A stretch of 41,650 nt of DNA from a virus. Taxonomy: Duplodnaviria > Heunggongvirae > Uroviricota > Caudoviricetes. Shown here piece after piece: positions 1 to 41,650 of the stretch; positions within the stretch are counted from its first letter, which is position 1; the number at the start of each line of letters is the position of its first letter. The notes under the pieces are model-generated. The model saw only the letters and a list, made by a program, of their open reading frames with translations, did not search any database and was not told the origin of the DNA. A program made the translations under genes and the position numbers. The stretch is from IMG/VR virus record IMGVR_UViG_2778261458_000005, positions 1 to 41,650 of that record, one strand, 5' to 3'.

Positions 1-201
1 TTACCCATTGGCGCGGGTTAAGAGCTTATTTTTGAATTCACAATGGTCACGATATAACCATCTTGCTCGCCCGTGGATAACTTTGGCTTTTGGCAGGTCG
101 CCGGACTTAATCCGGTCATAGATGAAGGTTTTACCAAAGCCAGTATCAGCCATGATGAATTTCAAATCAACCAGTGAATCAGGCTGTAGTTCGTGTTGCA
201 T
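1..201 (-). CDS. torI: Recombination directionality factor (excisionase), AlpA/TorI family
   Basis: 66-aa ORF with AlpA-type HTH (LKFIMADTGFGKTFIYDRIKSGDLP); matches my recollection of E. coli KplE1 TorI; GGAG RBS 9 nt upstream; last gene of the leftward early operon. Confidence 0.75.
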   Translation of the reverse strand: MQHELQPDSLVDLKFIMADTGFGKTFIYDRIKSGDLPKAKVIHGRARWLYRDHCEFKNKLLTRANG

Positions 202-220
202 GAGTGCTATCTCCGAATAG

Positions 221-236
221 GGAATCGAACCTGCAA
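221..236. repeat. 16-bp exact copy (GGAATCGAACCTGCAA) of the tRNA-Arg T-arm segment found at 40582..40597
   Basis: Direct read: identical 16-mer at both prophage ends, same orientation; flanks differ on both sides. Confidence 0.6.
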
Positions 237-244
237 ATCAGGCA

Positions 245-266
245 ATAAAAAACCGCATTGATGCGG
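245..266 (-). terminator. Rho-independent terminator candidate (minus strand)
   Basis: Hairpin CCGCA-TTGA-TGCGG followed on the minus strand by a T-run; sits between the 114-aa ORF and torI. Confidence 0.45.
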
Positions 267-322
267 CGATGGTAGGTCTGGATATCATTGAGAAATGCAC
301 AGGCCTCATCGAGTGTGAGGCG

Positions 323-667
323 TTAGTCCTTGCGTAGCTCGCTGATTCTTCTGTAAGTCTCTGGCGCTTTGTTTCCGTGTATCTTCATTTCAGACTTCAA
401 CAGAGCAACGAGGGAATCCCATTCGTTGAGGATGCCTTTGAATGCCGGAACGCGCTTTGCAACCTTGTCGAATGAATCTCTGATTTCTGGAATCTGCTCA
501 ACAAGTGCAACGCATCGTCGGAAGTCGGCTGCGTCATGTGGAGCGCCGAAGTGATGACCATAGATATTCTTTTTCAGTCCACATGCGATTGAGGCAAGAG
601 TTGCGCTACTGATGCCAACATCGCCAGTCGATTGCCATTTCAAAACCTTCATAGCCAAATCTGACAT
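323..667 (-). CDS. Hypothetical early-left protein (114 aa)
   Basis: ATG with GGAGA RBS 6 nt upstream; no family recognised. Confidence 0.55.
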   Translation of the reverse strand: MSDLAMKVLKWQSTGDVGISSATLASIACGLKKNIYGHHFGAPHDAADFRRCVALVEQIPEIRDSFDKVAKRVPAFKGILNEWDSLVALLKSEMKIHGNKAPETYRRISELRKD

Positions 668-680
668 TTCTTGTCTCCAA

Positions 681-702
681 TAAAAAAACCGCCATCAGGC
701 GG
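681..702 (-). terminator. Rho-independent terminator candidate (minus strand)
   Basis: Hairpin CCGCC-ATCA-GGCGG followed by a T7 run on the minus strand, immediately after the stop of the upstream ORF. Confidence 0.5.
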
Positions 703-862
703 CTTGGTGTTCTTTCAGTTCTTCAATTCGAATATTGGTTACGTCTGCATGTGCTATCTGCGCCCACAGCATCCAGTGGTCATAGCAGTCGTTGATGTTC
801 TCTGCTTCGATAACTCTGTTGAATGGTTCTCCATTCCATTCACCTGTAACTCGGAAGTGCAT
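695..862 (-). CDS. Hypothetical small protein (about 55 aa from the first ATG)
   Basis: ORF-track frame 695..877 starts at TTG; first ATG at 862 has a GGAGA RBS. Confidence 0.4.
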   Translation of the reverse strand: MHFRVTGEWNGEPFNRVIEAENINDCYDHWMLWAQIAHADVTNIRIEELKEHQAA

Positions 863-897
863 TCGTGATTTCTCCAAAAGATGCTTGAGTGCGCTTC

Positions 898-1209
898 TTA
901 TTCGATTCGCACACCTGGTATTTCGCCTTTTGAAATGGCTAAGTCATAAATTTGCGCAGCACTATACCCATCTCGCATCCATGAATCTAAGGCGCGAACA
1001 GCCTCGCTACGCTTTTTATCTTCTCTCTCATTTTTGATATCAACGAGGACATCAACGCAATTAAGGCAAATGTGGATTTTGTCCTTACATTCGATCATGG
1101 CGGCTTTGCCATGATTTCCGCCACACAGTGAGCATAAATCTTCAGGGTCTGACTGGTATTTCTGTAACGTTAGAGGGTTGAATGTTGAACAGGCCATAAT
1201 CATCTCCAT
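898..1209 (-). CDS. Hypothetical Cys-rich (zinc-ribbon-like) protein
   Basis: CSLCGG...CLNC cysteine pairs suggest a small metal-binding fold; ATG start. Confidence 0.5.
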   Translation of the reverse strand: MEMIMACSTFNPLTLQKYQSDPEDLCSLCGGNHGKAAMIECKDKIHICLNCVDVLVDIKNEREDKKRSEAVRALDSWMRDGYSAAQIYDLAISKGEIPGVRIE

Positions 1210-1303
1210 AAAACAAAACTCGCCGTAGCGAGTTCAGATAAAAGAAATCCCCGCGAGTGCGAGGATTGTTATTCACCTTTGACGGCAAGTTGCAGGTTAG
1301 CCA

Positions 1304-1531
1304 TCACTCATCATCCTCATCCCAATCATCATCGTTATCGTCAACCGCCCATAACAGTGGGTTGGTACCTTTGCTTATCTGGCTTGCATATCCGCTACGT
1401 CCAAGGCTTCTCAACACGTTGTATATTTCAAACATCTCAGTGCGTTCATCGCCAATGTCTAGCTGGCAGGCCAGTGCGTGACACTCTGAAGCGAGCGAGG
1501 CTAACTTTTGGAGGAATTCTTGTTTACTCAC
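1304..1531 (-). CDS. Hypothetical small protein with acidic C-terminal tail
   Basis: GTG start with AGGAGG RBS; C-terminus DDNDDDWDEDDE; overlaps the upstream stop (GTGA). Confidence 0.5.
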   Translation of the reverse strand: MSKQEFLQKLASLASECHALACQLDIGDERTEMFEIYNVLRSLGRSGYASQISKGTNPLLWAVDDNDDDWDEDDE

Positions 1532-2436
1532 GGATTCACCTCCTGCGGTGGTTCTGGTAGCGGCATCCAGTGAGTTACGTCATCCAAGATATTTCCTGAT
1601 AAATACGTGAAAGCTCTATATTTTTTGTAATCAATTGGATTTACAACCCAGTTCCAATATGCGGCCACGATTTCACCTTGACTAAATGCCAGTAACATTT
1701 TGGTGTCTTCCGGCATTCGCTCACTACAGCTTATCCAACCATCCGGAGTTACCGGAACTTGCGGAATGGCTGTCTGCTCTCGAACGTCATTAGGCGCTAT
1801 AGGTTCTGCTGCCAACTGACTGGCATATTTGTTAATGGTAACGATAAGCTCTTGCTCAGCCTCATCCAGACAATCACCGATACCTCGCCTGTCACCGTCA
1901 AAATCATCGAAATCGGCACGAATCTTGGCAACCTTCTGGATTGCGGACAACACCTCACTAGGAATTACCGGATAGTTGGTTGACGTTTCCGCGATTTCCC
2001 GAAAATTACTGGTTGACGAATTCTTGTTTTCCCGAAAGTTTCCGGACTGAAGCATAGCGGCACGGCAGGAGTTCCAGCCAGCTGTTCGCCCAAGAGCGTA
2101 AACTTCAGATGGCTCAAGATAATCAATGTCATGCCCGTCCTCATCGTCGTTCTCAGGTAATGCAGCAGGTACTACCGGTACTGGCGGAGCGGCGTAGACT
2201 TCAATAATCCCATTATCAATAGGCCATTCTCCATCCTTGAGATAGTCACTTGTGCCGTCAACTTGCTGTTCAGCAATGTGGAATGCACCAACTGGCTCTG
2301 CCTCAAGCGAGGCCAGTGCAATTCGTGCCAGTTCCCTAAGATTTTCGCTATATGGTGAAGTATTATCACGATTGATTATGTGATTAGCTGTATCTATGAG
2401 AACTTGCTTTTGTTCTTCTCTGTTCATAGTGGTCAT
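1528..2436 (-). CDS. Hypothetical phage protein with C-terminal DUF551-like region
   Basis: Start taken at internal ATG 2436 (GAGAG RBS, adjacent to upstream stop); C-terminal W...WMPLP motif resembles DUF551. Confidence 0.55.
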   Translation of the reverse strand: MTTMNREEQKQVLIDTANHIINRDNTSPYSENLRELARIALASLEAEPVGAFHIAEQQVDGTSDYLKDGEWPIDNGIIEVYAAPPVPVVPAALPENDDEDGHDIDYLEPSEVYALGRTAGWNSCRAAMLQSGNFRENKNSSTSNFREIAETSTNYPVIPSEVLSAIQKVAKIRADFDDFDGDRRGIGDCLDEAEQELIVTINKYASQLAAEPIAPNDVREQTAIPQVPVTPDGWISCSERMPEDTKMLLAFSQGEIVAAYWNWVVNPIDYKKYRAFTYLSGNILDDVTHWMPLPEPPQEVNP

Positions 2437-2437
2437 A

Positions 2438-3070
2438 TCACTCTCCTTTGATGCGAATGCCAGCGGCGCGTGGCACATTAACTTCCACGATGCGCACAGT
2501 TGGTTTGTACATCTCAATCGCTGTCAGCCAGTCAGCGCCGGTCATATGCTTTTCTGCATCGCCATTAGTCCATTGAACCGGCACACCAATAGCTTTCATC
2601 GCAATTTCTATTTCCCCGGCAATGGCGCTTTTCCCGCAACCAGTAAAACCAGAGACAACGACAAGAACTTCGCCTTTGGCTGGTTTTATTTCCCGTGCTT
2701 CCAGTTCAGCAATACGCTTACTCCCATCCGAGATAACACCTTCGTAATATTCACGCTGCTCGTTGAGTTTTGATTTTGCTTCCTCAAGCTCAACACGCAG
2801 TTTCCCTACCGTTAGCGCAATATCCTCGTTATCCTGATCGCGGCGTTTTATGTATTGCTGGTTTCTTTCCCGTTCATCCAGCAGCGCCAGCACGGTTTCT
2901 GGTCCGGTCAGAAATTTGAAGGCGTTGAGCGCATCAATATCCACACCGTAATCCTTAAGTTCCTGTTCAGTTAACAAATCATCATCAACTGGCAACATTA
3001 ACAGGCGTTCCATTGCTGGAATTGCACGTTCCGCCGCCTCGCGCAGTTCTTGATAGTTAATTTCGCTCAC
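2438..3070 (-). CDS. Hypothetical coiled-coil protein with a Walker-A-like motif
   Basis: GFTGCGKS fits GxxxxGK[ST]; charged helical N-half; ATGA overlap with the next gene. Confidence 0.55.
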   Translation of the reverse strand: MSEINYQELREAAERAIPAMERLLMLPVDDDLLTEQELKDYGVDIDALNAFKFLTGPETVLALLDERERNQQYIKRRDQDNEDIALTVGKLRVELEEAKSKLNEQREYYEGVISDGSKRIAELEAREIKPAKGEVLVVVSGFTGCGKSAIAGEIEIAMKAIGVPVQWTNGDAEKHMTGADWLTAIEMYKPTVRIVEVNVPRAAGIRIKGE

Positions 3071-3624
3071 TGGATGACTCCTTTACGAAGCTGTTCAGCG
3101 ATATCTTCGAGAACGCCATCAGAGAATGAGCGGTCAAAATCTCCTTCCGGCGCATTAGCCATAAAATCAGTAGAGGTAAGAATCATCTGGGCAATATCCT
3201 CGGCGTTCTTCGCAGTATCATCAATAAAACCAACTTTCCAGGCAGCCAGCATTCTGTTCGCCACAAAGTAAGCGCCCTCCTTGCGTGCTTCAGTCTTCAC
3301 TTCAGCCAAGAAAGCGTCGGTGGCTGGGGTTTCAGTAACATCATCTTCCCATTCGCTAAACTCCTCACGACAAAGGTCATTAAATTCCTTCTCAGATTGC
3401 TTAAGCGAGGTATTTTCTGCAGCCATCTTCGCGCATTTAGCCTCAAGGTTATCAATCGTGATTCCAGCAGAACGACACTCCCGCAACGCCGTTTCTAGTT
3501 TTGATTCAAGTTCACCGAACTTACGCACCAGATATTCAGCGTTTGTTTCGTTAACCTTTAAATCTCGTGGGAAGCATTTACCTTTCAGAAAACCATCCAT
3601 CTCAATTAGTGACATTAGTTTCAT
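3067..3624 (-). CDS. Hypothetical early-left protein
   Basis: ORF-track start 3642 is GTG; preferred ATG at 3624 overlaps the stop of a small upstream ORF (ATGA). Confidence 0.5.
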
Positions 3625-3785
3625 TTCTTCCCACTCCGCCACATAGCATTCAGATATTTGTTGTCATTAACAGAACCGAAACTATTTCTCTTAAGCAATT
3701 CCTCTCTCGATGGCATTGGCTTTACGCGTTGGCGAATAATCATTTCTGCCGGAAGAATGCCGGGATTGTATGCAAGTCCTCTCAT
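3621..3785 (-). CDS. Hypothetical small protein (54 aa), below the ORF-track cutoff
   Basis: ATG with AGAGGA RBS 7 nt upstream; stop overlaps the downstream start. Confidence 0.35.
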
Positions 3786-3801
3786 GGTAAATTCCTCTTT
3801 G

Positions 3802-4116
3802 TTAATTTATTCGTATGCCTGTTCTCTCTTCATCGAGTTTTTTTAGCTTGTATCGCATAGCTCTTACTGAATAAATTGAGCGGCAGGTTGCAATTGCTAT
3901 TTCTTCTGCGGAGAAATTACCGAAAAGTGATACTTCGGCTCTTGTCCAGCGTCTTCCACGAAGTCGGCTAACAATGTCAGCGCCAATCCTTGTTGCTTTC
4001 GCCATTACTGCTTTTTCAGTCCTTTCCAGTTTTTCAGCGATAACTTCAACTGGCATTGTCGCCGCCACTTCGCGCAAGAAATCGACTTCCCATTTCTCCC
4101 ATGGAGTCTTTTTCAT
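3802..4116 (-). CDS. Hypothetical protein with possible C-terminal HTH
   Basis: 104-aa ORF filling the gap in the leftward operon; weak RBS. Confidence 0.45.
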
Positions 4117-4127
4117 AGGCGATACCG

Positions 4128-4610
4128 TTATTTGATAAGAAGTGAAGGTTTCCCAACTTTGAGTTGAGCGCCGGGGATATTTATTCCTGCTTTTAGTTGG
4201 TGTTTGATTGCCAGTTTGTCGGCTTTAATTGTCGTTTCAAACTCAACGTATTCAGGAGGAAGGGCGCTTGAGTCGATTATTTCTACAATTTCTGACGGTT
4301 TGCGAATTGTTACCTGGTGAATACCTGCTCGAATCTTTTTCTTGCCAACCATTTCAAGCGATGACGCTATATATGCCATAATGCTGTCAATCTTATTTTG
4401 AATTACTGCGGCTCTCTCATTTAGTGACTTTGCCTCTTCCTTGAGGCGTTCAGCATAACCAGATTCATTTTTAATAATGGCGAGAAGTTGCTCTATTTTA
4501 TCGGTAAATTCTCCTTCCATGCCTTCTATTGTGTCAGCAATCATCTCTGGCTCTAAATCTGAATCCATCAATTTTGCGTATTCATTGGCAATTTCATACA
4601 GTTTGCTCAC
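4128..4610 (-). CDS. Recombination-associated coiled-coil protein (Sipho_Gp157-like, tentative)
   Basis: Start taken at GTG 4610 with GGAGG RBS; immediately downstream of RecT as is typical for this family; family assignment from memory only. Confidence 0.5.
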   Translation of the reverse strand: MSKLYEIANEYAKLMDSDLEPEMIADTIEGMEGEFTDKIEQLLAIIKNESGYAERLKEEAKSLNERAAVIQNKIDSIMAYIASSLEMVGKKKIRAGIHQVTIRKPSEIVEIIDSSALPPEYVEFETTIKADKLAIKHQLKAGINIPGAQLKVGKPSLLIK

Positions 4611-5505
4611 TGGCAACCTCCAGTTTCGCTTTGCATTCTATGTAAATGGCTTGTACTTTCTGCTGCAATTTCATTCCAGATGTCAGGCGATATGCTTCTG
4701 CAAAATTTCGCTTCAAATCATCCATGTTTTCAGCCTGAGCCATTTCATCACAAAGAAGTTGTGCTTTTTCCATAATTTCCTGCTGTCGTTTCCGTTCATC
4801 TTCGCGGATATCTTCCTCTGATTTGTGCGGCATAACTGGTTCAGTCCACACACCTTCTTCTTCGTTTAGTACGTGAATAGCACTATCAAGACGTGATGCC
4901 TTAGGCCAATACTTGCTTGCACGCTTTACGACCGTCTTTCGCGCCATCTCATTCCAGTGATTTACCCATGGTCCTTTATCGCTGAATGCTGCCTTGCTTG
5001 TTTTCCTTACAGCCTCAATTTCAGCCAGACTCATCTCTTCCGTTAGATAATCACCTGCTGGCGTCTTAACTGTGCAGTAAACGCCAACAATATCACCACG
5101 ATCACCGAAGGCGTTGTATTTATGGGTTGGTGCTTTATCAAGCCCGTTTGACTCATAGGTATCGTTAGCATGAACAAGTTTTGCCTGACCCCATGAGATA
5201 ACACCAGACTCCATTGCAATATGGAGCAATCCCATATAACTGATATCAAGGTACACCATGCCGTCGCGCGGAACCAGATAAGCCAGTTTGCTAGCCGGGT
5301 TTAAGGTGATACCGATCGCCGCAACATTGATGATGGCGTTCTGTGCGCTGGTTGGATTTGCCAGTGCTGTTTTAGCCAGGTAATCATTTTTCTGGAAATA
5401 CTGAATTGCAAACTGGCTTTCCTTAGCCCATGTCACCGTCTGTTCAGTCAATGCTCCGCAGAATAACTGCTCTTGCTGTTTAACGAATTCAACGATATTG
5501 CTCAT
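4594..5505 (-). CDS. recT: RecT-family single-strand annealing recombinase
   Basis: 303 aa; conserved RecT core (NPTSAQNAIINVAAIGITLNP...); GGAGAAG RBS. Confidence 0.85.
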   Translation of the reverse strand: MSNIVEFVKQQEQLFCGALTEQTVTWAKESQFAIQYFQKNDYLAKTALANPTSAQNAIINVAAIGITLNPASKLAYLVPRDGMVYLDISYMGLLHIAMESGVISWGQAKLVHANDTYESNGLDKAPTHKYNAFGDRGDIVGVYCTVKTPAGDYLTEEMSLAEIEAVRKTSKAAFSDKGPWVNHWNEMARKTVVKRASKYWPKASRLDSAIHVLNEEEGVWTEPVMPHKSEEDIREDERKRQQEIMEKAQLLCDEMAQAENMDDLKRNFAEAYRLTSGMKLQQKVQAIYIECKAKLEVASEQTV

Positions 5506-5813
5506 GCAGCTTCTCCATAAATATGTCTGCGTTTGAATATTGCGAAGGCATATTCAGCCTTAACTCTTTCGGTTATTGCATCCCAGAACCATTCAGCGGC
5601 TTTTTCCTGATAGTTACAGTCATCACCTTCCAGCCAGTCGATAGCGTCCTTAGTGTGTTCATCTGGTTTATATGAGCGAAGCATTTCGCTTATTGGGTCG
5701 CAACGTTTGCAGAGGCGATCAACTTCACTGTTGATTCGTTCGTAATCATCATCGGTAAAACTTGCGATTATTTGCGATATTTCACGCTTATCATTCAGAG
5801 TCAGAATCATCAT
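5502..5813 (-). CDS. Hypothetical protein upstream of RecT
   Basis: ATG with AGGAGA RBS; ATGA-type coupling to recT. Confidence 0.5.
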   Translation of the reverse strand: MMILTLNDKREISQIIASFTDDDYERINSEVDRLCKRCDPISEMLRSYKPDEHTKDAIDWLEGDDCNYQEKAAEWFWDAITERVKAEYAFAIFKRRHIYGEAA

Positions 5814-5894
5814 CTTTCTCCTGTTCTTTGTGCTGATTGAGCATTTTGTTCATCTGACGAATGAATTCTTCGTCTGACCAGTTGTCTGTAAAAC

Positions 5895-6047
5895 TCATTT
5901 CCTGCGATACCATGGAAGGTTGATAGCTGATTTCATCGCTTTATTTGCTTCAAGCCACATTTTTGAATCACCAATAAATCTGGCTATTACTGCTTTGTTC
6001 TGTGCTGCACGAAGCATCTGGTGATTGATGGCTATTTCATTGCGCAT
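5895..6047 (-). CDS. Hypothetical small protein (about 50 aa)
   Basis: ATG with GGAGG RBS; below ORF-track cutoff. Confidence 0.3.
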   Translation of the reverse strand: MRNEIAINHQMLRAAQNKAVIARFIGDSKMWLEANKAMKSAINLPWYRRK

Positions 6048-6232
6048 AACGCCTCCAGTTGTTTCTTTGCTGCTCTGATTAATTGTTTAACTCGGCGTGA
6101 TAATTCAGATTCGTGCGGGTAGAAAGCGGACATGACGCCGCTACCCGCGAGCTGAAAGTGCATCATGGGTAACTCCTTATATTTGATTGCATAACGAAAA
6201 ACGCCTCGAGTGAAGCGTTATTGGTATGCATA

Positions 6233-6257
6233 TAAAAAGGCCCTCACACTGGAGGGC
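6233..6257 (-). terminator. Rho-independent terminator candidate (minus strand)
   Basis: Hairpin GCCCTC-ACACTG-GAGGGC followed by a T5 run on the minus strand. Confidence 0.5.
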
Positions 6258-6319
6258 AAAGAAGATTTCCAATAATCAGAACAAGTCGGCTCCTGTTTAG
6301 TTACGAGCGACATTGCTCC

Positions 6320-6347
6320 GTGTATTCACTCGTTGGAATGAATACAC
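6320..6347. other. 9-bp perfect inverted repeat GTGTATTCA-N10-TGAATACAC
   Basis: Direct read; lies in a stretch bounded by two minus-strand terminators that has no convincing ORF. Confidence 0.5.
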
Positions 6348-6375
6348 AGTGCAGTGTTTATTCTGTTGTTAGTGC

Positions 6376-6402
6376 CAAAAATAAAGGCCGACTATGCGGC
6401 CT
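6376..6402 (-). terminator. Rho-independent terminator (minus strand)
   Basis: Hairpin AGGCCG-ACTATG-CGGCCT followed by TTTATTTTT on the minus strand, directly after the membrane-protein stop. Confidence 0.55.
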
Positions 6403-6406
6403 GAAA

Positions 6407-6856
6407 TTACTTAACCAATGATGCTGCATATTCGATAAGGTAAAGTTTTGGGGCCAGCCAAATTTTTAACCAAGTCATATTGGTTACTACACCAATAATA
6501 AAAACCCCCCACAGAGTCAAAACTCCAACCAATGGCATGATAAGAAGGTTAATATCTCCTTTGCTATCCCAAACCATTGTCGGCCTGTATTTGGGCTTTC
6601 CTTTCTCCCATGAGTATCCTTCATCACCGATTTTACCTGTCTCAACTCTTTGGCACTGCTTCTTCATAAACCAGAAAACCAGTGGGATTGTTAGAATGGC
6701 TATTAATGTTTTAATCAGACTGTCAACCATATTCCATAGCAGCAACTGATGAACAACATCAGGAATCTGCGCTTGGCTGAATGAAACAGCCGCGTCTATT
6801 CCATTGCTGGCTTTTTGCAGTAGTTCTACGAGAATCTTGTTTGCTTGTTCTTCCAT
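6407..6856 (-). CDS. Small integral membrane protein (SieB-like by position and topology; inference)
   Basis: 149 aa with 2-3 hydrophobic helices; sits where lambda/P22 carry sieB. Confidence 0.55.
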   Translation of the reverse strand: MEEQANKILVELLQKASNGIDAAVSFSQAQIPDVVHQLLLWNMVDSLIKTLIAILTIPLVFWFMKKQCQRVETGKIGDEGYSWEKGKPKYRPTMVWDSKGDINLLIMPLVGVLTLWGVFIIGVVTNMTWLKIWLAPKLYLIEYAASLVK

Positions 6857-6884
6857 ATCTCATCTCAAATAAGTGGTTTGCTTG

Positions 6885-6911
6885 CAATAAAAAACCCGTC
6901 TTGGACGGGTT
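6885..6911 (-). terminator. Rho-independent terminator (minus strand)
   Basis: Hairpin AACCCGTC-TTGG-ACGGGTT followed by a T-run on the minus strand. Confidence 0.55.
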
Positions 6912-6913
6912 GA

Positions 6914-7192
6914 TTACCATTTCTTTTTGGGGTTTCGTTGATGGGCGTGATTGACAACTTTAAACATTGCATCTCCACCAGAATTATTGTCAATCTCTGT
7001 CTTTTCGTGAGCTACTGCTAATTCAGCTGCTTTTTCACCCCTCACGGCAGCCAATCCTCCTTTTTCCAAAATCTCTGCCTTTCTCTCCTCCCGGCTCTTG
7101 TTTTCCTTCTCTGCTCTTTCTGCCTTCCTGGCCTCTCTGCGGCGGTTCCTGCTATTATCTCTCGCTGGCTTGATTGTTATGCTAGGCTTCAT
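6914..7192 (-). CDS. Hypothetical highly basic protein (92 aa)
   Basis: ATG with GAGG RBS; Arg/Lys/Glu-rich; immediately downstream of N. Confidence 0.5.
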   Translation of the reverse strand: MKPSITIKPARDNSRNRRREARKAERAEKENKSREERKAEILEKGGLAAVRGEKAAELAVAHEKTEIDNNSGGDAMFKVVNHAHQRNPKKKW

Positions 7193-7194
7193 TT

Positions 7195-7503
7195 TTACCT
7201 CGCTGTAATTAGTTTTTGCCTTCTGTAACCAGCAGCATACAGTGCAACTTCAGGCAAACAAACGCTTCCGCTATTCGCATCTGTATTTGATTTGCTAATG
7301 ATGCCGAGTGATATTGCTTTTTCAGAAATGCTTAAACGCTTTCTCGGGGCTTCCTGAACAGGTTCCTCACTGTCTGTGCCGAAGATCGAATCGATGATGT
7401 TGCATATAGCATCACGCTCGATAGCCAGCTTTCTGCGCCGCTCATGACGGCGAGTTTTGGCATTTCCTGCAAATGTTGATTTTCCGTACACGATTACCGT
7501 CAT
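7195..7503 (-). CDS. N: Antiterminator N (P22 gene 24 type)
   Basis: Arginine-rich motif GNAKTRRHERRRKLAIER matches the P22 N boxB-binding peptide; start at internal ATG 7503 with GAGGAAA RBS. Confidence 0.85.
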   Translation of the reverse strand: MTVIVYGKSTFAGNAKTRRHERRRKLAIERDAICNIIDSIFGTDSEEPVQEAPRKRLSISEKAISLGIISKSNTDANSGSVCLPEVALYAAGYRRQKLITAR

Positions 7504-7622
7504 GATATTTTCCTCATGTGAAATGGCTTTGGTGGTGATGCGCCAGGTGCTGATCTTCTGGTTGCTGTCGTTGCAGCTGCAATTCACATCACCGCCAAAC
7601 CCATCTCGTTTGGTATCTGTTT

Positions 7623-7657
7623 GCGCTTTGTCAGCGCCCCATCGAAGTTAAAGAGCC
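7623..7657 (-). promoter_or_regulatory. nutL (boxA GGCTCTTTAAC and boxB GCGCTGACAAAGCGC on the minus strand)
   Basis: boxB matches the P22 nutL hairpin as I recall it; lies between pL and N. Confidence 0.7.
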
Positions 7658-7702
7658 TGCCAATCTGTTCCGTTTGGCTTCCAGCTTCCTGCTGATGGCT
7701 AA

Positions 7703-7731
7703 ATAGTACGATGTGTACTTTATTGAGTCAA
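7703..7731 (-). promoter_or_regulatory. pL promoter with overlapping operator OL (AGTACGATGTGTACT)
   Basis: Minus strand -35 TTGACT, 17-bp spacer, -10 TACTAT; perfect 15-bp palindrome at 7705..7719 overlaps the -10. Confidence 0.6.
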
Positions 7732-7794
7732 TACAAAATGTTCTAAATGTGGTTGGTTTTTTATAACACTTTGTATTTTATTGATTTATATTTT

Positions 7795-7826
7795 GGAAAA
7801 AGAAAACCCGACGCTAAGGTCGGGTT
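7795..7826 (-). terminator. Terminator downstream of the repressor gene (minus strand)
   Basis: 8-bp stem AACCCGAC/GTCGGGTT followed by a T-rich run on the minus strand. Confidence 0.6.
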
Positions 7827-7856
7827 ATTGTTGTGTGTTTTAGAGTGGTGAGGCTG

Positions 7857-8516
7857 TTAACTAAATGTCTCTTCAGGCCACTGGCTGGCGATAACTTTCC
7901 CTACTACGGAACAGCTATCATTGCATGGGATCATTGGATATTGCGGGTTTAGTGGTTGTAGGAACACCTGACCGCTATCCCTGATCAGTTTCTTGAAGGT
8001 AAACTCGTCACCGCCAAGTCTGGCTATGCAGAAATCTCCTGGCTCAACAGCCTGCTCAGGGTCAACGAGAATTAACATTCCGTCAGGAAAGCTTGGCTTG
8101 GATCCTGTTGGTGCGGTCATGGAATTACCTTCAACTTCAAGCCAAAACGCACAATCACTGGCTTTTTTGGTTGTGCTGACCCATCTCTCCGCATCACCTT
8201 TGGTAAAGGTTCTAAGCTCAGGCGAGAACATCCCGGCCTGAACATGAGAAAAAACAGGGTACTCATATTGTTTTTTAACGGGGGCAGATGAGTATTCGCC
8301 AGCAGGTGAAAATGTACCGTCGTGGTTGAATGAGACGTTATCAATACCAAGGTATTTAAACACCACACCAATCTCGTCAAGAGATGGATGACGAGATCCG
8401 CGCAACCAGTGACCAATTCCACCCTGCGTCATACCAAGCTCTTCAGCTAACTTCTCTTGAGTTATGCCGAGCTCTTTCATTCTGGATCTAGCCAGTTCAT
8501 ACCATTTCATTTTCAT
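7857..8516 (-). CDS. Prophage repressor (cI/C2 analogue): N-terminal HTH plus C-terminal S24 LexA-like peptidase domain
   Basis: 219 aa; [18 protein letters not shown]; C-terminal S24 domain (GNSM...KKL with Ser/Lys dyad context); ATG with AAGGA RBS; divergent from cro. Confidence 0.9.
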
Positions 8517-8525
8517 ATCCTTATT

Positions 8526-8602
8526 ATTACGCTATGTACTAAAACCATCCATGCACAAGATGTATTTTTTGTTTGCATTCCAAAAGTACATATCGTATTA
8601 TT
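8526..8602. promoter_or_regulatory. OR operator region with pR and pRM
   Basis: Two 15-bp sites of form AGTAC-N5-GTACT (8526..8540, 8585..8599, one mismatch each); pR -35 TTGCAT (8574..8579) and -10 TATTAT (8597..8602) with 17-bp spacer. Confidence 0.55.
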
Positions 8603-8627
8603 GTTTCATGGTTACTATGGAGGGCAT

Positions 8628-8843
8628 ATGAGCAACCTACGAAAATATCGAGAGTCACTGAATATCTCTCAAACAACACTTGCTAAGGCGGTTGGATGCA
8701 CACAGGGAGCTATCGGACATTGGGAATCTGGTCGTCGCTTCCCAGACCTTAAAACATGCCGTGCTCTTGTTGCGTGCCTAAACAAGTTAGGCGCAAAAGT
8801 CAGTCTTGATGACGTGTTCCCGCCGGAACACAAAGCCGCTTAA
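8628..8843 (+). CDS. cro: Cro-like HTH repressor
   Basis: 71 aa; HTH QTTLAKAVGCTQGAIGHWESG; GGAGGG RBS; divergent from the repressor across OR. Confidence 0.8.
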   Translation: MSNLRKYRESLNISQTTLAKAVGCTQGAIGHWESGRRFPDLKTCRALVACLNKLGAKVSLDDVFPPEHKAA

Positions 8844-8853
8844 TAAGCGGATC

Positions 8854-8888
8854 CGCTCTTTATCAATCTGCACCGCCGACAACGCGGT
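8854..8888 (+). promoter_or_regulatory. nutR (boxA CGCTCTTTA and boxB ACCGCCGACAACGCGGT)
   Basis: boxA matches the consensus; boxB matches P22 nutR as I recall it; immediately after the cro stop. Confidence 0.75.
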
Positions 8889-8901
8889 AACTAATTAATC
8901 G

Positions 8902-8932
8902 CTCATCGAAAGATGAGTATTAGTGATTATTT
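8902..8932 (+). terminator. tR1-like terminator candidate
   Basis: Hairpin CTCATC-GAAA-GATGAG followed by a T-rich stretch. Confidence 0.4.
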
Positions 8933-8952
8933 ACCTATGGAAATAGTAAGAA

Positions 8953-9249
8953 ATGGAACAAACAAGTTACAGCAAACTATCACAGCGCGATGTTGATCGC
9001 GCAGAAACCGATTTACTCATCAACCTGTCAACACTTACCCAGCGCGGTCTGGCAAAGATGATTGGCTGTCATGAATCGAAGATAAGCAGAACGGACTGGA
9101 GATTTATTGCCTCGGTCTTGTGTGCTTTCGGAATGGCATCAGATATCAGTCCGATTAGCAGGGCTTTTAAGTATGCGCTTGATGGACTCACCAATAAAAA
9201 ACGCCCGGCGGCAACCGAGCGTTCTGATCAAATACAAATGGAATTTTAA
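8953..9249 (+). CDS. cII: CII transcriptional activator
   Basis: C-terminus TNKKRPAATERSDQIQMEF matches lambda CII; HTH in the N-half. Confidence 0.85.
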   Translation: MEQTSYSKLSQRDVDRAETDLLINLSTLTQRGLAKMIGCHESKISRTDWRFIASVLCAFGMASDISPISRAFKYALDGLTNKKRPAATERSDQIQMEF

Positions 9250-9270
9250 CAACATCCAACGAGGTAATTA
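9194..9270 (-). ncRNA. oop: oop antisense RNA (5' end approximate)
   Basis: Minus strand reads ...TTTGATCAGAACGCTCGGTTGCCGCCGGGCGTTTTTTATT, matching the 3' hairpin and U-tail of lambda oop as I recall it; overlaps the cII 3' end. Confidence 0.6.
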
Positions 9271-9271
9271 T

Positions 9272-9544
9272 ATGCGAAACAAAGGCTTTAATCCACCTGA
9301 TACACACAAAGAAGCTAAGCGTTTGCGCTTCCTTCGTTCCATTGATGAAAGAACTCAAATCTCTTTTGTGAAAGTTGCCAGAACTGAGCTTCTGAAGGCT
9401 GAGGCGAGGGCGTTGCTCCCGTCTCTACCAAAAGAGGAGGGATATACGTTCATTCCAAACGCATTTCTGGAAAAGCTGCTCAAAGAAGACATATCCGTAA
9501 GTCAGTTTAACGATGTTCTTAAGGTCTTTCGTCAAGGCAGGTAG
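9272..9544 (+). CDS. Hypothetical protein (90 aa) between cII and the replication genes
   Basis: ATG with GAGG RBS; the longer ORF-track frame from 9107 overlaps cII and is rejected. Confidence 0.5.
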   Translation: MRNKGFNPPDTHKEAKRLRFLRSIDERTQISFVKVARTELLKAEARALLPSLPKEEGYTFIPNAFLEKLLKEDISVSQFNDVLKVFRQGR

Positions 9545-9546
9545 TT

Positions 9547-10401
9547 ATGAGCAATACAGCAAAAATCTACGATTTCAGCGCCGCACACGAGCGCAGGAGC
9601 AACAGGATGGAGAACCAGAAAACTGGTTACATTCCGTTGTACCGGAGCATTCTGAAACAGTCATGGGCGAAAGATGTTTATCTTCGCACCCTGTGGGAAA
9701 ACCTTCTCCTGAATGCCGCCAGAAAGCCATACAAAGCGAATTTCAAAGGTCATGAATGGCATCTGCAACCCGGTCAACTGGTTGTGACAGCAGCTGATTT
9801 AGGTCTTCAGTTATGCGACAGGCATGGCAAGCCAGCAAGCCGCGATCAGGTTGAGCGGATGCTTCAGGTTTTTGTGAAAGAGGGGATGATCTCCATTGAT
9901 GGAGAGAAGCAAAAAGGTCGTGTGATCACCATCACAAATTACCATGAATATGCTCAAAAAATGGACAATTCACCCGCACATGAAGCCGCACAAACAACCG
10001 CACATCATGAACAAGAAGGTATTAACAAGAATATAAATAATACCCCCCTACCCCCCAATGGGGGAGGCGATGGGCAGGTTAAACCTGAACGTCGCAAGGC
10101 AGAACGAATCGACTACGAATCCTTCCTGAACGCCTACAACACCGAAGTCGGTGACAGACTTCCACATGCTGTTGCGGTCAACGAGAAACGCAAACGCCGC
10201 CTGAAGAAAATCATTCCGCAACTGAAAACGCCAAACGTGGACGGTTTCAGAGCGTATGTCAGGGCGTTTGTGCATCAGGCCAAGCCGTTTTACTTCGGAG
10301 ACAACGACACGGGCTGGACGGCTGATTTTGATTACCTGCTGAGAGAAGACTCGTTAACGGGAGTTCGGGAAGGGAAGTTTGCAGACAGGGGGATTGCATG
10401 A
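9547..10401 (+). CDS. Replication initiator (lambda O / P22 gene 18 type)
   Basis: N-terminus [11 protein letters not shown]... resembles O/gp18 initiators; directly upstream of the helicase. Confidence 0.8.
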
Positions 10402-11774
10402 GACAGGATATCGAAGCGAGCGTTATCGGTGGCCTGCTGATTGGTGGATTAACACCAACCGCCAGCGACGTTCTGGCAACGCTGGAGCCGGAAGCGTTTT
10501 CAATTCCGCTCTACCGGAAAGCCTTCGAGGTTATCCGCAAGCAGGCGAGAAACAGAAACCTAATCGACGCGCTGATGGTTGCCGAGGCATGCGGAGAGGA
10601 GCATTTCACGTCAATCCTGATGACCAGCAAAAACTGCCCGAGTGCCGCAAACCTGAAGGGATATGCCGGAATGGTCGCGGATAATTATCACCGCCGTCTG
10701 GTGCTGGAAATCATGGATGAAATGCGTGAACCAATTCAGAGCGGAACCATCGACGCATCGAGTCAGGCGATGGATGAACTTGTAAAACGTCTCTCAGCCA
10801 TCAGAAAGCCCCGTGACGAGGTAAAACCTGTACGGTTAGGGGAAATCATTACTGACTACACTGACACGCTTGACAGACGTCTGAGGAACGGAGAAGAGTC
10901 AGATACCCTGAAGACCGGAATCGAAGAACTTGATGCCATCACCGGAGGGATGAACGCGGAAGACCTGGTGATAATCGCTGCTCGTCCTGGTATGGGGAAA
11001 ACCGAACTGGCGCTGAAGATTGCCGAAGGCGTTGCAAGCCGCGTTATTCCTGGTTCTGACGTCCGGCGCGGAGTCTTGATTTTCTCGATGGAAATGAGCG
11101 CATTGCAGATCGCAGAGCGAAGCATTGCCAACGCCGGGAGGATGTCGGTTAACGTACTGCGAAATCCTGCATCGATGGATGACGAAGGCTGGGCGCGTGT
11201 TGCTAACGGCATGAGTCAGCTTGCAGATTTGGATGTATGGGTAGTCGATGCCTCGCGGTTATCGGTCGAAGAAATACGCTCAATCGCAGAACGGCATAAA
11301 CAGGAAAATCCAAACCTGTCACTCATCATGGCGGATTATCTTGGCCTGATTGAGAAGCCGAAAGCAGACCGCAACGACCTCGCAATTGCTCACATCTCCG
11401 GAAGCCTGAAGGCGATGGCGAAAGACCTGAAAACGCCTGTTATCTCCCTTAGTCAGCTTTCGCGCGATGTTGAGAAGCGACCAAACAAACGCCCGACAAA
11501 CGCAGATTTGCGTGATTCAGGAAGCATTGAACAGGACGCAGACTCAATCATCATGCTCTATCGGGAAGCGGTATATGACGAGAACAGTAGCGCCGCGCCA
11601 TTTGCTGAAATCATCGTGACGAAAAACCGTTTTGGCTCACTTGGTACGGTTTACCAGCGGTTCTGCAACGGACACTTTGTTGCATGTGACCAGGATGAAG
11701 CCAGACAGATTTGCACAGCATCAAATGCACCCGCTGCACGTGGCAGACGATATGCACAAGGGGCTGACGTATGA
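10398..11774 (+). CDS. DnaB-family replicative helicase (P22 gene 12 type)
   Basis: 458 aa; Walker A ARPGMGKT; DnaB C-terminal domain motifs; ATG overlaps the upstream stop. Confidence 0.9.
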
Positions 11775-11801
11775 CCATCTACATCACTGAGATAATAACA
11801 G

Positions 11802-11830
11802 GGGCTATTTACACAGTAGCCCTTTTTTTA
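11802..11830 (+). terminator. Rho-independent terminator after the replication genes
   Basis: Stem GGGCTA/TAGCCC with 9-nt loop followed by TTTTTTTA. Confidence 0.6.
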
Positions 11831-11856
11831 TTGGATTAAGAATGAGGGGGATTCTG

Positions 11857-12069
11857 ATGGACACCGTTAACGGAATGTGTTCAGACGCACCGCGTGCCAA
11901 AAAATGTAAATGCGGAAAATCACCGACAATATTCGACATGGAGAACGGGTGCCAAATCTACTGCGCTAACCACGCTGCTGTGGCGGCCGCGAATTATCGC
12001 AGTGCGGTAACGGAGTGGAATAACCTGAAATCTGTTAGAGAGGGAAGTCATGAAAAAACTAACCTTTGA
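11857..12069 (+). CDS. Hypothetical Cys-containing small protein
   Basis: ATG with GAGGGGG RBS; 70 aa. Confidence 0.45.
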   Translation: MDTVNGMCSDAPRAKKCKCGKSPTIFDMENGCQIYCANHAAVAAANYRSAVTEWNNLKSVREGSHEKTNL

Positions 12070-12490
12070 AATTCGATCCCCAGCACATCAGCAAAACGCT
12101 ATTCACGCGGTACAGCAAATTCTTCCAGACCCAACCAAACCAATCGTAGTAACCATTCAGGAACGCAACCGCAGCTTAGACCAGAATCGAAAGCTTTGGG
12201 CTTGCCTTGGTGACGTCTCTCGTCAGGTTGAATGGCATGGGCGCTGGCTGGATGCAGAAAGCTGGAAGTGTGTGTTTACCGCAGCATTAAAGCAGCAGGA
12301 CGTTGTTCCTAACCTTGCCGGGAATGGCTTTGTGGTAATAGGCCAGTCAACCAGCAGGATGCGTGTAAGCGAATTTGCGGAGCTATTAGAGCTTATACAG
12401 GCATTCGGTACAGAGCGTGGCGTTAAGTGGTCAGACGAAGCGCGACTGGCTCTCGAATGGAAAGCGCGATGGGGAGATCGGGCTGCATGA
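12050..12490 (+). CDS. ninB: NinB (Orf-family recombination mediator)
   Basis: 146 aa, near-identical to lambda NinB as I recall it (MKKLTFEIRSPAHQQNAIHAVQQILPDPTKP...). Confidence 0.9.
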   Translation: MKKLTFEIRSPAHQQNAIHAVQQILPDPTKPIVVTIQERNRSLDQNRKLWACLGDVSRQVEWHGRWLDAESWKCVFTAALKQQDVVPNLAGNGFVVIGQSTSRMRVSEFAELLELIQAFGTERGVKWSDEARLALEWKARWGDRAA

Positions 12491-13014
12491 CTATCAAATC
12501 AAATACGCCGGCACACGACAAGGACTGCTGGCAAACGCCGTTTTGGCTTTTTGATGCACTGGATATTGAGTTTGGATTCTGGCTGGATTCGGCAGCGAGC
12601 GACAAAAATGCTCTGTGCGCTCACTGGTTAACTGAGGCCGACGACGCGCTCAATTCTGAGTGGGTAAGCCACGGTGCAATCTGGAATAACCCACCGTACA
12701 GCAATATCAGGCCGTGGGTGGAAAAAGCCGCTGAGCAGTGCATACAACAGCGACAGACGGTAGTTATGCTTGTGCCAGAGGATATGTCAGTCGGATGGTT
12801 CAGCAAGGCTCTGGAGAGCGTTGACGAAGTTCGCATCATCACTGATGGACGGATTAATTTTATCGAACCATCGACGGGGCTGGAGAAGAAGGGAAACAGC
12901 AAAGGCTCAATGCTGCTGATTTGGCGCCCGTTCATCAGTCCTCGACGGATGTTTACTACCGTATCCAAAGCGGCATTGATGGCGATCGGGCAGGGCGTCA
13001 GGAGGGTGGCATGA
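12487..13014 (+). CDS. Phage DNA N6-adenine methyltransferase (Dam-like)
   Basis: NPPY catalytic motif (IWNNPPYS); start at ATG 12487 overlapping the ninB stop (ATGA). Confidence 0.8.
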
Positions 13015-13193
13015 GGCGACAGCGACGAAGTATCACCGACATAATCTGCGAAAACTGCAAATACCTTCCAACGAAACGCTCCAGAAATAAACGCAAGCCA
13101 ATCCCAAAAGAATCTGACGTAAAAACCTTCAACTACACGGCTCACCTGTGGGATATCCGGTGGCTTAGAGAACGTGCGAGGAAAACAAGGTGA
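13011..13193 (+). CDS. ninE: NinE
   Basis: 60 aa, [30 protein letters not shown]... matches lambda NinE as I recall it; ATGA overlap. Confidence 0.8.
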
Positions 13194-13360
13194 TTGACCA
13201 AAATCGAAGTTACGAACAAGGAAGTGTCGAGCGAGCTTTAACGTGCGCTAACTGCGGTCAGAAGCTGCATGTGCTGGAAGTTCACGTGTGTGAGCACTGC
13301 TGCGCAGAACTGATGAGCGATCCGAATAGCTCGATGCACGAGGAAGAAGACGATGGCTAA
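13190..13360 (+). CDS. ninF: NinF
   Basis: GTG start; translation (V)[37 protein letters not shown]... matches lambda NinF; below ORF-track cutoff. Confidence 0.7.
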
Positions 13361-13964
13361 ACCAGCGCGAAGACGATGTAAAAACGATGAATGTCGGGAA
13401 TGGTTTCACCCTGCATTCGCCAATCAGTGGTGGTGCTCTCCAGAGTGTGGAACCAAGATAGCACTCGAACGACGAAGCAAAGAACGCGAAAAAGCGGAAA
13501 AGGCAGCAGAGAAGAAACGACGACGAGAGGAGCAGAAACAGAAAGATAAACTTAAGATTCGAAAACTCGCCTTAAAGCCCCGCAGTTACTGGATTAAACA
13601 AGCCCAACAAGCCGTAAACGCCTTCATCAGAGAAAGAGACCGCGACTTACCATGTATCTCGTGCGGAACGCTCACGTCTGCTCAGTGGGATGCCGGGCAT
13701 TACCGGACAACTGCTGCGGCGCCTCAACTCCGATTTGATGAACGCAATATTCACAAGCAATGCGTGGTGTGCAACCAGCACAAAAGCGGAAATCTCGTTC
13801 CGTATCGCGTCGAACTGATTAACCGCATCGGGCAGGAAGCAGTAGACGAAATCGAATCAAACCATAACCGCCATCGCTGGACTGTCGAAGAGTGCAGGGC
13901 CATCAAGGCGGAGTATCAACAGAAACTTAAAAAACTGCGAAACAGCAGAAGTGAGGCTGCATGA
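13353..13964 (+). CDS. ninG: NinG (Rap recombination endonuclease)
   Basis: 203 aa; N-terminus [32 protein letters not shown] matches lambda NinG. Confidence 0.9.
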
Positions 13965-14632
13965 ATATCTACGAAAGAATTGATGGCAGCAAATACCGAA
14001 ATATTTGGGTAGTTGGCGATCTGCACGGATGCTACACGAACCTGATGAACAAACTGGATACGATTGGATTCGACAACAAAAAAGACCTGCTTATCTCGGT
14101 GGGCGATTTGGTTGATCGTGGTGCAGAGAACGTTGAATGCCTGGAATTAATCACATTCCCCTGGTTCAGAGCTGTACGTGGAAACCATGAGCAAATGATG
14201 ATTGATGGCTTATCAGAGCGTGGAAACGTTAATCACTGGCTGCTTAATGGCGGTGGCTGGTTCTTTAATCTCGATTACGACAAAGAAATTCTGGCTAAAG
14301 CTCTTGCCCATAAAGCAGAAGAACTTCCGTTAATCATCGAACTGGTGAGCAAAGGTAAAAAATATGTCATCTGCCACGCCGATTATCCTTGTGACGAATA
14401 CGAATTTGGAAAGCCAGTTGATCATCAGCAGGTAATCTGGAACCGCGAACGAATCAGCAACTCACAAGACGGGATCGTTAAAGAAATTAAAGGCGCGGAC
14501 ACGTTTATCTTTGGTCATACGCCAGCAGTGAAACCACTCAAATTTGCCAACCAGATGTATATCGATACTGGGGCAGTGTTCTGCGGAAATCTCACATTGA
14601 TTCAGGTACAGGGAGAAGGCGCGTGGGCATAA
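13961..14632 (+). CDS. Ser/Thr protein phosphatase (lambda PPase type)
   Basis: Metallophosphatase motifs GDLHG, GDLVDRG, GNHE; near-identical to lambda PPase as I recall it. Confidence 0.9.
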
Positions 14633-15111
14633 GAGAACTAAACCTCACCAAAGAACAGCACGAGTGGCTGAATGGCTGGCTTGAACTGTGGGGCGCATGG
14701 GTTTATTCAGGTCGTCTGGAAAAGCGCATGAGCAGCGTAATAGCTAAGTTCATGGAGAGCGTAGAGCCGGGAAGAGTTATGACAAGGCCAATGTGTAATG
14801 ATGATGATGGAATGTTGATTTCTCAGGTCGTCGATTCCGTCATGTACATTGACAAGAAAGCCTTTGGCATCCTCCTCAGCTACTACGCCCACGGCTCTTC
14901 CAAGCACGCCATTGCATCTTACTATCATCGCGTCGCAAGACCTCGCAAGATGTTATGCCGGGGCGGCGGGCGCATTCAAAAACCATCGCTCGCAACCTGT
15001 CGACGGGAAGTTGACGAAATCCTCAATGCCTCGTTGTTTATGATTTACCCGGTTCTGGATAGTGCGTTTAAAAACCGGAAACGTGTAGAGAAAATTAAAC
15101 ATGTAGCATAG
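14623..15111 (+). CDS. Late-gene antiterminator Q (P22 gene 23 family)
   Basis: LELWGAW...CNDDDGML resembles P22 gp23; GTG start overlapping the phosphatase stop (start uncertain). Confidence 0.75.
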
Positions 15112-15117
15112 AACGTG

Positions 15118-15146
15118 TTGACATCATTGAGCAAATGAGCAACACT
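15118..15146 (+). promoter_or_regulatory. Candidate late promoter PR' (-35 TTGACA)
   Basis: TTGACA 7 bp after the Q stop; -10 element unclear. Confidence 0.35.
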
Positions 15147-15156
15147 ATTCGCATAA

Positions 15157-15198
15157 GCTGCCGTTAGTGACTCTTAAGTTGCAACGGTGGCTTTTTTT
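15157..15198 (+). terminator. tR'-like terminator (end of a short 6S-like leader)
   Basis: Stem GCTGCCGTT/AACGGTGGC with G-U pairs followed by TTTTTTT. Confidence 0.55.
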
Positions 15199-15202
15199 AT
15201 TT

Positions 15203-15277
15203 GGGTCAGTCGTATAAAGGTCATTACGGAAGGCTGTTAACCTTCTTATCGTGGTTCGAGTCCACGCTGTCCCGCCA
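15203..15277 (+). tRNA. Phage tRNA, atypical; anticodon GUU (Asn) if the fold is correct
   Basis: Manual fold: T-arm CGTGG-TTCGAGT-CCACG, anticodon stem GAAGG/CCTTC with loop CTGTTAA, 3' GCCA; one acceptor mismatch and a compressed D-arm. Confidence 0.45.
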
Positions 15278-15282
15278 AATAT

Positions 15283-15358
15283 GCTGGTTTAGCTCCAATG
15301 GTAGAGCGGTCGCCTTGTAAGCGAATGGGTAGCGGTTCAAGTCCGTTAACCAGCACCA
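15283..15358 (+). tRNA. Phage tRNA, anticodon UGU (Thr) by manual fold
   Basis: Perfect acceptor stem GCTGGTT/AACCAGC, D-arm GCTC-CAATGGTA-GAGC, anticodon loop CTTGTAA, T-arm AGCGG-TTCAAGT-CCGTT, 3' ACCA. Confidence 0.7.
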
Positions 15359-15600
15359 TAACTGAGCCGTAGCCACTGGCTATCCTGAATTCATCAGTGA
15401 TAGTTACGCTGCGGCCTTCTACACATGACCTTCGTGAAAGCGGGTGGCATGAGGTTGCGATAACAACCTCATGCCGTTTTGCCCGTGCATATCGGTCACG
15501 AACAAATCTGATTACTAAACACAGTAGCCTGGATTTGTTCTATCAGTAATCGACCTTATTCCTAATTAAATAGAGCAAATCCCCTTATTGGGGGTAAGAC

Positions 15601-15924
15601 ATGAAGATGCCAGAAAAACATGACCTGTTAGCCGCCATTCTCGCGGCAAAGGAACAAGGCATCGGGGCAATCCTTGCGTTTGCAATGGCGTACCTTCGCG
15701 GCAGATATAATGGCGGTGCGTTTACAAAAACAGTAATCGACGCAACGATGTGCGCCATTATCGCCTGGTTCATTCGTGACCTTCTCGACTTCGCCGGACT
15801 AAGTAGCAATCTCGCTTATATAACGAGCGTGTTCATCGGCTACATCGGCACTGACTCGATTGGTTCGCTTATCAAACGCTTCGCTGCTAAAAAAGCCGGA
15901 GTAGAAGATGGTGGAAATCAATAA
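15601..15924 (+). CDS. S: Holin (lambda S type, dual-start MKM motif)
   Basis: 107 aa, near-identical to lambda S as I recall it. Confidence 0.9.
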
Positions 15925-16384
15925 TCAACGTAAGGCGTTCCTCGATATGCTGGCGTGGTCGGAGGGAACTGATAACGGACGTCAGAAAACCAGAAATCAT
16001 GGTTATGACGTCATTGTTGGCGGAGAGTTATTCACTGATTACTCCGATCACCCTCGCAAACTTGTCACGCTAAACCCAAAACTCAAATCAACAGCCGCCG
16101 GACGTTACCAGCTTCTTTCTCGTTGGTGGGATGCTTATCGTAAGCAGCTTGGCCTGAAAGACTTCTCTCCGAAAAGCCAGGACGCTGTGGCATTGCAGCA
16201 GATTAAAGAGCGTGGCGCTTTACCGATGATTGATCGCGGTGATATCCGTCAGGCAATCGACCGTTGCAGTAATATCTGGGCTTCACTGCCGGGCGCTGGT
16301 TATGGTCAGTTCGAGCATAAGGCTGACAGCCTGATTGTAAAATTCAAAGAAGCGGGCGGAACGGTCAGAGAGATTGAGGTATGA
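15908..16384 (+). CDS. R: Endolysin (lambda R lytic transglycosylase)
   Basis: 158 aa; [39 protein letters not shown] matches lambda R. Confidence 0.9.
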
Positions 16385-16848
16385 GCAGAGTAACCGCGAT
16401 TATCTCCGCTCTGATTATCTGCATCGTCGTCTGCCTGTCATGGGCTGTTAATCATTACCGTGATAACGCCATTACCTATAAAGAACAGCGCGATAAAAAA
16501 GTCAGTGAGCTGAAGCAGGCGACTGCCACCATTACTGACATGCAGCAGCGCCAGCGTACTGCTGATGCACTAGATGCTAAATACACGAAGGAGTTAGCTG
16601 ATGCGAAAGCTGAAAATGATGCTCTTCGGCGCAAGCTTGATAATGGTGGTCGGGTGCTCGTCAAAGGAAAATGCCCTGTGCCATCCTCAGACGAAACCTC
16701 CAGCGCCTCCGGCATGGGCAATGATGCCACCGTCGAACTCTCTCCAGTTGCTGGACGAAACGTTCTCGGTATCCGGGACGGAATTATCCGCGACCAAACA
16801 GCACTGAGAACGCTTCAGGAATACATCAGGACGCAATGCCTTCGATGA
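16381..16848 (+). CDS. Rz: Spanin inner-membrane subunit Rz
   Basis: 155 aa, N-terminal TM helix then coiled coil; overlaps the R stop. Confidence 0.85.
16601..16807 (+). CDS. Rz1: Spanin outer-membrane lipoprotein Rz1 (embedded in Rz, +1 frame)
   Basis: ATG start; signal peptide with lipobox VVGCSS; proline-rich mature region; wholly inside Rz. Confidence 0.75.
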
Positions 16849-17192
16849 TAGCGATAATTTTACTCATCATCCTTCACATCTGGCTCTGTAGACAGGGTGG
16901 TGAACACTTCTGGAGTGAATCCAGATTAAACATCTCATTGCTGATGCTTGATATTGAGCATTTGGCGCGCGGTAAGGGGCTGCGTTGAGATAAGAGCCAG
17001 TCATTACAAATACCAGGATTTAGCCTCGCATTCGCGGGGCTTTTTTACATCTGCAGTAAACCGCGCATCGCAGCGCGTAACAATCCCGAGTCTTTCAGAA
17101 AGCTGAGCCTGAGAACTGCCGTATATGGTGGCGACCATCTCGGGGCGGCTTTTCTGTGCGAACAGGCTCACTTTCTAAAAGGTAAAGACGCT

Positions 17193-17711
17193 ATGAATCA
17201 TCAATTGGCTAATCTCGATTTTCGGGACATGGTGGTTGTTTCTGGTGATCGCGTGATCACAACCTCCCGCAAGGTAGCAGCTTACTTCGACAAGCAGCAT
17301 CACCACATCATTCAGAAAATCGAAAAGCTAGACTGTTCGGATGAATTTCTAACCAGCAACTTTTCGCGGGTTACCTATGAACACAAGGGTAATCAGTATG
17401 TTGAATATGAAATTTCCAAAGACGGTGCGATGTACATCATCATGTCGTTTACCGGCAAAAAAGCTGCCGCCATCAAAGAGGCGTTTATCAAAGCATTTAA
17501 TTGGATGCGTGACAGGCTGATGGAGATGGCTCACTCATACCAAAGAGAGCACAACGAGTTAATGCTGGAGTTCATGAAGGAAAAGGATGTTGCCAGTATG
17601 TCAGGACGCTTGCTGAACCGCTGGGGCAGGATCAAAAAACCGCAACTCATAGCAAGAATCGAAAGGCTTGAGCAGCAGGCGCAAATATCGATCCCCGGAC
17701 TGCCAAAGTGA
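17193..17711 (+). CDS. Rha-family phage regulatory protein
   Basis: N-terminal region (VVVSGDRVITTSRKVAAYFDKQHHHIIQKIEKL) typical of Rha-domain proteins. Confidence 0.75.
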   Translation: MNHQLANLDFRDMVVVSGDRVITTSRKVAAYFDKQHHHIIQKIEKLDCSDEFLTSNFSRVTYEHKGNQYVEYEISKDGAMYIIMSFTGKKAAAIKEAFIKAFNWMRDRLMEMAHSYQREHNELMLEFMKEKDVASMSGRLLNRWGRIKKPQLIARIERLEQQAQISIPGLPK

Positions 17712-18063
17712 CCATTCCAAAGCCCATCTACTGGTGGGCTTGATAATGAAACCGTGATTTACATCCCCACAATCCGGGTATGTAAAAGATAGTTCAGGCG
17801 AGAACAGATTTAACTAAATCTGTGCACCGCCAGTTACAGCAGTACAGCGAAACAACCCAAGCCAGTAAGTGGGGAAATAACACTGGCAGCCACTGAAAGA
17901 TGAACCTCCAGCCTTATGGCAAAAAAGATTCTTTGTGGTGGCGGACTGATGGAAAGACATCGGTTATTGCAGAGGCCATTCAATGAGTGGTCTCGACAAT
18001 GGCTTATACCATACACGGGATAACTTAACTGATATCCCTTTTAACGGATAAACGGAGCCAACA

Positions 18064-18306
18064 ATGGCAGAGATTATTCCCATGACTGAAGAACAGAAAT
18101 TCCAGTTAGAGATTTACAAACTGGTCATGAACCAGAACGCAGCCGCAGAAGAAGCATTTCAGTTCATTGGTACTGATGAGCTGAAGCTTGAGCTATTCAA
18201 AATTCACTTCCAGTCAGGCGGCGCTAATTCTGATATCGCGACCCGCACTATCGAAGCGGTGCGTAAATCGAAGGAAGCGTTAGACCTGTTTACTACCGGA
18301 GCATGA
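18064..18306 (+). CDS. Hypothetical protein upstream of the small terminase
   Basis: 80 aa; ATG with GGAG RBS. Confidence 0.5.
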   Translation: MAEIIPMTEEQKFQLEIYKLVMNQNAAAEEAFQFIGTDELKLELFKIHFQSGGANSDIATRTIEAVRKSKEALDLFTTGA

Positions 18307-18341
18307 TGCTCAACCTGAAATAACAAATAAGTGAGATGAAT

Positions 18342-18830
18342 ATGGCAGCACCAAAGGGCAACCGATTTTGGGAGGCCCGCAGTAGTCATGGGCGAAACCC
18401 TAAATTCGAATCGCCTGAGGCGCTGTGGGCTGCTTGTTGTGAATACTTCGAGTGGGTGGAAGCTAACCCGCTATGGGAGATGAAGGCGTTCTCGTATCAG
18501 GGTGAAGTGATACAAGAGCCTATCGCCAAGATGCGAGCGATGACCATTACCGGCCTCACTCTGTTCATTGATGTGACGCTTGAAACATGGCGCACATATC
18601 GCCTGAGAGAAGATTTATCTGAAGTCGTTACGCGAGCAGAACAGGTCATCTACGATCAGAAATTCTCTGGCGCAGCCGCTGACCTTCTCAACGCTAACAT
18701 CATCGCCCGTGATTTGGGCCTCAAAGAGCAGTCGCAAGTTGAAGACGTGACACCTGATAAGGGAGATCGCGATAAGCGACGCTCTCGTATCAAGGAGCTA
18801 TTCAACCGTGGAACTGGACGCGATTCTTGA
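18342..18830 (+). CDS. Terminase small subunit (P22 gp3 type)
   Basis: [38 protein letters not shown] matches P22 gp3 as I recall it; start at second ATG gives 162 aa. Confidence 0.85.
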
Positions 18831-20310
18831 TAACCTGAGCGACGAAGAGCAAATCGAGTTGCTCGAGCTACTCGAAGAAGAAGAGAACTACCGGAACACA
18901 CACCTGCTATATGAATTTACGCCATACAGCAAACAGCGTGAGTTCATCGACGCCGGGCATGACTATCCAGAGCGATGTTTTATGGCTGGCAACCAGCTTG
19001 GTAAGTCATTTACTGGTGCTGCTGAAGTCGCGTTTCACCTTACCGGGCGTTATCCGGGCACAAAAGGCTATCCTGCTGATGGTAAATATGGCGGTGAGTG
19101 GAAAGGTAAGCGTTTCTATGAGCCTGTTGTCTTCTGGATTGGTGGCGAGACAAATGAGACGGTAACCAAAACGACTCAACGCATCCTGTGCGGTCGTATC
19201 GAAGAGAATGATGAGCCTGGCTACGGTTCCATACCGAAAGAAGACATCATTAGCTGGAAGAAGTCTCCTTTCTTTCCGAACCTTGTTGATCATCTTCTGG
19301 TTAAGCATCACACGGCTGATGGCGTTGAAGATGGCATTTCAATCTGCTACTTCAAACCATACTCGCAAGGCCGTGCTCGCTGGCAGGGTGACACAATCCA
19401 CGGCGTGTGGTTTGACGAAGAGCCACCATACAGCATTTATGGCGAAGGGCTTACCCGTACCAACAAATACGGGCAATTCTCAATTCTGACGTTTACCCCG
19501 CTGATGGGGATGTCTGACGTTGTTACCAAGTTCCTGAAGAATCCCAGCAAGTCGCAGAAAGTGGTCAACATGACCATCTATGACGCTGAGCACTACACCG
19601 ACGAGCAGAAAGAGCAAATCATCGCATCCTATCCTGAGCATGAGAGAGAGGCGCGTGCTCGCGGTATTCCTACGATGGGTAGTGGTCGAATCTTCCAGAT
19701 ACCGGAAGAGACGATTAAGTGTCAGCCGTTCGAGTGTCCTGATCACTTCTACGTAATTGGCGGGATGGATTTCGGATGGGATCACCCACAGGCGCAGGTT
19801 CAGCTTTGGTGGGATAAGGACGCAGACACAATCTACGTTTCACGCGTGTGGAAGGCGAAAGAAAAAACAGCTGTTCAGGCATGGGGGGCCGTTAAATCAT
19901 GGGCGCATAAAGTGCCAACCGCATGGCCTCATGACGGAAACCAGCACGAGAAGGGCGGCGGCGAGCAGCTCAAAGGGCAGTATGCAGACGCTGGATTTAT
20001 GATGTTACAGGAGCATGCGACATGGCCTGATGGCGGTAATGCTGTTGAGCCTGGAATCACTGAATTGCGCGACATGATGCTTGATGGTCGCTTCAAAGTA
20101 TTCAACACCTGTGAGCCATTCTTTGAGGAGTTCCGCCTCTATCACCGTGATGAAAACGGGAAGATCGTCAAGCTTAACGACGACGTTCTCTCAGCCGTTC
20201 GCTATGCATACATGATGCGCCGCTTCGCCAAAATGATGCGCGACATCAAAAAACCAAAAGAGAAAAAGATACCAGCCCCAATCAGGCCCATCGCACGGTC
20301 AACAAGATAG
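18808..20310 (+). CDS. Terminase large subunit (P22 gp2 type)
   Basis: About 500 aa; ATPase and nuclease regions; GTG start with AAGGAG RBS; overlaps the small-terminase gene. Confidence 0.9.
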
Positions 20311-20319
20311 ATACTGTTG

Positions 20320-20820
20320 TTACGGCTTGAGAAATTCAGAGGCAGCGGAATTCAGAGCGTTAATAAATGCTACCTTATGCTTGTATGCATCTAATGCTGT
20401 AGCGAATCCGCTTTTTGTGTATTTCTTGCCTTCTACCACAAATTGCCACATGTAGTTATTTGTGTCCTTGCGATAGGAAACTCCTTTGTATCCAGTTGAA
20501 TTGTCGCAATCCATGCCACGGTTTAGTCCGTTCAACTGCTTATTGGCATCTCTAAGATTACAGATGCGGTTATCAGCACGGTTTCCGTTTATGTGATCTA
20601 CTGCTTCGGGCCAGTAACCATAGTAGTGCGCAAAACAAATTCTGTGCACGTAGTACAGTTTTTTACCAAGCCTTACATCAAGGTATCCGTTTCCATGCTG
20701 GCACCCAACGGGCTTGCCGTTAAGGTCTGTCCTCCTTGTGCGATTAGCCGCGTACAAAATTCCGGTTTCAGCATCGTATGTGAAATTTTTCCTTATATCT
20801 TCTATAGATGGATGGCTCAC
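20320..20820 (-). CDS. HNH homing endonuclease with AP2-like DNA-binding domain
   Basis: HNH motif VDHINGNRADNRICNLR; AP2-like YKGVSYRKDTNNYMWQ; GTG start with AGGAG RBS; opposite strand and more AT-rich than neighbours. Confidence 0.85.
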   Translation of the reverse strand: MSHPSIEDIRKNFTYDAETGILYAANRTRRTDLNGKPVGCQHGNGYLDVRLGKKLYYVHRICFAHYYGYWPEAVDHINGNRADNRICNLRDANKQLNGLNRGMDCDNSTGYKGVSYRKDTNNYMWQFVVEGKKYTKSGFATALDAYKHKVAFINALNSAASEFLKP

Positions 20821-20870
20821 AATAGAATCTCCTGTTGAAGTTGTCCCATTGATTTTATCACGGTAAAGTT

Positions 20871-23039
20871 ATGACTGACAACGCAGAGCGATTAAATAAG
20901 ATACTGCAAGCATTCGATGTTGATTGGATGTCTTCCGACGAGGCGAGAACAGAAGCTTCTAACGATTTATACTTCAGTCGCATAAGCCAATGGGATGACT
21001 GGCTATCAAACTACACTACCCTGCAATATCGCGGACAATTCGATGTTGTTCGCCCGGTGGTCAGGAAACTGGTCGCAGAGATGCGCCGGAACCCTATCGA
21101 CGTTCTATTCAGACCAAAAGACGGCGCTAATCCTGATGCTGCCGATGTGTTGATGGGAATGTATCGTACTGATATGCGCCATAACACGGCAAAAATTGCC
21201 GTTAACGTTGGCGTTCGTGAGCAGATAGAGTCAGGCGTTGGTGCATGGCGTCTGGTCACGCAGTACGAAGACAACGACCCAACAAGCAACAATCAGGTAA
21301 TCCGACGCCTGCCAATCCATGAAGCCTGCTCACACGTCATATGGGACGCCAACAGCAAGCAGATGGATAAGAGCGACGCTAAGCACTGCACGGTGATTAA
21401 CGCCTTGTCACGCAATGGCTGGAAAGAGTTCGCAGAGGATTACGGTATTGATCCTGACACGCTGCCATCTTTCCAGAATCCAAACGATACATGGCTGTTT
21501 CCGTGGGTATCGAATGATGTCGTCTACGTCGCTGAGTATTACGAGGTCGAAGAGAAGAAAGAGAAAGTCTTCATCTACCGCGACCCGCTGACAGGTGAGC
21601 CGGTCAGCTATTACCAGCAGGATATCAAAGACGTCATCGACGACCTGGCTAATCGTGGATTCATTAAGGTAGCAGAGCGCAAGGTGAAGCGTCGGCGTGT
21701 GTATAAGTCGATCATCACCTGCACGCAGATACTGAAAGACCGCGAGAAGATAGCCGGAGAGCATATTCCAATCGTTCCAGTGTATGGAGAATGGTCATTC
21801 GCTGGTGACAAGGAGTGCTACGAAGGAGTGGTAAGGCTGACGAAAGACGGCCAACGCCTTCGTAACATGATCATGTCATTCAACGCCGATATTGTTGCTC
21901 GTTCACCGAAGAAGAAACCGACCTTCTTCCCTGAGCAAATCGAAGGCTACGAATACATGTACGGTGGAAATGATGACTATCCGTACTATCTGCAGAACAG
22001 GACCGATGAAAACGGTAACGACCTGCCGATTGGTCCAATCTCCTACATGGAAAACCCTGAAGTGCCGCAAGCCAACGCTTACATGCTTGAGGCAGCCACC
22101 AACGCAGTGAAAGAGGTGGCTAGTCTTGGCGTTGATGCGCAGGCGGCAAATGGTCAGGTCGCTTTCGATACCGTCAATCAACTGAACATGCGGGCAGACC
22201 TTGAGACATACGTGTTTCAGGATAACCTGGCTACCGCAATGCGACGTGATGGCGAGATTTATGCCTCAATGGTCAACGATATTTATGACGTTCCTCGTCA
22301 TGTAACGCTGACACTTGAAGATGGAAGCGAGAAAGACGTTCAACTCTACGCGCAAGTTGTCGATTACCAGTCCGGTAATGTGGTCACACTCAACGACATT
22401 CGCGGTCGCTATGAGTGCTATACAGACGTTGGGCCATCCTTCCAGAGCATGAAGGAACAGAACCGCGCAGAGATTCAGGAGTTGCTCACCAAGGTTCCGC
22501 AAGGTACTCCAGAGTTCCAGATGCTGATGCTGCAATACTTCACGCTGCTTGACGGTAAAGGCGTCGAGATGATGCGAGAGTACGCGAACAAGCAACTGGT
22601 GATGATGGGGCTTAAGAAACCAGAAACACCTGAAGAGATGGAGATGGTACAGCAGGCTCAACAGCAGCCGCAGCAGCCATCAGCAGAGCAAATTCAGGCG
22701 CAGGGTATCCTTCTGCAAGGTCAGGCTGAATTGCTCAAGGCAGAGAACCAACAGGCGCAGATTCAGGTTGAAGCTGCCAAGGTTGAAGCCCAAAACCAAC
22801 TCAACGCCGCGAAGATTGCAGAAATCTTCAACAATATGGACCTCGACAAGCAGGCAGAACTGCGTGAGTACCTCAAGCTCGTAGGTCAATTCCAGCAACA
22901 GCGCAGCAAAGATGCTCGTGCTAACGCTGAGCTGCTTCTTAAAGATGCAGACCAGACTCATTCACAACGCATGGATTTCGCGAATCTTATGCGCCAAGTT
23001 CAAATCCCCTCCGGCGGAGTAGCCGAGACACCTCAATAA
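20871..23039 (+). CDS. Portal protein (P22 gp1 type)
   Basis: 722 aa; N-terminal third closely matches P22 gp1 as I recall it ([18 protein letters not shown]...[18 protein letters not shown]). Confidence 0.95.
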
Positions 23040-23052
23040 GAGAGAGTTAATC

Positions 23053-23964
23053 ATGAACCCAACCACCGACATTCAGACTTCTGAAGAATTAACCCTGCCC
23101 GGCAATCATGCAGCGGCATCTGCTGATGGCTTAGTTGTCGATAATGCCAACGACAACGCAGGTCAGGAAGAAGGCTTCGAGATTGTCCTGAAAGACGATG
23201 AGAAACCAAAACAAGACCCGGCAACTAATGCTGAATTTGCCCGTCGCCGCATCGAACGCAAACGCCAGCGTGAGCTTGAGCAGCAGATGGAAGCGGTTAA
23301 GCGTGGAGAGTTGCCGGAGCACCTGCGGGTGAACCCTGAGTTACCAAAACAACCAGACCCTAACGATTATCTTTCCGAAGATGCACTAGCTAAGTACGAC
23401 TATGACCATAGCCGCGCACTGGCTGCCTTCCAGCAGGCAAACAGTGAATGGCAGATCAAGGCTATGGACGCACGAAGCCAGGCTGTCGCCGAGCAGGGTC
23501 GCAAAACTCAGGAGTTCACCCAGCAATCAGCGCAATACGTCGAGGCAGCCCGTAAGCACTACGACGCAGCGGAAAAGCTCAATATCCCTGACTATCAGGA
23601 GAAAGAGGATGCATTCATGCAACTGGTGCCGCCAGCAGTCGGTGCCGACATCATGCGCCTCTTCCCGGAGAAATCCGCCGCTCTCATGTATCACCTTGGT
23701 GCTAATCCTGAGAAAACACGCCAGTTGCTGGCGATGGACGGGCAATCCGCGCTGATTGAACTCACTCGACTGTCAGAACGTTTAACTCTCAAGCCTCGAG
23801 CCAAACCTGTTTCAGAAGCCCCGCTACCTGATGAACCCATTCAGGGACACGCTGTTGCTGCAAATATATCTGCGATTGAAAAGCAGATGGAAGCGGCAGC
23901 AAACAAAGGGGATGTAGAGACATACCGCAAGCTCAAGGCGCAACTGAATAAAGGAATTCGATAA
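23053..23964 (+). CDS. Scaffolding protein (P22 gp8 type)
   Basis: 303 aa, same length and position as P22 gp8; charged helical composition. Confidence 0.85.
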
Positions 23965-25259
23965 TGGCATTAAATGAAGGTCAACTGGTCACGTATGCTC
24001 TGGATGAAATCATCGAAACCGTCCAGAACCTGACGCCAATGGCGTCCAAAGTGACAAAATACACCCCTCCGGCAGAATCCATGCAACGTTCAAGCAACAC
24101 CGTGTGGATGCCTGTTGAGCAGGAAGCGCCAACTCAGACTGGCTGGGATTTAACTGGCAACGCTACCGGTATTCTGGAACTGTCCGTGAAATGCAACATG
24201 GGCGATCCGGATAACGATTTCTTCGAGCTTCGTGCAGATGACCTGCGTGATGAGCGTTCTTACCGTCGCCGCATCCAGGCATCCGCCAAAAAACTGGCGA
24301 ATAACATTGAGTCAGCGATTGCCAAACAGGCAACTGAAATGGGCTCGCTTGTTGTTCACGATACCCGCGCAATTGGTCCATCTACTGGCCTGTCTGGCTG
24401 GGATTTTGTGTCTGATGCAGAGCGCCTGATGTTCTCCCGTGAGCTAAACCGCGATATGGGCATCAGTTACTTCCTGAACCCTGACGATTACCGCAAAGCA
24501 GGCCGCAACCTGGTAGATGGTGACATCTTCGGGCGCGTTCCTGAAGAAGCGTATCGCAACGGTACTATTCAGCGTCAGATTGCTGGCTTTGATGAAATTC
24601 TTCGCTCACCGAAACTTCCGGCAGTTACCAAGTCAACCGCGACTGGTGTAACTGTTTCTGGTGCGCAGAAGTTTAAGCCGCAGGCATACACCCTTGATAC
24701 CGATGGTAACAAAGAGAACGTCGACAACCGTGTTGCAACGGTGACCGTATCCTCCACCACCGGGTTTAAGCGCGGCGACAAAATCAGCTTCACTGGTGTG
24801 AAATTCCTGTCTCAGATGGCGAAGAACGTGCTGACTGATGATGCTACTTTCTCAATCACCCGTGTGATCGATGGTACTCACATCGAAATCACGCCGAAGC
24901 CGATTGCGCTGGATGACGCGTCACTGACAAAAGAAGAGAAGGCTTACGCTAACGTAAACACCTCTCTTGCTGAGAGCACTCCGGTAAACGTTCTGAACGT
25001 GGCAACAACTACCGCTAACGTGTTCTGGGCTGATGACTCAATCCGTCTGCTGTCTCAGCCGATCCCGGTAACCCATGAGCTGTTTGCTGGCATGAAAACG
25101 TCTTCCTTCAGCATTCCTGGTATTGGTGTTAACGGCATCTTCGCAACGCAGGGTGATATCAACACTCTGTCTGGTAAGTGCCGTATTGCTGTGTGGTATT
25201 CAGCATGTGCTGTACGACCAGAGGCAATTGGTGTTGGTCTGCCTAACCAGACTGCGTGA
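23964..25259 (+). CDS. Major capsid (coat) protein (P22 gp5 type)
   Basis: 431 aa versus 430 for P22 gp5; correct synteny. Confidence 0.9.
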
Positions 25260-25267
25260 TAACCAGA

Positions 25268-25290
25268 GGGAGCTTCGGCTCCCTTTTTTA
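25268..25290 (+). terminator. Rho-independent terminator after the coat gene
   Basis: GGGAGC-TTCG-GCTCCC followed by TTTTTT. Confidence 0.7.
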
Positions 25291-25303
25291 TCTGGAGACA
25301 AGC

Positions 25304-25534
25304 ATGACACACATGATCTTTCGTCATGGCGACATGAAGAAGTGGAAAGGCGTTGGCTACGACTTTGAAATCGTGAAAGCCGAAGAGCTTCAGGAATATC
25401 TGGATGCTGGTTGGTTTTCACATCCTGATGACCTTTTGAAGGATGTTGCAGAGCCAGAGCCAGAAGAAAAACAGCGTAAAAAGCCTGGTCGAAAACCTAA
25501 GGCGGCATCAGATGAACCTGACAACGAAGGGTGA
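25304..25534 (+). CDS. Hypothetical small acidic protein between coat and gp4
   Basis: Internal ATG with GGAG RBS; overlaps the gp4 start by about 20 nt. Confidence 0.4.
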
Positions 25535-26012
25535 TTTAGTTCTTGCAGCATTACGTAAGCTCGGTGTGGCATCAAATGCCACGTTAACCGATGTCGAACC
25601 GCAGTCTATGGAAGACGGCGTCAACGACCTTGAAATGATGATGGCTGAATGGCTTGGCGGTGATGCGTCACCTGGGATCAACGTTGGCTACATTTTTGCT
25701 GATGCAGATGTCGCTCCAGATCCGGGCGATGAGCACGGTTTATCAAATAACGCTATCAATGCCGTCATTTTCAACCTTGCCTGCCGCATTGCTCCGGATT
25801 ATGCGCTGGAAGCGTCAGCAAAACTTATAACCACTGCCAGATACGGGAAAGAGCGACTCGTCAAACTGTCTGCAATGGACAGAGCAAAAGCCGCTAAATG
25901 TAAGTCCGGTTATCCAAACCGTATGCCTGTTGGTAGCGGTAATCAGTTGGCGAAGTGGAACGGTTGGAATTACTTCCACCGAAAGGAACCTTGCGATAAC
26001 GGGAGCGAATAA
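25512..26012 (+). CDS. Tail accessory / head-completion protein (P22 gp4 type)
   Basis: 166 aa from ATG 25512, same as P22 gp4; [25 protein letters not shown] matches gp4. Confidence 0.8.
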
Positions 26013-27430
26013 TGCCGATTCAGCAACTTCCGCTTATGAAAGGTGTCGGCAAAGACTTCCGAAACGCCGACTATATCGACTATCTGCCAGTGAATATGCT
26101 GGCTACACCCAAAGAAATCCTCAACAGCAGCGGATATCTTCGCTCATTCCCGGGCATTGCCAAACGTTCTGATGTGAACGGCGTATCGCGCGGCGTCGAG
26201 TACAACATGGCGCAGAATGCTGTTTATCGCGTGTGTGGTGGCAAACTGTATAAGGGAGAAAGTGAGGTCGGTGATGTTGCCGGAAGTGGTCGCGTATCAA
26301 TGGCGCATGGTCGGACATCACAGGCGGTAGGCGTTAATGGTCAACTGGTCGAGTATCGTTATGATGGCACGGTTAAAACCGTCTCAAACTGGCCTACAGA
26401 CAGCGGATTCACGCAGTATGAGTTAGGCTCAGTCCGCGACATTACGCGCTTACGTGGGCGTTATGCGTGGTCAAAAGACGGCACTGATTCATGGTTTATC
26501 ACTGACCTTGAAGACGAATCGCATCCTGACCGCTACAGCGCACAATATCGTGCAGAGTCTCAGCCTGACGGCATCATCGGCATCGGAACATGGCGAGATT
26601 TCATCGTCTGCTTTGGTTCATCGACGATTGAATATTTCTCCCTGACTGGTGCAACCACCGTTGGTGCTGCTTTGTATGTCGCACAGCCATCACTGATGGT
26701 ACAGAAAGGCATTGCCGGAACTTACTGCAAAACGCCATTCGCTGATTCTTATGCGTTCATCAGCAATCCGGCAACAGGTGCGCCGTCTGTATATATCATC
26801 GGCTCCGGCCAGGTGTCACCAATCGCCAGCGCGAGCATTGAGAAAATTCTCCGCTCCTACACTGCTGATGAACTGGCTGATGGTGTGATGGAATCGCTGC
26901 GATTTGATGCTCATGAGTTGCTGATTATCCACCTTCCGCGCCATGTTCTCGTGTACGACGCATCTTCAAGCGCCAATGGTCCGCAATGGTGTGTACTGAA
27001 AACAGGCCTGTATGACGATGTGTACCGCGCTATCGACTTCATTTACGAAGGCAACCAAATAACGTGCGGCGATAAGCTTGAATCGATGACAGGGAAATTG
27101 CAGTTCGATATCAGCAGCCAGTACGACAAGCAACAGGAACATCTGCTGTTTACTCCGCTGTTCAAAGCGGATAACGCAAGAGTGTTCGACCTTGAGGTTG
27201 AATCTTCAACTGGTGTTGCGCAGTACGCCGACCGCTTGTTCCTTTCTGCAACCACTGACGGCATCAATTACGGACGTGAGCAGATGATTGAGCAGAATGA
27301 ACCTTTCGTTTACGACAAACGTGTTTTGTGGAAGCGTGTCGGGCGCATCAGGAAAAATGTCGGCTTCAAATTGCGCGTTATCACTAAGTCACCTGTCACT
27401 CTGTCAGGCTGCCAGATAAGGATTGAGTAA
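26012..27430 (+). CDS. Tail accessory protein (P22 gp10 type)
   Basis: 472 aa, same as P22 gp10; synteny. Confidence 0.85.
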
Positions 27431-28131
27431 TGGTTGATTCATCACTGAATGATCCTGTCGTGGTTCAGGCTACGCGCCTTGATGCTTCAATTTTGCCACG
27501 CAATATATTCAGCCAGTCTTACCTGCTGTATGTCATAAATCAGGGTGCTGATGTCGACGCAATTGCCGGGAAGGCAAACCAGGCTGGTCAGGGCGCTTAC
27601 GATGCTCAGGTGAAAAACGATGAACAGGACGCCGAACTGGCAGATCACGATTCAAGAATCACCGCAAACACAAAAGCGATAAATATCCTTGAGGTCAGGT
27701 TAACAACTGCCGAAGGGAAGATAGTCGTACTGCGTAGTGATGTTGATTACTTGCTGGATGAGGTTATCGATATTCAGGCGCATCTGGTCACTGTTGACCA
27801 AAGACTGGATGACGTAGAAAGCGATGTATCTGACATTAAGAGTGATTACGTATCGAAAACCGTAACCGAATCGCAGTCTCTTGCGTCATCGCTGGATGTA
27901 AAAACATCATATTCAGTTGATGGAATTCAGGTTGTTGGAGAAAGAAATACCGGATGGACTGCAGCCACAGGTACGCCACTTCTTGGCTCATTCAACGCTA
28001 ACCAGTCATACACTGTCGGCACTACGTACACACAATCCGAAGTCGCAGCTCTCGCTACAGGTTTGCAGCAGGCGCGGCAGCGTATTCTGGCGCTTGAAAC
28101 GGCACTTAGATTACATGGGCTGATTGACTGA
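27430..28131 (+). CDS. Tail needle protein (P22 gp26 type)
   Basis: 233 aa; N-terminus [28 protein letters not shown] and C-terminal LQQARQRI matches gp26. Confidence 0.85.
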
Positions 28132-28586
28132 TGATTACATTCAAACCAACGCGAAACATCGACCTGATAGAAGCAGTCGGAAATCACCCTGACATTATCG
28201 CCGGGAGCAACAACGGCGATGGATACGACTACAAACCTGAATGCCGTTACTTTGAGGTGAGCGTGCACGGGCAGTTCGGCGGCATTGTTTACTATCAGGA
28301 GATTCAGCCGCTGACATTCGATTGCCACGCCATGTACCTGCCAGAGGTTCGTGGATTCAGCAAGGAAATCGGTCTGGCGTTCTGGCGATACATTCTGACT
28401 AACACCACCGTTCAGTGCGTCACATCGTTCGCTGCACGCAAATTCCGCCACGGGCAGATGTACTGCGCAATGATTGGCCTTAAGCGTGTAGGAACCATCA
28501 AGAAATACTTCAAAGGCGTGGATGACGTGACTTTTTACAGCGCAACACGCGAAGAACTAATCGACTTCCTGAATCACGGGAGATAG
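28131..28586 (+). CDS. Head assembly protein (P22 gp14 type)
   Basis: Position and size (151 aa) match P22 gp14. Confidence 0.75.
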   Translation: MITFKPTRNIDLIEAVGNHPDIIAGSNNGDGYDYKPECRYFEVSVHGQFGGIVYYQEIQPLTFDCHAMYLPEVRGFSKEIGLAFWRYILTNTTVQCVTSFAARKFRHGQMYCAMIGLKRVGTIKKYFKGVDDVTFYSATREELIDFLNHGR

Positions 28587-28588
28587 CC

Positions 28589-29281
28589 ATGTTATATGCA
28601 TTTAAGCTGGGCAGAAAACTGCGCGGCGAGGAACCTTATTGCCCTGAAAAAGGCGGGAAAGGTGGCAGCTCTGATAAAAGCGCAAAGTATGCAGCAGAAG
28701 CTCAGAAGTATGCCGCAGACCTGCAAAATCAGCAGTGGCAGACGATCATGAAAAACCTTGCTCCGTTCACGCCTCTTGCGGAGCAGTATGTTAACCAGTT
28801 GCAGAATCTTTCCAGTTTAGAAGGTCAGAGGCAGGCACTTAATCAGTATTACAACTCTCAGCAGTATAAAGACCTTGCAGGTCAGGCGCGTTACCAGAGT
28901 CTTGCTGCTGCGGAGGCGACGGGTGGACTTGGCTCGACAGCCACAAGCAATCAACTGGCCACGATTGCCCCGACTCTCGGTCAGTCGTGGTTGTCAAACC
29001 AGATGAGCAACTACAACAATCTGGCAAACATTGGCCTTGGTGCGCTGCAAGGTCAGGCGAACGCAGGGCAGACATACGCCAACAACATGAGCAGCATTGC
29101 ACAGCAAAGCGCAGCTCTTGCCGCTGCTAATGCCAACAAACCATCAAGTCTTCAGACAGCAATTAGTGGCGGAACGTCTGGTGCGATTGCCGGTGCAGGT
29201 CTTGCCAGCCTTTTGGGAACATCAACACCTTGGGGCGCTGGCATTGGTGCTGGTATCGGATTGCTTGGCTCGTTGTTTTAA
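28589..29281 (+). CDS. Ejection (internal virion) protein (P22 gp7 type)
   Basis: 230 aa; Q/N/A-rich with Gly-rich C-terminus; synteny. Confidence 0.75.
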   Translation: MLYAFKLGRKLRGEEPYCPEKGGKGGSSDKSAKYAAEAQKYAADLQNQQWQTIMKNLAPFTPLAEQYVNQLQNLSSLEGQRQALNQYYNSQQYKDLAGQARYQSLAAAEATGGLGSTATSNQLATIAPTLGQSWLSNQMSNYNNLANIGLGALQGQANAGQTYANNMSSIAQQSAALAAANANKPSSLQTAISGGTSGAIAGAGLASLLGTSTPWGAGIGAGIGLLGSLF

Positions 29282-29290
29282 GGGGTGATC

Positions 29291-30697
29291 ATGGCTACTT
29301 GGCAAGGAACAAACGGCGGATTGTTGGCTGGTATCGGCGGCGTCAACTCAAACGCTCCGAGCGTAAATGACATCGGCAATACGCTTCAGCTTATCAGGCA
29401 GAACAATGATATTGAGCGTTCAGGCGCTAACAATGTTGGGCTGACTGCTTTGCAAGGCCTTTCAGGTATTGCTGGGGTGTTTCAGCAGGAAAAGCAGGCT
29501 CAGCGGCAGAAAGAATTTCAGCAGGCATACGCTAATGCTTATGCGTCTGGTGATCGCGGTGCTTTGCGTCAGTTGGCTACTCAATATCCAGACCAGATTG
29601 AATCCGTTCGTAAAGGCATGGGATTCATTGATGAAGACCAGCGCAATTCTATCGGCACCTTAGCGGCTGGCGCTCGTCTTGCGGCATCGTCTCCAGAAGC
29701 AATGCAATCATGGCTGCAAAACAACGCCAAGGAACTGACTCGCGTCGGTGTTGACCCTAATAACGTTGCTCAGATGTATCAGCAGAACCCTTCAGGATTT
29801 GGTGAGTTTGTTGATCACCTTGGAATGGCTGCTCTTGGTCCGATTGATTACTTCAATGTTCAGGACAAGATGGCTGGTCGTGAAATTGACCGAGGCAGGC
29901 TGGCAGAGACAATCCGCAGCAATCAGGCTGGCGAGGCACTTCAGGCTAGAGGGCAAAACCTTTCCTATCAGTCAGCAATGACTGGGCACAATATCGCAGC
30001 ACAACGCTTGGCTCTGGATCAGCAAGAGTTCGGGTTTAAGATGCAGCAAGCGCAGGAAAAGGCTCAGCAGTTGATTAGCGAAGCACCTAAGCTGTCAGTA
30101 AACATGGAAAAAGGCATCGAGACGGCTGTAAACAATGCCACAGCATCATCAAACTCAGCCAATTCTATGAGTGCGCTTGCTCAACAGTTCAGAGCAGAAA
30201 AACCAACGACAGGTTTGTTCGGTAACGCACAGAACATGTTCGCAAAACTTACCGGAAGCGATACGACATTGCGTGATTTGCGCATCCGACAAAATGCCCT
30301 TGTTAACAGTCAGGTTCTGAAATTCCTACCTCCCGGCCCCGCAACGGATAAAGACGTTGAGATCGTTCGGCAGGGTGCGCCAACTGACATGGATAACCCT
30401 GAGACGGTCGCAAGATGGCTTGATGCGATGGCAAACCTTGAGCGACGAAACGCGCAGTTTAATGAGTTTAAAGCCGAGTGGATGAGCGCGAATGGCAACC
30501 CTGGACAATCGCGTAATGGCGGTCAGATATTGGGGTTGGATGTTAAAAAAGGTGAATCATTGGGGAGCGCCGTTAAGAGGTATATGTCAATGAATACTGA
30601 CGCAGCGCCAGCACAAGATTCGACTCCTTCAGGAGAATCACGGAATCAGGTTGGATCATATACCTCAAAATCAGGCATTCAATTTACGGTGGAATGA
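29291..30697 (+). CDS. Ejection protein (P22 gp20 type)
   Basis: ATG at 29291 with AGGGG RBS (ORF-track start 29285 is GTG); synteny. Confidence 0.75.
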
Positions 30698-32541
30698 TGA
30701 AAGTAACTGCAAACGGTAAGACATTTACCTTCCCTGATGGTACGAGCACGGAAGATATTGGCACCGCCATTGATGAGTATTTTGCTGGTCAGGCTGTTCA
30801 GCAACAAACAGTTAATCAGGTCAATAATGAACCAGCACGTGAAGAACCATCATTGATGCAACAAGCTGGCGATTGGCTCACAGGTGGTCAAAGTGCAGGG
30901 CAAATTGTAGAACAGGCTGGTCGTGGTCTGGTAAACATACCATTTGACGTATTGCAGGGTGGCGCAAGTCTGATTAATGCAATCAGCCAGGGGCTTGGTG
31001 GTCCAAAAGTATTGGATGATGTCTATCGTCCAGTCGATCGACCGACAGACCCTTATGCGCAAACTGGAGAAACAATTGGCGGGTATTTAGTTCCAGGAGT
31101 TGGAACGGCAGGAAGCATGGCTATTGGATCACTGGCAGAGGCCGCAAATCAGAAAGGCGATTTCGCACAAAATGCAGCAAAAAATGCCGGAGTTAACCTT
31201 GCCGCTCAGGGGGTTCTTTCCGCAGCAGCAAAGGGAATAGGGCGTGGAATAACGGCTATAAAAGGTGATATTGCGCCAGAAGTAGCGAAGAAAATTGCCA
31301 CATCAGAATCGATGGGCGTGACACCAATGACATCTGATGTTATCCCGCCGAAAAATGCTTTCACTCGCGGCCTTACTCAGGATGCCGAGGGGGCTTTGCT
31401 CGGGACAGGCTCAAAGCGAGCGGAGCAATATGCAACGCGTAGTAAGCTGGTAAGCAATTATTTTGACCGTTTTGGTGAGTACAACCCTGATGATGTGGTG
31501 AAATCTCTGACCACCACGTTAAGGGGGCGGAAGGATGCCGCTGGCGCTGTTATCAATGACGTCACCAATAAAATGGGTAATGCCGCAGTTGATACCACAA
31601 ATACCATGAATGCTCTGAATACAGCGATCGCAAGACAGGAACGGCTTGGGACGTCTGCCAATCAAAGCCTGCTTACATCCTTGCGTAACCTACGTGAAGA
31701 ATTAGCAAACCCTGCAACTGATTTGGATGTTACGTTTGATCTCTTGCGTCAGCACAGAACAGCATTTAGATCTAATGTTCAGGGAGATGCTATGGTCTTC
31801 CCCAACCAGGCAAAAGCAGCTACCAATATGGTAGAGAATGCAATGTCAAAAGACCTTCGTAACGCAGTTGCAAAAAACCTCGGTGCGTCAGACGCAGCAA
31901 AATACCTTAAAGCAAATTCCGATTATGCAAACGTTTATAATAAGGTGCTTAATAAAAACATTGCCAACAAGCTCAACAAGGCAAGCAGTGAAGCCAGTCC
32001 TGAACTTATAAATACCGTTGTATTAAGCAGAAAACCATCTGACGTGAAACGAATCTGGAGCGCACTGGATGATAAGGGGAAAGATGCTATGCGTGCAGCT
32101 TACGTCAGCAAAATAGCGGAAAAGGCCGGGGACTCTCCAGCCAAGTTCATCACTGAAGTTAATAAGCTGAAATCTCAGTCAGGCGGTGAAATTTACAACA
32201 CTATTTTTTCTGGAAAGCACATGAAAGAGCTTGATGCTCTTCATGAAGTTCTACAGCAAACAGCAAGGTCAGACACCGCAAATGTAGTAACTCAGACGGG
32301 GCAATCGCAAGCCAACAGGATAAGGACGATTGGCGCAACTGCGACCCTTGGCGTATCAATGGGGCTTGAGGCTGGTTTCGGTGCAATGATGCGCTTGTAT
32401 GAGTCAAAAGCAGCAAGGAATGCTCTCTTACGTTTGGCAAACACCAAAGCAGGAACACCAGCCTATGAAAGAGCGCTAAATAATGCTGCAAATGCGATAC
32501 GCCCTATACTTTCAAGCCAAATTACAGCAGAACAGCAATAA
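30694..32541 (+). CDS. Ejection protein (P22 gp16 type)
   Basis: 615 aa versus 609 for P22 gp16; ATGA overlap with the upstream gene. Confidence 0.8.
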
Positions 32542-32554
32542 AAAAAAGATATAA

Positions 32555-33040
32555 CTATCTGATATTACTGCTACTGTTGCATGTTACCGTGTTTCCAAAT
32601 CCTGAATTGCAGTTTGTATATGTGTCAACGCGTGTTGGGTAAGGTTGAGTTATAACAGGCTGGCGCGCTTTTTGCTCGATCGCTTGCATTGTGTTTACAG
32701 CCTGATAATTCAATAAAGCCTGCTGGAATGCTTGGCTTTGTGCTATTTGTTGTGCTTGTTCTTGGCTTTGTAATTGAACATAAAGATTCTGAAGTTCAAG
32801 TCTTGCCTGTGTGTCACTTATCTTGCCTTCATCGACACCTTGCCCGAGCATCTTCGCAGCAAGGACATACAGCTTAGGTGTTGGTGCTGATGCCATGCGA
32901 GAGTCGTTCTTCAAGCTGGCATCAAGGCAATTAGCCATATCGCTAAGCTTTGGATAGCGTTGTTCGCAACTTGCCTGATAGTCGCTTACTTTTGCGCACC
33001 CAGCCAGCAGAAGCGGGATAATTAACAGTGATTTTTTCAT
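32555..33040 (-). CDS. Lipoprotein, Gln-rich (candidate superinfection-exclusion factor; inference)
   Basis: Start at internal ATG 33040 with AAGGAG RBS; signal peptide MKKSLLIIPLLLAGC with lipobox LAGC; occupies the P22 sieA position. Confidence 0.65.
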   Translation of the reverse strand: MKKSLLIIPLLLAGCAKVSDYQASCEQRYPKLSDMANCLDASLKNDSRMASAPTPKLYVLAAKMLGQGVDEGKISDTQARLELQNLYVQLQSQEQAQQIAQSQAFQQALLNYQAVNTMQAIEQKARQPVITQPYPTRVDTYTNCNSGFGNTVTCNSSSNIR

Positions 33041-33074
33041 ATAATTAACTCTCCTTAGTTTTGCGCAGGATACC

Positions 33075-33440
33075 ATGAAAAAAGTTAACATTGGAAACGT
33101 ACCAAAGATGCTCGTTCCGCTCTTTGAGAGCGGTACAATTGTGTTTTGTAGAGACTTTCCAGAATGGCAACGCCTGCATCAAAAACTTGGCGTTGACGTG
33201 CATGACTCGGACGCCAACGGAGCGTCTCATACAATGAGTAGCGAGAATGGTGTTTTGCATGTGATAGGCGTGTTCAATGGCAAACTATCTACTATTGCCC
33301 ATGAGTGCGCTCACATGGCATTCGATATCTGCTCAAGGGTAGGTGTTGATGTTGAACCAGGAAGAGCCAACGAGACTTACTGCTACTTAATGAGCAGGCT
33401 TGTTGAGTTCTGCGAGCGACATATCAAAAAGCCGGAGTGA
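33075..33440 (+). CDS. Hypothetical protein with HExxH motif (putative zinc-metallopeptidase-like)
   Basis: 121 aa; AHECAHMAF contains HExxH; ATG with AGGA RBS; no close family recognised. Confidence 0.5.
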   Translation: MKKVNIGNVPKMLVPLFESGTIVFCRDFPEWQRLHQKLGVDVHDSDANGASHTMSSENGVLHVIGVFNGKLSTIAHECAHMAFDICSRVGVDVEPGRANETYCYLMSRLVEFCERHIKKPE

Positions 33441-33453
33441 CCCGGCTTGATTA

Positions 33454-33633
33454 TTACTTTTTGCTGTCTGGAGTTCGCTTATCCAATACCCAGCCATGAC
33501 CTGGCTTTGTTGTTGGTGGAAGCCTTTCGTTGTCCTTGACGGTGGCAAAATTGTCTTTCTTACCGCCGCGTGGGCCAACTTCTTGGTATATTCCGCCGTT
33601 TTTTCCTGTGTTTTCACCTGGTTTTTTCGCCAT
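33454..33633 (-). CDS. Small Gly/Lys-rich protein (YjzC-like, tentative)
   Basis: 59 aa from ATG 33633 with GAGG RBS; pattern NGGIYQEVGPRGG...LPPTTKPGHGW. Confidence 0.45.
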   Translation of the reverse strand: MAKKPGENTGKNGGIYQEVGPRGGKKDNFATVKDNERLPPTTKPGHGWVLDKRTPDSKK

Positions 33634-33732
33634 GATATACCTCAACATACACCCATTATTGGGCGATTAAATATTGATCTCATTTTATAAGTAGTCAATA
33701 TGGCCCAGGTAAATGCAAAAATTAACTCACCG

Positions 33733-33984
33733 TCAGGTGGTTTTTTTGTACAAATCCTTCAGCGTATCAAACACCATCTTCTTAACAAGATCTGACTGCT
33801 CATCAGCGAGTCGTTCTGCATCGTCACGATATCCAGTCACAGGCGATGGTTTTGATAGAGCATCTTGGACGATCTGTAACAACTCGGAGTTCATTGATCT
33901 CCCATTCGCCTCCGCCCTGAATTTTAATTTCTCCCTTACTTCCATAGGCATACGGAAGTTAAAGTGCGGATCATCTCTAGCCAT
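33733..33984 (-). CDS. mnt: Mnt repressor (immI)
   Basis: 83 aa, essentially identical to P22 Mnt as I recall it (MARDDPHFNFRMPMEVREKLKFRAEANGRSMNSELLQIV...). Confidence 0.9.
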   Translation of the reverse strand: MARDDPHFNFRMPMEVREKLKFRAEANGRSMNSELLQIVQDALSKPSPVTGYRDDAERLADEQSDLVKKMVFDTLKDLYKKTT

Positions 33985-34006
33985 GCCATCACTCCAAGTT
34001 AGTATA

Positions 34007-34059
34007 TTGACATGATAGAAGCACTCTACTATATTCTCAATAGGTCCACCGTGGACCTA
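34007..34059 (+). promoter_or_regulatory. Pant promoter with Oarc and Omnt operators
   Basis: -35 TTGACA (34007..34012), -10 TATATT (34030..34035); Oarc ATGATAGAAGCACTCTACTAT (34012..34032); Omnt palindrome TAGGTCCACCGTGGACCTA (34041..34059). Confidence 0.85.
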
Positions 34060-34074
34060 TATTGTGAGGTGAAC

Positions 34075-34236
34075 ATGAAAGGAATGAGCAAAATGCCGCA
34101 GTTCAATTTGCGGTGGCCTAAAGAAGTATTGGATTTGGTACGCAAGGTGGCGGAAGAGAATGGTCGGTCTGTTAACTCTGAGATTTATCAGAGAGTAATG
34201 GACAGCTTTAAGAAGGAAGGGCGCATTGGCGCGTAA
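34075..34236 (+). CDS. arc: Arc repressor (immI)
   Basis: 53 aa from internal ATG; [53 protein letters not shown] matches P22 Arc. Confidence 0.9.
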
Positions 34237-34304
34237 AGTTGAAGCCCCAGCTGCGGGAACAGTCAGGGCTTCTGTTGTCAGTAAATTCGTGGAGAAAAAC
34301 CAAC

Positions 34305-35207
34305 ATGAATAGTATAGCAATTTTAGAAGCAGTGAACACCTCTTACGTACCTTTCAATGGTCAGAAGATTATCACCGCCATGGCTGCCGGAGTTGCATAT
34401 GTTGCGATGAAGCCAATCGTTGAAAACCTTGGAATGAGCTGGTCAACGCAGCAAACAAAACTCATGAAGCAGATTAGCAAATTCAACTGTGTTCATATGA
34501 ACATGGTTGCCGCTGATGGTAAGCTTCGTAAGCTACTCTGCCTTCCTTTGAAGAAGTTAAATGGATGGCTGTTCAGCATCAACCCTGAGAAAGTTCGTGC
34601 TGACATCCGCGATAAACTGATTCAGTACCAGGAAGAATGCTTTACTGTGCTGCATGACTACTGGGCGAAGGGAAAGGCAGAAAATGCACGTAAGAAAACA
34701 TCTGTTGATGACAGGACTCCGCTTCGTGATGCTGTAAATATGCTAGTCAGCAAAAAGCATCTAATGTACCCAGAAGCTTATGCAATGATTCATCAGCGTT
34801 TCAACGTGGAAAGTATTGAAGAGCTTGATTCATCTCAGATACCGCAAGCAGTAGAGTACATCCACAGGGTGGTGCTTGAAGGCGAGTTCATCGGCAAACA
34901 AGAGAAGAAAACCAACGAGCTTTCTGCAAAAGAAGCAAACAGCCTTGTATGGCTATGGGATTATGCCAATCGCTCACAGGCATTATTCCGCGAACTGTAT
35001 CCGGCATTAAAACAAATTCAATCTAACTATTCCGGAAGATGCTACGACTACGGTCATGAGTTCTCGTATATTATCGGAATGGCGAGAGATGTTTTAATCA
35101 ATCACACACGAGATGTTGATATTAATGAGCCAGACGGACCAACGAATCTTTCCGCATGGATGAGACTTAAGAATAAAGAATTACCTCCTTCAGTACATAA
35201 CTACTGA
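34305..35207 (+). CDS. ant: Antirepressor Ant
   Basis: 300 aa from internal ATG 34305, the P22 Ant length; N-terminus [25 protein letters not shown]. Confidence 0.9.
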
Positions 35208-35226
35208 CAGATAACCAACGCAACGA

Positions 35227-35249
35227 CCCAGCTTCGGCTGGGTTTTTTA
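35227..35249 (+). terminator. Rho-independent terminator after ant
   Basis: CCCAGC-TTCG-GCTGGG followed by TTTTTT. Confidence 0.7.
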
Positions 35250-35306
35250 TGCCCAAAATTCACCGTGGCCACGCTGCGGCGATTCATTGTATCTGGAGCA
35301 AATTAA

Positions 35307-37676
35307 ATGACAGACATTACAGCCAATTTTGTAGTGAGTATGCCATCGCAACTCTTCACTATGGCGCGTTCTTTTAAAGCTGTAGCTAATGGCAAAATTT
35401 ATATCGGAAAGATTGATACTGATCCGGTAAATTCAGAAAACCAGATTCCGGTTTATGTAAGGAGCGAAGACGGTTCTCATATTGCCGTCTCACAGCCAAT
35501 AGTTATCAATGCGGCTGGATACCCGGTATATAACGGACAGATTGCCAAGTTCGTAACTGTGCAAGGCCATTCTATGGCTGTTTATGATGCATATGGTGCA
35601 CAGCAGTTCTATTTCCCGAATATACTGAAGTATGACCCGGATCAACTACTTGCTGAATTGTCAGGTCCATGTGGATCTGAAATGATTGGACGACCGGGTG
35701 GTGGAACTGTAGCAGATGTGATGCCATTAAAGGTCGATTTAAACATTCATGTACCATCAGATTATTCTTCACTGTCCGAAGCTCTGTTAAGTCTACATGA
35801 CAAACGATTTCCTGATACGAAAGTTAACATCACCGTCGCTCCCGGACTGTACACTGAATCAGCTACGTTACCTTCGTCGCACATTGATGGTGAAAACATC
35901 AATATTACAGGTAACACACAGGTATTCACCGCATCCAGAGTAAATTCTGTGGTTGCAGGAACATTCTCAGTTAAACATTGGGATGGTGTAGTAAAAAATC
36001 TAAACTACCACATAGTTACAGCCACCGTAACAGGAGCTATTCCTCAAGTTGGGGAATACGTTCTCGTGCGTGGAGCGTCTGGTGCAGATACAGCAGAATA
36101 TCATCTTGGTGTATGGGAGGTTACTTCTGTTACAGGTAACCAAGTAACTTGGCTCACATCTCTTAATTCAGCGCCTCCTGTTGGTGACATTTCCCTGACT
36201 GGTTCAATACTGAAGACAGTAATTCATTTTCTTGACTCAGCGAAGGGACCAACTGCAGTTATGGTGGAGAATTCATTATCACTTGGAATGATTAACGGTA
36301 TTGCGTTTGTTGGTGCAGCGCGTCCGTTAGCATCAGGAAGTCGTGGACCTGATAAATATGACGTTTTTGGTGGGTATGGCGGCAATACTGGTATTGTGGC
36401 TAGAGATGGCGGTGTTCTCAACTTGGGATCAGATATAGGCGTTAGCGGGTTTTCCGGATCTAACGTTTATGCGAATCGCAGCGGGACCATTGTTGTCGGG
36501 ATTGGTGCTGCTTCCAGTAATTCAGCACGCAACGGTTGGGGATCCGCTTCTGCAGTTACCCAGTGCCAAGGGGTAATTTCCTCAGGTAACCTCATTGATG
36601 GTGTTATTGCTCAGGATACGGGATTTACTTTCGCCCCTAAATCTCGCTCATACGGGAACCACCGTCATGCATATGTAGCGTCAGGTGGCGCATCATTAAA
36701 CATGGCTAATTCTGTTGGGCGTGGAAATATAGGAAATGGCATTGATAATATTAACTCTACAGTGCTTGCAAATGGATGCGTAATAAGAGGCAACGTCGGC
36801 ATGGCAATAAATAATGCTGCCGGTCAGACACGTATGCCTAACAGTGATTTACGCAATAATTCCGGAGTTGTATGCTCCCTGCATGGTTCTCTAAATATTA
36901 CCAGCTCAAACTTAGATGGAGTTTCAGTTAGAGCAGTTTCTGGAGGTTTCATTGACGTTACTGGGGCAACTGGAGTTGCTACTTATACTCCCGTGCGTAA
37001 TCACTATTCTGTTTTTGGCGGTTTTATTTCAAGCGGCACTGCTCAGGATTTCATTGGGTTTAGTTCTACAGGAAGTAATTCAGTTATGCGCCTTTCAGGA
37101 GATAACCACGTTTTGATAGGAACAGCCGCAGATCTTGCTGGACTTCATGGCGCTCGCCTTCACTGTAATGGTCCAGCAGTATTTGCCGGTGATATTTATC
37201 CTTCGACAGATGCGACCAATAATATTGGATCAGCTTCATTGCGAATGAACATTGGATTTTTCGCGGGAGGAACGCAATCTAGTTCAGATGGCAGGCTTAA
37301 GGACCCAACAAGACCATTCAATCAGGCGGAAATGAATGCAGCAAAGCGACTAGCTGAAAAAATTGGATTCTGGACATGGATTGATGATGAAGAAAAACGG
37401 CTACATGCAGGCATGACTGTCCAGACTGTTCTGGAAATCCTTAACGACGAAGGACTTGACTGGAGGAGATATGGGTTCATAGGTTACGACAAATGGGATG
37501 ATGTTTTTGAGCCGGTGATTCGCGAGTTACCTGACGGTTCTAAGGAGGATTCTGGAGAAATTAAGATTGTTAGGGAAGCTGGCGATCTTTGGCAATTCCG
37601 CGATCAAGAACTGGACAGGTTTATTATGAGGGGGCTTTCTCAGAGACTAAGTGAGTTAGAGTCAAAACTTTCGTAA
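35307..37676 (+). CDS. Tailspike: P22 gp9-type head-binding N-domain, divergent beta-helix receptor domain, C-terminal chaperone-like domain
   Basis: N-terminal ~110 aa match the P22 tailspike head-binding domain; middle is Gly/Asn/Ser-rich with repetitive beta-helix character; last ~130 aa resemble the self-cleaving chaperone domain of endosialidase/T5 fibres (SSDGRLKD). Confidence 0.85.
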
Positions 37677-37680
37677 ATAT

Positions 37681-37731
37681 CCCACCACCCACCAATTATA
37701 TTTACACTGCGATTTTTGGTGGGTGGTGGGT
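37681..37731. terminator. Perfect 15-bp inverted repeat hairpin between convergent tailspike and cargo genes
   Basis: CCCACCACCCACCAA / TTGGTGGGTGGTGGG with a 21-nt AT-rich loop; further GGTGG repeats to about 37750. Confidence 0.5.
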
Positions 37732-37755
37732 GGTGGGTGTGGTGGAGACAGGATG

Positions 37756-39015
37756 CTAAACAAGTGATTTTTTTAGTTTGTCTAATCTTTCATTTCTAAT
37801 CCTTATTCCATCTTCAAGTGTATTTTTAAGGGCGTCAACGAACGCCTTATTTTTTGGGCTTAGTTTCAATGCCGTGGAAAAATCATACTCTGCTTTGTCA
37901 TAATTACAAACATCCCGGTAGGCTAGGCCTCGCTGAAAGTAAGCTGAGGACAGCTTGGGATCAATTTCTGTAGCACGAGTTAATGATTTAATAGCATGCT
38001 CATATTTCTTATCCATTCTCAAACAGACTCCTAACTGTAGGTGAATTTTTGAGAAATCAGGGCATAGCTCTAATGCTTTATGTTGAGAGCTAATGGCTCC
38101 ATTAACATCTCCAGCTAAAAGCTGTGAAACTCCTAAAAAATACCATGCAGCCCCTGAGTCTGTAGCTAATGAAACGGCGCTGGAGGCTGCCTCAACAGCA
38201 TCAAGATAGTTTTTATTTTTTATATATTTATCGCACAGCATAATAAAACCAACTGCCTTATGGTTGGAATGTAAGCTGCCAGAGTTTGGCATGAAAGGTA
38301 ATGATTTTCCTTCAACAAATTCTGTTGATAACTTTAGTAATCCGTATTCTTTATTTATATAGTAAGCAGATGAATGTGCCTGATCTGTCAGAGTGTTCAC
38401 CAGACATCCTTTCACTGATGCAACTCTTTGAGCGTTGAATAAATCTGTTACATCCATCTCACCGGAATAAATATATGATTTAGATTTTGAATTTAACATT
38501 AAAGGCATGAGGTCTGGGAATTTCCTTGGCGAAGTATCTGGCATATTAATTTTAGACCTGCTTCCTGGTTGGTCCAGCAAAGTCTCTGGATCAAATGCTA
38601 ACGCATAAGCGTTTAACTTGCATCCAAAAAGCAACGCCCCATATCCACCCATGCTACTTCCCATGGTATATATCTTGTCAGCAGAAATAGTTCTAGCTAA
38701 GGATAAAATGAATTCACATGACTCATCAACAGATGATCCCATCCCCGGTATTCCATTTTGATACCATCCGTTATTAGCGTCATTAACATACAAAACATCG
38801 TACGGGAAATGAGTTAGAGTGTTGAAAAAAGTAAATCTTCCAGCCGGTATCTTCATGCTTGAAAATACAACCAGTAACTTACCATTGATGCTGCCACGCT
38901 GAAGAAGGAAATAGTCAGAGATAAATCCTTCATCAGGAATAGTTAATTTATACATATAATCAATACTATCGTAGTTGTCACTAAAAAATCCGAATTTTAT
39001 AGCGGTATGAGTCAT
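37756..39015 (-). CDS. Cargo gene: alpha/beta-hydrolase-like domain fused to C-terminal TPR repeats
   Basis: 419 aa; nucleophile-elbow motif GSSMGG in N-half; three or more TPR-like repeats in C-half; visibly AT-rich; no signal peptide. Confidence 0.7.
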   Translation of the reverse strand: MTHTAIKFGFFSDNYDSIDYMYKLTIPDEGFISDYFLLQRGSINGKLLVVFSSMKIPAGRFTFFNTLTHFPYDVLYVNDANNGWYQNGIPGMGSSVDESCEFILSLARTISADKIYTMGSSMGGYGALLFGCKLNAYALAFDPETLLDQPGSRSKINMPDTSPRKFPDLMPLMLNSKSKSYIYSGEMDVTDLFNAQRVASVKGCLVNTLTDQAHSSAYYINKEYGLLKLSTEFVEGKSLPFMPNSGSLHSNHKAVGFIMLCDKYIKNKNYLDAVEAASSAVSLATDSGAAWYFLGVSQLLAGDVNGAISSQHKALELCPDFSKIHLQLGVCLRMDKKYEHAIKSLTRATEIDPKLSSAYFQRGLAYRDVCNYDKAEYDFSTALKLSPKNKAFVDALKNTLEDGIRIRNERLDKLKKSLV

Positions 39016-39072
39016 TGATCAATAAATCCAAGTGATTTATTGATAGGATTACATGGTCTACATATTACAAAA

Positions 39073-39092
39073 TACTGTATTTACATGCAGTA
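39073..39092. promoter_or_regulatory. Candidate LexA (SOS) box TACTGTATTTACATGCAGTA
   Basis: Matches the E. coli LexA consensus TACTG-N10-CAGTA with an AT-rich spacer; about 58 bp upstream of the cargo-gene start, overlapping a possible -35/-10 (TAATAT). Confidence 0.5.
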
Positions 39093-39248
39093 TGTGGTAA
39101 GTTGGTCATCATGTTTTGTTGCATCAACAGAATTGTTTAGCATTTTGGTCATTTTCCATTTATCTATATTGCTCATGACCAAAAACTGAGACAAACAAAG
39201 CTTTGCACTGGATTGCAAGGCTTTATGTCACTCGATAGTTAAGGTCGA

Positions 39249-40406
39249 TCACTCCACCTTTTCATCAACCCAATCCGCCCACCACTGCATCATTTCTCTG
39301 CGCTTATCGAGATACTGAGCATGGTTGTAAATTCCACGTACAGATCCGCCATTGGCATGTGCCAGTTGCACTTCAATAGCATCAGCAGGCCATTCGTGCT
39401 CGTTCATAATCGTGCTAAATTCATGCCTGAATCCGTGACCGCTTTCCAGACCTTCATAGCCGATTTGTTTGATCACAAGCAGTACCGCGTTCTCGCAGAT
39501 TGGCTTCTTCTTATCGTTGCGACCGGCAAAAACAAACTCTGACACTGGTTTAGTGATTGAGCTTAGCGTAGTGAGAAGTTCAACCACCTGGTCTGACATA
39601 GGAACCACATGAATTTTGCGTCCCTTCATCACACTGGCGTCGATGGTGATAATCCTGTTTTCAAAATCGACGTTCTTCCATTGCATGGAACGAAGCTCTT
39701 TCGTTCTTAGGACTGTGTAGCGTAAAACTTTGGTCGCAATGAGCGATACGATACTTCCTGAAAATGTTGCCAGTGCTTTATTGAATGCTGGGATCTGGTC
39801 GGCAGGTAAAAACGGGAAGTTCTTCTTGCGGTATCCCTTCATGGCGTCAGCAAGGTCAGGTGCCGGATTATATTTAGCCCTGCCGGTGACAATAGCGTAA
39901 CGGAAAACCTCGCCGCATCTTCTGCGTGCTTTGTTGGCTCGCTCCATTGCGCCGCGATCTTCAAATCTGCGGATTACTTCCAGCAGTTGCATCGGCTCAA
40001 TATCCTGAATTTCAAGGCCGCCGATGATGGGTAAAATGTCGTCATCAAACATTTTTGCAAGTTCAGTCGCATACCCTACTGACCAGACTTGCTTCTTGTG
40101 TTCGTACCATTCCTTGTAAATTGCACTAAAGGAATTGTTGTTAGACGAAGCCTTTTTCGCTTTTACCGGATCGATGCCAACCGAGATGTCTTTCCTCGCA
40201 GTCCATGCTTTATCCCTTGCATCCTGCAAAGTCATAAGCGGATATTTTCCGACAGTCAAGATTTTCTCCTTACCTTCAATCTTGTAGCGAAGCTGCCATA
40301 CCTTTTTCCCGGATACAGGGACATAAAGGTACAGGCCATTACCATCGAGTAGGCGGTATGGTTTTTCTTTTGGCTTTGCTGCTTCAATCTGCTTAACGGT
40401 GAGCAT
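39249..40406 (-). CDS. intS: Tyrosine integrase (P4/IntS type)
   Basis: Start taken at ATG 40406 (385 aa, the K-12 IntS length; ORF-track start 40442 is GTG); N-terminal arm-binding motif KPYRLLDGNGLYLYV; C-terminal catalytic HxxR...Y region. Confidence 0.9.
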   Translation of the reverse strand: MLTVKQIEAAKPKEKPYRLLDGNGLYLYVPVSGKKVWQLRYKIEGKEKILTVGKYPLMTLQDARDKAWTARKDISVGIDPVKAKKASSNNNSFSAIYKEWYEHKKQVWSVGYATELAKMFDDDILPIIGGLEIQDIEPMQLLEVIRRFEDRGAMERANKARRRCGEVFRYAIVTGRAKYNPAPDLADAMKGYRKKNFPFLPADQIPAFNKALATFSGSIVSLIATKVLRYTVLRTKELRSMQWKNVDFENRIITIDASVMKGRKIHVVPMSDQVVELLTTLSSITKPVSEFVFAGRNDKKKPICENAVLLVIKQIGYEGLESGHGFRHEFSTIMNEHEWPADAIEVQLAHANGGSVRGIYNHAQYLDKRREMMQWWADWVDEKVE

Positions 40407-40567
40407 GGGTAAAAATCCGGTGGGTAAAATTATTTTATCCACTTTTTACCCGTCATGGAGTGCGGCTGTCAACGATCTGACGCGAACCATTACGAACTGC
40501 TAATCTACGGAAGGCTTGATATTCATGGGATTTTGCGGACTGGTACGGATGGTAGAGAACTGATAAA

Positions 40568-40642
40568 TGGTGTCCCCTGCAGGAATCGAACCTGCAATTA
40601 GCCCTTAGGAGGGGCTCGTTATATCCATTTAACTAAGAGGAC
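40568..40642 (-). tRNA. argW: tRNA-Arg, anticodon CCU
   Basis: Minus strand folds as a 75-nt tRNA (GTCCTCTTAGTTAAATGG...GGTTCGATTCCTGCAGGGGACACCA), anticodon loop CCTCCTAAG; matches E. coli argW as I recall it. Confidence 0.9.
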
Positions 40643-40717
40643 AATGCGGCATGAGTATACCCGCTAATGGACTGCGGGGTAAGTACGCTGCCGCTCGATT
40701 GCTTAAACCCTCGCCAT

Positions 40718-41650
40718 TTATGCCGGGTTTTTATCATTTTTCTTAATATTTTCCGCACGTTCTGCTTTTTGGCGTGCTTCTGCTTTGCGCTTGTTGCTCA
40801 TGTCGTTGCGGATCTGTGCATGACTCATTAACGCGAAGATAAAGGTGCCGCCGCAGATGTTCCCCGCTAAAGTAGGTAGTGCGAAGGGCCAGATGAAATC
40901 GCTCCAGTGCAGCGTACCGTTAAACACCAGATAGAGGATTTCAACAGAACCGACAACGATGTGAGTGGTGTCACCCAGGGCAATAAGCCAGGTCATCAAT
41001 ATAATCACCACAATCTTTGCCGCACCCGCTGCAGGAAACATCCAAACCATAGTGGCGATCAGCCAGCCGGAAATGATCGCGTTGGCAAACATCTCGCTGG
41101 GGGTGTTCTTCATCACATCCATGCCGATTTTGACAAATGCATCGCGAGTTTCTTCATTGAAGATTGGCATATATTCAAATGCCCACGCCGCAATACCTGT
41201 CCCGAGAATATTACCCAGCAGCACGACGCCCCATAACCGCATAAGTAAGCCAACGTTGCTTATTGTCGGTTTTTGCATGACGGGTAGTACCGCAGTCACG
41301 GTGTTTTCGGTAAATAATTGCTGGCGGGCCATAATGACGATAATAAAACCAAAGGTATAACCGAGATTCTCCAGCAAGAAACTGCCCGGCACACCTTCCA
41401 GTTCGACATGAAATATCCCTTTTGCCAGTAATGAAGCGCCCATCGACAGACCCGCCGCAATGGCTGACCACAGTAGCGCCATTGCGTCGCGTTCCAGCTC
41501 TTTTTCACCATCCTGGCGGATATGCTCATGAATTGCCATCGCCCGGGAGGGGAGTCGGTCTTCATCTATTTCTATTTTTTTGCCGCGCTCTTTTTCTTCG
41601 CTCTCAACTTCAATTTCGTCGCTGTGTTGATCAATTTTGTCGTTGTCCAT
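40718..41650 (-). CDS. yfdC: Formate/nitrite transporter family inner-membrane protein
   Basis: 310 aa with multiple TM helices; the K-12 neighbour of argW is yfdC; start codon is at the window edge. Confidence 0.85.
   Translation of the reverse strand: MDNDKIDQHSDEIEVESEEKERGKKIEIDEDRLPSRAMAIHEHIRQDGEKELERDAMALLWSAIAAGLSMGASLLAKGIFHVELEGVPGSFLLENLGYTFGFIIVIMARQQLFTENTVTAVLPVMQKPTISNVGLLMRLWGVVLLGNILGTGIAAWAFEYMPIFNEETRDAFVKIGMDVMKNTPSEMFANAIISGWLIATMVWMFPAAGAAKIVVIILMTWLIALGDTTHIVVGSVEILYLVFNGTLHWSDFIWPFALPTLAGNICGGTFIFALMSHAQIRNDMSNKRKAEARQKAERAENIKKNDKNPA

Follow-up and report, generated by a model that had tools for sequence, protein, structure and literature searches.

Introduction

What is an exact 16-nt copy of a bacterial tRNA T-arm doing directly in front of the excisionase gene of a prophage that is itself integrated at that tRNA gene? 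The question bears on how excision is decided in KplE1-type prophages, whose torI gene is present in about one complete E. coli genome in four. Since the integrase is always present in these prophages, the decision falls to expression of the gene for the excisionase (RDF), and Panis et al. (2010) describe the control of excision as resting on this expression and as still not understood. An element that derives from the integration target and stands just upstream of the torI ribosome-binding site is a candidate operator for this step. If this is true, a fragment of an attachment site has been recruited for regulation; if the element is inert, the finding shrinks to an att-site anatomy that is correct and already known.

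A known recombination module at argW

The stretch of DNA analysed here (the window, 41,650 nt of the IMG/VR record IMGVR_UViG_2778261458_000005) contains a prophage that resembles P22, Sf6 and HK620 and carries the known KplE1 IntS/TorI module at argW. Its right end consists of yfdC and argW, and its left end is the torI stop codon at position 1. The parts of the module are these:

1..6: first IntS arm-type site of the P arm, GGGTAA over the torI stop codon
1..201, minus strand: torI, excisionase (RDF), 66 aa, from the torI annotation in RefSeq relatives
39249..40406, minus strand: intS, integrase, 385 aa, ATG at 40406, from the Sf6 and HK620 annotations
40407..40451: IntS arm-type P' sites, overlapping the intS promoter (GGGTAAAA at 40407 and 40422; TTTTACCC, inverted, at 40444)
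40472..40499, minus strand: TorI sites I3 to I5 (sense CAGTTCGT, TGGTTCGC and CAGATCGT), mapped from the positions and pentamers in PMC2951348
40535..40562, minus strand: TorI sites I1 and I2 (sense CAGTTCTC here, and CAGTCCGC)
40567..40582, minus strand: true attL core (sense CTGCAGGGGACACCAT), the same sequence as the published core of KplE1, Sf6 and HK620
40568..40642, minus strand: argW, tRNA-Arg(CCT), called by ARAGORN

The 16-nt core, which is the argW 3' end, lies at both ends of the prophage. The intS gene stands beside attL and is transcribed inward, torI reads towards attR from the opposite end, and attP falls between xis and int, with intS and torI in the same order as in Sf6 and HK620. 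GGGTAAA(A) IntS arm-type repeats are joined in the P' arm by five TorI sites with GTTCG, GATCG or GTCCG, matching the published description of TorI sites as 8-nt units with these cores and of IntS arm sites as containing TAAA (PMC2951348). Site I1, at 40555..40562, reads CAGTTCTC here and CAGTTCGC in K-12, Sf6 and HK620.

The second attachment site had been predicted from the sequence alone to lie just left of position 1, and this is where it was found. The contig GCA_002463995.1 (L003) matches window positions 1..4201 with 0 mismatches and continues past the torI stop codon with 73 nt of P arm, then CTGCAGGGGACACCAT, then unrelated host DNA, so that in window numbering the attR core falls at -73..-88, beyond the left end. 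A leftward extension had been expected to reveal a repeat of tRNA positions 46-75; a repeat of the tRNA 3' end is present, and it is 16 nt long instead, starting with the T-stem 3' strand and reaching one base beyond CCA. The same layout, with the core beyond torI, is found in K-12, E. coli 90-1, Sf6 and HK620. In the Sf6 record the attP core is annotated as ATGGTGTCCCCTGCAG, ~75 nt downstream of the torI homologue (gene 18) and upstream of int, and the HK620 layout is that of Sf6. The KplE1 core has been published as the 16-nt CTGCAGGGGACACCAT (Panis et al. 2010, PMC2951348), the Kapi1 core is the KplE1 sequence with one base more and its attP lies between int and xis (PMC8787464), and the excision, attP and attB data of the literature use this core (PMC2951348, PMC8787464). 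The att-site anatomy is thus already known biology, which the sequence-only reading had deduced correctly.

At some attR junctions identity is limited to TGCAGGGGACA, which places strand exchange inside TGCAGGGGACA; we infer that IntS would recombine within this part of the 16-nt core, and position the overlap region there. At the attR junctions of L011, L015, L022/L280 and L212, which come from several species, the host-side repeat identity stops at TGCAGGGGACA and lacks the CCA end. These short host-side repeats represent either exchange inside TGCAGGGGACA or secondary or degraded sites.

An exact repeat away from the crossover

The leader repeat and its surroundings comprise the following features:

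221..236, minus strand: element of the torI leader that copies 16 nt of the argW T-arm exactly (sense TTGCAGGTTCGATTCC)
252..267, minus strand: intrinsic terminator preceding the torI leader, a homologue of tL before xis in phages 434 and HK022
268..275, plus strand: 8-mer GATGGTAG, also at 40548..40555
40582..40597, minus strand: the 16-mer within argW (TT of the variable loop, 5' strand of the T-stem, T-loop and 2 nt more)

An exact search bore out the repeat on which the sequence-only reading had been built: GGAATCGAACCTGCAA is found at just two places in the window, 221..236 and, inside the tRNA, 40582..40597, both times on the plus strand and hence in the same orientation. The chance expectation for a given 16-mer is ~2x41650/4^16 = 2e-5 per window, so the repeat is not a product of chance. 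The ARAGORN call at 40568..40642 (minus strand) puts the second copy inside the T-arm, on the bacterial (B) side, where it adjoins the core and shares 1 nt with it. The left copy had been placed 20 bp upstream of the torI start, after a terminator hairpin; the terminator does precede it in the sense of torI, and its distance to the torI ATG is 19 nt.

That 221..236 might itself be the true prophage junction, leaving torI as a stranded remnant outside the element, had been kept as an alternative, and the two 16-mers are indeed direct repeats near both ends of the prophage DNA. The free genomes of Sf6 and HK620 decide against it, since they have phage DNA on both sides of the 16-mer and torI between the 16-mer and attP; moreover, the contig identical to the window carries the real attR, with the canonical core repeat 73 nt past torI. 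As an att crossover site the 16-mer fails on the same flanks, and in argW it falls on the host side of the identity block. Together with the published use of the canonical core for excision, attP and attB, these observations mean that the reading is already refuted, and we give it practically no chance.

The 8-mer met a different fate. It is present at both positions where it had been noticed, but as a shared binding site it fails: at least two matches of GATGGTAG are reached in 16 of 100 dinucleotide shuffles, and the corresponding sequences are GATGGAGG on the attL side of Sf6 and AATGGTAG on the torI side of E. coli 90-1. The copy at 40548..40555 sits in the variable spacer between TorI sites I1 and I2. 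Being reached by shuffled sequence and not conserved, it is a chance match outside the system.

Neither the 16-mer nor the 8-mer contains a GGGTAAA(A)/TAAA motif, and both were rejected as arm-type IntS sites. The proposal that they serve as arm-type integrase sites gives way to the true arm sites at 40407, 40422, 40444 and the torI stop codon. Excision has been obtained in vitro with an attR of 135 bp, for which the phage-side primer was placed in the final ~24 nt of torI (PMC3509656). The leader 16-mer is therefore not needed for excision in vitro, and the long attachment arm that had been envisaged through the torI promoter is not necessary there.

The prophage also has tRNA genes of its own, tRNA-Asn(GTT) and tRNA-Thr(TGT), at 15203..15358 on the plus strand. 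Elsewhere in the window, GGTTCGATTCC has a near match only in the T-arm of this tRNA-Thr, with 1 mismatch.

The leader motif across lineages

Two further features define the part of the leader that is shared between genera:

233..220, minus strand: cross-genus conserved motif CAGGTTCGATTCCC
230..223, minus strand: invariant GTTCGATT in the leader

We compared loci with TorI homologues at 60-85% identity from Enterobacter, Serratia, Pantoea, Citrobacter, Edwardsiella, Dryocola, Tatumella, Arsenophonus and others, as well as from IMG/VR contigs. These loci keep the arm sites, and most have a TGCAGGGGAC(A/G)CCA core ~75 nt past torI. The 16-mer itself is found in the leaders of K-12, Sf6 and HK620 and at ~160 E. 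coli-type loci in IMG/VR and metagenomes, with occasional single-base variants. The leader motif CAGGTTCGATTYCC is present in 16 distinct lineages (Enterobacter, Serratia, Pantoea, Citrobacter, Edwardsiella and others), where GTTCGATT is 100% conserved, the CAG and YCC positions are 62-100% conserved and the flanking columns fall to 38-69%. Between the same lineages the four-fold degenerate sites of torI are mostly 35-60% identical, that is, synonymous sites are near saturation, and because the leader block stays invariant despite such divergence we conclude that it is under purifying selection.

Its position varies little. The G of GTTCG lies at -26 to -35 from the torI ATG, mostly at -28/-29, and between the end of the motif and the Shine-Dalgarno sequence there are 3-6 nt, or 13 nt in a single lineage. 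Tandem duplicates of the motif are present in at least three lineages, with a 16-nt period in L215, L216 and L218 and a 13-nt period in L288 and L013, and these duplications are independent. Conservation, fixed position and duplication together indicate a selected protein-binding site. Of the 16 bases first noticed, only 13 fall within the conserved motif. Because the position preceding CAGG is free to vary, the additional TTG of E. coli is specific to that lineage; it coincides with the TTGC repeat. When we looked for covariation of the leader motif with the host T-arm, the sole further attL that we recovered (L310) had the same T-arm. A metagenome scan returned E. coli-type (98%) copies only and added no diversity, and a viral pattern scan for TGCAGGGAACGCCA returned mostly unrelated contigs. 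The stretch 221..236 is thus the E. coli-lineage form of CAGGTTCGATTYCC, an element of the leader that is conserved, occurs in duplicate in some lineages and imitates the host half of the att site.

Could the element nevertheless be a non-functional scar or module-boundary 'linker', its few argW bases left by aberrant or secondary-site recombination, retained at the int/xis module's left edge and useful at most as microhomology for mosaic exchange? Its identity to the tRNA stops right at the border of the crossover block, which a recombination product would be expected to show, homology between lineages often starts at the motif with unrelated DNA upstream, and Sf6 carries the label 'boundary sequence' here. 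Moreover, ~10 torI lineages with the same core lack the element (L017, L019, L020, L024-L030, L227, L289 and L291), which makes it dispensable, and Dryocola L017 resembles the outcome of a 24-nt deletion between CTGG repeats that removed it. An invariant 8-mer with 62-100% identity at six flanking motif positions in 16 lineages cannot, however, be neutral, and the independent tandem duplications point to selection. A deletion junction between the two 16-mers, argW-16mer-torI, was absent from 5426 complete E. coli genomes. On balance we consider an inert scar improbable. Within the E. coli population, point variants in the motif are about as common as in its flanks.

In the Proteus hauseri locus (L027), at 3960..4100, a tRNA-Arg(CCT) is immediately followed by GTTCGC at a 10-nt period, in the manner of TorI-type sites, and a torI homologue lies on the other strand at a distance of only ~1.3 kb. 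This array may represent either a very small remnant or a module that has been rearranged.

Promoter and RNA signals in the torI leader

Two features of the leader bear on transcription and translation:

211..214, minus strand: torI Shine-Dalgarno sequence GGAG, 6 nt downstream of the 16-mer and 5 nt after the 14-nt motif
233..245, minus strand: TTGC-N5-TTGC direct repeat, whose second TTGC is the first 4 nt of the 16-mer

Phage records offer an explanation at the level of transcription. In HK620 (AF335538) the equivalent of 208..246 is labelled a 'phage integration' promoter and the equivalent of the TTGC repeat within it a 'cII protein' binding site, and Sf6 annotates the same place as 'pI'. 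The T-arm-like bases could on this account be the -35/-10 spacer of a CII/C1-activated pI-type promoter that transcribes int across attP while lysogeny is being established. In phages 434 and HK022 the same terminator is followed by a canonical TTGC-N6-TTGC pI box before xis, with which the repeat at 233..245 is homologous in position, and Arsenophonus L024 has a lambda-like box directly before torI. However, the spacing here is N5, and a canonical N6 box was not found in the leader; no sigma-70-like hexamer pair was detected in 1..1000; and the TTGC box is often absent elsewhere, with L014, L016, L021, L215 and L282 lacking it yet retaining GTTCGATTYCC. Neither invariance nor tRNA identity nor duplication would be expected of a spacer. 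A lambda-type CII-dependent pI promoter thus does not account well for the leader, and we consider a pI-type promoter quite unlikely as the explanation of the conserved motif.

Over the whole window, TTGC-N5-TTGC occurs 10 times against 3.5 expected, a number that 0 of 100 shuffles reach, and the N6 form is not enriched (6 against 3.5). Just upstream of the motif, the two copies of the direct repeat, which has a 9-nt period, vary in step, with TTGC..TTGC in E. coli and TTAC..TTAC in L213. This coupling, seen in the leaders of L213, L015, L018 and E. coli, hints at a second, separate recognition element.

Further upstream, a 114-aa ORF at 323..667 (within 252..705, minus strand) is bracketed by intrinsic terminators at 267..252 and 705..686. 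Sf6 and most E. coli-type relatives lack this ORF and have the second terminator joined directly to the torI leader, so that the ORF looks like a moron-like cassette and the T-runs of the terminators like mosaic junctions. A sub-threshold Rfam match to isrK lies at 682..742 (E = 0.28).

A further possibility is that the element acts as RNA, either by folding into a T-arm-like hairpin within the leader of the torI mRNA or by masking GGAG as an anti-Shine-Dalgarno strand. Its fixed distance to the Shine-Dalgarno sequence and the ATG would fit such a role, the Shine-Dalgarno position being kept at -12/-13 among the 17 motif-bearing leaders that we folded. For L018 and L213, folding predicts a GGUU..AUUUCC/GGAGAU..AACC hairpin (z = -1.8 and -2.9) with the Shine-Dalgarno sequence fully paired, and T-arm-like stems are possible in L014, L021 and L013. 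Yet Shine-Dalgarno pairing does not exceed shuffled controls in 15 of the 17 lineages, the exceptions being L018 and L213 themselves, z-scores of the minimum free energy are mostly near 0, and the T-arm-like stems are not conserved. The pairing partners vary without compensation and GGUUCGAUU never varies. Neither ARAGORN nor Rfam detected a tRNA or RNA family at 150..330, and a tRNA or tRNA-like element at the leader was rejected on these grounds. We regard an RNA-level element as very improbable.

Candidate binders of the leader motif

If the motif is read as DNA, the module itself suggests which proteins might read it, and we propose from the sequence comparison that the element probably binds the phage's own recombination proteins and so controls excision. 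The nine bases to the left of TGCAGGG in attB, within the tRNA, are TTCGATTCC, and the last 9 nt of the leader 16-mer are identical to them; the match of the leader to the tRNA stops exactly where the block of phage/host identity begins. At the same place the attP consensus of 29 lineages is (A)ATTCGATGTA. The consensus of the attP C half-site, AATTCGATGTA followed by TGCAGGG, shares TTCGAT both with the B site, GTTCGATTCC followed by TGCAGGG, and with the leader motif. With the overlap region where we infer it to be, TTCGATTCC is the left half-site of attB, and our best guess is that the leader motif corresponds to an isolated B-type IntS core half-site.

The GTTCG within the motif raises the other candidate, the excisionase itself, which might bind the leader as an operator and autoregulate torI, by analogy with its repression of PintS via I4 and I5. 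RDFs such as Apl, Cox and Vis also act as regulators, which counts for this idea. GTTCG is one of the three published cores of the 8-nt TorI units (PMC2951348), the leader sequence AGGTTCGA resembles I4 (TGGTTCGC), L203 and L207 carry CAGTTCGA, which is the CAGTTCG consensus and unlike the tRNA, and tandem direct repeats are typical of RDF sites (PMC7498355). Set against the usual TorI form CAGTTCG(C/T), however, the leader has the GTTCG but differs in the AG before it and the A after it, and in ~20 genuine TorI sites from several lineages the following base is C or T, never A. Conservation in the leader runs 6 nt past GTTCG, through ATTYCC, where TorI sites have no consensus; the duplicates are spaced 13 or 16 nt, as against 10 or 20 nt in the P' arms; and most lineages have a single copy. 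We therefore rank IntS above TorI as the binder, on account of the base after GTTCG and of the conservation at ATTYCC, and consider a TorI operator unlikely.

Several observations also count against the IntS half-site. Binding of tyrosine recombinases to isolated half-sites is usually weak. The E. coli attP C site (GTAGATGTC) departs from TTCGAT, which suggests that IntS recognition is tolerant. Repression of PintS by IntS is unchanged when the core site is mutated (PMC2951348). To these are added the dispensability of the element, the sufficiency of the 135-bp attR and the frequency of variants within E. coli.

Discussion

We suggest that a fragment of argW was captured into the phage and that the core-binding and catalytic part of IntS is the candidate binder of the resulting B-type half-site. 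IntS, which is constitutive in lysogens, would then occupy the torI leader, possibly bridged to the GGGTAAA sites of the P arm at the torI 3' end, and this occupancy would damp torI expression or read-through, thereby tying the excision switch to integrase occupancy. That the leader copy is a core-type IntS site which couples torI expression to integrase occupancy, as the sequence-only reading had also proposed, is plausible on these comparisons. That IntS does occupy the leader and gates the excision switch is a tentative proposal, to which we give less than an even chance. The fuller picture, in which the leader mimics the attB half, the integrase gates excision through the domain that would read the tRNA T-loop, and captured target DNA provides a feedback that duplication has amplified in some lineages, strikes us as doubtful in its entirety.

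In the accessible literature the leader T-arm copy is not discussed, phage records offer only a putative pI promoter or cII site at this position, and a text search combining the motif with 'integrase' returned nothing relevant. New relative to this literature is the finding that the T-arm copy in the torI leader is selected, positionally fixed, sometimes duplicated, and mimics the bacterial half of attB.

The closest known system is the argW module of KplE1 (CPS-53), HK620, Sf6, CUS-3 and Kapi1, with which the prophage shares the 16-nt core CTGCAGGGGACACCAT and an attP between xis (torI) and int. In that family, as here, intS adjoins attL with its promoter within the P' arm, torI reads towards attR from the far end, and five TorI sites accompany the GGGTAAA arm sites; the 16-mer leader is likewise present in K-12, Sf6 and HK620. 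The module itself shows no difference from the family, and the prophage here is full-length (~40 kb) and P22-like. Compared with KplE1 of K-12, its TorI is an S62T variant and its I1 site contains GTTCT.

The leader also resembles the tL-pI-xis junction of lambda, 434 and HK022, where the same upstream terminator and a TTGC direct repeat precede GGAG and the RDF start codon. In contrast to that junction, the repeat here is spaced by N5 and not N6, and ~20 extra nt, the T-arm copy, lie between the box and the Shine-Dalgarno sequence. The RDF and integrase that the module encodes are, in addition, unrelated proteins of the P4-type and TorI families, with attP between them.

Finally, the proposed role has counterparts among operators that control integrase or RDF genes, such as those of IntS and TorI at PintS, P4 Int and Vis, 186 Apl and P2 Cox. 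These too are short conserved sites beside a recombination gene, sometimes arranged as direct repeats, in or beside the att arms, and the effect proposed for the leader, as for them, would be on the ratio of Int to RDF. Unlike these operators, the candidate site described here copies the bacterial half of attB instead of an arm-type or RDF consensus, and it lies upstream of the RDF gene.

Follow-up and report, generated by a model that had tools for sequence, protein, structure and literature searches.

The ral-ea10 region of phage lambda encodes LPR1, an sRNA that Silverman et al. renamed PreS (bioRxiv 10.1101/2024.10.31.621285; later Mol Cell 2025;85:4678). PreS lies between ea10 and ral, has its 3' end at the terminator tL2a, and is detected as a species of ~88 nt together with a stronger species of ~68 nt; the preprint names the 88-nt form the full-length RNA and gives no mechanism for its 5' end (bioRxiv 10.1101/2024.10.31.621285). 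The RNA is enriched on Hfq and is Hfq dependent, it is made in the lytic cycle only (absent in lysogens, detectable within 10 min or less after induction), and its phenotype requires recA (bioRxiv 10.1101/2024.10.31.621285). PreS activates dnaN translation by opening structure in the region of the ribosome-binding site (RBS), and it represses alaS, with compensatory mutants confirming both interactions (bioRxiv 10.1101/2024.10.31.621285). Deletion of PreS or of its seed reduces spontaneous phage production 2- to 4-fold and yields fewer plaques, and seed deletion leaves less phage DNA after induction (bioRxiv 10.1101/2024.10.31.621285).

Other RNAs were considered as possible reports of the same molecule and rejected: the EHEC prophage sRNAs of Tree et al. 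2014 map to the PR' moron site, and HnrS (PLoS Pathog 2026) is a distinct RNA, as are the Pas sRNAs (bioRxiv 2026).

A first-pass annotation of the phage DNA analyzed here had singled out a short stretch between two terminators, containing a perfect inverted repeat, as either a structured minus-strand RNA or the binding site of a dimeric regulator. We report that this stretch is very probably the PreS (LPR1) module of a P22-like lambdoid phage of E. coli, processed from the pL transcript and acting on dnaN.

RESULTS

Sequence identity with lambda PreS

The window (the whole stretch of DNA that was analyzed, 41,650 nucleotides) is a P22-like lambdoid phage of E. coli, with Dewey, Louie, and IME10 as its nearest phages. 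Its leftward early (pL) operon runs on the minus strand and houses the PreS stretch on the transcribed strand. The minus-strand order is N, a Nun-like ORF, a membrane ORF, PreS, cIII, kil, and recT, and the features of the region are as follows.

7857-8516, minus strand: cI-type repressor
7195-7587, minus strand: N antiterminator
6914-7192, minus strand: Nun-like ORF
6407..6856, minus strand: predicted membrane protein, 149 aa, function unknown (phrog_3054, unknown function, E = 7e-64)
6375..6402, minus strand: upstream intrinsic terminator after the membrane-protein gene, stem 6402-6385 (terminator scan)
6314..6353, minus strand: RNA hairpin built on the inverted repeat (folds, covariation across classes)
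6231..6318, minus strand: PreS (LPR1) sRNA, ~88-nt form, placed by the lambda cloning/T7 primer ends (Table S5 of bioRxiv 10.1101/2024.10.31.621285)
6257..6284, minus strand: target-pairing seed of PreS, nt 35-62, placed by the primers for M1, M2, and the seed deletion
6234..6257, minus strand: intrinsic terminator equivalent to lambda tL2a, stem 6257-6240, tail C-UUUUU at 6239-6234 (scan plus homology to lambda 33923-33949)
6195..6219, minus strand: second downstream terminator-like hairpin, before the cIII RBS, stem 6219-6200 (terminator scan)
6032..6166, minus strand: cIII, 44 aa, next gene downstream of PreS (Pfam PF08134, E = 2e-30)
5895-6047, minus strand: kil
4594-5505, minus strand: recT

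The 149-aa membrane ORF at 6407..6856 had no Pfam match. An Rfam search of the whole window placed the P22 sar RNA at 34237-34304; besides sar RNA, the Rfam matches elsewhere in the window were three tRNAs only. Between 5900 and 7000, Rfam 15 gave no match at gathering score, the best subthreshold E values (≥0.27) being chance-like, and a PreS family is not represented in it.

Positions 6230-6395 of the window are 96% identical to lambda 33923-34087, the ral-ea10 intergenic region, and positions 6190-6229 are 100% identical to lambda 33483-33522, just upstream of cIII. Lambda LPR1, as delimited by its authors' cloning and in vitro transcription primers, reads GAGCAATGTCGCTCGTAACT...CCTCCAGTGTGAGGGCGATTTTTTA (bioRxiv 10.1101/2024.10.31.621285). 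In the window the corresponding 5' end is G6318 and the 3' end falls within the U-tract at 6238-6234; position 6231 is taken as the end of the RNA in that it is the 3' limit of the lambda construct. Nucleotides 1-79 are identical between the two phages, with five differences in nt 80-91, and identity to the lambda records is 96.6% over 88 nt. For membership in LPR1 the authors require at least 92% identity and no more than three gaps (bioRxiv 10.1101/2024.10.31.621285), and the window copy lies within both limits. The Northern probe P843 of the preprint matches 6258-6291 at 100%. The window holds one copy of PreS, on the transcribed strand of the pL operon and upstream of cIII, with ea10 and ral themselves absent.

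All differences from lambda PreS are confined to the sequence past the terminator stem, which reads C-UUUUU-AUAU in the window versus GA-UUUUUU-AU in lambda. The 5-U tail is common among natural copies; the lambda tail has 6 U. As a separate observation, short U-tails can weaken Hfq binding, and the tail in the window is one U short of lambda's. The terminator itself (6257-6240) has the stem GCCCTC-CAGTGT-GAGGGC followed by CTTTTTATAT, in RNA GCCCUC-CAGUGU-GAGGGC and then C-UUUUU, as in tL2a. It would supply the 3' end of PreS and likely also its Hfq-binding module.

Judged by sequence, then, the short structured minus-strand RNA postulated in the first-pass annotation corresponds to a homolog of lambda PreS/LPR1, ~88 nt long and predicted to end at the terminator at 6257-6240. 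The stretch would thus be an already described element, PreS, and not a new one, and the window copy can be expected to behave as lambda PreS does in expression, Hfq binding, and target regulation. Structure prediction, which had been suggested as a check, also favors an RNA: the 221-nt stretch folds with z = -5.6 relative to shuffled sequences, and a 14-bp stem forms on the repeat.

Distribution and neighboring terminators

Of 5426 complete E. coli genomes, 2252 matched a 301-nt query covering the locus, as did 372 phage records, lambda among them; identity was mostly 95-99%. With the 88-nt sRNA as the query, matches were found in 385 phage records and in 2233 of the 5426 genomes (~41%), at up to 6 copies. 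A scan of GTDB genomes returned Escherichia, one Shimwellia, and otherwise unrelated taxa (Pseudoxanthomonas, Enterococcus, Shewanella, Pseudomonas, and others). The matches in unrelated taxa, several of them on contigs of ~48.4-48.5 kb or on small contigs of ~1x coverage, were excluded as lambda DNA contamination. Across hundreds of phages the sequence of the stretch is 95-100% conserved, and the ~60 nt upstream of the tL2a stem are nearly invariant between flanks that are both mosaic.

Two minus-strand terminators do bracket the stretch as originally described, at 6402-6385 and 6257-6240. The terminator scan detected 12 terminator-like sites between 4500 and 8500, compared with 4.3 ± 2.9 in shuffled sequences. 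The upstream terminator has the stem AGGCCG-CATAGT-CGGCCT followed by TTATTTTTGG. It had been read as one boundary of the RNA, an assignment that comparison with relatives overturns: lambda lacks it, having merely a GGCC half-site after the ral stop codon, as do most other relatives, in which more than 20 different contexts occur upstream. Homology to the window extends to 6402 or beyond in only ~25 of 133 loci. The upstream terminator belongs to the neighboring gene and lies outside the conserved sRNA module, incidental to the mosaic. Because lambda and most relatives lack it, the terminator-bounded geometry that first drew attention to the stretch is itself incidental.

Downstream, the region of the hairpin at 6219-6200, a third one that the first-pass annotation had not listed, matches lambda 33483-33522 at 40 of 40 positions, and this hairpin is probably lambda tL2b. 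In lambda, ea10 lies between tL2a and the cIII-proximal hairpin; in the window ea10 is missing and the two terminators are joined at 6229/6230.

Seed, host targets, and diverged alleles

The seed at PreS nt 35-62 is identical to that of lambda and contains both sites mutated in the preprint, M1 (CUG, 6279-6277) and M2 (GAA, 6269-6267). The M1 positions were found to be complementary to dnaN, and the M2 positions to the alaS RBS region. Against the E. coli K-12 dnaN leader (-48 to -16), a duplex calculation restricted to the seed gave -28.3 kcal/mol, compared with -10.9 ± 2.6 kcal/mol for shuffled targets, with perfect blocks of 11 and 12 nt at PreS nt 36-46 and 51-62. The duplex with alaS (-16..-1) was predicted at -8.5 kcal/mol. 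The fold predicted for the 88-nt form has nt 1-6 base-paired to nt 35-40.

A permissive search with the 88-nt query recovered ~60 records of Salmonella P22-like phages with ~84% identity over the first 53 nt. On alignment, this Salmonella-type allele conserves the first ~24 nt, and its central region is different and longer and its terminator is different. The allele was present in more than 120 IMG/VR loci, and a third allele was present in one locus. In all three alleles the central region is colinear with the 3' end of dnaA on its antisense strand. Predicted duplexes of each central region with the E. coli dnaN leader, compared with shuffled targets, were as follows.

Lambda-type (window) allele: -31.9 kcal/mol (shuffled mean -11.8, SD ~3)
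Salmonella-type allele: -32.5 kcal/mol (shuffled mean -14.4, SD ~3)
Third-type allele: -37.2 kcal/mol (shuffled mean -15.6, SD ~3)

Because the diverged alleles all stay complementary to the dnaN leader, these comparisons argue that, throughout the PreS family, dnaN is the selected target.

These data bear on two other ways of reading the stretch. Both downstream hairpins are lambda terminator sites, and several phage records annotate only a "terminator" here; the locus could accordingly be a mere terminator cluster with spacer (lambda tL2), its RNA fragments having no function. Such a reading is very unlikely, given the near-invariance of the 60 nt before the terminator stem in hundreds of phages despite mosaic flanks, the retention by three diverged alleles of long complementarity to the same host leader, and the Hfq binding, validated targets, and mutant phenotypes documented in lambda (bioRxiv 10.1101/2024.10.31.621285).

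It is also conceivable that PreS is a dual-function RNA that encodes a small protein of 31 aa, from an ORF (6313-6218) that starts at PreS nt 6; the transcribed strand of the stretch has no other ORF with an ATG start. Its ATG is preceded by GGAG, and its first 21 codons are invariant in lambda-type copies. However, the synonymous positions are invariant as well, which points to constraint at the RNA level, and the spacing from GGAG to ATG is only 2 nt. The frame passes through the terminator stem, its variation is concentrated in the terminator loop, and its C terminus varies with the downstream junction, giving more than 50 peptide variants in sequence or length. Moreover, the Salmonella-type allele, the third allele, and one lambda-type locus have ATA in place of the ATG, and the peptide has no PHROG match. 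We therefore consider a protein product extremely improbable, in agreement with the earlier judgment that the stretch holds no convincing ORF.

The inverted repeat folds as an RNA hairpin

The 9-bp perfect inverted repeat with its N10 spacer was present as initially reported, GTGTATTCA-N10-TGAATACAC at 6320-6328 and 6339-6347. Perfect 9-bp repeats (spacer 3-20) gave 12 matches at 7 distinct sites in the window, compared with 1.95 ± 1.07 in shuffled sequence, and taken by itself such a repeat is weak evidence. In minus-strand RNA the paired region lengthens to a stem of 14 bp, with 6349-6336 pairing with 6331-6318 around the loop CAAC (6335-6332), and a lower stem of 3 bp, UGC/GCA, pairs 6353-6351 with 6316-6314 across an A/A mismatch. 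The PreS +1 nucleotide (G6318) belongs to the final pair of the 14-bp stem; the UGC upstream pairs with nt +3 to +5. The inverted repeat is thus not in mature PreS, as had been supposed, and instead sits directly 5' of it.

To ask how the hairpin behaves in relatives, 120 IMG/VR loci were retrieved by the seed sequence and the extent of homology to the window was mapped for each. Downstream homology mostly ends at 6230-6234, right past the terminator tail, and is followed by ea10, other genes, or the cIII terminator. Upstream homology ends at 6352, 6362, 6389, 6395, or 6402, before many different genes. In five loci it ends within 2 nt of the PreS +1 (at 6318 in four and at 6316 in one), and these five carry a different perfect hairpin, TATAGCAGATT-TACG-AGTCTGCTATG, at the same position. 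A second scan was enriched for loci with a replaced hairpin, and 212 loci with full flanks were classified. Among these, the window hairpin (class A) occurred behind at least 22 upstream contexts and class B behind two. Three further classes came with the diverged Salmonella P22-like allele, for a total of at least five (A to E); these unrelated classes occur in different combinations with at least two alleles of the sRNA. Conservation of the repeat in related phages, which had been suggested as a check, is therefore true of its pairing throughout and of its sequence only in part: class A recurs in many phages, and elsewhere the sequence is swapped with the pairing kept.

RNAalifold analysis of 14 representative sequences gave an 11-bp consensus stem with compensatory changes in 9 of 11 pairs. 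Cells of the consensus stem were paired in 98.7% of cases, versus 61% when partners were shuffled and 26-47% when partners were slid, and the covariation score was 0.915 versus 0.19, a value of 0.915 being reached in 0 of 500 shuffles; the 14 rows represent ~5 independent replacements, and these covariation statistics overstate the number of events. Across the wider set, a hairpin was found within 36 nt before the sRNA 5' motif in 353 of 353 loci, with a ΔG of -10 kcal/mol or lower in 98% of them, compared with 7% of 37-mers drawn at random from those loci. One stem pair is broken in a few single loci. The class A helix measures 14 + 3 bp, compared with 11 + 3 bp for classes B to E, and in every class 12-13 nt separate the loop from the PreS +1, which is on the 3' side.

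Together, these data show that the inverted repeat is an RNA structure under selection. The first-pass annotation had raised the alternative that a dimeric regulator binds the repeat as a DNA operator lying between terminators of the early left operon, and two perfect 9-bp arms set 10 bp apart are indeed a geometry common among operator sites. Yet in classes B to E the half-sites give way to unrelated sequences that are still complementary: relatives carry at least four unrelated, perfectly pairing replacements of the repeat, and 9 of 11 pairs are changed on both sides. The class A repeat is, in addition, common to lambda, 434, Stx, HK97-like, and P22-like phages, which differ in their immunity and late regions. 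Because of G·U pairs, which lengthen the stem on the transcribed strand only, the hairpin is stronger there than on the complement (class A, -20.2 kcal/mol on the minus strand versus -16.3 on the plus strand; class B, -16.1 versus -12.4), and after this extension the loop is just 4 nt. Since unrelated replacements keep the pairing and G·U pairs favor the transcribed strand, the repeat is best understood as RNA structure, and we find an operator scarcely credible.

Origin of the 5' end

A promoter scan detected no sigma-70-like site upstream of PreS, and the search of the minus strand at 6350..6380 recommended in the first-pass annotation likewise came back empty. The 5' end at G6318, at the foot of the hairpin (6353-6314), is most likely cut from the operon transcript rather than born at a promoter, because no promoter-like site lies upstream, no conserved -10 element is possible, and the lambda RNA shows lytic-only timing and a need for recA. 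A conserved promoter is precluded because the sequence before +1 differs wholly between the hairpin classes.

We nevertheless weighed the possibility that PreS is an independent gene, transcribed as a primary transcript from its own promoter in or just upstream of the hairpin (~6325-6380). The sequence TTGGCA at 6378-6373 matches the -35 consensus at five of six positions, many operon-borne Hfq sRNAs have internal promoters, and the preprint terms the 88-nt form full length with the origin of its 5' end unstated; from sequence, a weak unconventional promoter inside the hairpin is conceivable. However, the scan gave no sigma-70-like site at ~6325-6380, there is no acceptable -10 element 16-18 nt past TTGGCA, and the 13 nt before +1 are wholly different among classes A to E, with more than 20 contexts upstream of the hairpin. 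In lambda, too, absence of the RNA in lysogens, its appearance within 10 min of induction, and its recA dependence fit pL-driven transcription. An autonomous promoter is therefore unlikely.

Under the favored reading, release from the pL transcript, the hairpin probably marks the 5' processing boundary of PreS. It may direct or delimit the processing, or it may afterwards protect the 3' end of the upstream mRNA. The position of +1 relative to the loop would suit RNase III, for which the helix (11-14 bp plus 2-3 bp) is short; an RNase E cut adjoining the helix is equally possible. With either cut, the upstream mRNA would keep the hairpin as its 3' cap. A literature search for processing sites in the pL operon found nothing.

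DISCUSSION

The element itself is already known, and the present analysis adds modest new comparative detail, namely the covarying 5' hairpin and the allele series. Neither was found in the accessible literature, which included the PreS report in its preprint version (bioRxiv 10.1101/2024.10.31.621285).

We propose the following sequence of events. Lytic induction would start leftward transcription of the minus-strand pL operon, the sRNA 3' end would form at the tL2a terminator (6257-6234), and the 5' end would be made by cleavage at the foot of the hairpin. Trimming from ~88 to ~68 nt, as in lambda, would place the 5' end near 6298 and free part of the seed, with loss of the pairing between nt 1-6 and nt 35-40; such release could explain the dominance of the short form on Hfq in lambda. 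With Hfq, the single-stranded seed (nt 35-62, 6284-6257) would then pair with host mRNAs, opening the structure that hides the dnaN RBS, so that more beta-clamp is made and phage DNA replication is helped, and repressing alaS. A separate point concerns antitermination: N-modified RNA polymerase should pass tL2a, which poses a question for 3'-end formation during antiterminated transcription.

A broader reading, which we offer tentatively and with slightly more doubt than conviction, is that an obligatory, structure-selected hairpin sets the 5' end of an sRNA family of at least three alleles whose parts reassort while the host target stays fixed. The hairpin would guide a nuclease (RNase III near the base or a helix-positioned RNase E) or cap the upstream mRNA. 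The centers of the alleles would be colinear antisense copies of the last ~45 nt of dnaA, which form the dnaN leader, and the hairpin, sRNA body, and terminator would be separately reassorting mosaic units.

A reading of raw sequence thus picked out a genuine phage regulatory RNA that had gone unnoticed in lambda for decades and was described in 2024-25. By homology, a P22-like E. coli prophage would carry the same device for raising host beta-clamp synthesis in lytic growth. Two points are new and testable: the sRNA is invariably preceded by a covarying hairpin, which probably fixes the 5' end of the RNA, and the alleles of Salmonella phages keep their complementarity to dnaN.

Several known systems resemble the locus. 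Its hairpins at 6257-6240 and 6219-6200 are those of the lambda tL2 cluster, which was reportedly first described by Luk and Szybalski in 1983. In the classic view these were termination sites only, whereas the RNA released at tL2a is now a regulator. RNase III processing hairpins are known from phage early transcripts, such as the T7 R1.1-type sites and the site in the lambda N leader. The PreS hairpin is similar in being a stable hairpin between early-operon cistrons, with the downstream 5' end on the 3' side near the base; its stem of 11-14 bp plus 2-3 bp is shorter than the typical ~20 bp.

DicF, from the Qin prophage, and CpxQ are Hfq sRNAs cut from operon or 3'UTR transcripts, and DicF acts on a host cell cycle function. 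PreS would share with them release from a longer mRNA, a terminator-type or processed end, and action through Hfq on host mRNAs. It has no sequence similarity to them, and PreS activates its main target by opening the RBS, whereas most such sRNAs repress.

The closest relative remains lambda PreS/LPR1 itself. The window phage differs in being a P22-like podovirus, in lacking ea10 so that tL2a abuts the pre-cIII terminator, in having as its upstream neighbor a membrane-protein gene with its own terminator instead of ral, and in a U-tail one U shorter; the window also lacks LPR2, which in lambda has been suggested to act as a sponge of PreS. The two loci are alike in sequence, in their pL position upstream of cIII, in the 3' end at tL2a, in the seed, and in the flanking hairpin.

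PreS-like alleles in Salmonella phages and seed matches in unrelated taxa

Salmonella P22-like phages carry a diverged allele of the PreS small RNA, approximately 103 nt in length, at the following retrieved loci:

L250 (phage ST104), 901-1010: diverged PreS-like allele
L251 (SEN22): diverged PreS-like allele
L252 (ST-29): diverged PreS-like allele
L253-L332 and others (IMG/VR): diverged PreS-like allele, further carriers

A third PreS-like allele was found once. PreS and the diverged alleles have their first ~24 nt in common, and the seeds and terminators of the latter are unlike those of PreS. Despite these seed differences, the E. coli dnaN leader showed strong complementarity to all alleles, and at the 3' end of dnaA each allele follows the antisense strand colinearly.

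Exact matches to the PreS seed were also detected in GTDB genome contigs of unrelated taxa (loci L125-L147), among them Pseudoxanthomonas, Enterococcus, Shewanella, Pseudomonas, and Bradyrhizobium. Of these contigs, several were either ∼48.4 to 48.5 kb long or small with ∼1x coverage; the matches look like phage lambda control-DNA contamination in public assemblies.

Other RNAs, repeats, and neighboring genes

With published probe sequences as queries, the lambda RNAs LPR2 and 6S had no match in the whole window. LPR2 has been floated as a possible PreS sponge (Silverman et al., bioRxiv 10.1101/2024.10.31.621285); PreS is therefore present here without that possible sponge. Other RNA genes, and perfect inverted repeats (arms of at least 9 bp, spacer of 3 to 20), were as follows:

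15203-15358, plus strand: two tandem tRNA genes carried by the phage, for Asn(GTT) and Thr(TGT)
15446-15480: inverted repeat with 12-bp arms, immediately past the tRNA pair
34237-34304, minus strand: P22 sar antisense RNA (Rfam RF00262, 84.8 bits), which marks an immI/antirepressor region
39018-39045: AT-rich inverted repeat, 11 bp
40568-40642, minus strand: tRNA-Arg(CCT), close to the window end, which may mark the prophage attachment site

In the leftward early operon, a Nun-like ORF lies directly downstream of the N gene, in one operon:

7195-7587, minus strand: P22-type N antiterminator gene
6914-7192, minus strand: Nun-like transcription termination factor ORF (phrog_5632, E = 1.5e-29)

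The ea10 junction

Downstream of PreS, the ssb-like lambda gene ea10 is missing from the window at 6229/6230. Because ea10 or other small genes occupy the equivalent junction in relatives, this position behaves as a moron insertion point. In lambda, the PreS terminator tL2a and the pre-cIII terminator flank ea10, whereas in the window the two terminators are joined directly.

Follow-up and report, generated by a model that had tools for sequence, protein, structure and literature searches.

Results

Organisation of the late control region

The DNA analysed here (the window, 41,650 nt in full) is a P22/Sf6-like prophage in which a late control region of the coliphage 21 type is followed by two tRNA genes. 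The features from the antiterminator gene to the first protein gene of the late operon are listed below.

14623..15111, + strand: Q antiterminator gene, phage 21 type (162 codons; Pfam PF06530 Phage_antitermQ, 87.4 bits)
15118..15123, + strand: −35 hexamer of the PR′ late promoter, TTGACA (same as the annotated phage 21 pR′ −35, OL657228)
15126..15141, + strand: Q-binding element (QBE), two 8-bp repeats, ATTGAGCA and AATGAGCA (same as the QBE annotated in OL657228)
15141..15146, + strand: −10 hexamer of PR′, AACACT (transferred from the phage 21 annotation; identical bases)
15153, + strand: late transcription start (transferred from the phage 21 annotation; identical bases)
15154-15160, + strand: sigma-dependent pause element TAAGCTG (transferred from the phage 21 annotation; identical bases)
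15155..15202, + strand: tR′ leader terminator, a bulged hairpin followed by U7 (folding; terminator in the phage 21 and Sf6 annotations)
15203..15277, + strand: tRNA-Asn(GUU), 75 nt including an encoded CCA (ARAGORN; Rfam; identical phage 21 gene; covariation)
15283..15358, + strand: tRNA-Thr(UGU), 76 nt including an encoded CCA (ARAGORN; Rfam; 75/76 identity with phage 21; covariation)
15446..15480, + strand: 12-bp hairpin followed by GUUUU, between tRNA-Thr and the holin gene (−26.2 kcal/mol, z = −4.9)
15601..15924, + strand: lambda-type S holin gene, the first protein gene of the late operon (Pfam PF05106, 105 bits; the region 5′ of S aligns to lambda)

The Q protein shares 162/162 amino acids with phage 21 Q. 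The QBE (ATTGAGCAAATGAGCA, 15126-15141), likewise identical to that of phage 21, is a tandem 8-bp element placed between the −35 and −10 hexamers, and its annotation in OL657228 cites Yin et al. 2019. The initial annotation had read the region as Q, late promoter, leader terminator and then tRNAs for Asn (GUU) and Thr (UGU), an order that matches the curated phage 21 (OL657228) and Sf6 records, both of which annotate this layout of Q, late promoter, terminator and tRNAs; the Sf6 entry adds 'similar to phage 21'. Its hairpin-plus-U7 terminator (15157..15198) was confirmed by folding: the tR′ hairpin spans 15155/15157-15191/15193 with an energy of −20.2 kcal/mol (z = −4.3; equally stable shuffles, 0/200), and the U7 tract follows at 15192-15198. 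A simple terminator scan of 14600-15700 gave no match, because the hairpin is bulged and the scan permits no bulge. The description of the leader as '6S-like', by contrast, had to be dropped. From 15153 to the U-tract the leader measures about 46-50 nt, far below the lambda 6S RNA leader (roughly 190 nt, from PR′ to tR′), and it cannot be aligned to the latter, so that the two are analogous, not homologous. A predicted Q21-family antiterminator, QBE, pause element and intrinsic leader terminator are all present; Q-dependent read-through is established for phage 21 itself, and the putative control sequence here is identical.

The U-tract and tRNA-Asn are separated by 4 nt and the two tRNA genes by 5 nt, and no further promoter-like site was found between Q and the tRNAs. 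Both genes were accepted by ARAGORN and by Rfam RF00005, at 15203-15277 and 15283-15358, the + strand has no long ORF over them, and the sole overlapping ORF is an antisense one of 50 aa. A permissive Rfam scan of 15050-15650 (E = 1) returned no RNA family besides the two tRNAs. Since ARAGORN, Rfam and folding place the elements there, the earlier coordinates were judged exact. Further downstream, the hairpin at 15446-15480 is conserved in both lambda and HK446, with a compensated change at a single pair (GGCAGGAGG/CCTCCTGCC versus GGCATGAGG/CCTCATGCC); its probable function is that of a second terminator, which polymerase modified by Q would pass.

The surrounding sequence is recognised as a P22/Sf6-like prophage by a sar RNA, a tailspike with a P22 head-binding domain, and an int gene beside tRNA-Arg(CCU) and a host-like transporter gene. 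The sar antisense RNA of the P22 immI region lies at 34237-34304 on the − strand (Rfam, 84.8 bits), and the tailspike (35307-37676, + strand) has a C-terminal Peptidase_S74 (endosialidase chaperone) domain in addition to the head-binding domain. The prophage end at an argW-type tRNA (39249-41650, − strand) is marked by the integrase gene (397 aa), by a complete tRNA-Arg(CCU), which lies at 40568-40642, and by a gene of the formate/nitrite-transporter family; the window limits fall exactly on gene boundaries. Between the tailspike and int genes, on the opposite strand, a 419-aa TPR-repeat protein is encoded at 37756-39015 (− strand). It gave no PADLOC match and a single PHROG match, to a family of unknown function, and may be an accessory gene. 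In the nin region an orphan DNA methyltransferase gene was found at 12427-13014 on the + strand (PADLOC oMTase, 68.7 bits; PHROG 111). When ten accessory ORFs were searched with PADLOC for a prophage-borne tRNA nuclease or another known defence gene, this orphan methyltransferase was the only match.

Structure and conservation of tRNA-Asn

The first tRNA scores 55.3 bits with Rfam RF00005 (gathering score, 29) and carries several unusual features, namely U4.U69 in the acceptor stem, U13.U22 in the D stem and a 4-nt variable loop, together with G73. The acceptor mismatch noted in the initial annotation is therefore real and is U4.U69. The compressed D-arm described there was correct in part: the D stem consists of three Watson-Crick pairs plus U13.U22, whereas the D loop has a normal 8 nt and the shortened part is the variable loop. 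U8, A14, G18 G19 and the T loop GGTTCGAGTCC are in place. For both tRNAs, identity elements were checked against the established lists for the Asn and Thr synthetases; those for Asn are present (G34 U35 U36 and G73), and CCA is encoded. The thermodynamic fold is unremarkable (z = −1.7).

A pattern search of viral contigs recovered 119 loci of the window tRNA-Asn type, 94 of them in Asn-Thr arrays. The sequence is unchanged in phage 21, Sf6 and ST64T, and in 91 of the 119 viral loci. Positions 30-40, the T loop and the 3′ end were fixed by the pattern used in this search, and their columns are therefore uninformative for covariation. Among the 17 distinct 75-nt sequences, compensatory changes were found at five pairs: 5:68 (C:G or A:U), 6:67 (A:U or G:C), 7:66 (G:C or A:U), 28:42 (A:U, C:G or U:A) and 29:41 (A:U or U:A). 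Double-change cells numbered 23; shuffles gave 6.9 ± 1.8 (0/500), and slid registers no more than 4. The oddities of this tRNA are conserved among its relatives, the 4-nt variable loop included: position 4:69 is U.U in 14/17 distinct sequences and a Watson-Crick pair in none, and U13.U22 is kept in 17/17.

A second lambdoid tRNA-Asn(GUU) family was observed in phages of Klebsiella, Enterobacter and E. coli (loci L009-L128, for example HK639, HM208537 44363-44437). It has the acceptor stem GGGUCAG/CUGUCCC, including U4.U69, in common with the window gene, and differs from it in the D, anticodon and T arms. Its arrays consist of Asn alone, Asn-Arg(UCU), Asn-Thr or Asn-Gly(UCC)-Thr.

The two mismatches, the short variable loop and the unremarkable folding energy could also be expected of a decaying pseudogene, or of a structured element other than a tRNA, such as a processing or stability signal in the late transcript. 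This reading is very improbable. The sequence is identical in phage 21, Sf6, ST64T and most of the viral loci, five stem pairs covary while the mismatches are fixed, and the U4.U69 acceptor stem recurs in the second family with other D, anticodon and T arms; in addition, G73, the GUU anticodon, G18 G19, the T loop and CCA are intact and the Rfam score is about 55 bits. Pseudogene identity was rejected on covariation and conservation. Of the options left by the initial annotation, a divergent functional tRNA is the one chosen: because its stem pairs covary and its identity elements and encoded CCA are present, tRNA-Asn is predicted to be functional and no pseudogene.

Structure and conservation of tRNA-Thr

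The second tRNA scores 61.2 bits with Rfam RF00005 (gathering score, 29) and differs from the phage 21/HK446 gene at one of its 76 positions, position 26 (window 15308), which is G in the window and A in phage 21. It had been described as folding canonically with a UGU anticodon for Thr. The cloverleaf and the assignment to tRNA-Thr(UGU) stand, as called by ARAGORN and Rfam, but the fold departs from the canonical one in C14, in a G27.A43 mismatch atop the anticodon stem and in a G50.U64 wobble. U8, G18 G19 and GGTTCAAGTCC are present, as are the Thr identity elements G1:C72, C2:G71, G35 U36 and A73, and CCA is again encoded. Position 14 (window 15296), which partners U8 and is nearly always A in tRNAs, is C here; in the relatives of this gene it is C, U or G, and A in none. 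Across 23 distinct sequences six pairs had double changes, compared with 1.9 ± 0.8 in shuffles (0/500), slid-register controls were far lower, and G27.A43 was kept in 23/23. As part of the joint explanation given in the Discussion, both genes are likely to be working elongator tRNAs.

One viral contig (L228:1359-1434) carries a chimeric tRNA-Thr whose 5′ half is of the phage type and whose 3′ half, anticodon arm included, is that of host thrU, followed by a glyT-like tRNA-Gly(UCC). This arrangement points to recombination of the phage cassette with the host thrU-tyrU-glyT-thrT operon.

Relation to phage 21 and mobility of the tRNA pair

The best database match of 15112-15420 is coliphage 21 (OL657228), with 99.0% identity over the full length. 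Only three differences occur in 309 nt, at 15280 in the spacer, at 15308 (position 26 of tRNA-Thr) and at 15385 downstream, and every element from the −35 hexamer through tRNA-Asn is base-identical. Element order and spacing are the same in both phages. The tRNA set of the window is the phage 21 set, which fits the remark in the initial annotation that it differs from the sets of Stx-type lambdoid phages. Beyond this unit the two part: downstream, a lambda-type S/R lysis cassette in the window takes the place of the pinholin and SAR endolysin of coliphage 21, and the remainder of the window prophage is instead P22/Sf6-like. By these comparisons, the late control unit of phage 21 and its tRNA pair have been transplanted into a prophage that is P22-like and whose lysis cassette is of the lambda type. 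The unit is already known and partly characterised, and its two tRNA genes have been annotated for decades; first characterisation of the phage 21 region is credited in the SfI paper to Guo, Kainz and Roberts 1991 (PMC3636060).

The same paper reported tandem Asn(GUU)/Thr(UGU) genes 3′ of Q in SfI and one or both of them in Sf6, ST64T, PS3 and phage 21 (PMC3636060). In the present comparison the Asn-Thr pair lies between Q and the holin gene in the Shigella phages Sf6 (AF547987) and SfI (JX509734), in Salmonella phage BTP1 and in other P22-like and lambdoid phages. Identity of the pair to that of the window is 100% in SfI and 98.7% in Sf6, whose annotation lists tRNA-Asn and tRNA-Thr with PR′, qut and tR′ but whose Q gene and QBE region are only ∼90% identical to the window. 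In RefSeq, 1,028 of 5,426 complete E. coli genomes, about a fifth, have a match to the region; among the top E. coli matches listed, tRNA-Asn and tRNA-Thr stand beside an 'antiterminator Q family protein'.

In phage HK446, Q, PR′ and tR′ are of the lambda type; behind them come a tRNA-Asn identical to that of the window, a tRNA-Thr of the phage 21 allele and then the same sequence as in the window. When lambda, HK446 and the window were aligned, tR′ was common to lambda and HK446, lambda had ∼160 nt of unrelated sequence exactly at the tRNA position, and all three realigned after the tRNA-Thr CCA up to S. Since the leader of HK446 is of the lambda type and yet precedes the same tRNA pair, the pair is a separate module replacing ∼160 nt of lambda. 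A lambda relic of the pair between tR′ and S was looked for and rejected, with alignment similarity at chance level. Among viral contigs carrying the exact tRNA-Asn of the window and at least 90 nt of upstream sequence, the phage 21 QBE leader was found in 32, the same terminator with another QBE in ∼40, lambda tR′ in 11 and another terminator in 2. The arrays of relatives can be extended, as in Asn-Phe-Thr-Arg(UCU), Asn-Gly(UCC) and further combinations. As judged from these alignments and leaders, the Asn-Thr pair is a mobile cassette.

Phage P1 also has an Asn-Thr tandem, an independent one (AF234172 69348-69501), with the same two anticodons in the same order and in direct adjacency, although its sequences differ (Thr, ∼81% identical) and its genomic context is another one. 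In the ST64T/L/PS3 group (for ST64T, L002:776-852) the Asn gene is intact and the second slot holds a divergent tRNA-like sequence that ARAGORN does not call; in the phage L record this slot is tRNA-Leu(UAA).

Codon content of the late genes

Codon use in the late genes of the window was compared with a host reference of 35 K-12 genes (50 kb). ACA occurs 16.0 times per 1,000 codons in the late genes versus 5.3 in K-12, a threefold difference, and accounts for 28% of Thr codons versus 10% (p = 1e-13). Asn residues number 55.8 per 1,000 versus 37.4, a 1.5-fold difference (p = 6e-9), and in the coat gene 22 of the 24 Asn codons are AAC.

These figures are what would be expected if the tRNAs served only to raise decoding capacity for ACA and Asn codons, with differences at nuclease sites being incidental divergence. 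The optional Arg(UCU) and Gly(UCC) tRNAs of relatives fit the same explanation, as they decode the rare codons AGA and GGA, which are likewise enriched here. For Asn the argument meets a difficulty in the several host tRNA-Asn genes, which in E. coli are asnT, asnU, asnV and asnW, and in the Asn codon choice of the window, which is near the host's. Supply has also been argued for the tRNAs of SfI (PMC3636060) and phage L (PMC8022706), but the SfI authors reported no Asn codon bias (PMC3636060). With the nuclease data below also weighing against it, supply as the sole function is doubtful.

Predicted resistance of tRNA-Thr to OLD

Cleavage of host tRNA-Thr(UGU) is the chief means by which P2 OLD, the classic anti-lambda system, kills; the cuts follow the C in the paired CNG motifs (28-30 and 40-42) (PMC12445682). 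Host thrU supplied from a plasmid is unprotective, whereas phage tRNA-Thr(UGU) protects (PMC12445682). The phage 21 tRNA-Thr has itself been tested: it has a shortened anticodon stem and changes of the C28U/G42A type, resists P2 OLD, protects cells and restores ACA decoding (PMC12445682). In Thr6, the best-studied rescue tRNA, resistance is determined chiefly by the anticodon arm (PMC12445682). The tRNA-Thr of HK446, which has the same sequence as that of phage 21, restores plating of the OLD-sensitive phages HK97, HK542 and Bas34, while lambda is not rescued from OLD by the viral tRNA-Thr alone (bioRxiv 10.64898/2026.07.10.737580). This rescue of cells by a resistant tRNA, where plasmid-borne host thrU gives no protection, counts against supply as the only function of the pair.

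The anticodon arm of the window tRNA-Thr, GUCGC CUUGUAA GCGAA, is that of phage 21 and HK446; it has UCG and CGA where the host has CUG and CAG, as well as G27.A43. The A26G difference from the tested allele lies outside this arm. The window gene has the sequence features of the OLD-resistant tRNA-Thr21 class, that is, a UGU anticodon, altered CNG at 28-30/40-42 and a shortened stem at 27:43. Evasion of OLD is established for the phage 21 allele, a one-base variant of the window tRNA-Thr, which by analogy may share it. The OLD-resistant tRNA-Thr genes of T4, T5, Bas32 and Bas33 have the same anticodon as the window gene and unrelated sequences. The early-left recombination module at 4128-5505 (− strand) has genes for an annealing protein like RecT and for an end-protection protein like Mu Gam; it is relevant here because OLD is triggered by RecBCD interference.

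Phage tRNAs might instead act mainly as decoys that bind or block tRNA nucleases, without serving as translation substrates. Overexpressed viral tRNAs possibly compete with host tRNAs for AriB, the PARIS nuclease (PMC12409363). Under OLD, however, degradation of host thrU continues in the presence of the phage tRNA (PMC12445682; bioRxiv 10.64898/2026.07.10.737580), which indicates rescue by replacement rather than by inhibition, and a decoy role is accordingly rated as highly unlikely.

Comparison of tRNA-Asn with PARIS targets

Host tRNA-Asn(GUU) is a target of PARIS (AriB) (PMC12409363). The AriB site is U36-A-A-U39-C40|N41; U39A abolishes cleavage, and A41C and U16C impair it (PMC12409363). 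The corresponding positions of the host and window tRNAs are as follows.

Host Asn (asnT): positions 36-41 UAAUCC; position 16 U; CNG at 28-30 and 40-42, both
Window Asn: positions 36-41 UAACCU; position 16 A; CNG at 28-30 and 40-42, neither
Host Thr (thrU): positions 36-41 UAAUCA; position 16 U; CNG at 28-30 and 40-42, both
Window Thr: positions 36-41 UAAGCG; position 16 A; CNG at 28-30 and 40-42, neither

Both window tRNAs thus lack U39 and U16, the reported AriB cleavage determinants. U39 is also absent from 135/136 phage Thr(UGU) copies, sampled beside phage Asn genes, a regularity that again weighs against supply as the sole explanation. The T5 tRNAs for Lys, Thr and Asn are resistant and jointly neutralise PARIS (PMC12409363). 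The window has the same anticodons as two of these three AriB targets, and in the T5 variants U39 and U16 are substituted as they are here; the sequences are unrelated, however, and T5-type tRNAs belong to an early tRNA cluster, whereas the window is a temperate phage with late, Q-controlled tRNAs and no tRNA-Lys(UUU). A resistant tRNA-Lys(UUU) is necessary for escape from B185 PARIS (PMC12409363); ARAGORN found three tRNAs in the window, namely Asn, Thr and the attachment-site Arg, with tRNA-Lys(UUU) absent.

Among close relatives of the Asn gene, those of Klebsiella phages (anticodon stem GCAGG/CCUGC) have regained both CNG motifs. In phage P1, tRNA-Asn keeps the AriB motif UAAUCA (U39) and tRNA-Thr keeps both CNG motifs. 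The CNG motifs of the Klebsiella-phage genes and the UAAUCA of P1 Asn show that evasion is no uniform trait of phage Asn tRNAs. Moreover, nucleases target low-abundance tRNAs that read rare codons, so supply and evasion are confounded and predict overlapping sets of tRNAs. The literature searched yielded no experiment on a phage 21-type tRNA-Asn and no published explanation of its role, and no AriB cleavage or infection data for the window tRNA sequences. We hypothesise that tRNA-Asn may evade nucleases, which is offered as a testable lead.

Discussion

The explanation that we consider likely is that a coliphage 21 late control unit, situated in a P22/Sf6-like prophage, is followed by two working tRNAs that sustain decoding through both supply and nuclease resistance. 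Polymerase would start at PR′ (15153) and pause at the sigma-dependent pause element. Without Q, transcription would stop at tR′ (15155-15202) after roughly 46-50 nt; once Q21 occupies the QBE (15126-15141) and has been loaded on the polymerase during the pause, tR′ would be read through into tRNA-Asn(GUU), tRNA-Thr(UGU), the second hairpin and the lysis and virion genes, in that order. The tRNA cassette would in this way be transcribed ahead of everything else in the late operon, and host processing enzymes would be expected to excise the tRNAs from the late transcript. The mature tRNAs could then sustain decoding of ACA and of AAC/AAU during synthesis of the Asn-rich and ACA-rich late proteins, acting both through added supply and through poor susceptibility to the defence nucleases that destroy the host versions. 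Such resistance is experimental for the phage 21 Thr allele against P2 OLD, and is extended here to Asn by inference.

With phage 21 Q, the region belongs to one of the best-studied transcription antitermination units and carries small weight as a discovery. The remaining interest lies in tRNA-Asn, the partner of the OLD-countering tRNA-Thr, which is matched in about one-fifth of complete E. coli genomes. Having lost U39, U16 and the two CNG motifs, this tRNA would be able to escape OLD-family Toprim tRNases such as PARIS AriB, and U4.U69, U13.U22 and the short variable loop are perhaps contributors to such escape. We therefore put forward, tentatively and as something short of an even chance, that the phage 21-type tRNA-Asn is the invariant first gene of a modular tRNA cassette, which occurs downstream of three or more kinds of lambdoid late leader, and is, in addition, a nuclease-proof replacement tRNA; in that case the Asn-Thr pair might serve temperate enterobacterial phages as a dedicated counter-defence module under Q control, with a role beyond codon supply.

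Follow-up and report, generated by a model that had tools for sequence, protein, structure and literature searches.

In the window, by which we mean the whole stretch of 41,650 nucleotides analysed here, a single open reading frame separates the large terminase gene from the portal gene and runs antisense to both. It occupies exactly positions 20320..20820 on the minus strand, encodes 166 amino acids from a GTG start with an AGGAG Shine–Dalgarno sequence 7 nt upstream, and is the sole member of its own family within the window. On the left it is flanked by the large terminase gene, terL (18808..20310, plus strand; Pfam Terminase_6N/6C), and on the right by a P22-type portal gene (20871..23039, plus strand; Pfam P22_portal, E=1e-160). 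These flanking matches, together with a Pfam HNH_3 match to the encoded protein, bear out an earlier note on this DNA that had placed an HNH endonuclease antisense between large terminase and portal. The window is a P22-like prophage. It carries a gp3-type small terminase gene (18336-18830; GP3_package), the portal gene is followed by scaffold and coat genes, and the P22-like identity is confirmed by a match to the sar antisense RNA of the P22 immI region (34237-34304, minus strand; Rfam RF00262, 84.8 bits). At the right end a tRNA-Arg(cct) gene (40568-40642, minus strand) adjoins a 397-aa ORF (39249-40442, minus strand) that has the size and position expected of an integrase, and the two probably mark the prophage attachment site. 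Two other tRNA genes, tRNA-Asn(gtt) and tRNA-Thr(tgt) (15203-15277 and 15283-15358, plus strand), sit between a Q-antiterminator-like region and the lysis genes; a related E. coli prophage, L004, is only ~86% identical to the window up to 15203, and the tRNA interval is unmatched in it. Upstream of the small terminase gene lies a Rha-family regulatory ORF (17193-17711, plus strand; Phage_pRha and ORF11CD3), and the L004 prophage, though similar elsewhere, lacks this segment, with no megablast match over window positions 17010-17830.

The encoded protein consists of an N-terminal beta region, an HNH_3 core at residues ~56-100 (with H59, D75, H76, N78, N88 and N97 as core residues) and a predicted AP2-fold domain at ~110-163. 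Residues 56-98 match Pfam HNH_3 (PF13392) above its curated threshold (E=2e-13; 50.1 bits, cut-off 24.8) and residues 2-147 match PHROG_99, 'HNH endonuclease' (E=5e-50); no NCBIfam model matches the protein and there was no Rfam match in the region of the gene. The sole solved structure related to it by sequence is I-HmuI (PDB 1U3E; E=0.015), an HNH homing (nicking) endonuclease encoded by an intron in Bacillus phage SPO1. D75, H76 and N97 align with D74, H75 and N96 of I-HmuI, which are reported to be the metal ligands and general base of that enzyme (Shen et al., 2004). The earlier note would have given up its reading had the HNH catalytic residues been missing on alignment. All three are invariant in an alignment of 62 homologues, as are H59, N78, D83, N84, R85, N88 and N100, and the protein thus retains the elements of a beta-beta-alpha-metal core with its general-base His and metal-binding Asp/Asn. 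Homology assigns it to the HNH_3 / I-HmuI-like group (His-Me finger group 2), and its gene is free-standing, with neither intron nor intein.

An AP2-like DNA-binding domain had also been proposed, and this part of the claim is upheld by fold and by homologues and not by the direct Pfam AP2 profile. On this sequence alone the profile (PF00847) scores below its cut-off (13.6 versus 33.3 bits; E=0.083; residues 109-141). In the AlphaFold2 model, which was built on the 62-homologue alignment (pLDDT 92.7, pTM 0.81), residues 114-155 form three strands and a helix, the three-stranded antiparallel sheet packing on the C-terminal helix as in the AP2 (GCC-box-binding-domain) fold. Homologues that are ~37-44% identical pass or approach the Pfam AP2 cut-off (one of them, P0011, passes with 34.6 bits), and most members of the wider family carry both AP2 and HNH_3 according to precomputed PF00847 assignments. 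The C-terminal domain is accordingly modelled as AP2-type on the strength of its fold and of transitive homology, not of a direct profile match.

Annotation of P22 and of phage L confirms that terminase and portal are adjacent in P22, as the earlier note stated. Comparison with phage Louie, in which the site is empty, delimits what has been inserted: identity is 94-98% up to position 20298 and 98.5% from 20988, and between these points 689 bp in the window replace 123 bp. The resulting cassette (20299..20987) starts with the altered last 9 nt and stop codon of terL, continues with the HNH gene and an intergenic control region, and ends with 117 nt that replace the start of the portal gene. The net gain over empty-site relatives is 566 bp (1601 versus 1035 bp), so the description of a '~560-bp insert' holds as a net difference; the differing segment itself is larger, at 689 bp, and also replaces the 5' end of the portal gene. 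The AT-richness that had been pointed out is real but modest, the GC content being 42.4% in the cassette, 50.6% in terL and 50.9% in the portal gene (~50.7% for the flanking genes) and 47.2% over the entire window. At the left edge the last three codons of terL differ from those of empty-site relatives (ARSTR* versus ARRT*). The intergenic control region (20821..20870) is 50 bp long and nonexistent in empty-site genomes, and it holds the AGGAG Shine–Dalgarno sequence of the HNH gene (~20828-20832, minus strand) and the -10 element of a candidate promoter. At the right edge the portal patch (20871..20987, plus strand; codons 1-39) is 56% identical to Louie and ends at a conserved CAATGGGATGACTGG stretch; it differs from the Louie-type allele at nearly all synonymous sites and encodes a similar peptide. 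The patch and the intergenic region taken together (20821-20990) were found in only two E. coli genomes, both of which carry the HNH gene, and in no phage record, and in the collections searched the patch is strictly linked to that gene. Escape of the target site as the driver of this divergence was considered and rejected, because between lineages the HNH gene itself reaches a pS of 0.8-0.96 when calculated in this way; the age of the patch is simply that of the cassette.

A candidate sigma-70 promoter for the HNH gene spans 20852..20881 on the minus strand; its -35 element, TTGTCA (20881-20876), falls in portal codons 2-4 and is separated by 18 nt from an extended -10 element, TGaTAAAAT, which ends at 20852. 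In a consensus scan it has 10 of 12 consensus matches plus the TG, and transcription is predicted to start near 20845. The scan count is itself at chance level (two sites versus 2.3 expected in shuffles), and the weight we give to the promoter comes instead from its conservation across lineages: TTGT and TAA-AT are kept at unchanged spacing in seven of seven occupied loci, a block TCCCAT-N-AT-TTAT-CACGG is conserved in all of them, and the segment 20801-20900 is 92-98% identical to the occupied locus L014, in which the coding DNA on either side is ~74% identical. This pattern suggests that the candidate promoter serves the HNH gene, and the location of its -35 element inside portal codons 2-4 could account for the constant co-transfer of the portal start with that gene. 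The insertion removes the stop/start overlap between terL and portal, which means that the portal must initiate independently from an AU-rich spacer, and its ribosome-binding site presumably lies within 20821..20870 now that translational coupling to terL is lost. A weak terminator-like hairpin with a T-run (20274..20288, minus strand) is located 32 nt past the stop codon of the HNH gene, inside the 3' end of terL; it folds no better than shuffles (z=+0.3) and is doubtful as a terminator in the window. Phages of the P22/L type have a minus-strand terminator-like hairpin with a U-run in the terL 3' end even where there is no antisense gene. Such hairpins were located at 1721-1758 (minus strand) in phage L (L020) and at ~1920-1957 (minus strand) in SEN22 (L003), with z of about -2; the phage L/SEN22-type hairpin is annotated as a terminator in MW013502 and would lie just downstream of an inserted antisense gene. 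A minus-strand terminator is convincing in L and SEN22 but not in the window, and we do not claim one for the latter. A plus-strand hairpin with a T6 run inside the HNH gene (20642-20658) was also set aside as probably a chance occurrence, since SEN22 does not share it and the number of scan hits was at chance level.

The earlier note suggested comparing the terminase–portal junction among P22-like relatives, and this comparison reveals a presence/absence polymorphism. In Louie, IME10, HZ41, Dewey and APC_JM3.2 the flanks are 97-98% identical to the window (94-98% across comparisons) and the span is 1035 bp against 1601 bp; Louie and IME10 have no gap between the terL stop codon and the portal ATG (TAAATG). 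The two genes also abut, and the HNH gene is absent, in P22, L and more than 100 further records. Occupied and empty alleles thus occur at one fixed site in near-identical genomes, as expected of an optional gene, and the presence of the gene in all relatives, which would have spoken against the proposed insertion, was not what we found. Among 114 phage records with the portal type of the window, Salmonella phage SEN22 is the only carrier of a close homologue. A match to the terL 3' end was found in 203 of 5426 complete E. coli genomes, two of which have the insert (99.4% identity), and IMG/VR holds eight further near-identical prophage copies, all colinear with the window. A scan of GTDB species representatives with a back-translated pattern revealed no relative of the gene.

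The position of the gene raises the possibility that its product assists terminase and portal in packaging, as accessory HNH proteins do in HK97-like cos phages. It adjoins both terL and the portal gene, and terminase-adjacent HNH proteins are reportedly needed for packaging in some cos phages (Kala et al., 2014, PNAS). A Skunavirus study points the same way (PMC12967558). We regard such a role as highly improbable in this prophage. The gene is absent from the viable, plaque-forming and near-identical phages Louie, Dewey, IME10 and HZ41 as well as from P22 and L, it is antisense to the packaging operon, and its product is of the HNH_3 plus AP2 homing type and not of the small PF01844 type; in addition, the small terminase is of the P22 gp3 type (GP3_package) and a pac site is annotated in phage L. 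Proteins of the HK97 gp74 type would be expected to be both conserved and required in all close relatives and to be co-transcribed with terminase and portal in a cos-type packaging module; this gene is missing from more than 100 records and runs antisense. The preference of the earlier note for a selfish homing endonuclease over a packaging co-factor is therefore well founded, given a dispensable antisense gene of a different HNH family next to a gp3-type small terminase.

Fidelity to the site extends well beyond close relatives of the window. A large protein search returned nine clusters that are 66-99% identical to the protein, and all clade members that were looked up (P0002, P0003, P0004 and P0006, at loci L014-L019, and SEN22; 66-87% amino acid identity) are encoded antisense between TerL and P22_portal. 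The clade spans phages with Sf6-type and with gp3-type small terminases, and homologues at the same terL/portal site in such diverged hosts are accompanied by signs of horizontal spread. The clearest of these comes from a comparison of two occupied loci, L015 and L016, over locus coordinates 2801-3500 versus the flanks. These two encode the same protein (P0003), and the HNH gene and ~200 nt of the portal gene are 100% identical; portal identity then decays to 93-96% and further to 70-80%, terL is 55-60% identical, and one small terminase is Sf6-type and the other gp3-type. This gradient is what would be expected of recent horizontal transfer with co-conversion, and it matches the published observation of nuclease genes at the boundaries of genetic exchange (Barth et al., 2023; PMC10448857). 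The length of the portal patch varies as well, from 117 nt in the window to 51 nt in SEN22. Both this variation and the gradient would fit co-conversion, although ordinary recombination could also yield them.

Two further observations run counter to homing. Occupancy is ~1-2%, unlike that of a rapidly sweeping element, and the divergence of the HNH gene between occupied lineages (~71-74% nucleotide identity) is similar to that of the flanks (~74-76%), so that part of the distribution could reflect vertical descent with loss. P22-like phages are also highly mosaic, and the cassette could spread by ordinary homologous recombination between conserved flanks, with no need of nuclease activity. An explanation built on these points is that the gene is a passive moron, or a decaying or retooled gene, that is moved by ordinary recombination with no site-specific cutting and that may encode an AP2-type binder or have no role at all; low occupancy, flank-like divergence and the pervasive mosaicism of the P22-like group (PMC11990801) all favour it. 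We nevertheless think it quite unlikely. Across the clade pN is 0.07-0.23 and pS is above 0.8, that is, synonymous sites are saturated, and all of the ORFs are full length, which points to strong purifying selection on a gene that is dispensable. Moreover, all catalytic and metal-binding residues are invariant, site and orientation are strictly conserved, and an identical cassette is found in phages with unrelated terminases, within an identity gradient centred on the HNH gene.

The terL/portal junction is one of three sites for HNH genes in the same operon, and the three assort independently among genomes that are at least 97% identical. In the window the terL/portal site alone is occupied; Louie is occupied between scaffold and coat, and empty at terL/portal and at the head-completion genes gp4/gp10; the L004 prophage is occupied at all three. 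At window position 23964 the scaffold stop abuts the coat start, and this second site is occupied by an antisense HNH_3 gene at 23766-24281 (minus strand) in L004 and at 5058-5585 (minus strand) in the Louie locus (L005). The HNH genes at scaffold/coat and at terL/portal are paralogues with 41% identity. The third site lies inside or beside gp4/gp10; it is occupied at 26783-27576 in L004, where the HNH gene splits the 'packaged DNA stabilization protein' annotation, and is empty in Louie and in the window (~26103-26132). The L004 protein encoded there is only marginally similar to that of the window (E=0.07).

A rival explanation is that the nuclease is kept mainly for the benefit of the prophage, being expressed in the lysogen from its own sigma-70 promoter and cutting superinfecting or co-resident P22-like relatives at terL/portal, as a means of marker exclusion or competition between phages; the gene would then not persist purely through super-Mendelian inheritance. 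The HNH gene has a candidate promoter of its own that opposes the late operon and is conserved in all occupied loci, the clade has persisted for a long time under purifying selection despite its low occupancy, and all close copies of the gene reside in prophages. PADLOC returned a single match, to a generic 'homing endonuclease' model, but this match is weak (E=1e-4), and the gene has neither partner genes nor the context of a defence system, its neighbours being terL and portal. On the present sequence data such a function is molecularly indistinguishable from homing, and as the main reason for the retention of the gene we consider it unlikely.

We propose instead that this free-standing gene probably encodes a homing endonuclease of the HNH_3 / I-HmuI-like type with an AP2-type C-terminal domain. 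From comparative genomics we infer homing, and with it nuclease activity, a target at the terminase/portal junction and the function of the promoter. The gene would have a promoter of its own and be transcribed in the direction opposite to the late operon. In a cell that an occupied genome, whether prophage or co-infecting phage, shares with a P22-like relative whose terL/portal junction is empty, the enzyme would introduce a nick or break into the empty allele, at the junction or close to it. Recombinational repair templated by the occupied allele would then copy in the HNH gene along with, by co-conversion, its control region and a varying stretch of the 5' end of portal. Immunity of the occupied allele is proposed to follow from the insertion, which separates the terL stop from the portal start and substitutes portal codons 1-39. 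Comparison of four empty with five occupied alleles revealed no diagnostic target motif beyond the split junction and codons 2-4.

A fuller version of the homing model, possible if doubtful, is that the mobile unit is a self-contained antisense cassette and more than a nuclease gene. With the -35 element built into portal codons 2-4, each transfer would rewrite the portal start and uncouple translation of the portal from that of terL. Should the promoter be active in lysogens, incoming empty-site relatives would be cut by an enzyme that the prophage produces all the time, and would either be converted to the occupied state or be excluded; convergent late transcription would then shut the gene off during virion assembly. 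If true, this would describe a homing element adapted to the biology of a temperate phage while embedded in an essential operon.

For annotation, the comparison settles the HNH gene as an optional selfish insert outside the P22-type packaging machinery. It also documents a clade of putative homing endonucleases that is tied to the terL/portal junction across diverged P22-like phages; three or more HNH sites, this one included, assort independently in the operon. As P22 genetics are excellent and empty-site relatives (Louie, IME10 and P22) are at hand, the P22 assembly gene cluster offers a tractable temperate-phage system for the study of homing, co-conversion and mosaicism bounded by homing endonuclease genes, and a characterised enzyme would add a new AP2-guided specificity to the toolbox of nicking and cleaving HNH enzymes. 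The current understanding of homing endonucleases is unchanged by these findings. In a non-systematic look at the literature we found no description of the anatomy of the cassette (the portal 5' patch and the conserved antisense control region), of the breadth of the clade across P22-like phages or of three HNH sites assorting independently in one operon.

The gene is not new in kind, as both the HNH-AP2 family and a homologue at the terL/portal site of SEN22 have been reported. The SEN22 authors interpreted the gene between terminase and portal as a homing endonuclease insertion (PMC5261728). That gene, SEN22_3 (NC_028696, YP_009191456), likewise encodes 166 amino acids, is 68.7% identical to the protein of the window, occupies precisely this position and orientation between the terL and portal genes in a P22-like phage and has the same conserved upstream control block. 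SEN22 belongs to a different lineage, with ~71% nucleotide identity to the window and saturated synonymous sites; set against phage L it has the same cassette structure as the window with a shorter portal patch, and its left junction keeps the ancestral TAATGG right beside the stop of the HNH gene, whereas the window has an altered terL tail. The combination of HNH and AP2 has been described as a homing endonuclease family (Magnani et al., 2004, cited in PMC10448857) and is also treated as a homing endonuclease architecture under His-Me finger group 2 (PMC5714182). Members of this family, including HNH homing endonucleases of T5-like phages and the 'IPA-HNH' genes of ICP1, share an N-terminal HNH and a C-terminal AP2 domain with the protein studied here, and its next-nearest phage homologues (36-44% identity) are encoded by genes annotated as homing endonucleases in T5-like Salmonella and E. 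coli phages. Unlike the wider family, the members of the present clade keep to a single site in temperate phages of the P22 type, and the AP2 domain in the window, in contrast to that of many members, is too diverged to reach the Pfam threshold alone. I-HmuI differs in that it lies inside a group I intron and has a helix-turn-helix in its C-terminal DNA-binding region, whereas the gene described here is free-standing and its product carries an AP2 domain. As with nuclease genes at other exchange boundaries (PMC10448857), the gene sits at a sharp break in similarity between related phages. It also resembles the free-standing Seg and Mob genes of the T4 type, which are intergenic and optional and show co-conversion of their flanks. 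Seg proteins, however, are GIY-YIG enzymes and not HNH enzymes, and the T4-type systems belong to virulent phages and are usually co-oriented with their neighbours, whereas the gene in the window belongs to a temperate phage and runs antisense within a late operon.

What the first reader, a model, noticed from the sequence alone, without database searches (positions are those of the whole stretch)
32555..33650. Three oppositely oriented small genes at the sieA position: Gln-rich lipoprotein, HExxH protein, YjzC-like small protein
Between the last ejection-protein gene and mnt, where P22 carries sieA, this prophage has three genes each with its own RBS and alternating orientation: a lipoprotein with a clear signal peptide and lipobox (LAGC) and a Gln-rich C-terminal half, a 121-aa protein with an HExxH motif (HECAHM), and a 59-aa Gly/Lys-rich protein. 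Prophage lipoproteins at this position are known in other phages to block incoming phage DNA or mask receptors, so this is a candidate superinfection-exclusion or defence module of novel composition. The HExxH protein has no adjacent XRE-type partner but lies next to the Mnt/Arc/Ant immunity switch.
Basis: partly seen in the sequence, partly recalled or inferred. Interest (0 to 1): 0.65.

Follow-up and report, generated by a model that had tools for sequence, protein, structure and literature searches.

The report
Lipoprotein cassette in P22 sieA slot
The three small genes are real, but two of them are ordinary, long-known P22/HK620 genes of unknown function; only the lipoprotein gene replaces the phage-exclusion gene sieA, as one of at least 13 interchangeable, mostly envelope-targeted cassettes, which makes it an untested candidate for a new exclusion protein.

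Summary
The window is a P22-like E. coli prophage and the region is the left part of the known "ant moron" between gene 16 and the tailspike gene. All three ORFs are real: lipoprotein 32555-33040(-), HExxH protein 33075-33440(+), 59-aa protein 33454-33633(-). They are not a novel three-gene module. The HExxH gene (hkcC) and the 59-aa gene (orf59a) are 98% identical in DNA to P22 itself and are also in HK620. Only the lipoprotein gene replaces sieA. The exchange point lies directly after a shared Shine-Dalgarno sequence and downstream of the putative P22 sieA promoter. Among 88 loci with near-identical hkcC, this slot holds 13 unrelated cassettes, 12 of them with an N-terminal hydrophobic segment. 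The lipoprotein sits next to gene 16 in 80 of 80 viral contigs, usually without hkcC or orf59a. It has a canonical lipobox, no Asp at +2 and no known homologue or fold. It is therefore a plausible but unproven envelope-located exclusion protein. HkcC has an invariant HExxH...E metal-site motif, a confident model with no PDB neighbour, and late-operon orientation. orf59a is a divergent YjzC-like protein. Interest is moderate.

The parts
30694..32541 (+). Gene 16 homologue (last ejection-protein gene); context and left border of the variable slot
   Evidence: 74% aa identity to P22 gp16 by tblastn. RefSeq neighbours are named 'DNA transfer protein / P22-gp16 family'. PF26808 is recorded on identical-context loci.
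32555..33040 (-). 161-aa lipoprotein precursor, the cassette that replaces sieA. Signal peptide 1-14, lipobox LAGC 12-15, conserved helical N-domain about 16-75 with Cys25/Cys38, Gln-rich long helix 76-125, and a C-terminal Cys144/Cys154 hairpin.
   Evidence: phrog_6067, unknown function. No Pfam, NCBIfam or PADLOC hit. No PDB sequence or fold match. Always convergent with gene 16.
33041..33074 (.). Conserved 34-nt linker between the divergent starts. It carries the SD (AAGGAG, - strand) used by the slot gene and the SD of hkcC (+ strand), and it is the recombination boundary of the cassettes.
   Evidence: Identical CTCCTTAGTTTTG[C/T]GCAGGATACCATG in all slot variants. The break in homology to P22 lies directly after the SD. 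The linker is kept even where hkcC is absent.
33075..33105 (-). Sequence equivalent to the putative P22 sieA promoter (BK000583 13861-13891), inside the first 31 nt of hkcC
   Evidence: Annotated in the P22 record. The window sequence is identical over this stretch. 85 bp upstream of sieA sufficed for exclusion in Leavitt et al. 2024 (PMC10883804). Not detected by the simple consensus scan, so it remains putative.
33075..33440 (+). hkcC: 121-aa cytoplasmic protein with an invariant HExxH (76-80) plus Glu100 motif; phrog_1365
   Evidence: 99.2% aa identity to the HK620 hkcC product and to the intact P22 ORF. Invariant H76/E77/H80/E100 in 118 sequences. AF2 pLDDT 93.4. No TM segment.
33429..33448 (.). 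Bidirectional terminator hairpin shared by the convergent hkcC and orf59a genes
   Evidence: Terminator-like on both strands. Annotated as the mnt terminator in P22 and as the bidirectional tORF59A in HK620.
33454..33633 (-). orf59a homologue: 59-aa basic Gly/Lys/Pro-rich protein, a divergent YjzC-like protein
   Evidence: 98% aa identity to P22 orf59a. phrog_3202. Pfam YjzC 19.4 bits against a threshold of 25. Homologues P0349 and P0365 pass the threshold.
33670..33698 (-). Promoter-like site (TTGACT-17-AATATT) upstream of orf59a
   Evidence: Consensus scan, 9 of 12 matches. The region is retained in HK620 although mnt is deleted there. Function not shown.
33733..33984 (-). mnt repressor gene (context)
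   Evidence: Pfam Arc plus Repressor_Mnt. 98% nt identity to P22 mnt.
34075..34236 (+). arc repressor gene (context)
   Evidence: Pfam Arc, 106.5 bits; ORF.
34237..34304 (-). sar antisense RNA (context)
   Evidence: Rfam RF00262, 84.8 bits, E 1.2e-17.
34305..35207 (+). ant antirepressor gene (context)
   Evidence: Pfam P22_AR_N and P22_AR_C.
35307..37676 (+). Tailspike gene (right border of the ant moron)
   Evidence: Pfam Head_binding, 208 bits, plus a Peptidase_S74 chaperone domain.

Best explanation
The region is the left part of the P22-type 'ant moron'. It contains three independent genes, not one module. (1) The 161-aa protein is an exported lipoprotein with no Lol-avoidance residue, so it is predicted to be anchored in the outer membrane facing the periplasm. 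Its gene sits in an exchangeable expression socket directly downstream of gene 16, the socket that holds sieA in P22. In this window it inherits the upstream region of P22 sieA (putative PsieA, 5'UTR and SD), so it is expected to be made by the prophage. The most likely role is an envelope-located block to infection by incoming phages (superinfection exclusion). It would act at the outer membrane or periplasm, not at the inner membrane where SieA acts. This function is inferred from position and localisation only. (2) hkcC encodes a small cytoplasmic protein with a gluzincin-like HExxH-x19-E metal site. It points the same way as the late operon, has no conserved promoter of its own, and is probably transcribed by late read-through during lytic growth. 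A zinc-dependent hydrolase acting on an unknown host or phage target is the best guess. (3) orf59a encodes a tiny basic YjzC-like protein on the prophage-expressed strand, reached from Pmnt and probably from its own promoter; its function is unknown. The alternating orientation reflects interleaved prophage-expressed (- strand) and lytic (+ strand) transcription units, not a three-part machine. Sub-confidences: independent-cassette architecture 0.9; lipoprotein exported and lipidated 0.85; lipoprotein acts in phage exclusion 0.4; HkcC is a metal-dependent hydrolase 0.55.
For: Identity to P22: window 33047-33800 is 97.9% identical to P22, and homology breaks exactly after the SD. P22 and HK620 carry intact hkcC and orf59a, and the literature lists them as P22 genes of unknown function in the ant moron (PMC2629481). 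Slot census: 13 unrelated cassettes sit next to near-identical hkcC. They include SieA (14 loci) and the lipoprotein (20 loci), and 12 of 13 have an N-terminal hydrophobic segment. The same gp16 type pairs with 5 slot classes, and the lipoprotein pairs with gp16 proteins of 98% and 32% identity. The lipoprotein is convergent with gene 16 in 80 of 80 IMG/VR loci, and also in Proteus, Salmonella, Providencia, Tatumella and MAG contexts. It lies directly downstream of mnt on the same strand in at least 58 of 80 loci. Lipobox rule met in 30 of 30 homologues, with +2 = Ala or Val. Two conserved Cys pairs fit an oxidising compartment. For HkcC: invariant H76/E77/H80/E100, secondary-structure order beta-beta-alpha-beta-beta-alpha(HExxH)-alpha(E) at pLDDT 93, and weak links to zincins. 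Paralogues lie in late operons of phage L and the mEp phages. Plate-initiated polymerase reads through the moron into gene 9 (PMC2629481). No + strand promoter-like site was found upstream of hkcC.
Confidence: 0.55

Rival explanations
1. One reading: the three genes form one superinfection-exclusion or defence module that works together.
For: They are adjacent and compact, and they lie in a region that carries sieA in P22.
Against: hkcC and orf59a are present in P22 and HK620 beside other slot genes. 13 different slot genes pair with identical hkcC. The lipoprotein lacks both partners in 63 of 80 viral contigs and in Proteus, Providencia and Tatumella loci. The trio is contiguous in only about 18 E. 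coli genomes, out of 186 with the lipoprotein gene and 452 with the hkcC-orf59a region. There are three separate transcription directions with a terminator between two of them. No PADLOC hit.
Confidence: 0.04
2. The lipoprotein is a lysogenic-conversion factor unrelated to phage entry, for example serum resistance as for the lambda Bor lipoprotein, envelope stabilisation, or adhesion. It occupies a slot that simply tolerates any prophage-expressed envelope gene.
For: The predicted outer-membrane lipoprotein lies on the prophage-expressed strand. It has no homology to any exclusion protein. It is widespread in clinical E. coli and other Enterobacterales. Slot contents are heterogeneous.
Against: The only characterised occupant of the slot is an exclusion protein that targets the products of the adjacent genes 16 and 20 (PMC10883804). 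The family is confined to P22-like prophages at this one position in every context examined.
Confidence: 0.3
3. HkcC is an ImmA/IrrE-type anti-repressor protease that acts on Mnt, Arc or C2 as part of the immunity I switch.
For: It has an HExxH motif and lies beside mnt/arc/ant in this window.
Against: There is no hit to Peptidase_M78 or any Pfam family. HK620 keeps an intact hkcC (99% aa) although mnt, arc and ant are reduced to remnants. Paralogues lie between lysis and head genes in phage L and the mEp phages, far from any repressor. It is oriented with the late operon, not with the regulatory genes.
Confidence: 0.05
4. HkcC is not an enzyme: the HExxH...E residues hold a structural metal or an interaction surface in a small adaptor or inhibitor protein with a new fold.
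Against: The catalytic Glu of HExxH is invariant together with both His and a Glu 20 residues downstream, the spacing seen in thermolysin-type gluzincins (own knowledge). There are weak profile links to SprT-like, myroilysin/astacin and a 'peptidase' PHROG.
Confidence: 0.25

Closest known systems
P22 SieA (Pfam PF26849), inner-membrane superinfection-exclusion protein
   Same: Same genomic slot directly downstream of and convergent with gene 16. Same upstream region and SD in this window. On the prophage-expressed strand. Envelope-located product (PMC10883804).
   Different: No sequence similarity (the slot aligns at 49% nt identity, meaning unrelated; no tblastn hit). SieA is a multi-pass inner-membrane protein with about 4 hydrophobic segments, whereas the lipoprotein has only a cleavable signal peptide and is predicted to be outer-membrane anchored. 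Exclusion is shown for SieA and is untested for the lipoprotein.
Prophage outer-membrane exclusion lipoproteins Cor (phi80/N15/HK022) and Llp (T5)
   Same: Small phage-encoded lipoproteins made to protect the cell against incoming phage (established knowledge). The window protein is also a small predicted outer-membrane lipoprotein in a prophage accessory slot.
   Different: No homology. The only Cor hit (phrog_1119, E 0.092) covers just the signal peptide, residues 1-29. Cor and Llp belong to FhuA-dependent siphoviruses, whereas this gene is confined to P22-like podovirus prophages. The target is unknown.
The P22-like 'ant moron' as described for P22, HK620 and epsilon34 (hkcB / hkcC / orf59a-hkcD layout)
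   Same: Identical architecture: gene 16, then a slot gene (-), hkcC (+), a bidirectional terminator, orf59a (-), mnt/arc/sar/ant, then gene 9 (PMC2629481).
   Different: The slot gene here is the lipoprotein, not sieA (P22) or hkcB (HK620). No paper found in the searches describes this lipoprotein cassette.
Gluzincin / minimal zincin metallopeptidases (thermolysin-type HExxH plus Glu; SprT-like PF10263)
   Same: Invariant HExxH with a Glu 20 residues after the second His, within a conserved 'NE' dipeptide. Secondary-structure order of sheet, backing helix, active-site helix, Glu helix. 3 of 118 family members weakly hit SprT-like.
   Different: No Pfam family at threshold, and no structural neighbour among zincins in the PDB. 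Only 121 aa, stand-alone and restricted to phages (phrog_1365).
YjzC family (Pfam PF14168)
   Same: Same length and Gly/Lys-rich pattern. Direct phmmer hits to PF14168 members (E 1e-6 to 5e-4), and a 68%-identical homologue passes the Pfam threshold.
   Different: The window protein itself scores 19.4 bits, below the threshold of 25. The family has no known function, so membership explains nothing mechanistically.

Membership tests
Bacterial lipoprotein (signal peptidase II substrate; PROSITE PS51257-type rule) | Basic n-region, uncharged hydrophobic h-region, and lipobox [LVI][ASTVI][GAS]C with the Cys between positions 15 and 35 | tested here: met
   MKK / SLLIIPLLL / LAGC, with Cys15. The rule is matched in 30 of 30 homologues and Cys15 is invariant.
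Bacterial lipoprotein (signal peptidase II substrate; PROSITE PS51257-type rule) | Outer-membrane sorting: no Asp at position +2 (E. coli Lol rule, established knowledge) | tested here: met
   +2 is Ala in 28 homologues and Val in 2 of 30, never Asp. This is a prediction from sequence only.
Bacterial lipoprotein (signal peptidase II substrate; PROSITE PS51257-type rule) | Actual lipidation and globomycin-sensitive processing | not testable with these tools
   Needs an experiment.
SieA superinfection-exclusion proteins (PF26849; types A-C) | Sequence homology, including the FxRYPxEAxxFNK motif (PMC10883804) | tested here: not met
   No tblastn similarity between SieA and the lipoprotein locus. 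The slot aligns at 49% nt identity. The motif is absent from the sequence.
SieA superinfection-exclusion proteins (PF26849; types A-C) | Multi-pass inner-membrane topology | tested here: not met
   No 19-residue hydrophobic window in the lipoprotein, against 4 in SieA.
SieA superinfection-exclusion proteins (PF26849; types A-C) | Position between genes 16 and 9 of a P22-like prophage, opposite strand to gene 16 | tested here: met
   Window; 80 of 80 IMG/VR loci and 6 other genera or phages.
SieA superinfection-exclusion proteins (PF26849; types A-C) | Blocks DNA injection of P22-like phages | not testable with these tools
   Needs plating and K+ efflux assays.
Cor / Llp type exclusion lipoproteins | Sequence homology to Cor (phrog_1119) or Llp | tested here: not met
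   Only a signal-peptide-level match, E 0.092, residues 1-29. No PDB fold hit.
Known anti-phage defence systems (PADLOC-DB 2.0) | Match of any of the three proteins to a defence-system model | tested here: not met
   0 families for all three at E<=1.
Zincin / gluzincin metallopeptidases | HExxH motif conserved across the family | tested here: met
   H76, E77 and H80 are invariant in 118 sequences of 23-78% identity.
Zincin / gluzincin metallopeptidases | Third metal ligand Glu on a following helix | tested here: met
   E100 is invariant, lies 20 residues after H80, and starts helix 100-115. Its role as a ligand is inferred, because no coordinates were available.
Zincin / gluzincin metallopeptidases | Zincin fold recognisable by structure comparison | tested here: not met
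Zincin / gluzincin metallopeptidases | Membership of a curated peptidase family | tested here: not met
   No Pfam or NCBIfam hit for the window protein. 3 of 118 relatives hit SprT-like weakly. The PDB profile search gave only myroilysin at E 0.015.
ImmA/IrrE (Peptidase_M78) anti-repressor proteases | Pfam PF06114 match and an adjacent Xre-type repressor | tested here: not met
   No hit. The neighbours are orf59a and the slot gene. hkcC persists in HK620 without immunity I.
YjzC family (PF14168) | Score at or above the Pfam gathering threshold (25 bits) | tested here: inconclusive
   The window protein scores 19.4 bits. The 68%-identical P0349 scores 25.9 and P0365 scores 29.2. There are direct phmmer hits to PF14168 members. 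It is best called a divergent relative.
P22 immunity I / 'ant moron' | mnt, arc, sar RNA and ant between genes 16 and 9 | tested here: met
   Pfam Arc plus Repressor_Mnt, Arc, and P22_AR_N/C. Rfam sar at 84.8 bits. Head_binding tailspike.

The most novel reading that the evidence does not exclude
The position directly downstream of gene 16 may be a fixed 'expression socket': a shared promoter region, 5'UTR and SD and, for 12 of 13 classes, even a shared GTG start. P22-like prophages would swap at least 13 unrelated, envelope-targeted entry blockers into it. On this reading the 161-aa lipoprotein is the first outer-membrane or periplasmic blocker of the podovirus ejection-protein conduit, mechanistically distinct from inner-membrane SieA. 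Separately, HkcC would be a minimal metallohydrolase with a fold not yet represented in the PDB.
Probability: 0.25. Interest if true: 0.6.

Novelty: new member of a known kind. Interest (0 to 1): 0.35.

Why it matters
SieA is the only studied system that blocks DNA injection by short-tailed phages, and only about a third of sequenced P22-like phages carry it (PMC10883804). This analysis shows that the same socket holds many other envelope proteins. The lipoprotein is among the commonest of them: 186 of 5426 complete E. coli genomes, and many Enterobacterales genera. That gives a concrete, cheap set of candidates for testing how the trans-envelope ejection conduit can be blocked at different layers of the envelope. 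It also points to hkcC. This gene is missing from the P22 reference annotation, yet its exact protein is listed in more than 10,000 blocks of the public assembly collection, it has a clear metal-site signature, and its function has been unknown since 2001. [quoted passage not shown]

Tried and rejected
- pid hypothesis: I suspected the HExxH ORF might be the P22 ORFan pid. It is not; pid lies between orf25 and orf80.
- Curated families: Pfam, NCBIfam and PADLOC gave nothing meaningful for the lipoprotein or HkcC. The lantibiotic hits at E 0.03-0.14 are noise around 'HEC'.
- PDB sequence and profile searches: only marginal hits.
- The search for related loci with the deep HkcC alignment failed because no stretch was conserved enough. 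The shallower alignment returned only near-identical copies, so it could not reveal conserved partners of distant family members.
- The genome-contig scan for the lipoprotein found only 4 loci.
- Literature: searches for 'hkcC' alone and for 'orf59a' were mostly off target and gave no functional data.
- Error to note: my 'arc' query in python searches was translated one base out of frame. The arc labels in those tables mark DNA similarity only and are not used as evidence; arc is supported by Pfam.
- Cor and Rz-spanin PHROG hits for the lipoprotein were rejected as signal-peptide matches.
Full report
**1. What is in the sequence**

The window is a complete P22-like prophage of E. coli type. 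Window 32400-33800, which contains the finding, is 99.0-99.5% identical to about ten E. coli chromosomes. Its gene order is:
- genes 20 and 16;
- the three small ORFs of the finding;
- mnt, arc, the sar antisense RNA and ant;
- the tailspike gene.

- A 161-aa lipoprotein precursor lies at 32555-33040 on the minus strand.
- A 121-aa protein containing HECAH lies at 33075-33440 on the plus strand.
- A 59-aa Lys/Gly-rich protein lies at 33454-33633 on the minus strand.

Each has a readable Shine-Dalgarno sequence. Each is a real gene.
- The lipoprotein has 90 homologues across Enterobacterales with invariant Cys15, Cys25 and Cys38.
- The HExxH protein belongs to a family with 514 representatives at 50% clustering.
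- The small protein has 108 homologues.

**2.

The three genes do not jointly replace sieA. Window 33047-33800 is 97.9% identical to phage P22 itself. P22 carries the intact HExxH ORF between sieA and orf59a. The reference records (BK000583/NC_002371) leave that ORF unannotated and show only a 'sieA promoter' and an 'mnt terminator' there.

Segment identities between the window and P22 are as follows:

| Segment | Nucleotide identity to P22 |
|---|---|
| gene 16 | 69% |
| slot gene | 49% (unrelated) |
| HExxH gene | 98.4% |
| orf59a | 97.8% |
| mnt | 98.0% |

The HExxH gene is hkcC of coliphage HK620 (99.2% aa identity, annotated 'unknown'). HK620 shows the same layout:
- gene 16;
- hkcB on the minus strand;
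- hkcC on the plus strand;
- a bidirectional terminator;
- the orf59a homologue on the minus strand.

Villafane et al. (PMC2629481) call the whole interval between genes 16 and 9 the 'ant moron'. [quoted passage not shown] The alternating three-gene layout is therefore published architecture. Only the occupant of the first position is different here.

**3. The slot**

The exact HkcC protein is listed in 10,459 blocks of the public assembly collection.

I extracted the minus-strand ORF that starts next to hkcC in 88 loci with near-identical hkcC, and clustered the products. There are 13 unrelated classes:

| Slot class | Loci |
|---|---|
| 161-aa lipoprotein (window included) | 20 |
| SieA | 14 |
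| 129-aa protein with an N-terminal hydrophobic segment (probably secreted) | 11 |
| hkcB-like | 10 |
| 75-aa membrane protein | 8 |
| 62-aa membrane protein | 7 |
| second 109-aa protein with an N-terminal hydrophobic segment | 6 |
| six rarer classes | 1-3 each |

Twelve of the 13 classes have an N-terminal hydrophobic segment; only one class looks soluble.

All classes abut the same linker, CTCCTTAGTTTTG[C/T]GCAGGATACC-ATG(hkcC). This linker carries the AAGGAG Shine-Dalgarno sequence for the slot gene on the minus strand. The twelve non-lipoprotein classes even share the GTG start six bases after it. The lipoprotein cassette brings its own AGTTAATTAT-ATG.

The slot gene is shuffled independently of gene 16.
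- The gp16 type of this window (at least 90% identity) is found with five different slot classes.
- The lipoprotein is found with gp16 proteins of 98% and of 32% identity.

The sample is biased towards E. coli and Salmonella prophages and may contain redundant contigs, so the counts are illustrative only.

**4. The lipoprotein travels alone**

In 80 of 80 IMG/VR contigs it is convergent with gene 16, with mnt, hkcC, ant or the tailspike gene on its other side. The same holds in Proteus phage Brookers, Salmonella phage VSe13, Providencia, Tatumella and a metagenome-assembled genome.

hkcC and orf59a are present in only 17 of those 80 contigs. In at least 58 the lipoprotein gene lies directly downstream of an mnt-like gene on the same strand. 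This is also the arrangement in the two hkcC-less E. coli loci that I inspected.

Among 5426 complete E. coli genomes:
- the lipoprotein gene occurs in 186;
- the hkcC-orf59a region occurs in 452;
- the contiguous trio occurs in about 18.

Even without hkcC, a remnant of the linker up to the hkcC start codon precedes the lipoprotein gene. The linker therefore behaves as a recombination boundary.

**5. What the lipoprotein probably is**

- *Export and sorting.* The N-terminus meets the lipoprotein rule in 30 of 30 homologues. Position +2 is Ala or Val and never Asp, which by the E. coli Lol rule (established knowledge) predicts outer-membrane anchoring facing the periplasm.
- *Domains.* The mature protein has three parts:
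  - a well-conserved helical domain with an invariant Cys pair;
  - a 50-residue helix that is 29% Gln;
  - a short C-terminal hairpin with a second Cys pair, which exists in two sequence variants.
- *Similarity.* Pfam, NCBIfam and PADLOC give nothing, and its PHROG (6067) has unknown function. The weak Cor and spanin hits cover only the signal peptide. There is no relative in the PDB by sequence or fold.
- *Expression.* In this window the 85 bp upstream of its start are those of P22 sieA, except for the last few bases. That stretch plus sieA sufficed for exclusion in Leavitt et al. (PMC10883804). Expression from the prophage is therefore likely but not shown, and the promoter is only 'putative'.
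- *Function.* Three contextual facts bear on function:
  - the only characterised occupant of the socket blocks DNA injection by acting on the products of the adjacent genes 16 and 20;
  - nearly all occupants are envelope proteins;
  - this family is restricted to this position.

  From these I judge a periplasm- or outer-membrane-level block to incoming phage the most likely function (about 0.4). A conversion function unrelated to phage is the main rival (about 0.3).

**6. HkcC**

- *Metal-site motif.* An alignment of 118 family members (23-78% identity to the window protein) leaves exactly four invariant residues: H76, E77, H80 and E100. This is HExxH with a Glu 20 residues after the second His, inside a conserved 'NE', the spacing seen in thermolysin-type gluzincins (own knowledge).
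- *Model.* The AlphaFold model is confident (pLDDT 93.4). Its element order is two strands, a helix, a beta hairpin, the HExxH helix, then a helix that starts at E100. This order is compatible with a minimal zincin.
- *Curated families.* Support is weak: 3 of 118 members hit SprT-like, there is one 'peptidase' PHROG hit, and myroilysin scores E 0.015.
- *Working description.* I therefore describe it as a protein with a gluzincin-like metal site, not as a member of a peptidase family.
- *Location and expression.* It has no signal peptide or membrane segment. It points the same way as the late operon. The 34-nt linker and the variable slot gene upstream leave no room for a conserved promoter, and no plus-strand promoter-like site was found. 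Plate-initiated polymerase is reported to read through the moron into gene 9. Paralogues of about 38% identity sit inside late operons between lysis and head genes in phage L, ST64T and epsilon34, and relatives of about 36% identity occupy the same kind of position in the mEp lambdoid phages. Late lytic expression is thus the best inference.
- *No link to immunity I.* HK620 keeps hkcC intact although mnt, arc and ant are reduced to remnants.

**7. orf59a**

It is 98% identical to P22 orf59a. It lies downstream of mnt on the prophage-expressed strand and ends at the shared terminator hairpin at 33429-33448.

A promoter-like site lies upstream of it (33698-33670, minus strand). HK620 retains that 100-nt region despite the mnt deletion, which suggests that orf59a also has its own promoter.

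The protein scores below the Pfam YjzC threshold (19.4 against 25 bits). It nevertheless hits PF14168 members directly, and a 68%-identical homologue passes the threshold. 'YjzC-like' is a fair label, but it carries no functional information. The gene is missing in L020 and truncated in L018, both with intact hkcC, and the census finds it in only 2 of 7, 1 of 3, 0 of 2 and 1 of 2 loci of four slot classes. It is therefore not obligatorily linked to hkcC.

**8. Verdict**

The alternating orientation is best read as interleaved transcription programmes. The minus-strand genes (slot gene, orf59a, mnt) belong to the prophage. The plus-strand genes (hkcC, arc, ant, gene 9) belong to lytic growth.

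The finding is partly right: it picks out a real, uncharacterised lipoprotein in the sieA socket that is a testable exclusion candidate. It overstates novelty, because two of the three genes are standard P22 and HK620 genes and the region's variability is published.

- Novelty: a new, uncharacterised member of a known kind (prophage moron cassettes at the sieA position).
- Interest: 0.35.
- Most novel reading still open: the socket is a general exchange site for entry blockers, with the lipoprotein acting at the outer membrane or periplasm, and HkcC represents a fold absent from the PDB. I give this about 0.25 probability.

Noticed in passing
window 33041-33074; L011-L020 at about 3467-3500; L023/L125 upstream of the lipoprotein start: A roughly 30-nt linker (CTCCTTAGTTTTGCGCAGGATACCATG) is kept at every cassette junction. 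This holds even in prophages that lack hkcC, where only the linker up to the hkcC ATG survives. It behaves like a module boundary sequence that guides recombination.
   Followed up: partly
L011 4470-5006 and L015 4198-4734 (E. coli prophages related to the window): In some relatives a 178-aa ClpP-family protease gene (PF00574) lies directly downstream of the mnt-like Arc-family gene, between orf59a and arc/ant. This is a further unexplained cargo gene of the ant moron.
   Followed up: no
P22 reference records BK000583 / NC_002371, 13861-14226 (L001 2528-2893): The intact 121-aa hkcC ORF is not annotated as a CDS in the P22 reference genome. Only a promoter and a terminator are listed there, although HK620, UAB_Phi20 and many RefSeq prophages annotate it.
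   Followed up: yes
phage L MW013502 39867-40256 (L009 2501-2890); also ST64T, ST104, epsilon34; two copies in SE1, ST160, UAB_Phi20, Phi75: A paralogue of HkcC with 38% identity (orf129) lies in the late operon between Rz/Rz1 and dec. Several P22-like phages carry both copies.
   Followed up: partly
window 33670-33698 (- strand) and 33727-33740 (+ strand): There is a promoter-like site upstream of orf59a and a plus-strand terminator-like hairpin at the 3' end of mnt (HK620 'tMNT'). Both are conserved in HK620 although mnt is deleted there.
   Followed up: partly
lipoprotein residues 131-161 (window 32558-32650): The C-terminal tail of the lipoprotein family exists in two discrete variants (…TNCNSGFGNTVTCNSSSNIR versus …TTNCTTYGNQTRCQSY). 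Both have two Cys residues and follow a highly conserved N-domain, so the tail may determine specificity.
   Followed up: no
window 35307-37676: The tailspike has the P22 head-binding domain plus a C-terminal Peptidase_S74 intramolecular-chaperone domain, unlike the P22 endorhamnosidase tailspike.
   Followed up: no
protein P0023 (Cronobacter dublinensis): One homologue of the lipoprotein is named 'general secretion pathway protein GspK' in NCBI. It is full-length and 73% identical to the window lipoprotein, so this is almost certainly a misannotation.
   Followed up: no

Follow-up and report, generated by a model that had tools for sequence, protein, structure and literature searches.

A candidate surface-glycan O-acetyltransferase gene with a predicted LexA box in the integrase-tailspike slot of a P22-like prophage

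O-acetylation of capsules or O-antigens alters serotype, vaccine epitopes, and phage susceptibility. Does the gene that lies between the tailspike and integrase genes of a P22-like E. coli prophage encode an enzyme of this kind, and could its expression be tied to the DNA-damage response of the host? We investigated this locus in a window of 41,650 nucleotides, the whole stretch of DNA that was analysed (IMG/VR record IMGVR_UViG_2778261458_000005, Caudoviricetes). An initial annotation, made from the sequence without database searches, served as the starting point.

The integrase-tailspike slot and its occupant

The cargo gene (37756..39015, minus strand; ORF list, ATG start) encodes a two-domain protein of 419 aa and 46.6 kDa and is indeed, as initially annotated, the single ORF between the tailspike and integrase genes. 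The order of the slot is tailspike (plus strand), cargo (minus), integrase (minus), tRNA-Arg(CCT), and then yfdC. The tailspike (789 aa; 35307..37676, plus strand; Pfam) has a head-binding N-terminus of the P22 type, followed by a novel receptor-binding part in the centre and an S74 chaperone domain at the C-terminus. The other boundary is an IntS/Sf6-type tyrosine integrase (39249..40442, minus strand; Pfam) similar to those of Sf6, CUS-3, and HK633. Its integration target is argW, the tRNA-Arg(CCT) gene (40568..40642, minus strand), and a 16-bp att core, GGAATCGAACCTGCAA, at 40582-40597 is repeated at 221-236; an Rfam scan revealed nothing besides this tRNA. The flanking tailspike, the argW-type integrase, and argW itself confirm that the gene occupies the integrase-tailspike hotspot of a P22-like phage.

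Both ends of the cargo gene are accompanied by hairpins. Just past the integrase stop codon, a hairpin with a T-rich tail (39181..39224, minus strand; RNA fold, −16.2 kcal/mol, z=−2.3) is probably the int terminator and would insulate the cargo from int transcription. Between the convergent tailspike and cargo genes, a 15-bp GC-rich hairpin with the arms CCCACCACCCACCAA and TTGGTGGGTGGTGGG (37681..37730) folds at −29.9 kcal/mol (z=−4.0) on the cargo strand and with z=−3.0 on the other. Its appearance is that of a bidirectional terminator, though a clear T-tail is missing.

The AT-richness noticed initially is real: the GC content is 37.5% in the cargo ORF and 33.5% in the intergenic region upstream of it, compared with 44.5% in the tailspike gene, 46.4% in int, and 47.2% in the whole window. 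GC3 is low in both tailspike and cargo (0.33 and 0.32) versus 0.50 for int. The same protein, residue for residue, occurs in E. coli GCA_002485785.1, likewise next to argW and yfdC; carriers of the gene or its homologues also include GCA_012453345.1, Escherichia marmotae, and Yersinia intermedia. A DNA search of 5,426 complete E. coli genomes and 50,697 phage records did not find the cargo gene, with matches limited to the integrase end, and the sole relative in a protein-level search of the 50,697 phage records was a cyanophage hypothetical protein.

Other phages carry acetylases in this slot. Sf6 Oac, an AT3 membrane O-antigen acetylase, has the same slot and the same orientation as the cargo gene; CUS-3 NeuO, a hexapeptide-repeat polysialic acid O-acetyltransferase, occupies it in an argW-integrating P22-like phage; and vB_EcoP-611R6 has an OafA-type O-acetylase there. 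Phage Kapi1 follows the same slot logic but lacks an SOS-controlled conversion gene. The folds of Oac and NeuO are unrelated to that of the cargo protein, which has no Pfam, NCBIfam, or PHROG match to the AT3 Oac, hexapeptide NeuO, or GtrABC families.

An alpha/beta-hydrolase domain with similarity to CsaC, joined to TPR repeats

The protein had been described as a hydrolase with a catalytic serine in its N-terminal half and TPR repeats in its C-terminal half. Profiles, the structure model, and residue conservation bear out this anatomy. In the full-length AlphaFold model (pLDDT 90.2, pTM 0.86), residues 1-30 are disordered, residues 252-385 form helix pairs, and a further helix spans residues 390-418. 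The TPR domain (residues 251-419; 37759..38265, minus strand; Pfam and model) comprises ∼4-5 repeats and a long capping helix. Pfam places TPR repeats over about residues 255-395 (TPR_2, E=7e-22; TPR_1, E=1e-20), and TPR_8 and TPR_11 also score above cut-off, as do these two. Neither a signal peptide nor a membrane segment was detected in the protein, its Kyte-Doolittle maximum being 1.0 in a 19-residue window.

The alpha/beta-hydrolase domain covers residues 31-250 (38266..38925, minus strand), based on the structure model and family conservation. Since TPR matches (consensus TPR proteins, MamA, the OGT TPR domain) swamped the full-length Foldseek list, in which the first non-TPR match is CsaC, this domain was also modelled alone (pLDDT 91.4) and searched separately. 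Its top three structural matches are CsaC, MPT51, and Ag85A. No Pfam or NCBIfam model matches the domain at its cut-off, and PHROGs matches the TPR part only. When a family profile was run against 177,635 PDB sequences, CsaC ranked first with a weak but specific match (E=8e-5, 25 bits, 115 positions), and Asp2/Gap2 ranked behind it. CsaC (SacC/MynC; PDB 6YUO), the capsule O-acetyltransferase of N. meningitidis serogroup A, is therefore both the best structural and the best sequence-profile match among solved structures, and the two proteins have the alpha/beta-hydrolase fold in common.

The likeness extends to the catalytic residues. The GSSMGG nucleophile elbow occupies residues 119-124 of the cargo protein, and the profile alignment sets G119-S-S121-M-G-G opposite CsaC G112-S-S114-K-G-G, so that both proteins have a GSS-x-GG elbow. 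A GxSxGG motif together with a Ser-Asp-His triad is the signature of alpha/beta-hydrolase capsule O-acetyltransferases (PMC7387560). Among 11 family members, G119, S121, M122, and G123 of the elbow are invariant, as are Trp84, Asp191, and His214; position 188 is Asp or Glu in all 11, and position 144 is Glu in eight and Gln in three. Ser121 (codon 38653..38655, minus strand) aligns with CsaC Ser114 and is the predicted acyl-accepting nucleophile, and the canonical Ser-His-Asp order appears to be conserved, with S121, H214, and either D188 or D191 as the putative acid. The roles of S114, H228, D198, H201, and Q138 in the CsaC network have been described (PMC7501274). The phage protein has conserved residues at all five of these positions, with Asp188 aligned to D198, Asp191 to H201, and residue 144 to Q138. 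Both proteins are soluble and cytoplasmic, and homologues of the phage protein are found in capsule loci. They differ in that identity is only 19%, that in the phage protein Glu stands in place of Q138 (Gln being kept in some relatives) and Asp in place of H201, residues that are chemically different although these positions are conserved, that its 170-aa TPR domain has no counterpart in CsaC, and that it is prophage-borne. The predicted second-arm residues unlike those of CsaC, Glu144 and Asp191, are counted against a transferase reading.

Weaker matches point to other enzymes acting on surface polysaccharides or glycoproteins. The most consistent one in the libraries is NCBIfam NF033892 (XcbB/CpsF), matched by 10 of the 11 members (best E=6.6e-8) over ∼35 residues centred on the nucleophile elbow; at 24-26 bits versus a cut-off of 125, the phage protein is a non-member. 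Asp2 is weakly matched by seven members, with 11-27 bits versus cut-offs of 28 (Pfam) and 211 (NCBIfam). In streptococci, Asp2/Gap2 acts in the accessory Sec system, where it O-acetylates the GlcNAc of serine-rich repeat glycoproteins (PMC5578698); its sugar-acetylating catalytic domain is likewise of the alpha/beta-hydrolase type, whereas domain architecture and biological system are unlike those of the cargo protein. Two further proteins resemble the cargo protein by description, namely OatC/CssE of N. meningitidis serogroup C and the predicted E. coli K15 ORF5, which belong to the same published class (PMC7387560). The substrate of OatC is a polymer of sialic acid, which parallels the clustering of the phage protein's homologues with nonulosonic-acid genes; four members of the cargo family also weakly match UPF0227, the Pfam family under which K15 ORF5 has been reported. 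A TPR domain is reported for neither, unlike in the phage protein.

Sequence alone does not separate transferases from esterases within the alpha/beta-hydrolase fold. The enzyme could instead be a hydrolase, that is, an esterase removing O-acetyl or another acyl group from a glycan or its precursor, or acting on some other ester or lipid, with the TPR domain used for targeting. We regard this as unlikely. The best three structural matches (CsaC, MPT51, Ag85A) and the best two annotated sequence matches (CsaC, Asp2) are acyltransferases or members of acyltransferase families, and E/Q144 and D191, which match the transferase-specific network of CsaC, are conserved. In addition, the neighbours and fusion partners of the homologues are biosynthetic, and the other characterised slot occupants examined (oac, neuO, OafA-type) add acetyl.

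Homologues, the co-inherited tailspike, and the proposed function

Full-length homologues have the same two-domain architecture, which rules out that the ORF is a fragment of a known gene. They belong to an extended family: word-indexed protein searches had suggested a tiny one (11, then 87 proteins), but an exhaustive profile search gives thousands of proteins and, at E ≤1e-30, 408 clusters (50% identity). Its members are currently annotated just as “tetratricopeptide repeat protein”. Cellular homologues are located in polysaccharide loci, mostly those for nonulosonic (sialic-like) acids. Some immediately follow two KpsC/KpsS-type genes and a NeuB/CMP-transferase pathway, others lie among NeuB, CTP_transf_3, ABC transporter, GT8, and sulfotransferase or GT29-like genes, and some carry a fused PGA_cap, SGNH, or hexapeptide-transferase domain. 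If the proposed association is true, the family would be a large, unnamed hydrolase-TPR group linked with nonulosonic-acid glycans. Outside a polysaccharide context, one viral contig (L031) carries three paralogues in tandem, next to PLD/DnaJ and LRR proteins.

A tailspike of 789 or 790 aa adjoins the cargo gene in every enterobacterial copy with flanking DNA. Between Yersinia and E. coli, the cargo proteins are 51-58% identical, and the tailspike of the window aligns along its full length, at 71% identity, with the one adjoining the Yersinia homologue. The tailspike is thus inherited together with the cargo gene, one tailspike type being present in Escherichia and Yersinia. For its receptor-binding part no informative relative was found, the best being the tail fibre of phage IMM-002 (25.7% identity), and this part does not resemble the pectate-lyase-like protein encoded beside another homologue (P0004).

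The structure model, the profile matches, the gene neighbourhoods, and the fused domains agree on modification of a surface polysaccharide, most likely by O-acetyl transfer and not by hydrolysis. Of the three functions offered by the initial annotation, host modification is therefore retained, and defence and abortive infection are left unsupported. An anti-phage system in which the TPR domain senses a phage component and the hydrolase is a toxic effector released under SOS would suit a prophage accessory-gene hotspot and AT-rich foreign DNA, and SOS control fits a stress-triggered function. TPR domains also act as sensors in some defence proteins. We nevertheless consider such a system very improbable: in PADLOC-DB 2.0 the cargo protein matches no defence model (no family at E ≤1), its cellular homologues lie within polysaccharide biosynthesis loci rather than defence islands, their fusion partners are capsule-synthesis and acyltransferase domains, and the strict linkage to one tailspike type across genera fits receptor modification.

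Returning to acetyl transfer, we propose, with about even confidence, that the cargo gene encodes a glycan O-acetyltransferase of the CsaC type, by which the phage converts its own receptor, and that LexA represses the gene. The protein would be a cytoplasmic two-domain enzyme with a CsaC-like acyltransferase as its N-domain. Ser121 would accept acetyl from acetyl-CoA and His214 would pass it to a sugar hydroxyl, with Asp188, Asp191, and Glu144 placed at the positions of the D198, H201, and Q138 network of CsaC. The TPR domain may anchor the enzyme either at the machinery that assembles the polysaccharide or on the polymer. As substrate we expect a nascent host surface polysaccharide, either capsule or O-antigen repeat unit, possibly with nonulosonic acid, and most likely the glycan recognised by the co-inherited tailspike. 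If this glycan is the receptor of the tailspike itself, a role in lysogenic conversion by receptor masking would follow, like that of Sf6 oac or CUS-3 neuO, for which the proposed role is the same, namely acetylating the glycan seen by the phage's own tailspike.

If true, phages would have recruited a third, unrelated enzyme fold into one conversion slot, beside those of oac and neuO. A function could then be proposed for the large unnamed family, with the cargo protein as its first characterised member. The tailspike and the modifying enzyme common to Escherichia and Yersinia also constitute a testable pair for phage-receptor identification.

A LexA-type box in the cargo leader

Is this gene also connected to the SOS response? 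The homology shared with other argW prophages stops near 39160, and the promoter-containing leader (39016..39180, minus strand) therefore belongs to the cargo module. Within it, pattern and weight matrix identify a LexA-type SOS box, TACTGTATTTACATGCAGTA (39073..39092), 58 bp upstream of the ATG at 39015, which confirms the near-consensus box placed there by the initial annotation. It matches TACTG-N10-CAGTA exactly and is the only such match in the window (0.03 expected; 3 of 100 shuffles); relative to CTGT-N8-ACAG it has a single mismatch, GCAG instead of ACAG in the right half-site. In a LexA weight matrix built on an uncurated list of known E. coli sites, the box scores 19.8, close to the median of that list, and its heterology index, based on such a list as well, is 5.5-6.7. 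The runner-up in the window reaches 12.1, and one of 200 shuffled windows attains 19.8. All E. coli copies carry an identical box, but these copies are near-identical, so this conservation is uninformative.

The promoter is less clear. TAATAT (39062..39067), taken initially for a plausible −10 element under the box, is actually separated from the box by 5 bp on the downstream side; no acceptable −35 element accompanies it, the other E. coli copies read TAATGT here, and we do not accept it as a supported promoter element. A weak candidate, TTACCA-17-CAGTAT (39100..39072), encloses the box with 7-8 of 12 hexamer matches. A stricter σ70 scan upstream of the ATG found no promoter, and no convincing one overlaps the box.

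A different LexA-type box, CACTGTACAAAATTACAGTG, precedes a homologue from a sediment metagenome (P0003) that is 61% identical to the cargo protein; it lies 25-115 bp from the start of this homologue (L025:491-510). In 327 kb of fetched loci, the sole other site scoring at least 13 was a uvrB box. No box was found at the Yersinia homologue and 12 other viral-contig homologues. In L025, the box stands between the homologue and a divergent 68-aa ORF.

These data have to be weighed against the possibility that the palindrome is a chance site or relic rather than an operator, and that the gene is constitutive like other conversion genes. The lack of a good overlapping promoter, the one half-site off consensus, and the boxless Yersinia orthologue and other phage-borne homologues would all be expected in this case, and the L025 box may serve the divergent ORF instead. 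On the other hand, an equally strong site occurs in ∼0.5-3% of shuffled 41.6-kb windows, yet this one falls inside a 233-bp leader, and the chance of a second, different box near the 61%-identical homologue is ∼2e-4 by a rough estimate scaled from shuffles. Furthermore, the same slot of CUS-3, Sf6, HK633, vB_EcoP-611R6, and JEP4 contains no such site. We consider a chance or relic site doubtful, though well worth keeping in mind, and regard the predicted LexA control as strengthened by the second, independent box in a diverged homologue.

LexA-repressed genes are known from other mobile elements, such as colicins, coliphage 186 tum, and Gifsy antirepressors. As in the cargo gene, a CTG-N10-CAG operator is located close upstream of them. 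They serve induction or killing, and we found no report in the literature of a LexA-controlled glycan-modifying conversion gene, so that the predicted switch would be an unreported control for a surface-sugar acetylase type of gene. Host LexA bound at 39073..39092 would repress the cargo gene, and SOS cleavage of LexA would raise its expression at the time when P22-like prophages are also induced. With such repression, lysogens would keep a conversion gene switched off most of the time, an unusual state for genes of this class that is counted against the model.

That the prophage times O-acetyl repainting of its own receptor glycan to SOS via LexA cleavage is a tentative and rather improbable extension of the proposal. 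If true, induced cells, or the SOS-on fraction of lysogens, would stop displaying unmodified receptor, and either progeny virions would escape being lost to debris and kin, or antigen and phage receptor would come to vary across the population. Glycan modification would then be tied to the DNA-damage response, and SOS-triggering antibiotics could change antigenicity and phage sensitivity. Serotype-conversion genes would thereby gain a third mode of regulation in addition to Dam/OxyR and phase variation by repeat slippage, the CUS-3 neuO gene being phase-variable via heptanucleotide repeats.

At the start of the gene, a promoter-like site at 39022..38994 overlaps the start codon and was judged spurious, this region having fewer promoter-like matches than its shuffles. 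The first ATG of the cargo gene shows the same GGA spacing as the Yersinia gene.

A cargo gene between tailspike and integrase

The window is a complete P22-like E. coli prophage inserted in the tRNA-Arg(CCT) gene argW (40568..40642) and adjoining yfdC, a flank with 99% identity to E. coli chromosomes; E. coli GCA_002485785.1 has exactly the same locus. Two copies of a 16-bp att core are present, at 221-236 and 40582-40597. The gene order at the right end is antirepressor, tailspike (35307..37676, plus strand), cargo ORF (37756..39015, minus strand), IntS/Sf6-type integrase (39249..40442, minus strand), argW and yfdC. A 66-aa TorI-like excisionase ORF (1..201, minus strand) sits left of the att core copy at 221-236, on a simple reading outside the core-to-core prophage. 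In Sf6, the torI homologue is annotated across attP from this position, and the placement in the window may be due to a different attP arrangement, or to the presence of a tandem or remnant element. Two tandem prophage tRNA genes, Asn(GTT) and Thr(TGT), are located at 15203..15358.

The cargo gene shares its slot and orientation with oac of Sf6, where the order is tailspike, terminator, oac (on the opposite strand), oac promoter and int. The same slot is occupied by neuO in CUS-3 and by an OafA-type O-acetylase in vB_EcoP-611R6; the known occupants thus O-acetylate glycans and belong to two other folds. Wherever flanking DNA was available for an enterobacterial copy (the window, five E. coli prophages near ybhB/bioA, and Yersinia intermedia), the cargo gene adjoins the same 789/790-aa tailspike. 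The E. coli and Y. intermedia tailspikes share 71% identity along their entire length; for the cargo proteins the value is 51-58%. Because of this common neighbour, because GC3 is low in tailspike (0.33) and cargo (0.32) compared with int (0.50), and because homology to other argW prophages ends near 39160, we conclude that tailspike, cargo and leader including the LexA-type box behave as one mobile module. This is the pattern that would be expected for a conversion enzyme modifying the receptor of its own phage. As initially annotated, the cargo DNA is AT-rich (37.5% GC versus 47.2% for the window).

In five E. coli genomes (L001-L005, positions 9700-10000), the module is found at the prophage end by ybhB/bioA, the lambda attB region. 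Upstream of its cargo leader, the last ∼65 bp (3′ end) of an argW-type integrase gene are still present; recombination between prophages seems to have transferred the module together with this integrase end. In the tailspike itself, a P22 head-binding domain and a C-terminal S74 intramolecular-chaperone domain accompany a central part for which no close relative was found in 50,697 phage records; its best match is the phage IMM-002 tail fibre (25.7% identity).

Between the tailspike and cargo genes, which converge, lies a hairpin with a 15-bp GC-rich stem (37681-37730; –29.9 kcal/mol, z=–4); its loop is unusually large (20 nt) and a clear T-tail is absent. The stem is part of a run of short CCACC/CCCACCA-type repeats directly past the cargo stop codon (37681..37750). 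Past the integrase stop codon, a hairpin is followed by a T-rich tail (39181-39224), so the cargo gene should need a promoter of its own.

Fold and putative active site of the cargo protein

The 419-aa protein contains both proposed elements, the nucleophile elbow GSSMGG (residues 119-124) and TPR repeats (residues about 255-395). Library annotation covers only the TPR half, while sub-threshold matches of the N-terminal half, around the elbow, include Asp2, the XcbB/CpsF capsular family and esterases. We saw no sign of a signal peptide or of a membrane segment. AlphaFold modeled both the full-length protein (pLDDT 90.2, residues 1-30 disordered) and the N-domain (residues 31-250; pLDDT 91.4) with confidence.

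Three methods agree on CsaC, the capsule O-acetyltransferase of Neisseria meningitidis serogroup A, as the match. It was the first non-TPR match of the full-length model in Foldseek, and when an N-domain sequence profile was run against all sequences in the PDB, it headed the list (E=8e-5), Asp2/Gap2 coming a few ranks lower. Asp2 adds O-acetyl groups to GlcNAc on serine-rich repeat glycoproteins (PMC5578698). Together with OatC/CssE and the predicted E. coli K15 ORF5, CsaC belongs to the α/β-hydrolase capsule O-acetyltransferases, a class defined by GxSxGG and a Ser-Asp-His triad (PMC7387560).

An alignment of 11 family members revealed W84, G119, S121, M122, G123, G126, A127, L129, D191 and H214 as invariant. 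In the profile alignment, CsaC S114, Q138, D198 and H201 correspond to S121 (invariant), E144 (E in eight and Q in three of the 11), D188 (D or E in all 11) and D191 (invariant) of the phage protein. The CsaC paper presents precisely these residues as a bifurcated catalytic network on which transfer depends, and mentions that Q138 is also seen in uncharacterised proteins that have a nucleophile elbow (PMC7501274). In the cargo family, the invariant histidine is H214; the profile alignment ends short of CsaC H228. The second-arm residues are chemically different (E144/D191 versus Q138/H201), and the CsaC match has a small margin over ordinary esterases. It is therefore better supported that the protein works like CsaC than that it is a member of the CsaC family. 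The rival reading as an esterase, set beside the conserved counterparts of the transfer network, we consider unlikely; we infer a transferase instead.

Relatives in polysaccharide loci and a proposed function

Indexed searches returned first 11 and later 87 relatives, none with a name other than "tetratricopeptide repeat protein", and an exhaustive profile search yielded 408 representative clusters at E ≤ 1e-30 and 3,336 at E ≤ 1e-10. Most are 370-420 aa long, the same two-domain size as the cargo protein. Cellular homologues are located in polysaccharide loci: P0008 and P0010 immediately following two KpsC/KpsS-type (PF05159) genes and a NeuB/PglD-like/CMP-transferase pathway; P0012 flanked by two NeuB genes, with a CMP-transferase; P0025 (Poseidonocella) with NeuB, CMP-transferase, ABC-2 transporter, GT8, sulfotransferases and KdsA; P0018 next to a GT8/MptE-like protein and a hexapeptide transferase; and P0007 next to GT2 and GT1 genes and a TPR-GT29-like protein. 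In long relatives (P0162, P0238, P0248, P0198, P0116, P0115), the hydrolase-TPR unit is fused to PGA_cap capsule-synthesis domains (three proteins), an N-terminal SGNH/GDSL acylhydrolase domain, a hexapeptide acyltransferase domain or a second hydrolase-TPR unit.

The exception is a 67-kb viral contig (L031) with three tandem paralogues (396, 403 and 391 aa; 1240..5074) adjoining a PLD-like/DnaJ protein and a leucine-rich-repeat protein, a context that does not look like polysaccharide synthesis. For the cargo gene, we regard a role as defence or abortive-infection effector as very improbable; PADLOC gave no match for its protein. The only catalytic-domain relative in the phage record collection is a 200-aa hypothetical protein without TPR domain from a cyanomyovirus, Synechococcus phage S-H9-2 (L017, MW147367.1 104290..104892; 33% identity over 127 residues).

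Based on the observed fold, conserved residues, CsaC likeness, gene context and fusions, slot and tailspike linkage, and two LexA-type boxes, we propose a cytoplasmic CsaC-like O-acetyltransferase that converts or masks the glycan recognised by the tailspike and is repressed by LexA, an overall mechanism to which we give even chances. The enzyme would form an acetyl-Ser121 intermediate from acetyl-CoA and pass the acetyl on to a hydroxyl of a sugar in its predicted substrate, a nascent capsule or O-unit possibly containing nonulosonic acid. The TPR domain may direct the enzyme towards either the assembly machinery or the polymer. The outcome, with a presumed benefit, would be that the glycan recognised by the linked tailspike is converted or masked. 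LexA binding would repress cargo transcription and SOS would release it, coinciding with prophage induction. Phage-borne O-acetyltransferases in this slot and α/β-hydrolase capsule O-acetyltransferases are already known; the novelty lies in combining the two, in the fusion to TPR repeats, in the large family without a name that the protein represents and, most of all, in the predicted SOS control, for which literature searches found no precedent among conversion genes.

LexA-type boxes upstream of the cargo gene and a homologue

The LexA-type box reported in the initial annotation was recovered as the palindrome TACTGTATTTACATGCAGTA at 39073..39092, 58 bp upstream of the cargo ATG. TACTG-N10-CAGTA occurs once in the window, versus 0.03 expected. 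With a non-curated and thus indicative weight matrix built on E. coli LexA sites, the score of the box is 19.8. This equals the median of the known sites and was reached by one of 200 shuffled windows; the heterology index of the box is 5.5-6.7. The runner-up site scores 12.1 (CGCTGGATGTAAAAACATCA, 27890..27909). It lies within a virion gene, also occurs in related prophages (L001, L002 and L004), and is probably a chance match. The equivalent slots of CUS-3, Sf6, HK633, vB_EcoP-611R6 and JEP4 lack a LexA-like site.

All E. coli copies have the same box sequence, which says little since they are about 99% identical. More informative is a second, different box upstream of P0003, a homologue from a sediment metagenome (N-domain identity 61%). 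This perfect CTGT-N8-ACAG box, CACTGTACAAAATTACAGTG at 491-510 of locus L025, precedes the annotated start by 3 bp and an alternative Met by about 95 bp. Across the 327 kb of loci scanned, one further site reached a score of 13, the known uvrB operator, whose recovery shows only that the scan works, because it is among the matrix training sites.

Several observations count against LexA control. The box is absent from the Yersinia lineage and from 12 other viral-contig homologues. The –10 element (TAATAT, 39062-39067) initially placed under the box in fact lies beside it, lacks a –35 partner and is TAATGT in other copies from E. coli; the best promoter candidate enclosing the box, TTACCA-17-CAGTAT, matches at only seven of 12 positions. 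The L025 box, situated in a 28-bp gap that separates the homologue from a divergent Cys-rich ORF of 68 aa (within L025 279..510), could equally serve this ORF, for which Pfam gave no match. We consider LexA control of the cargo gene fairly likely as judged from sequence, and a non-functional box, a matter separate from that of the enzyme, rather doubtful. Near L025:259, we also noted the decamer TACTGCATGT, the same as the E. coli half-site, as part of a CTG-N11-CAG arrangement whose spacing is wrong.
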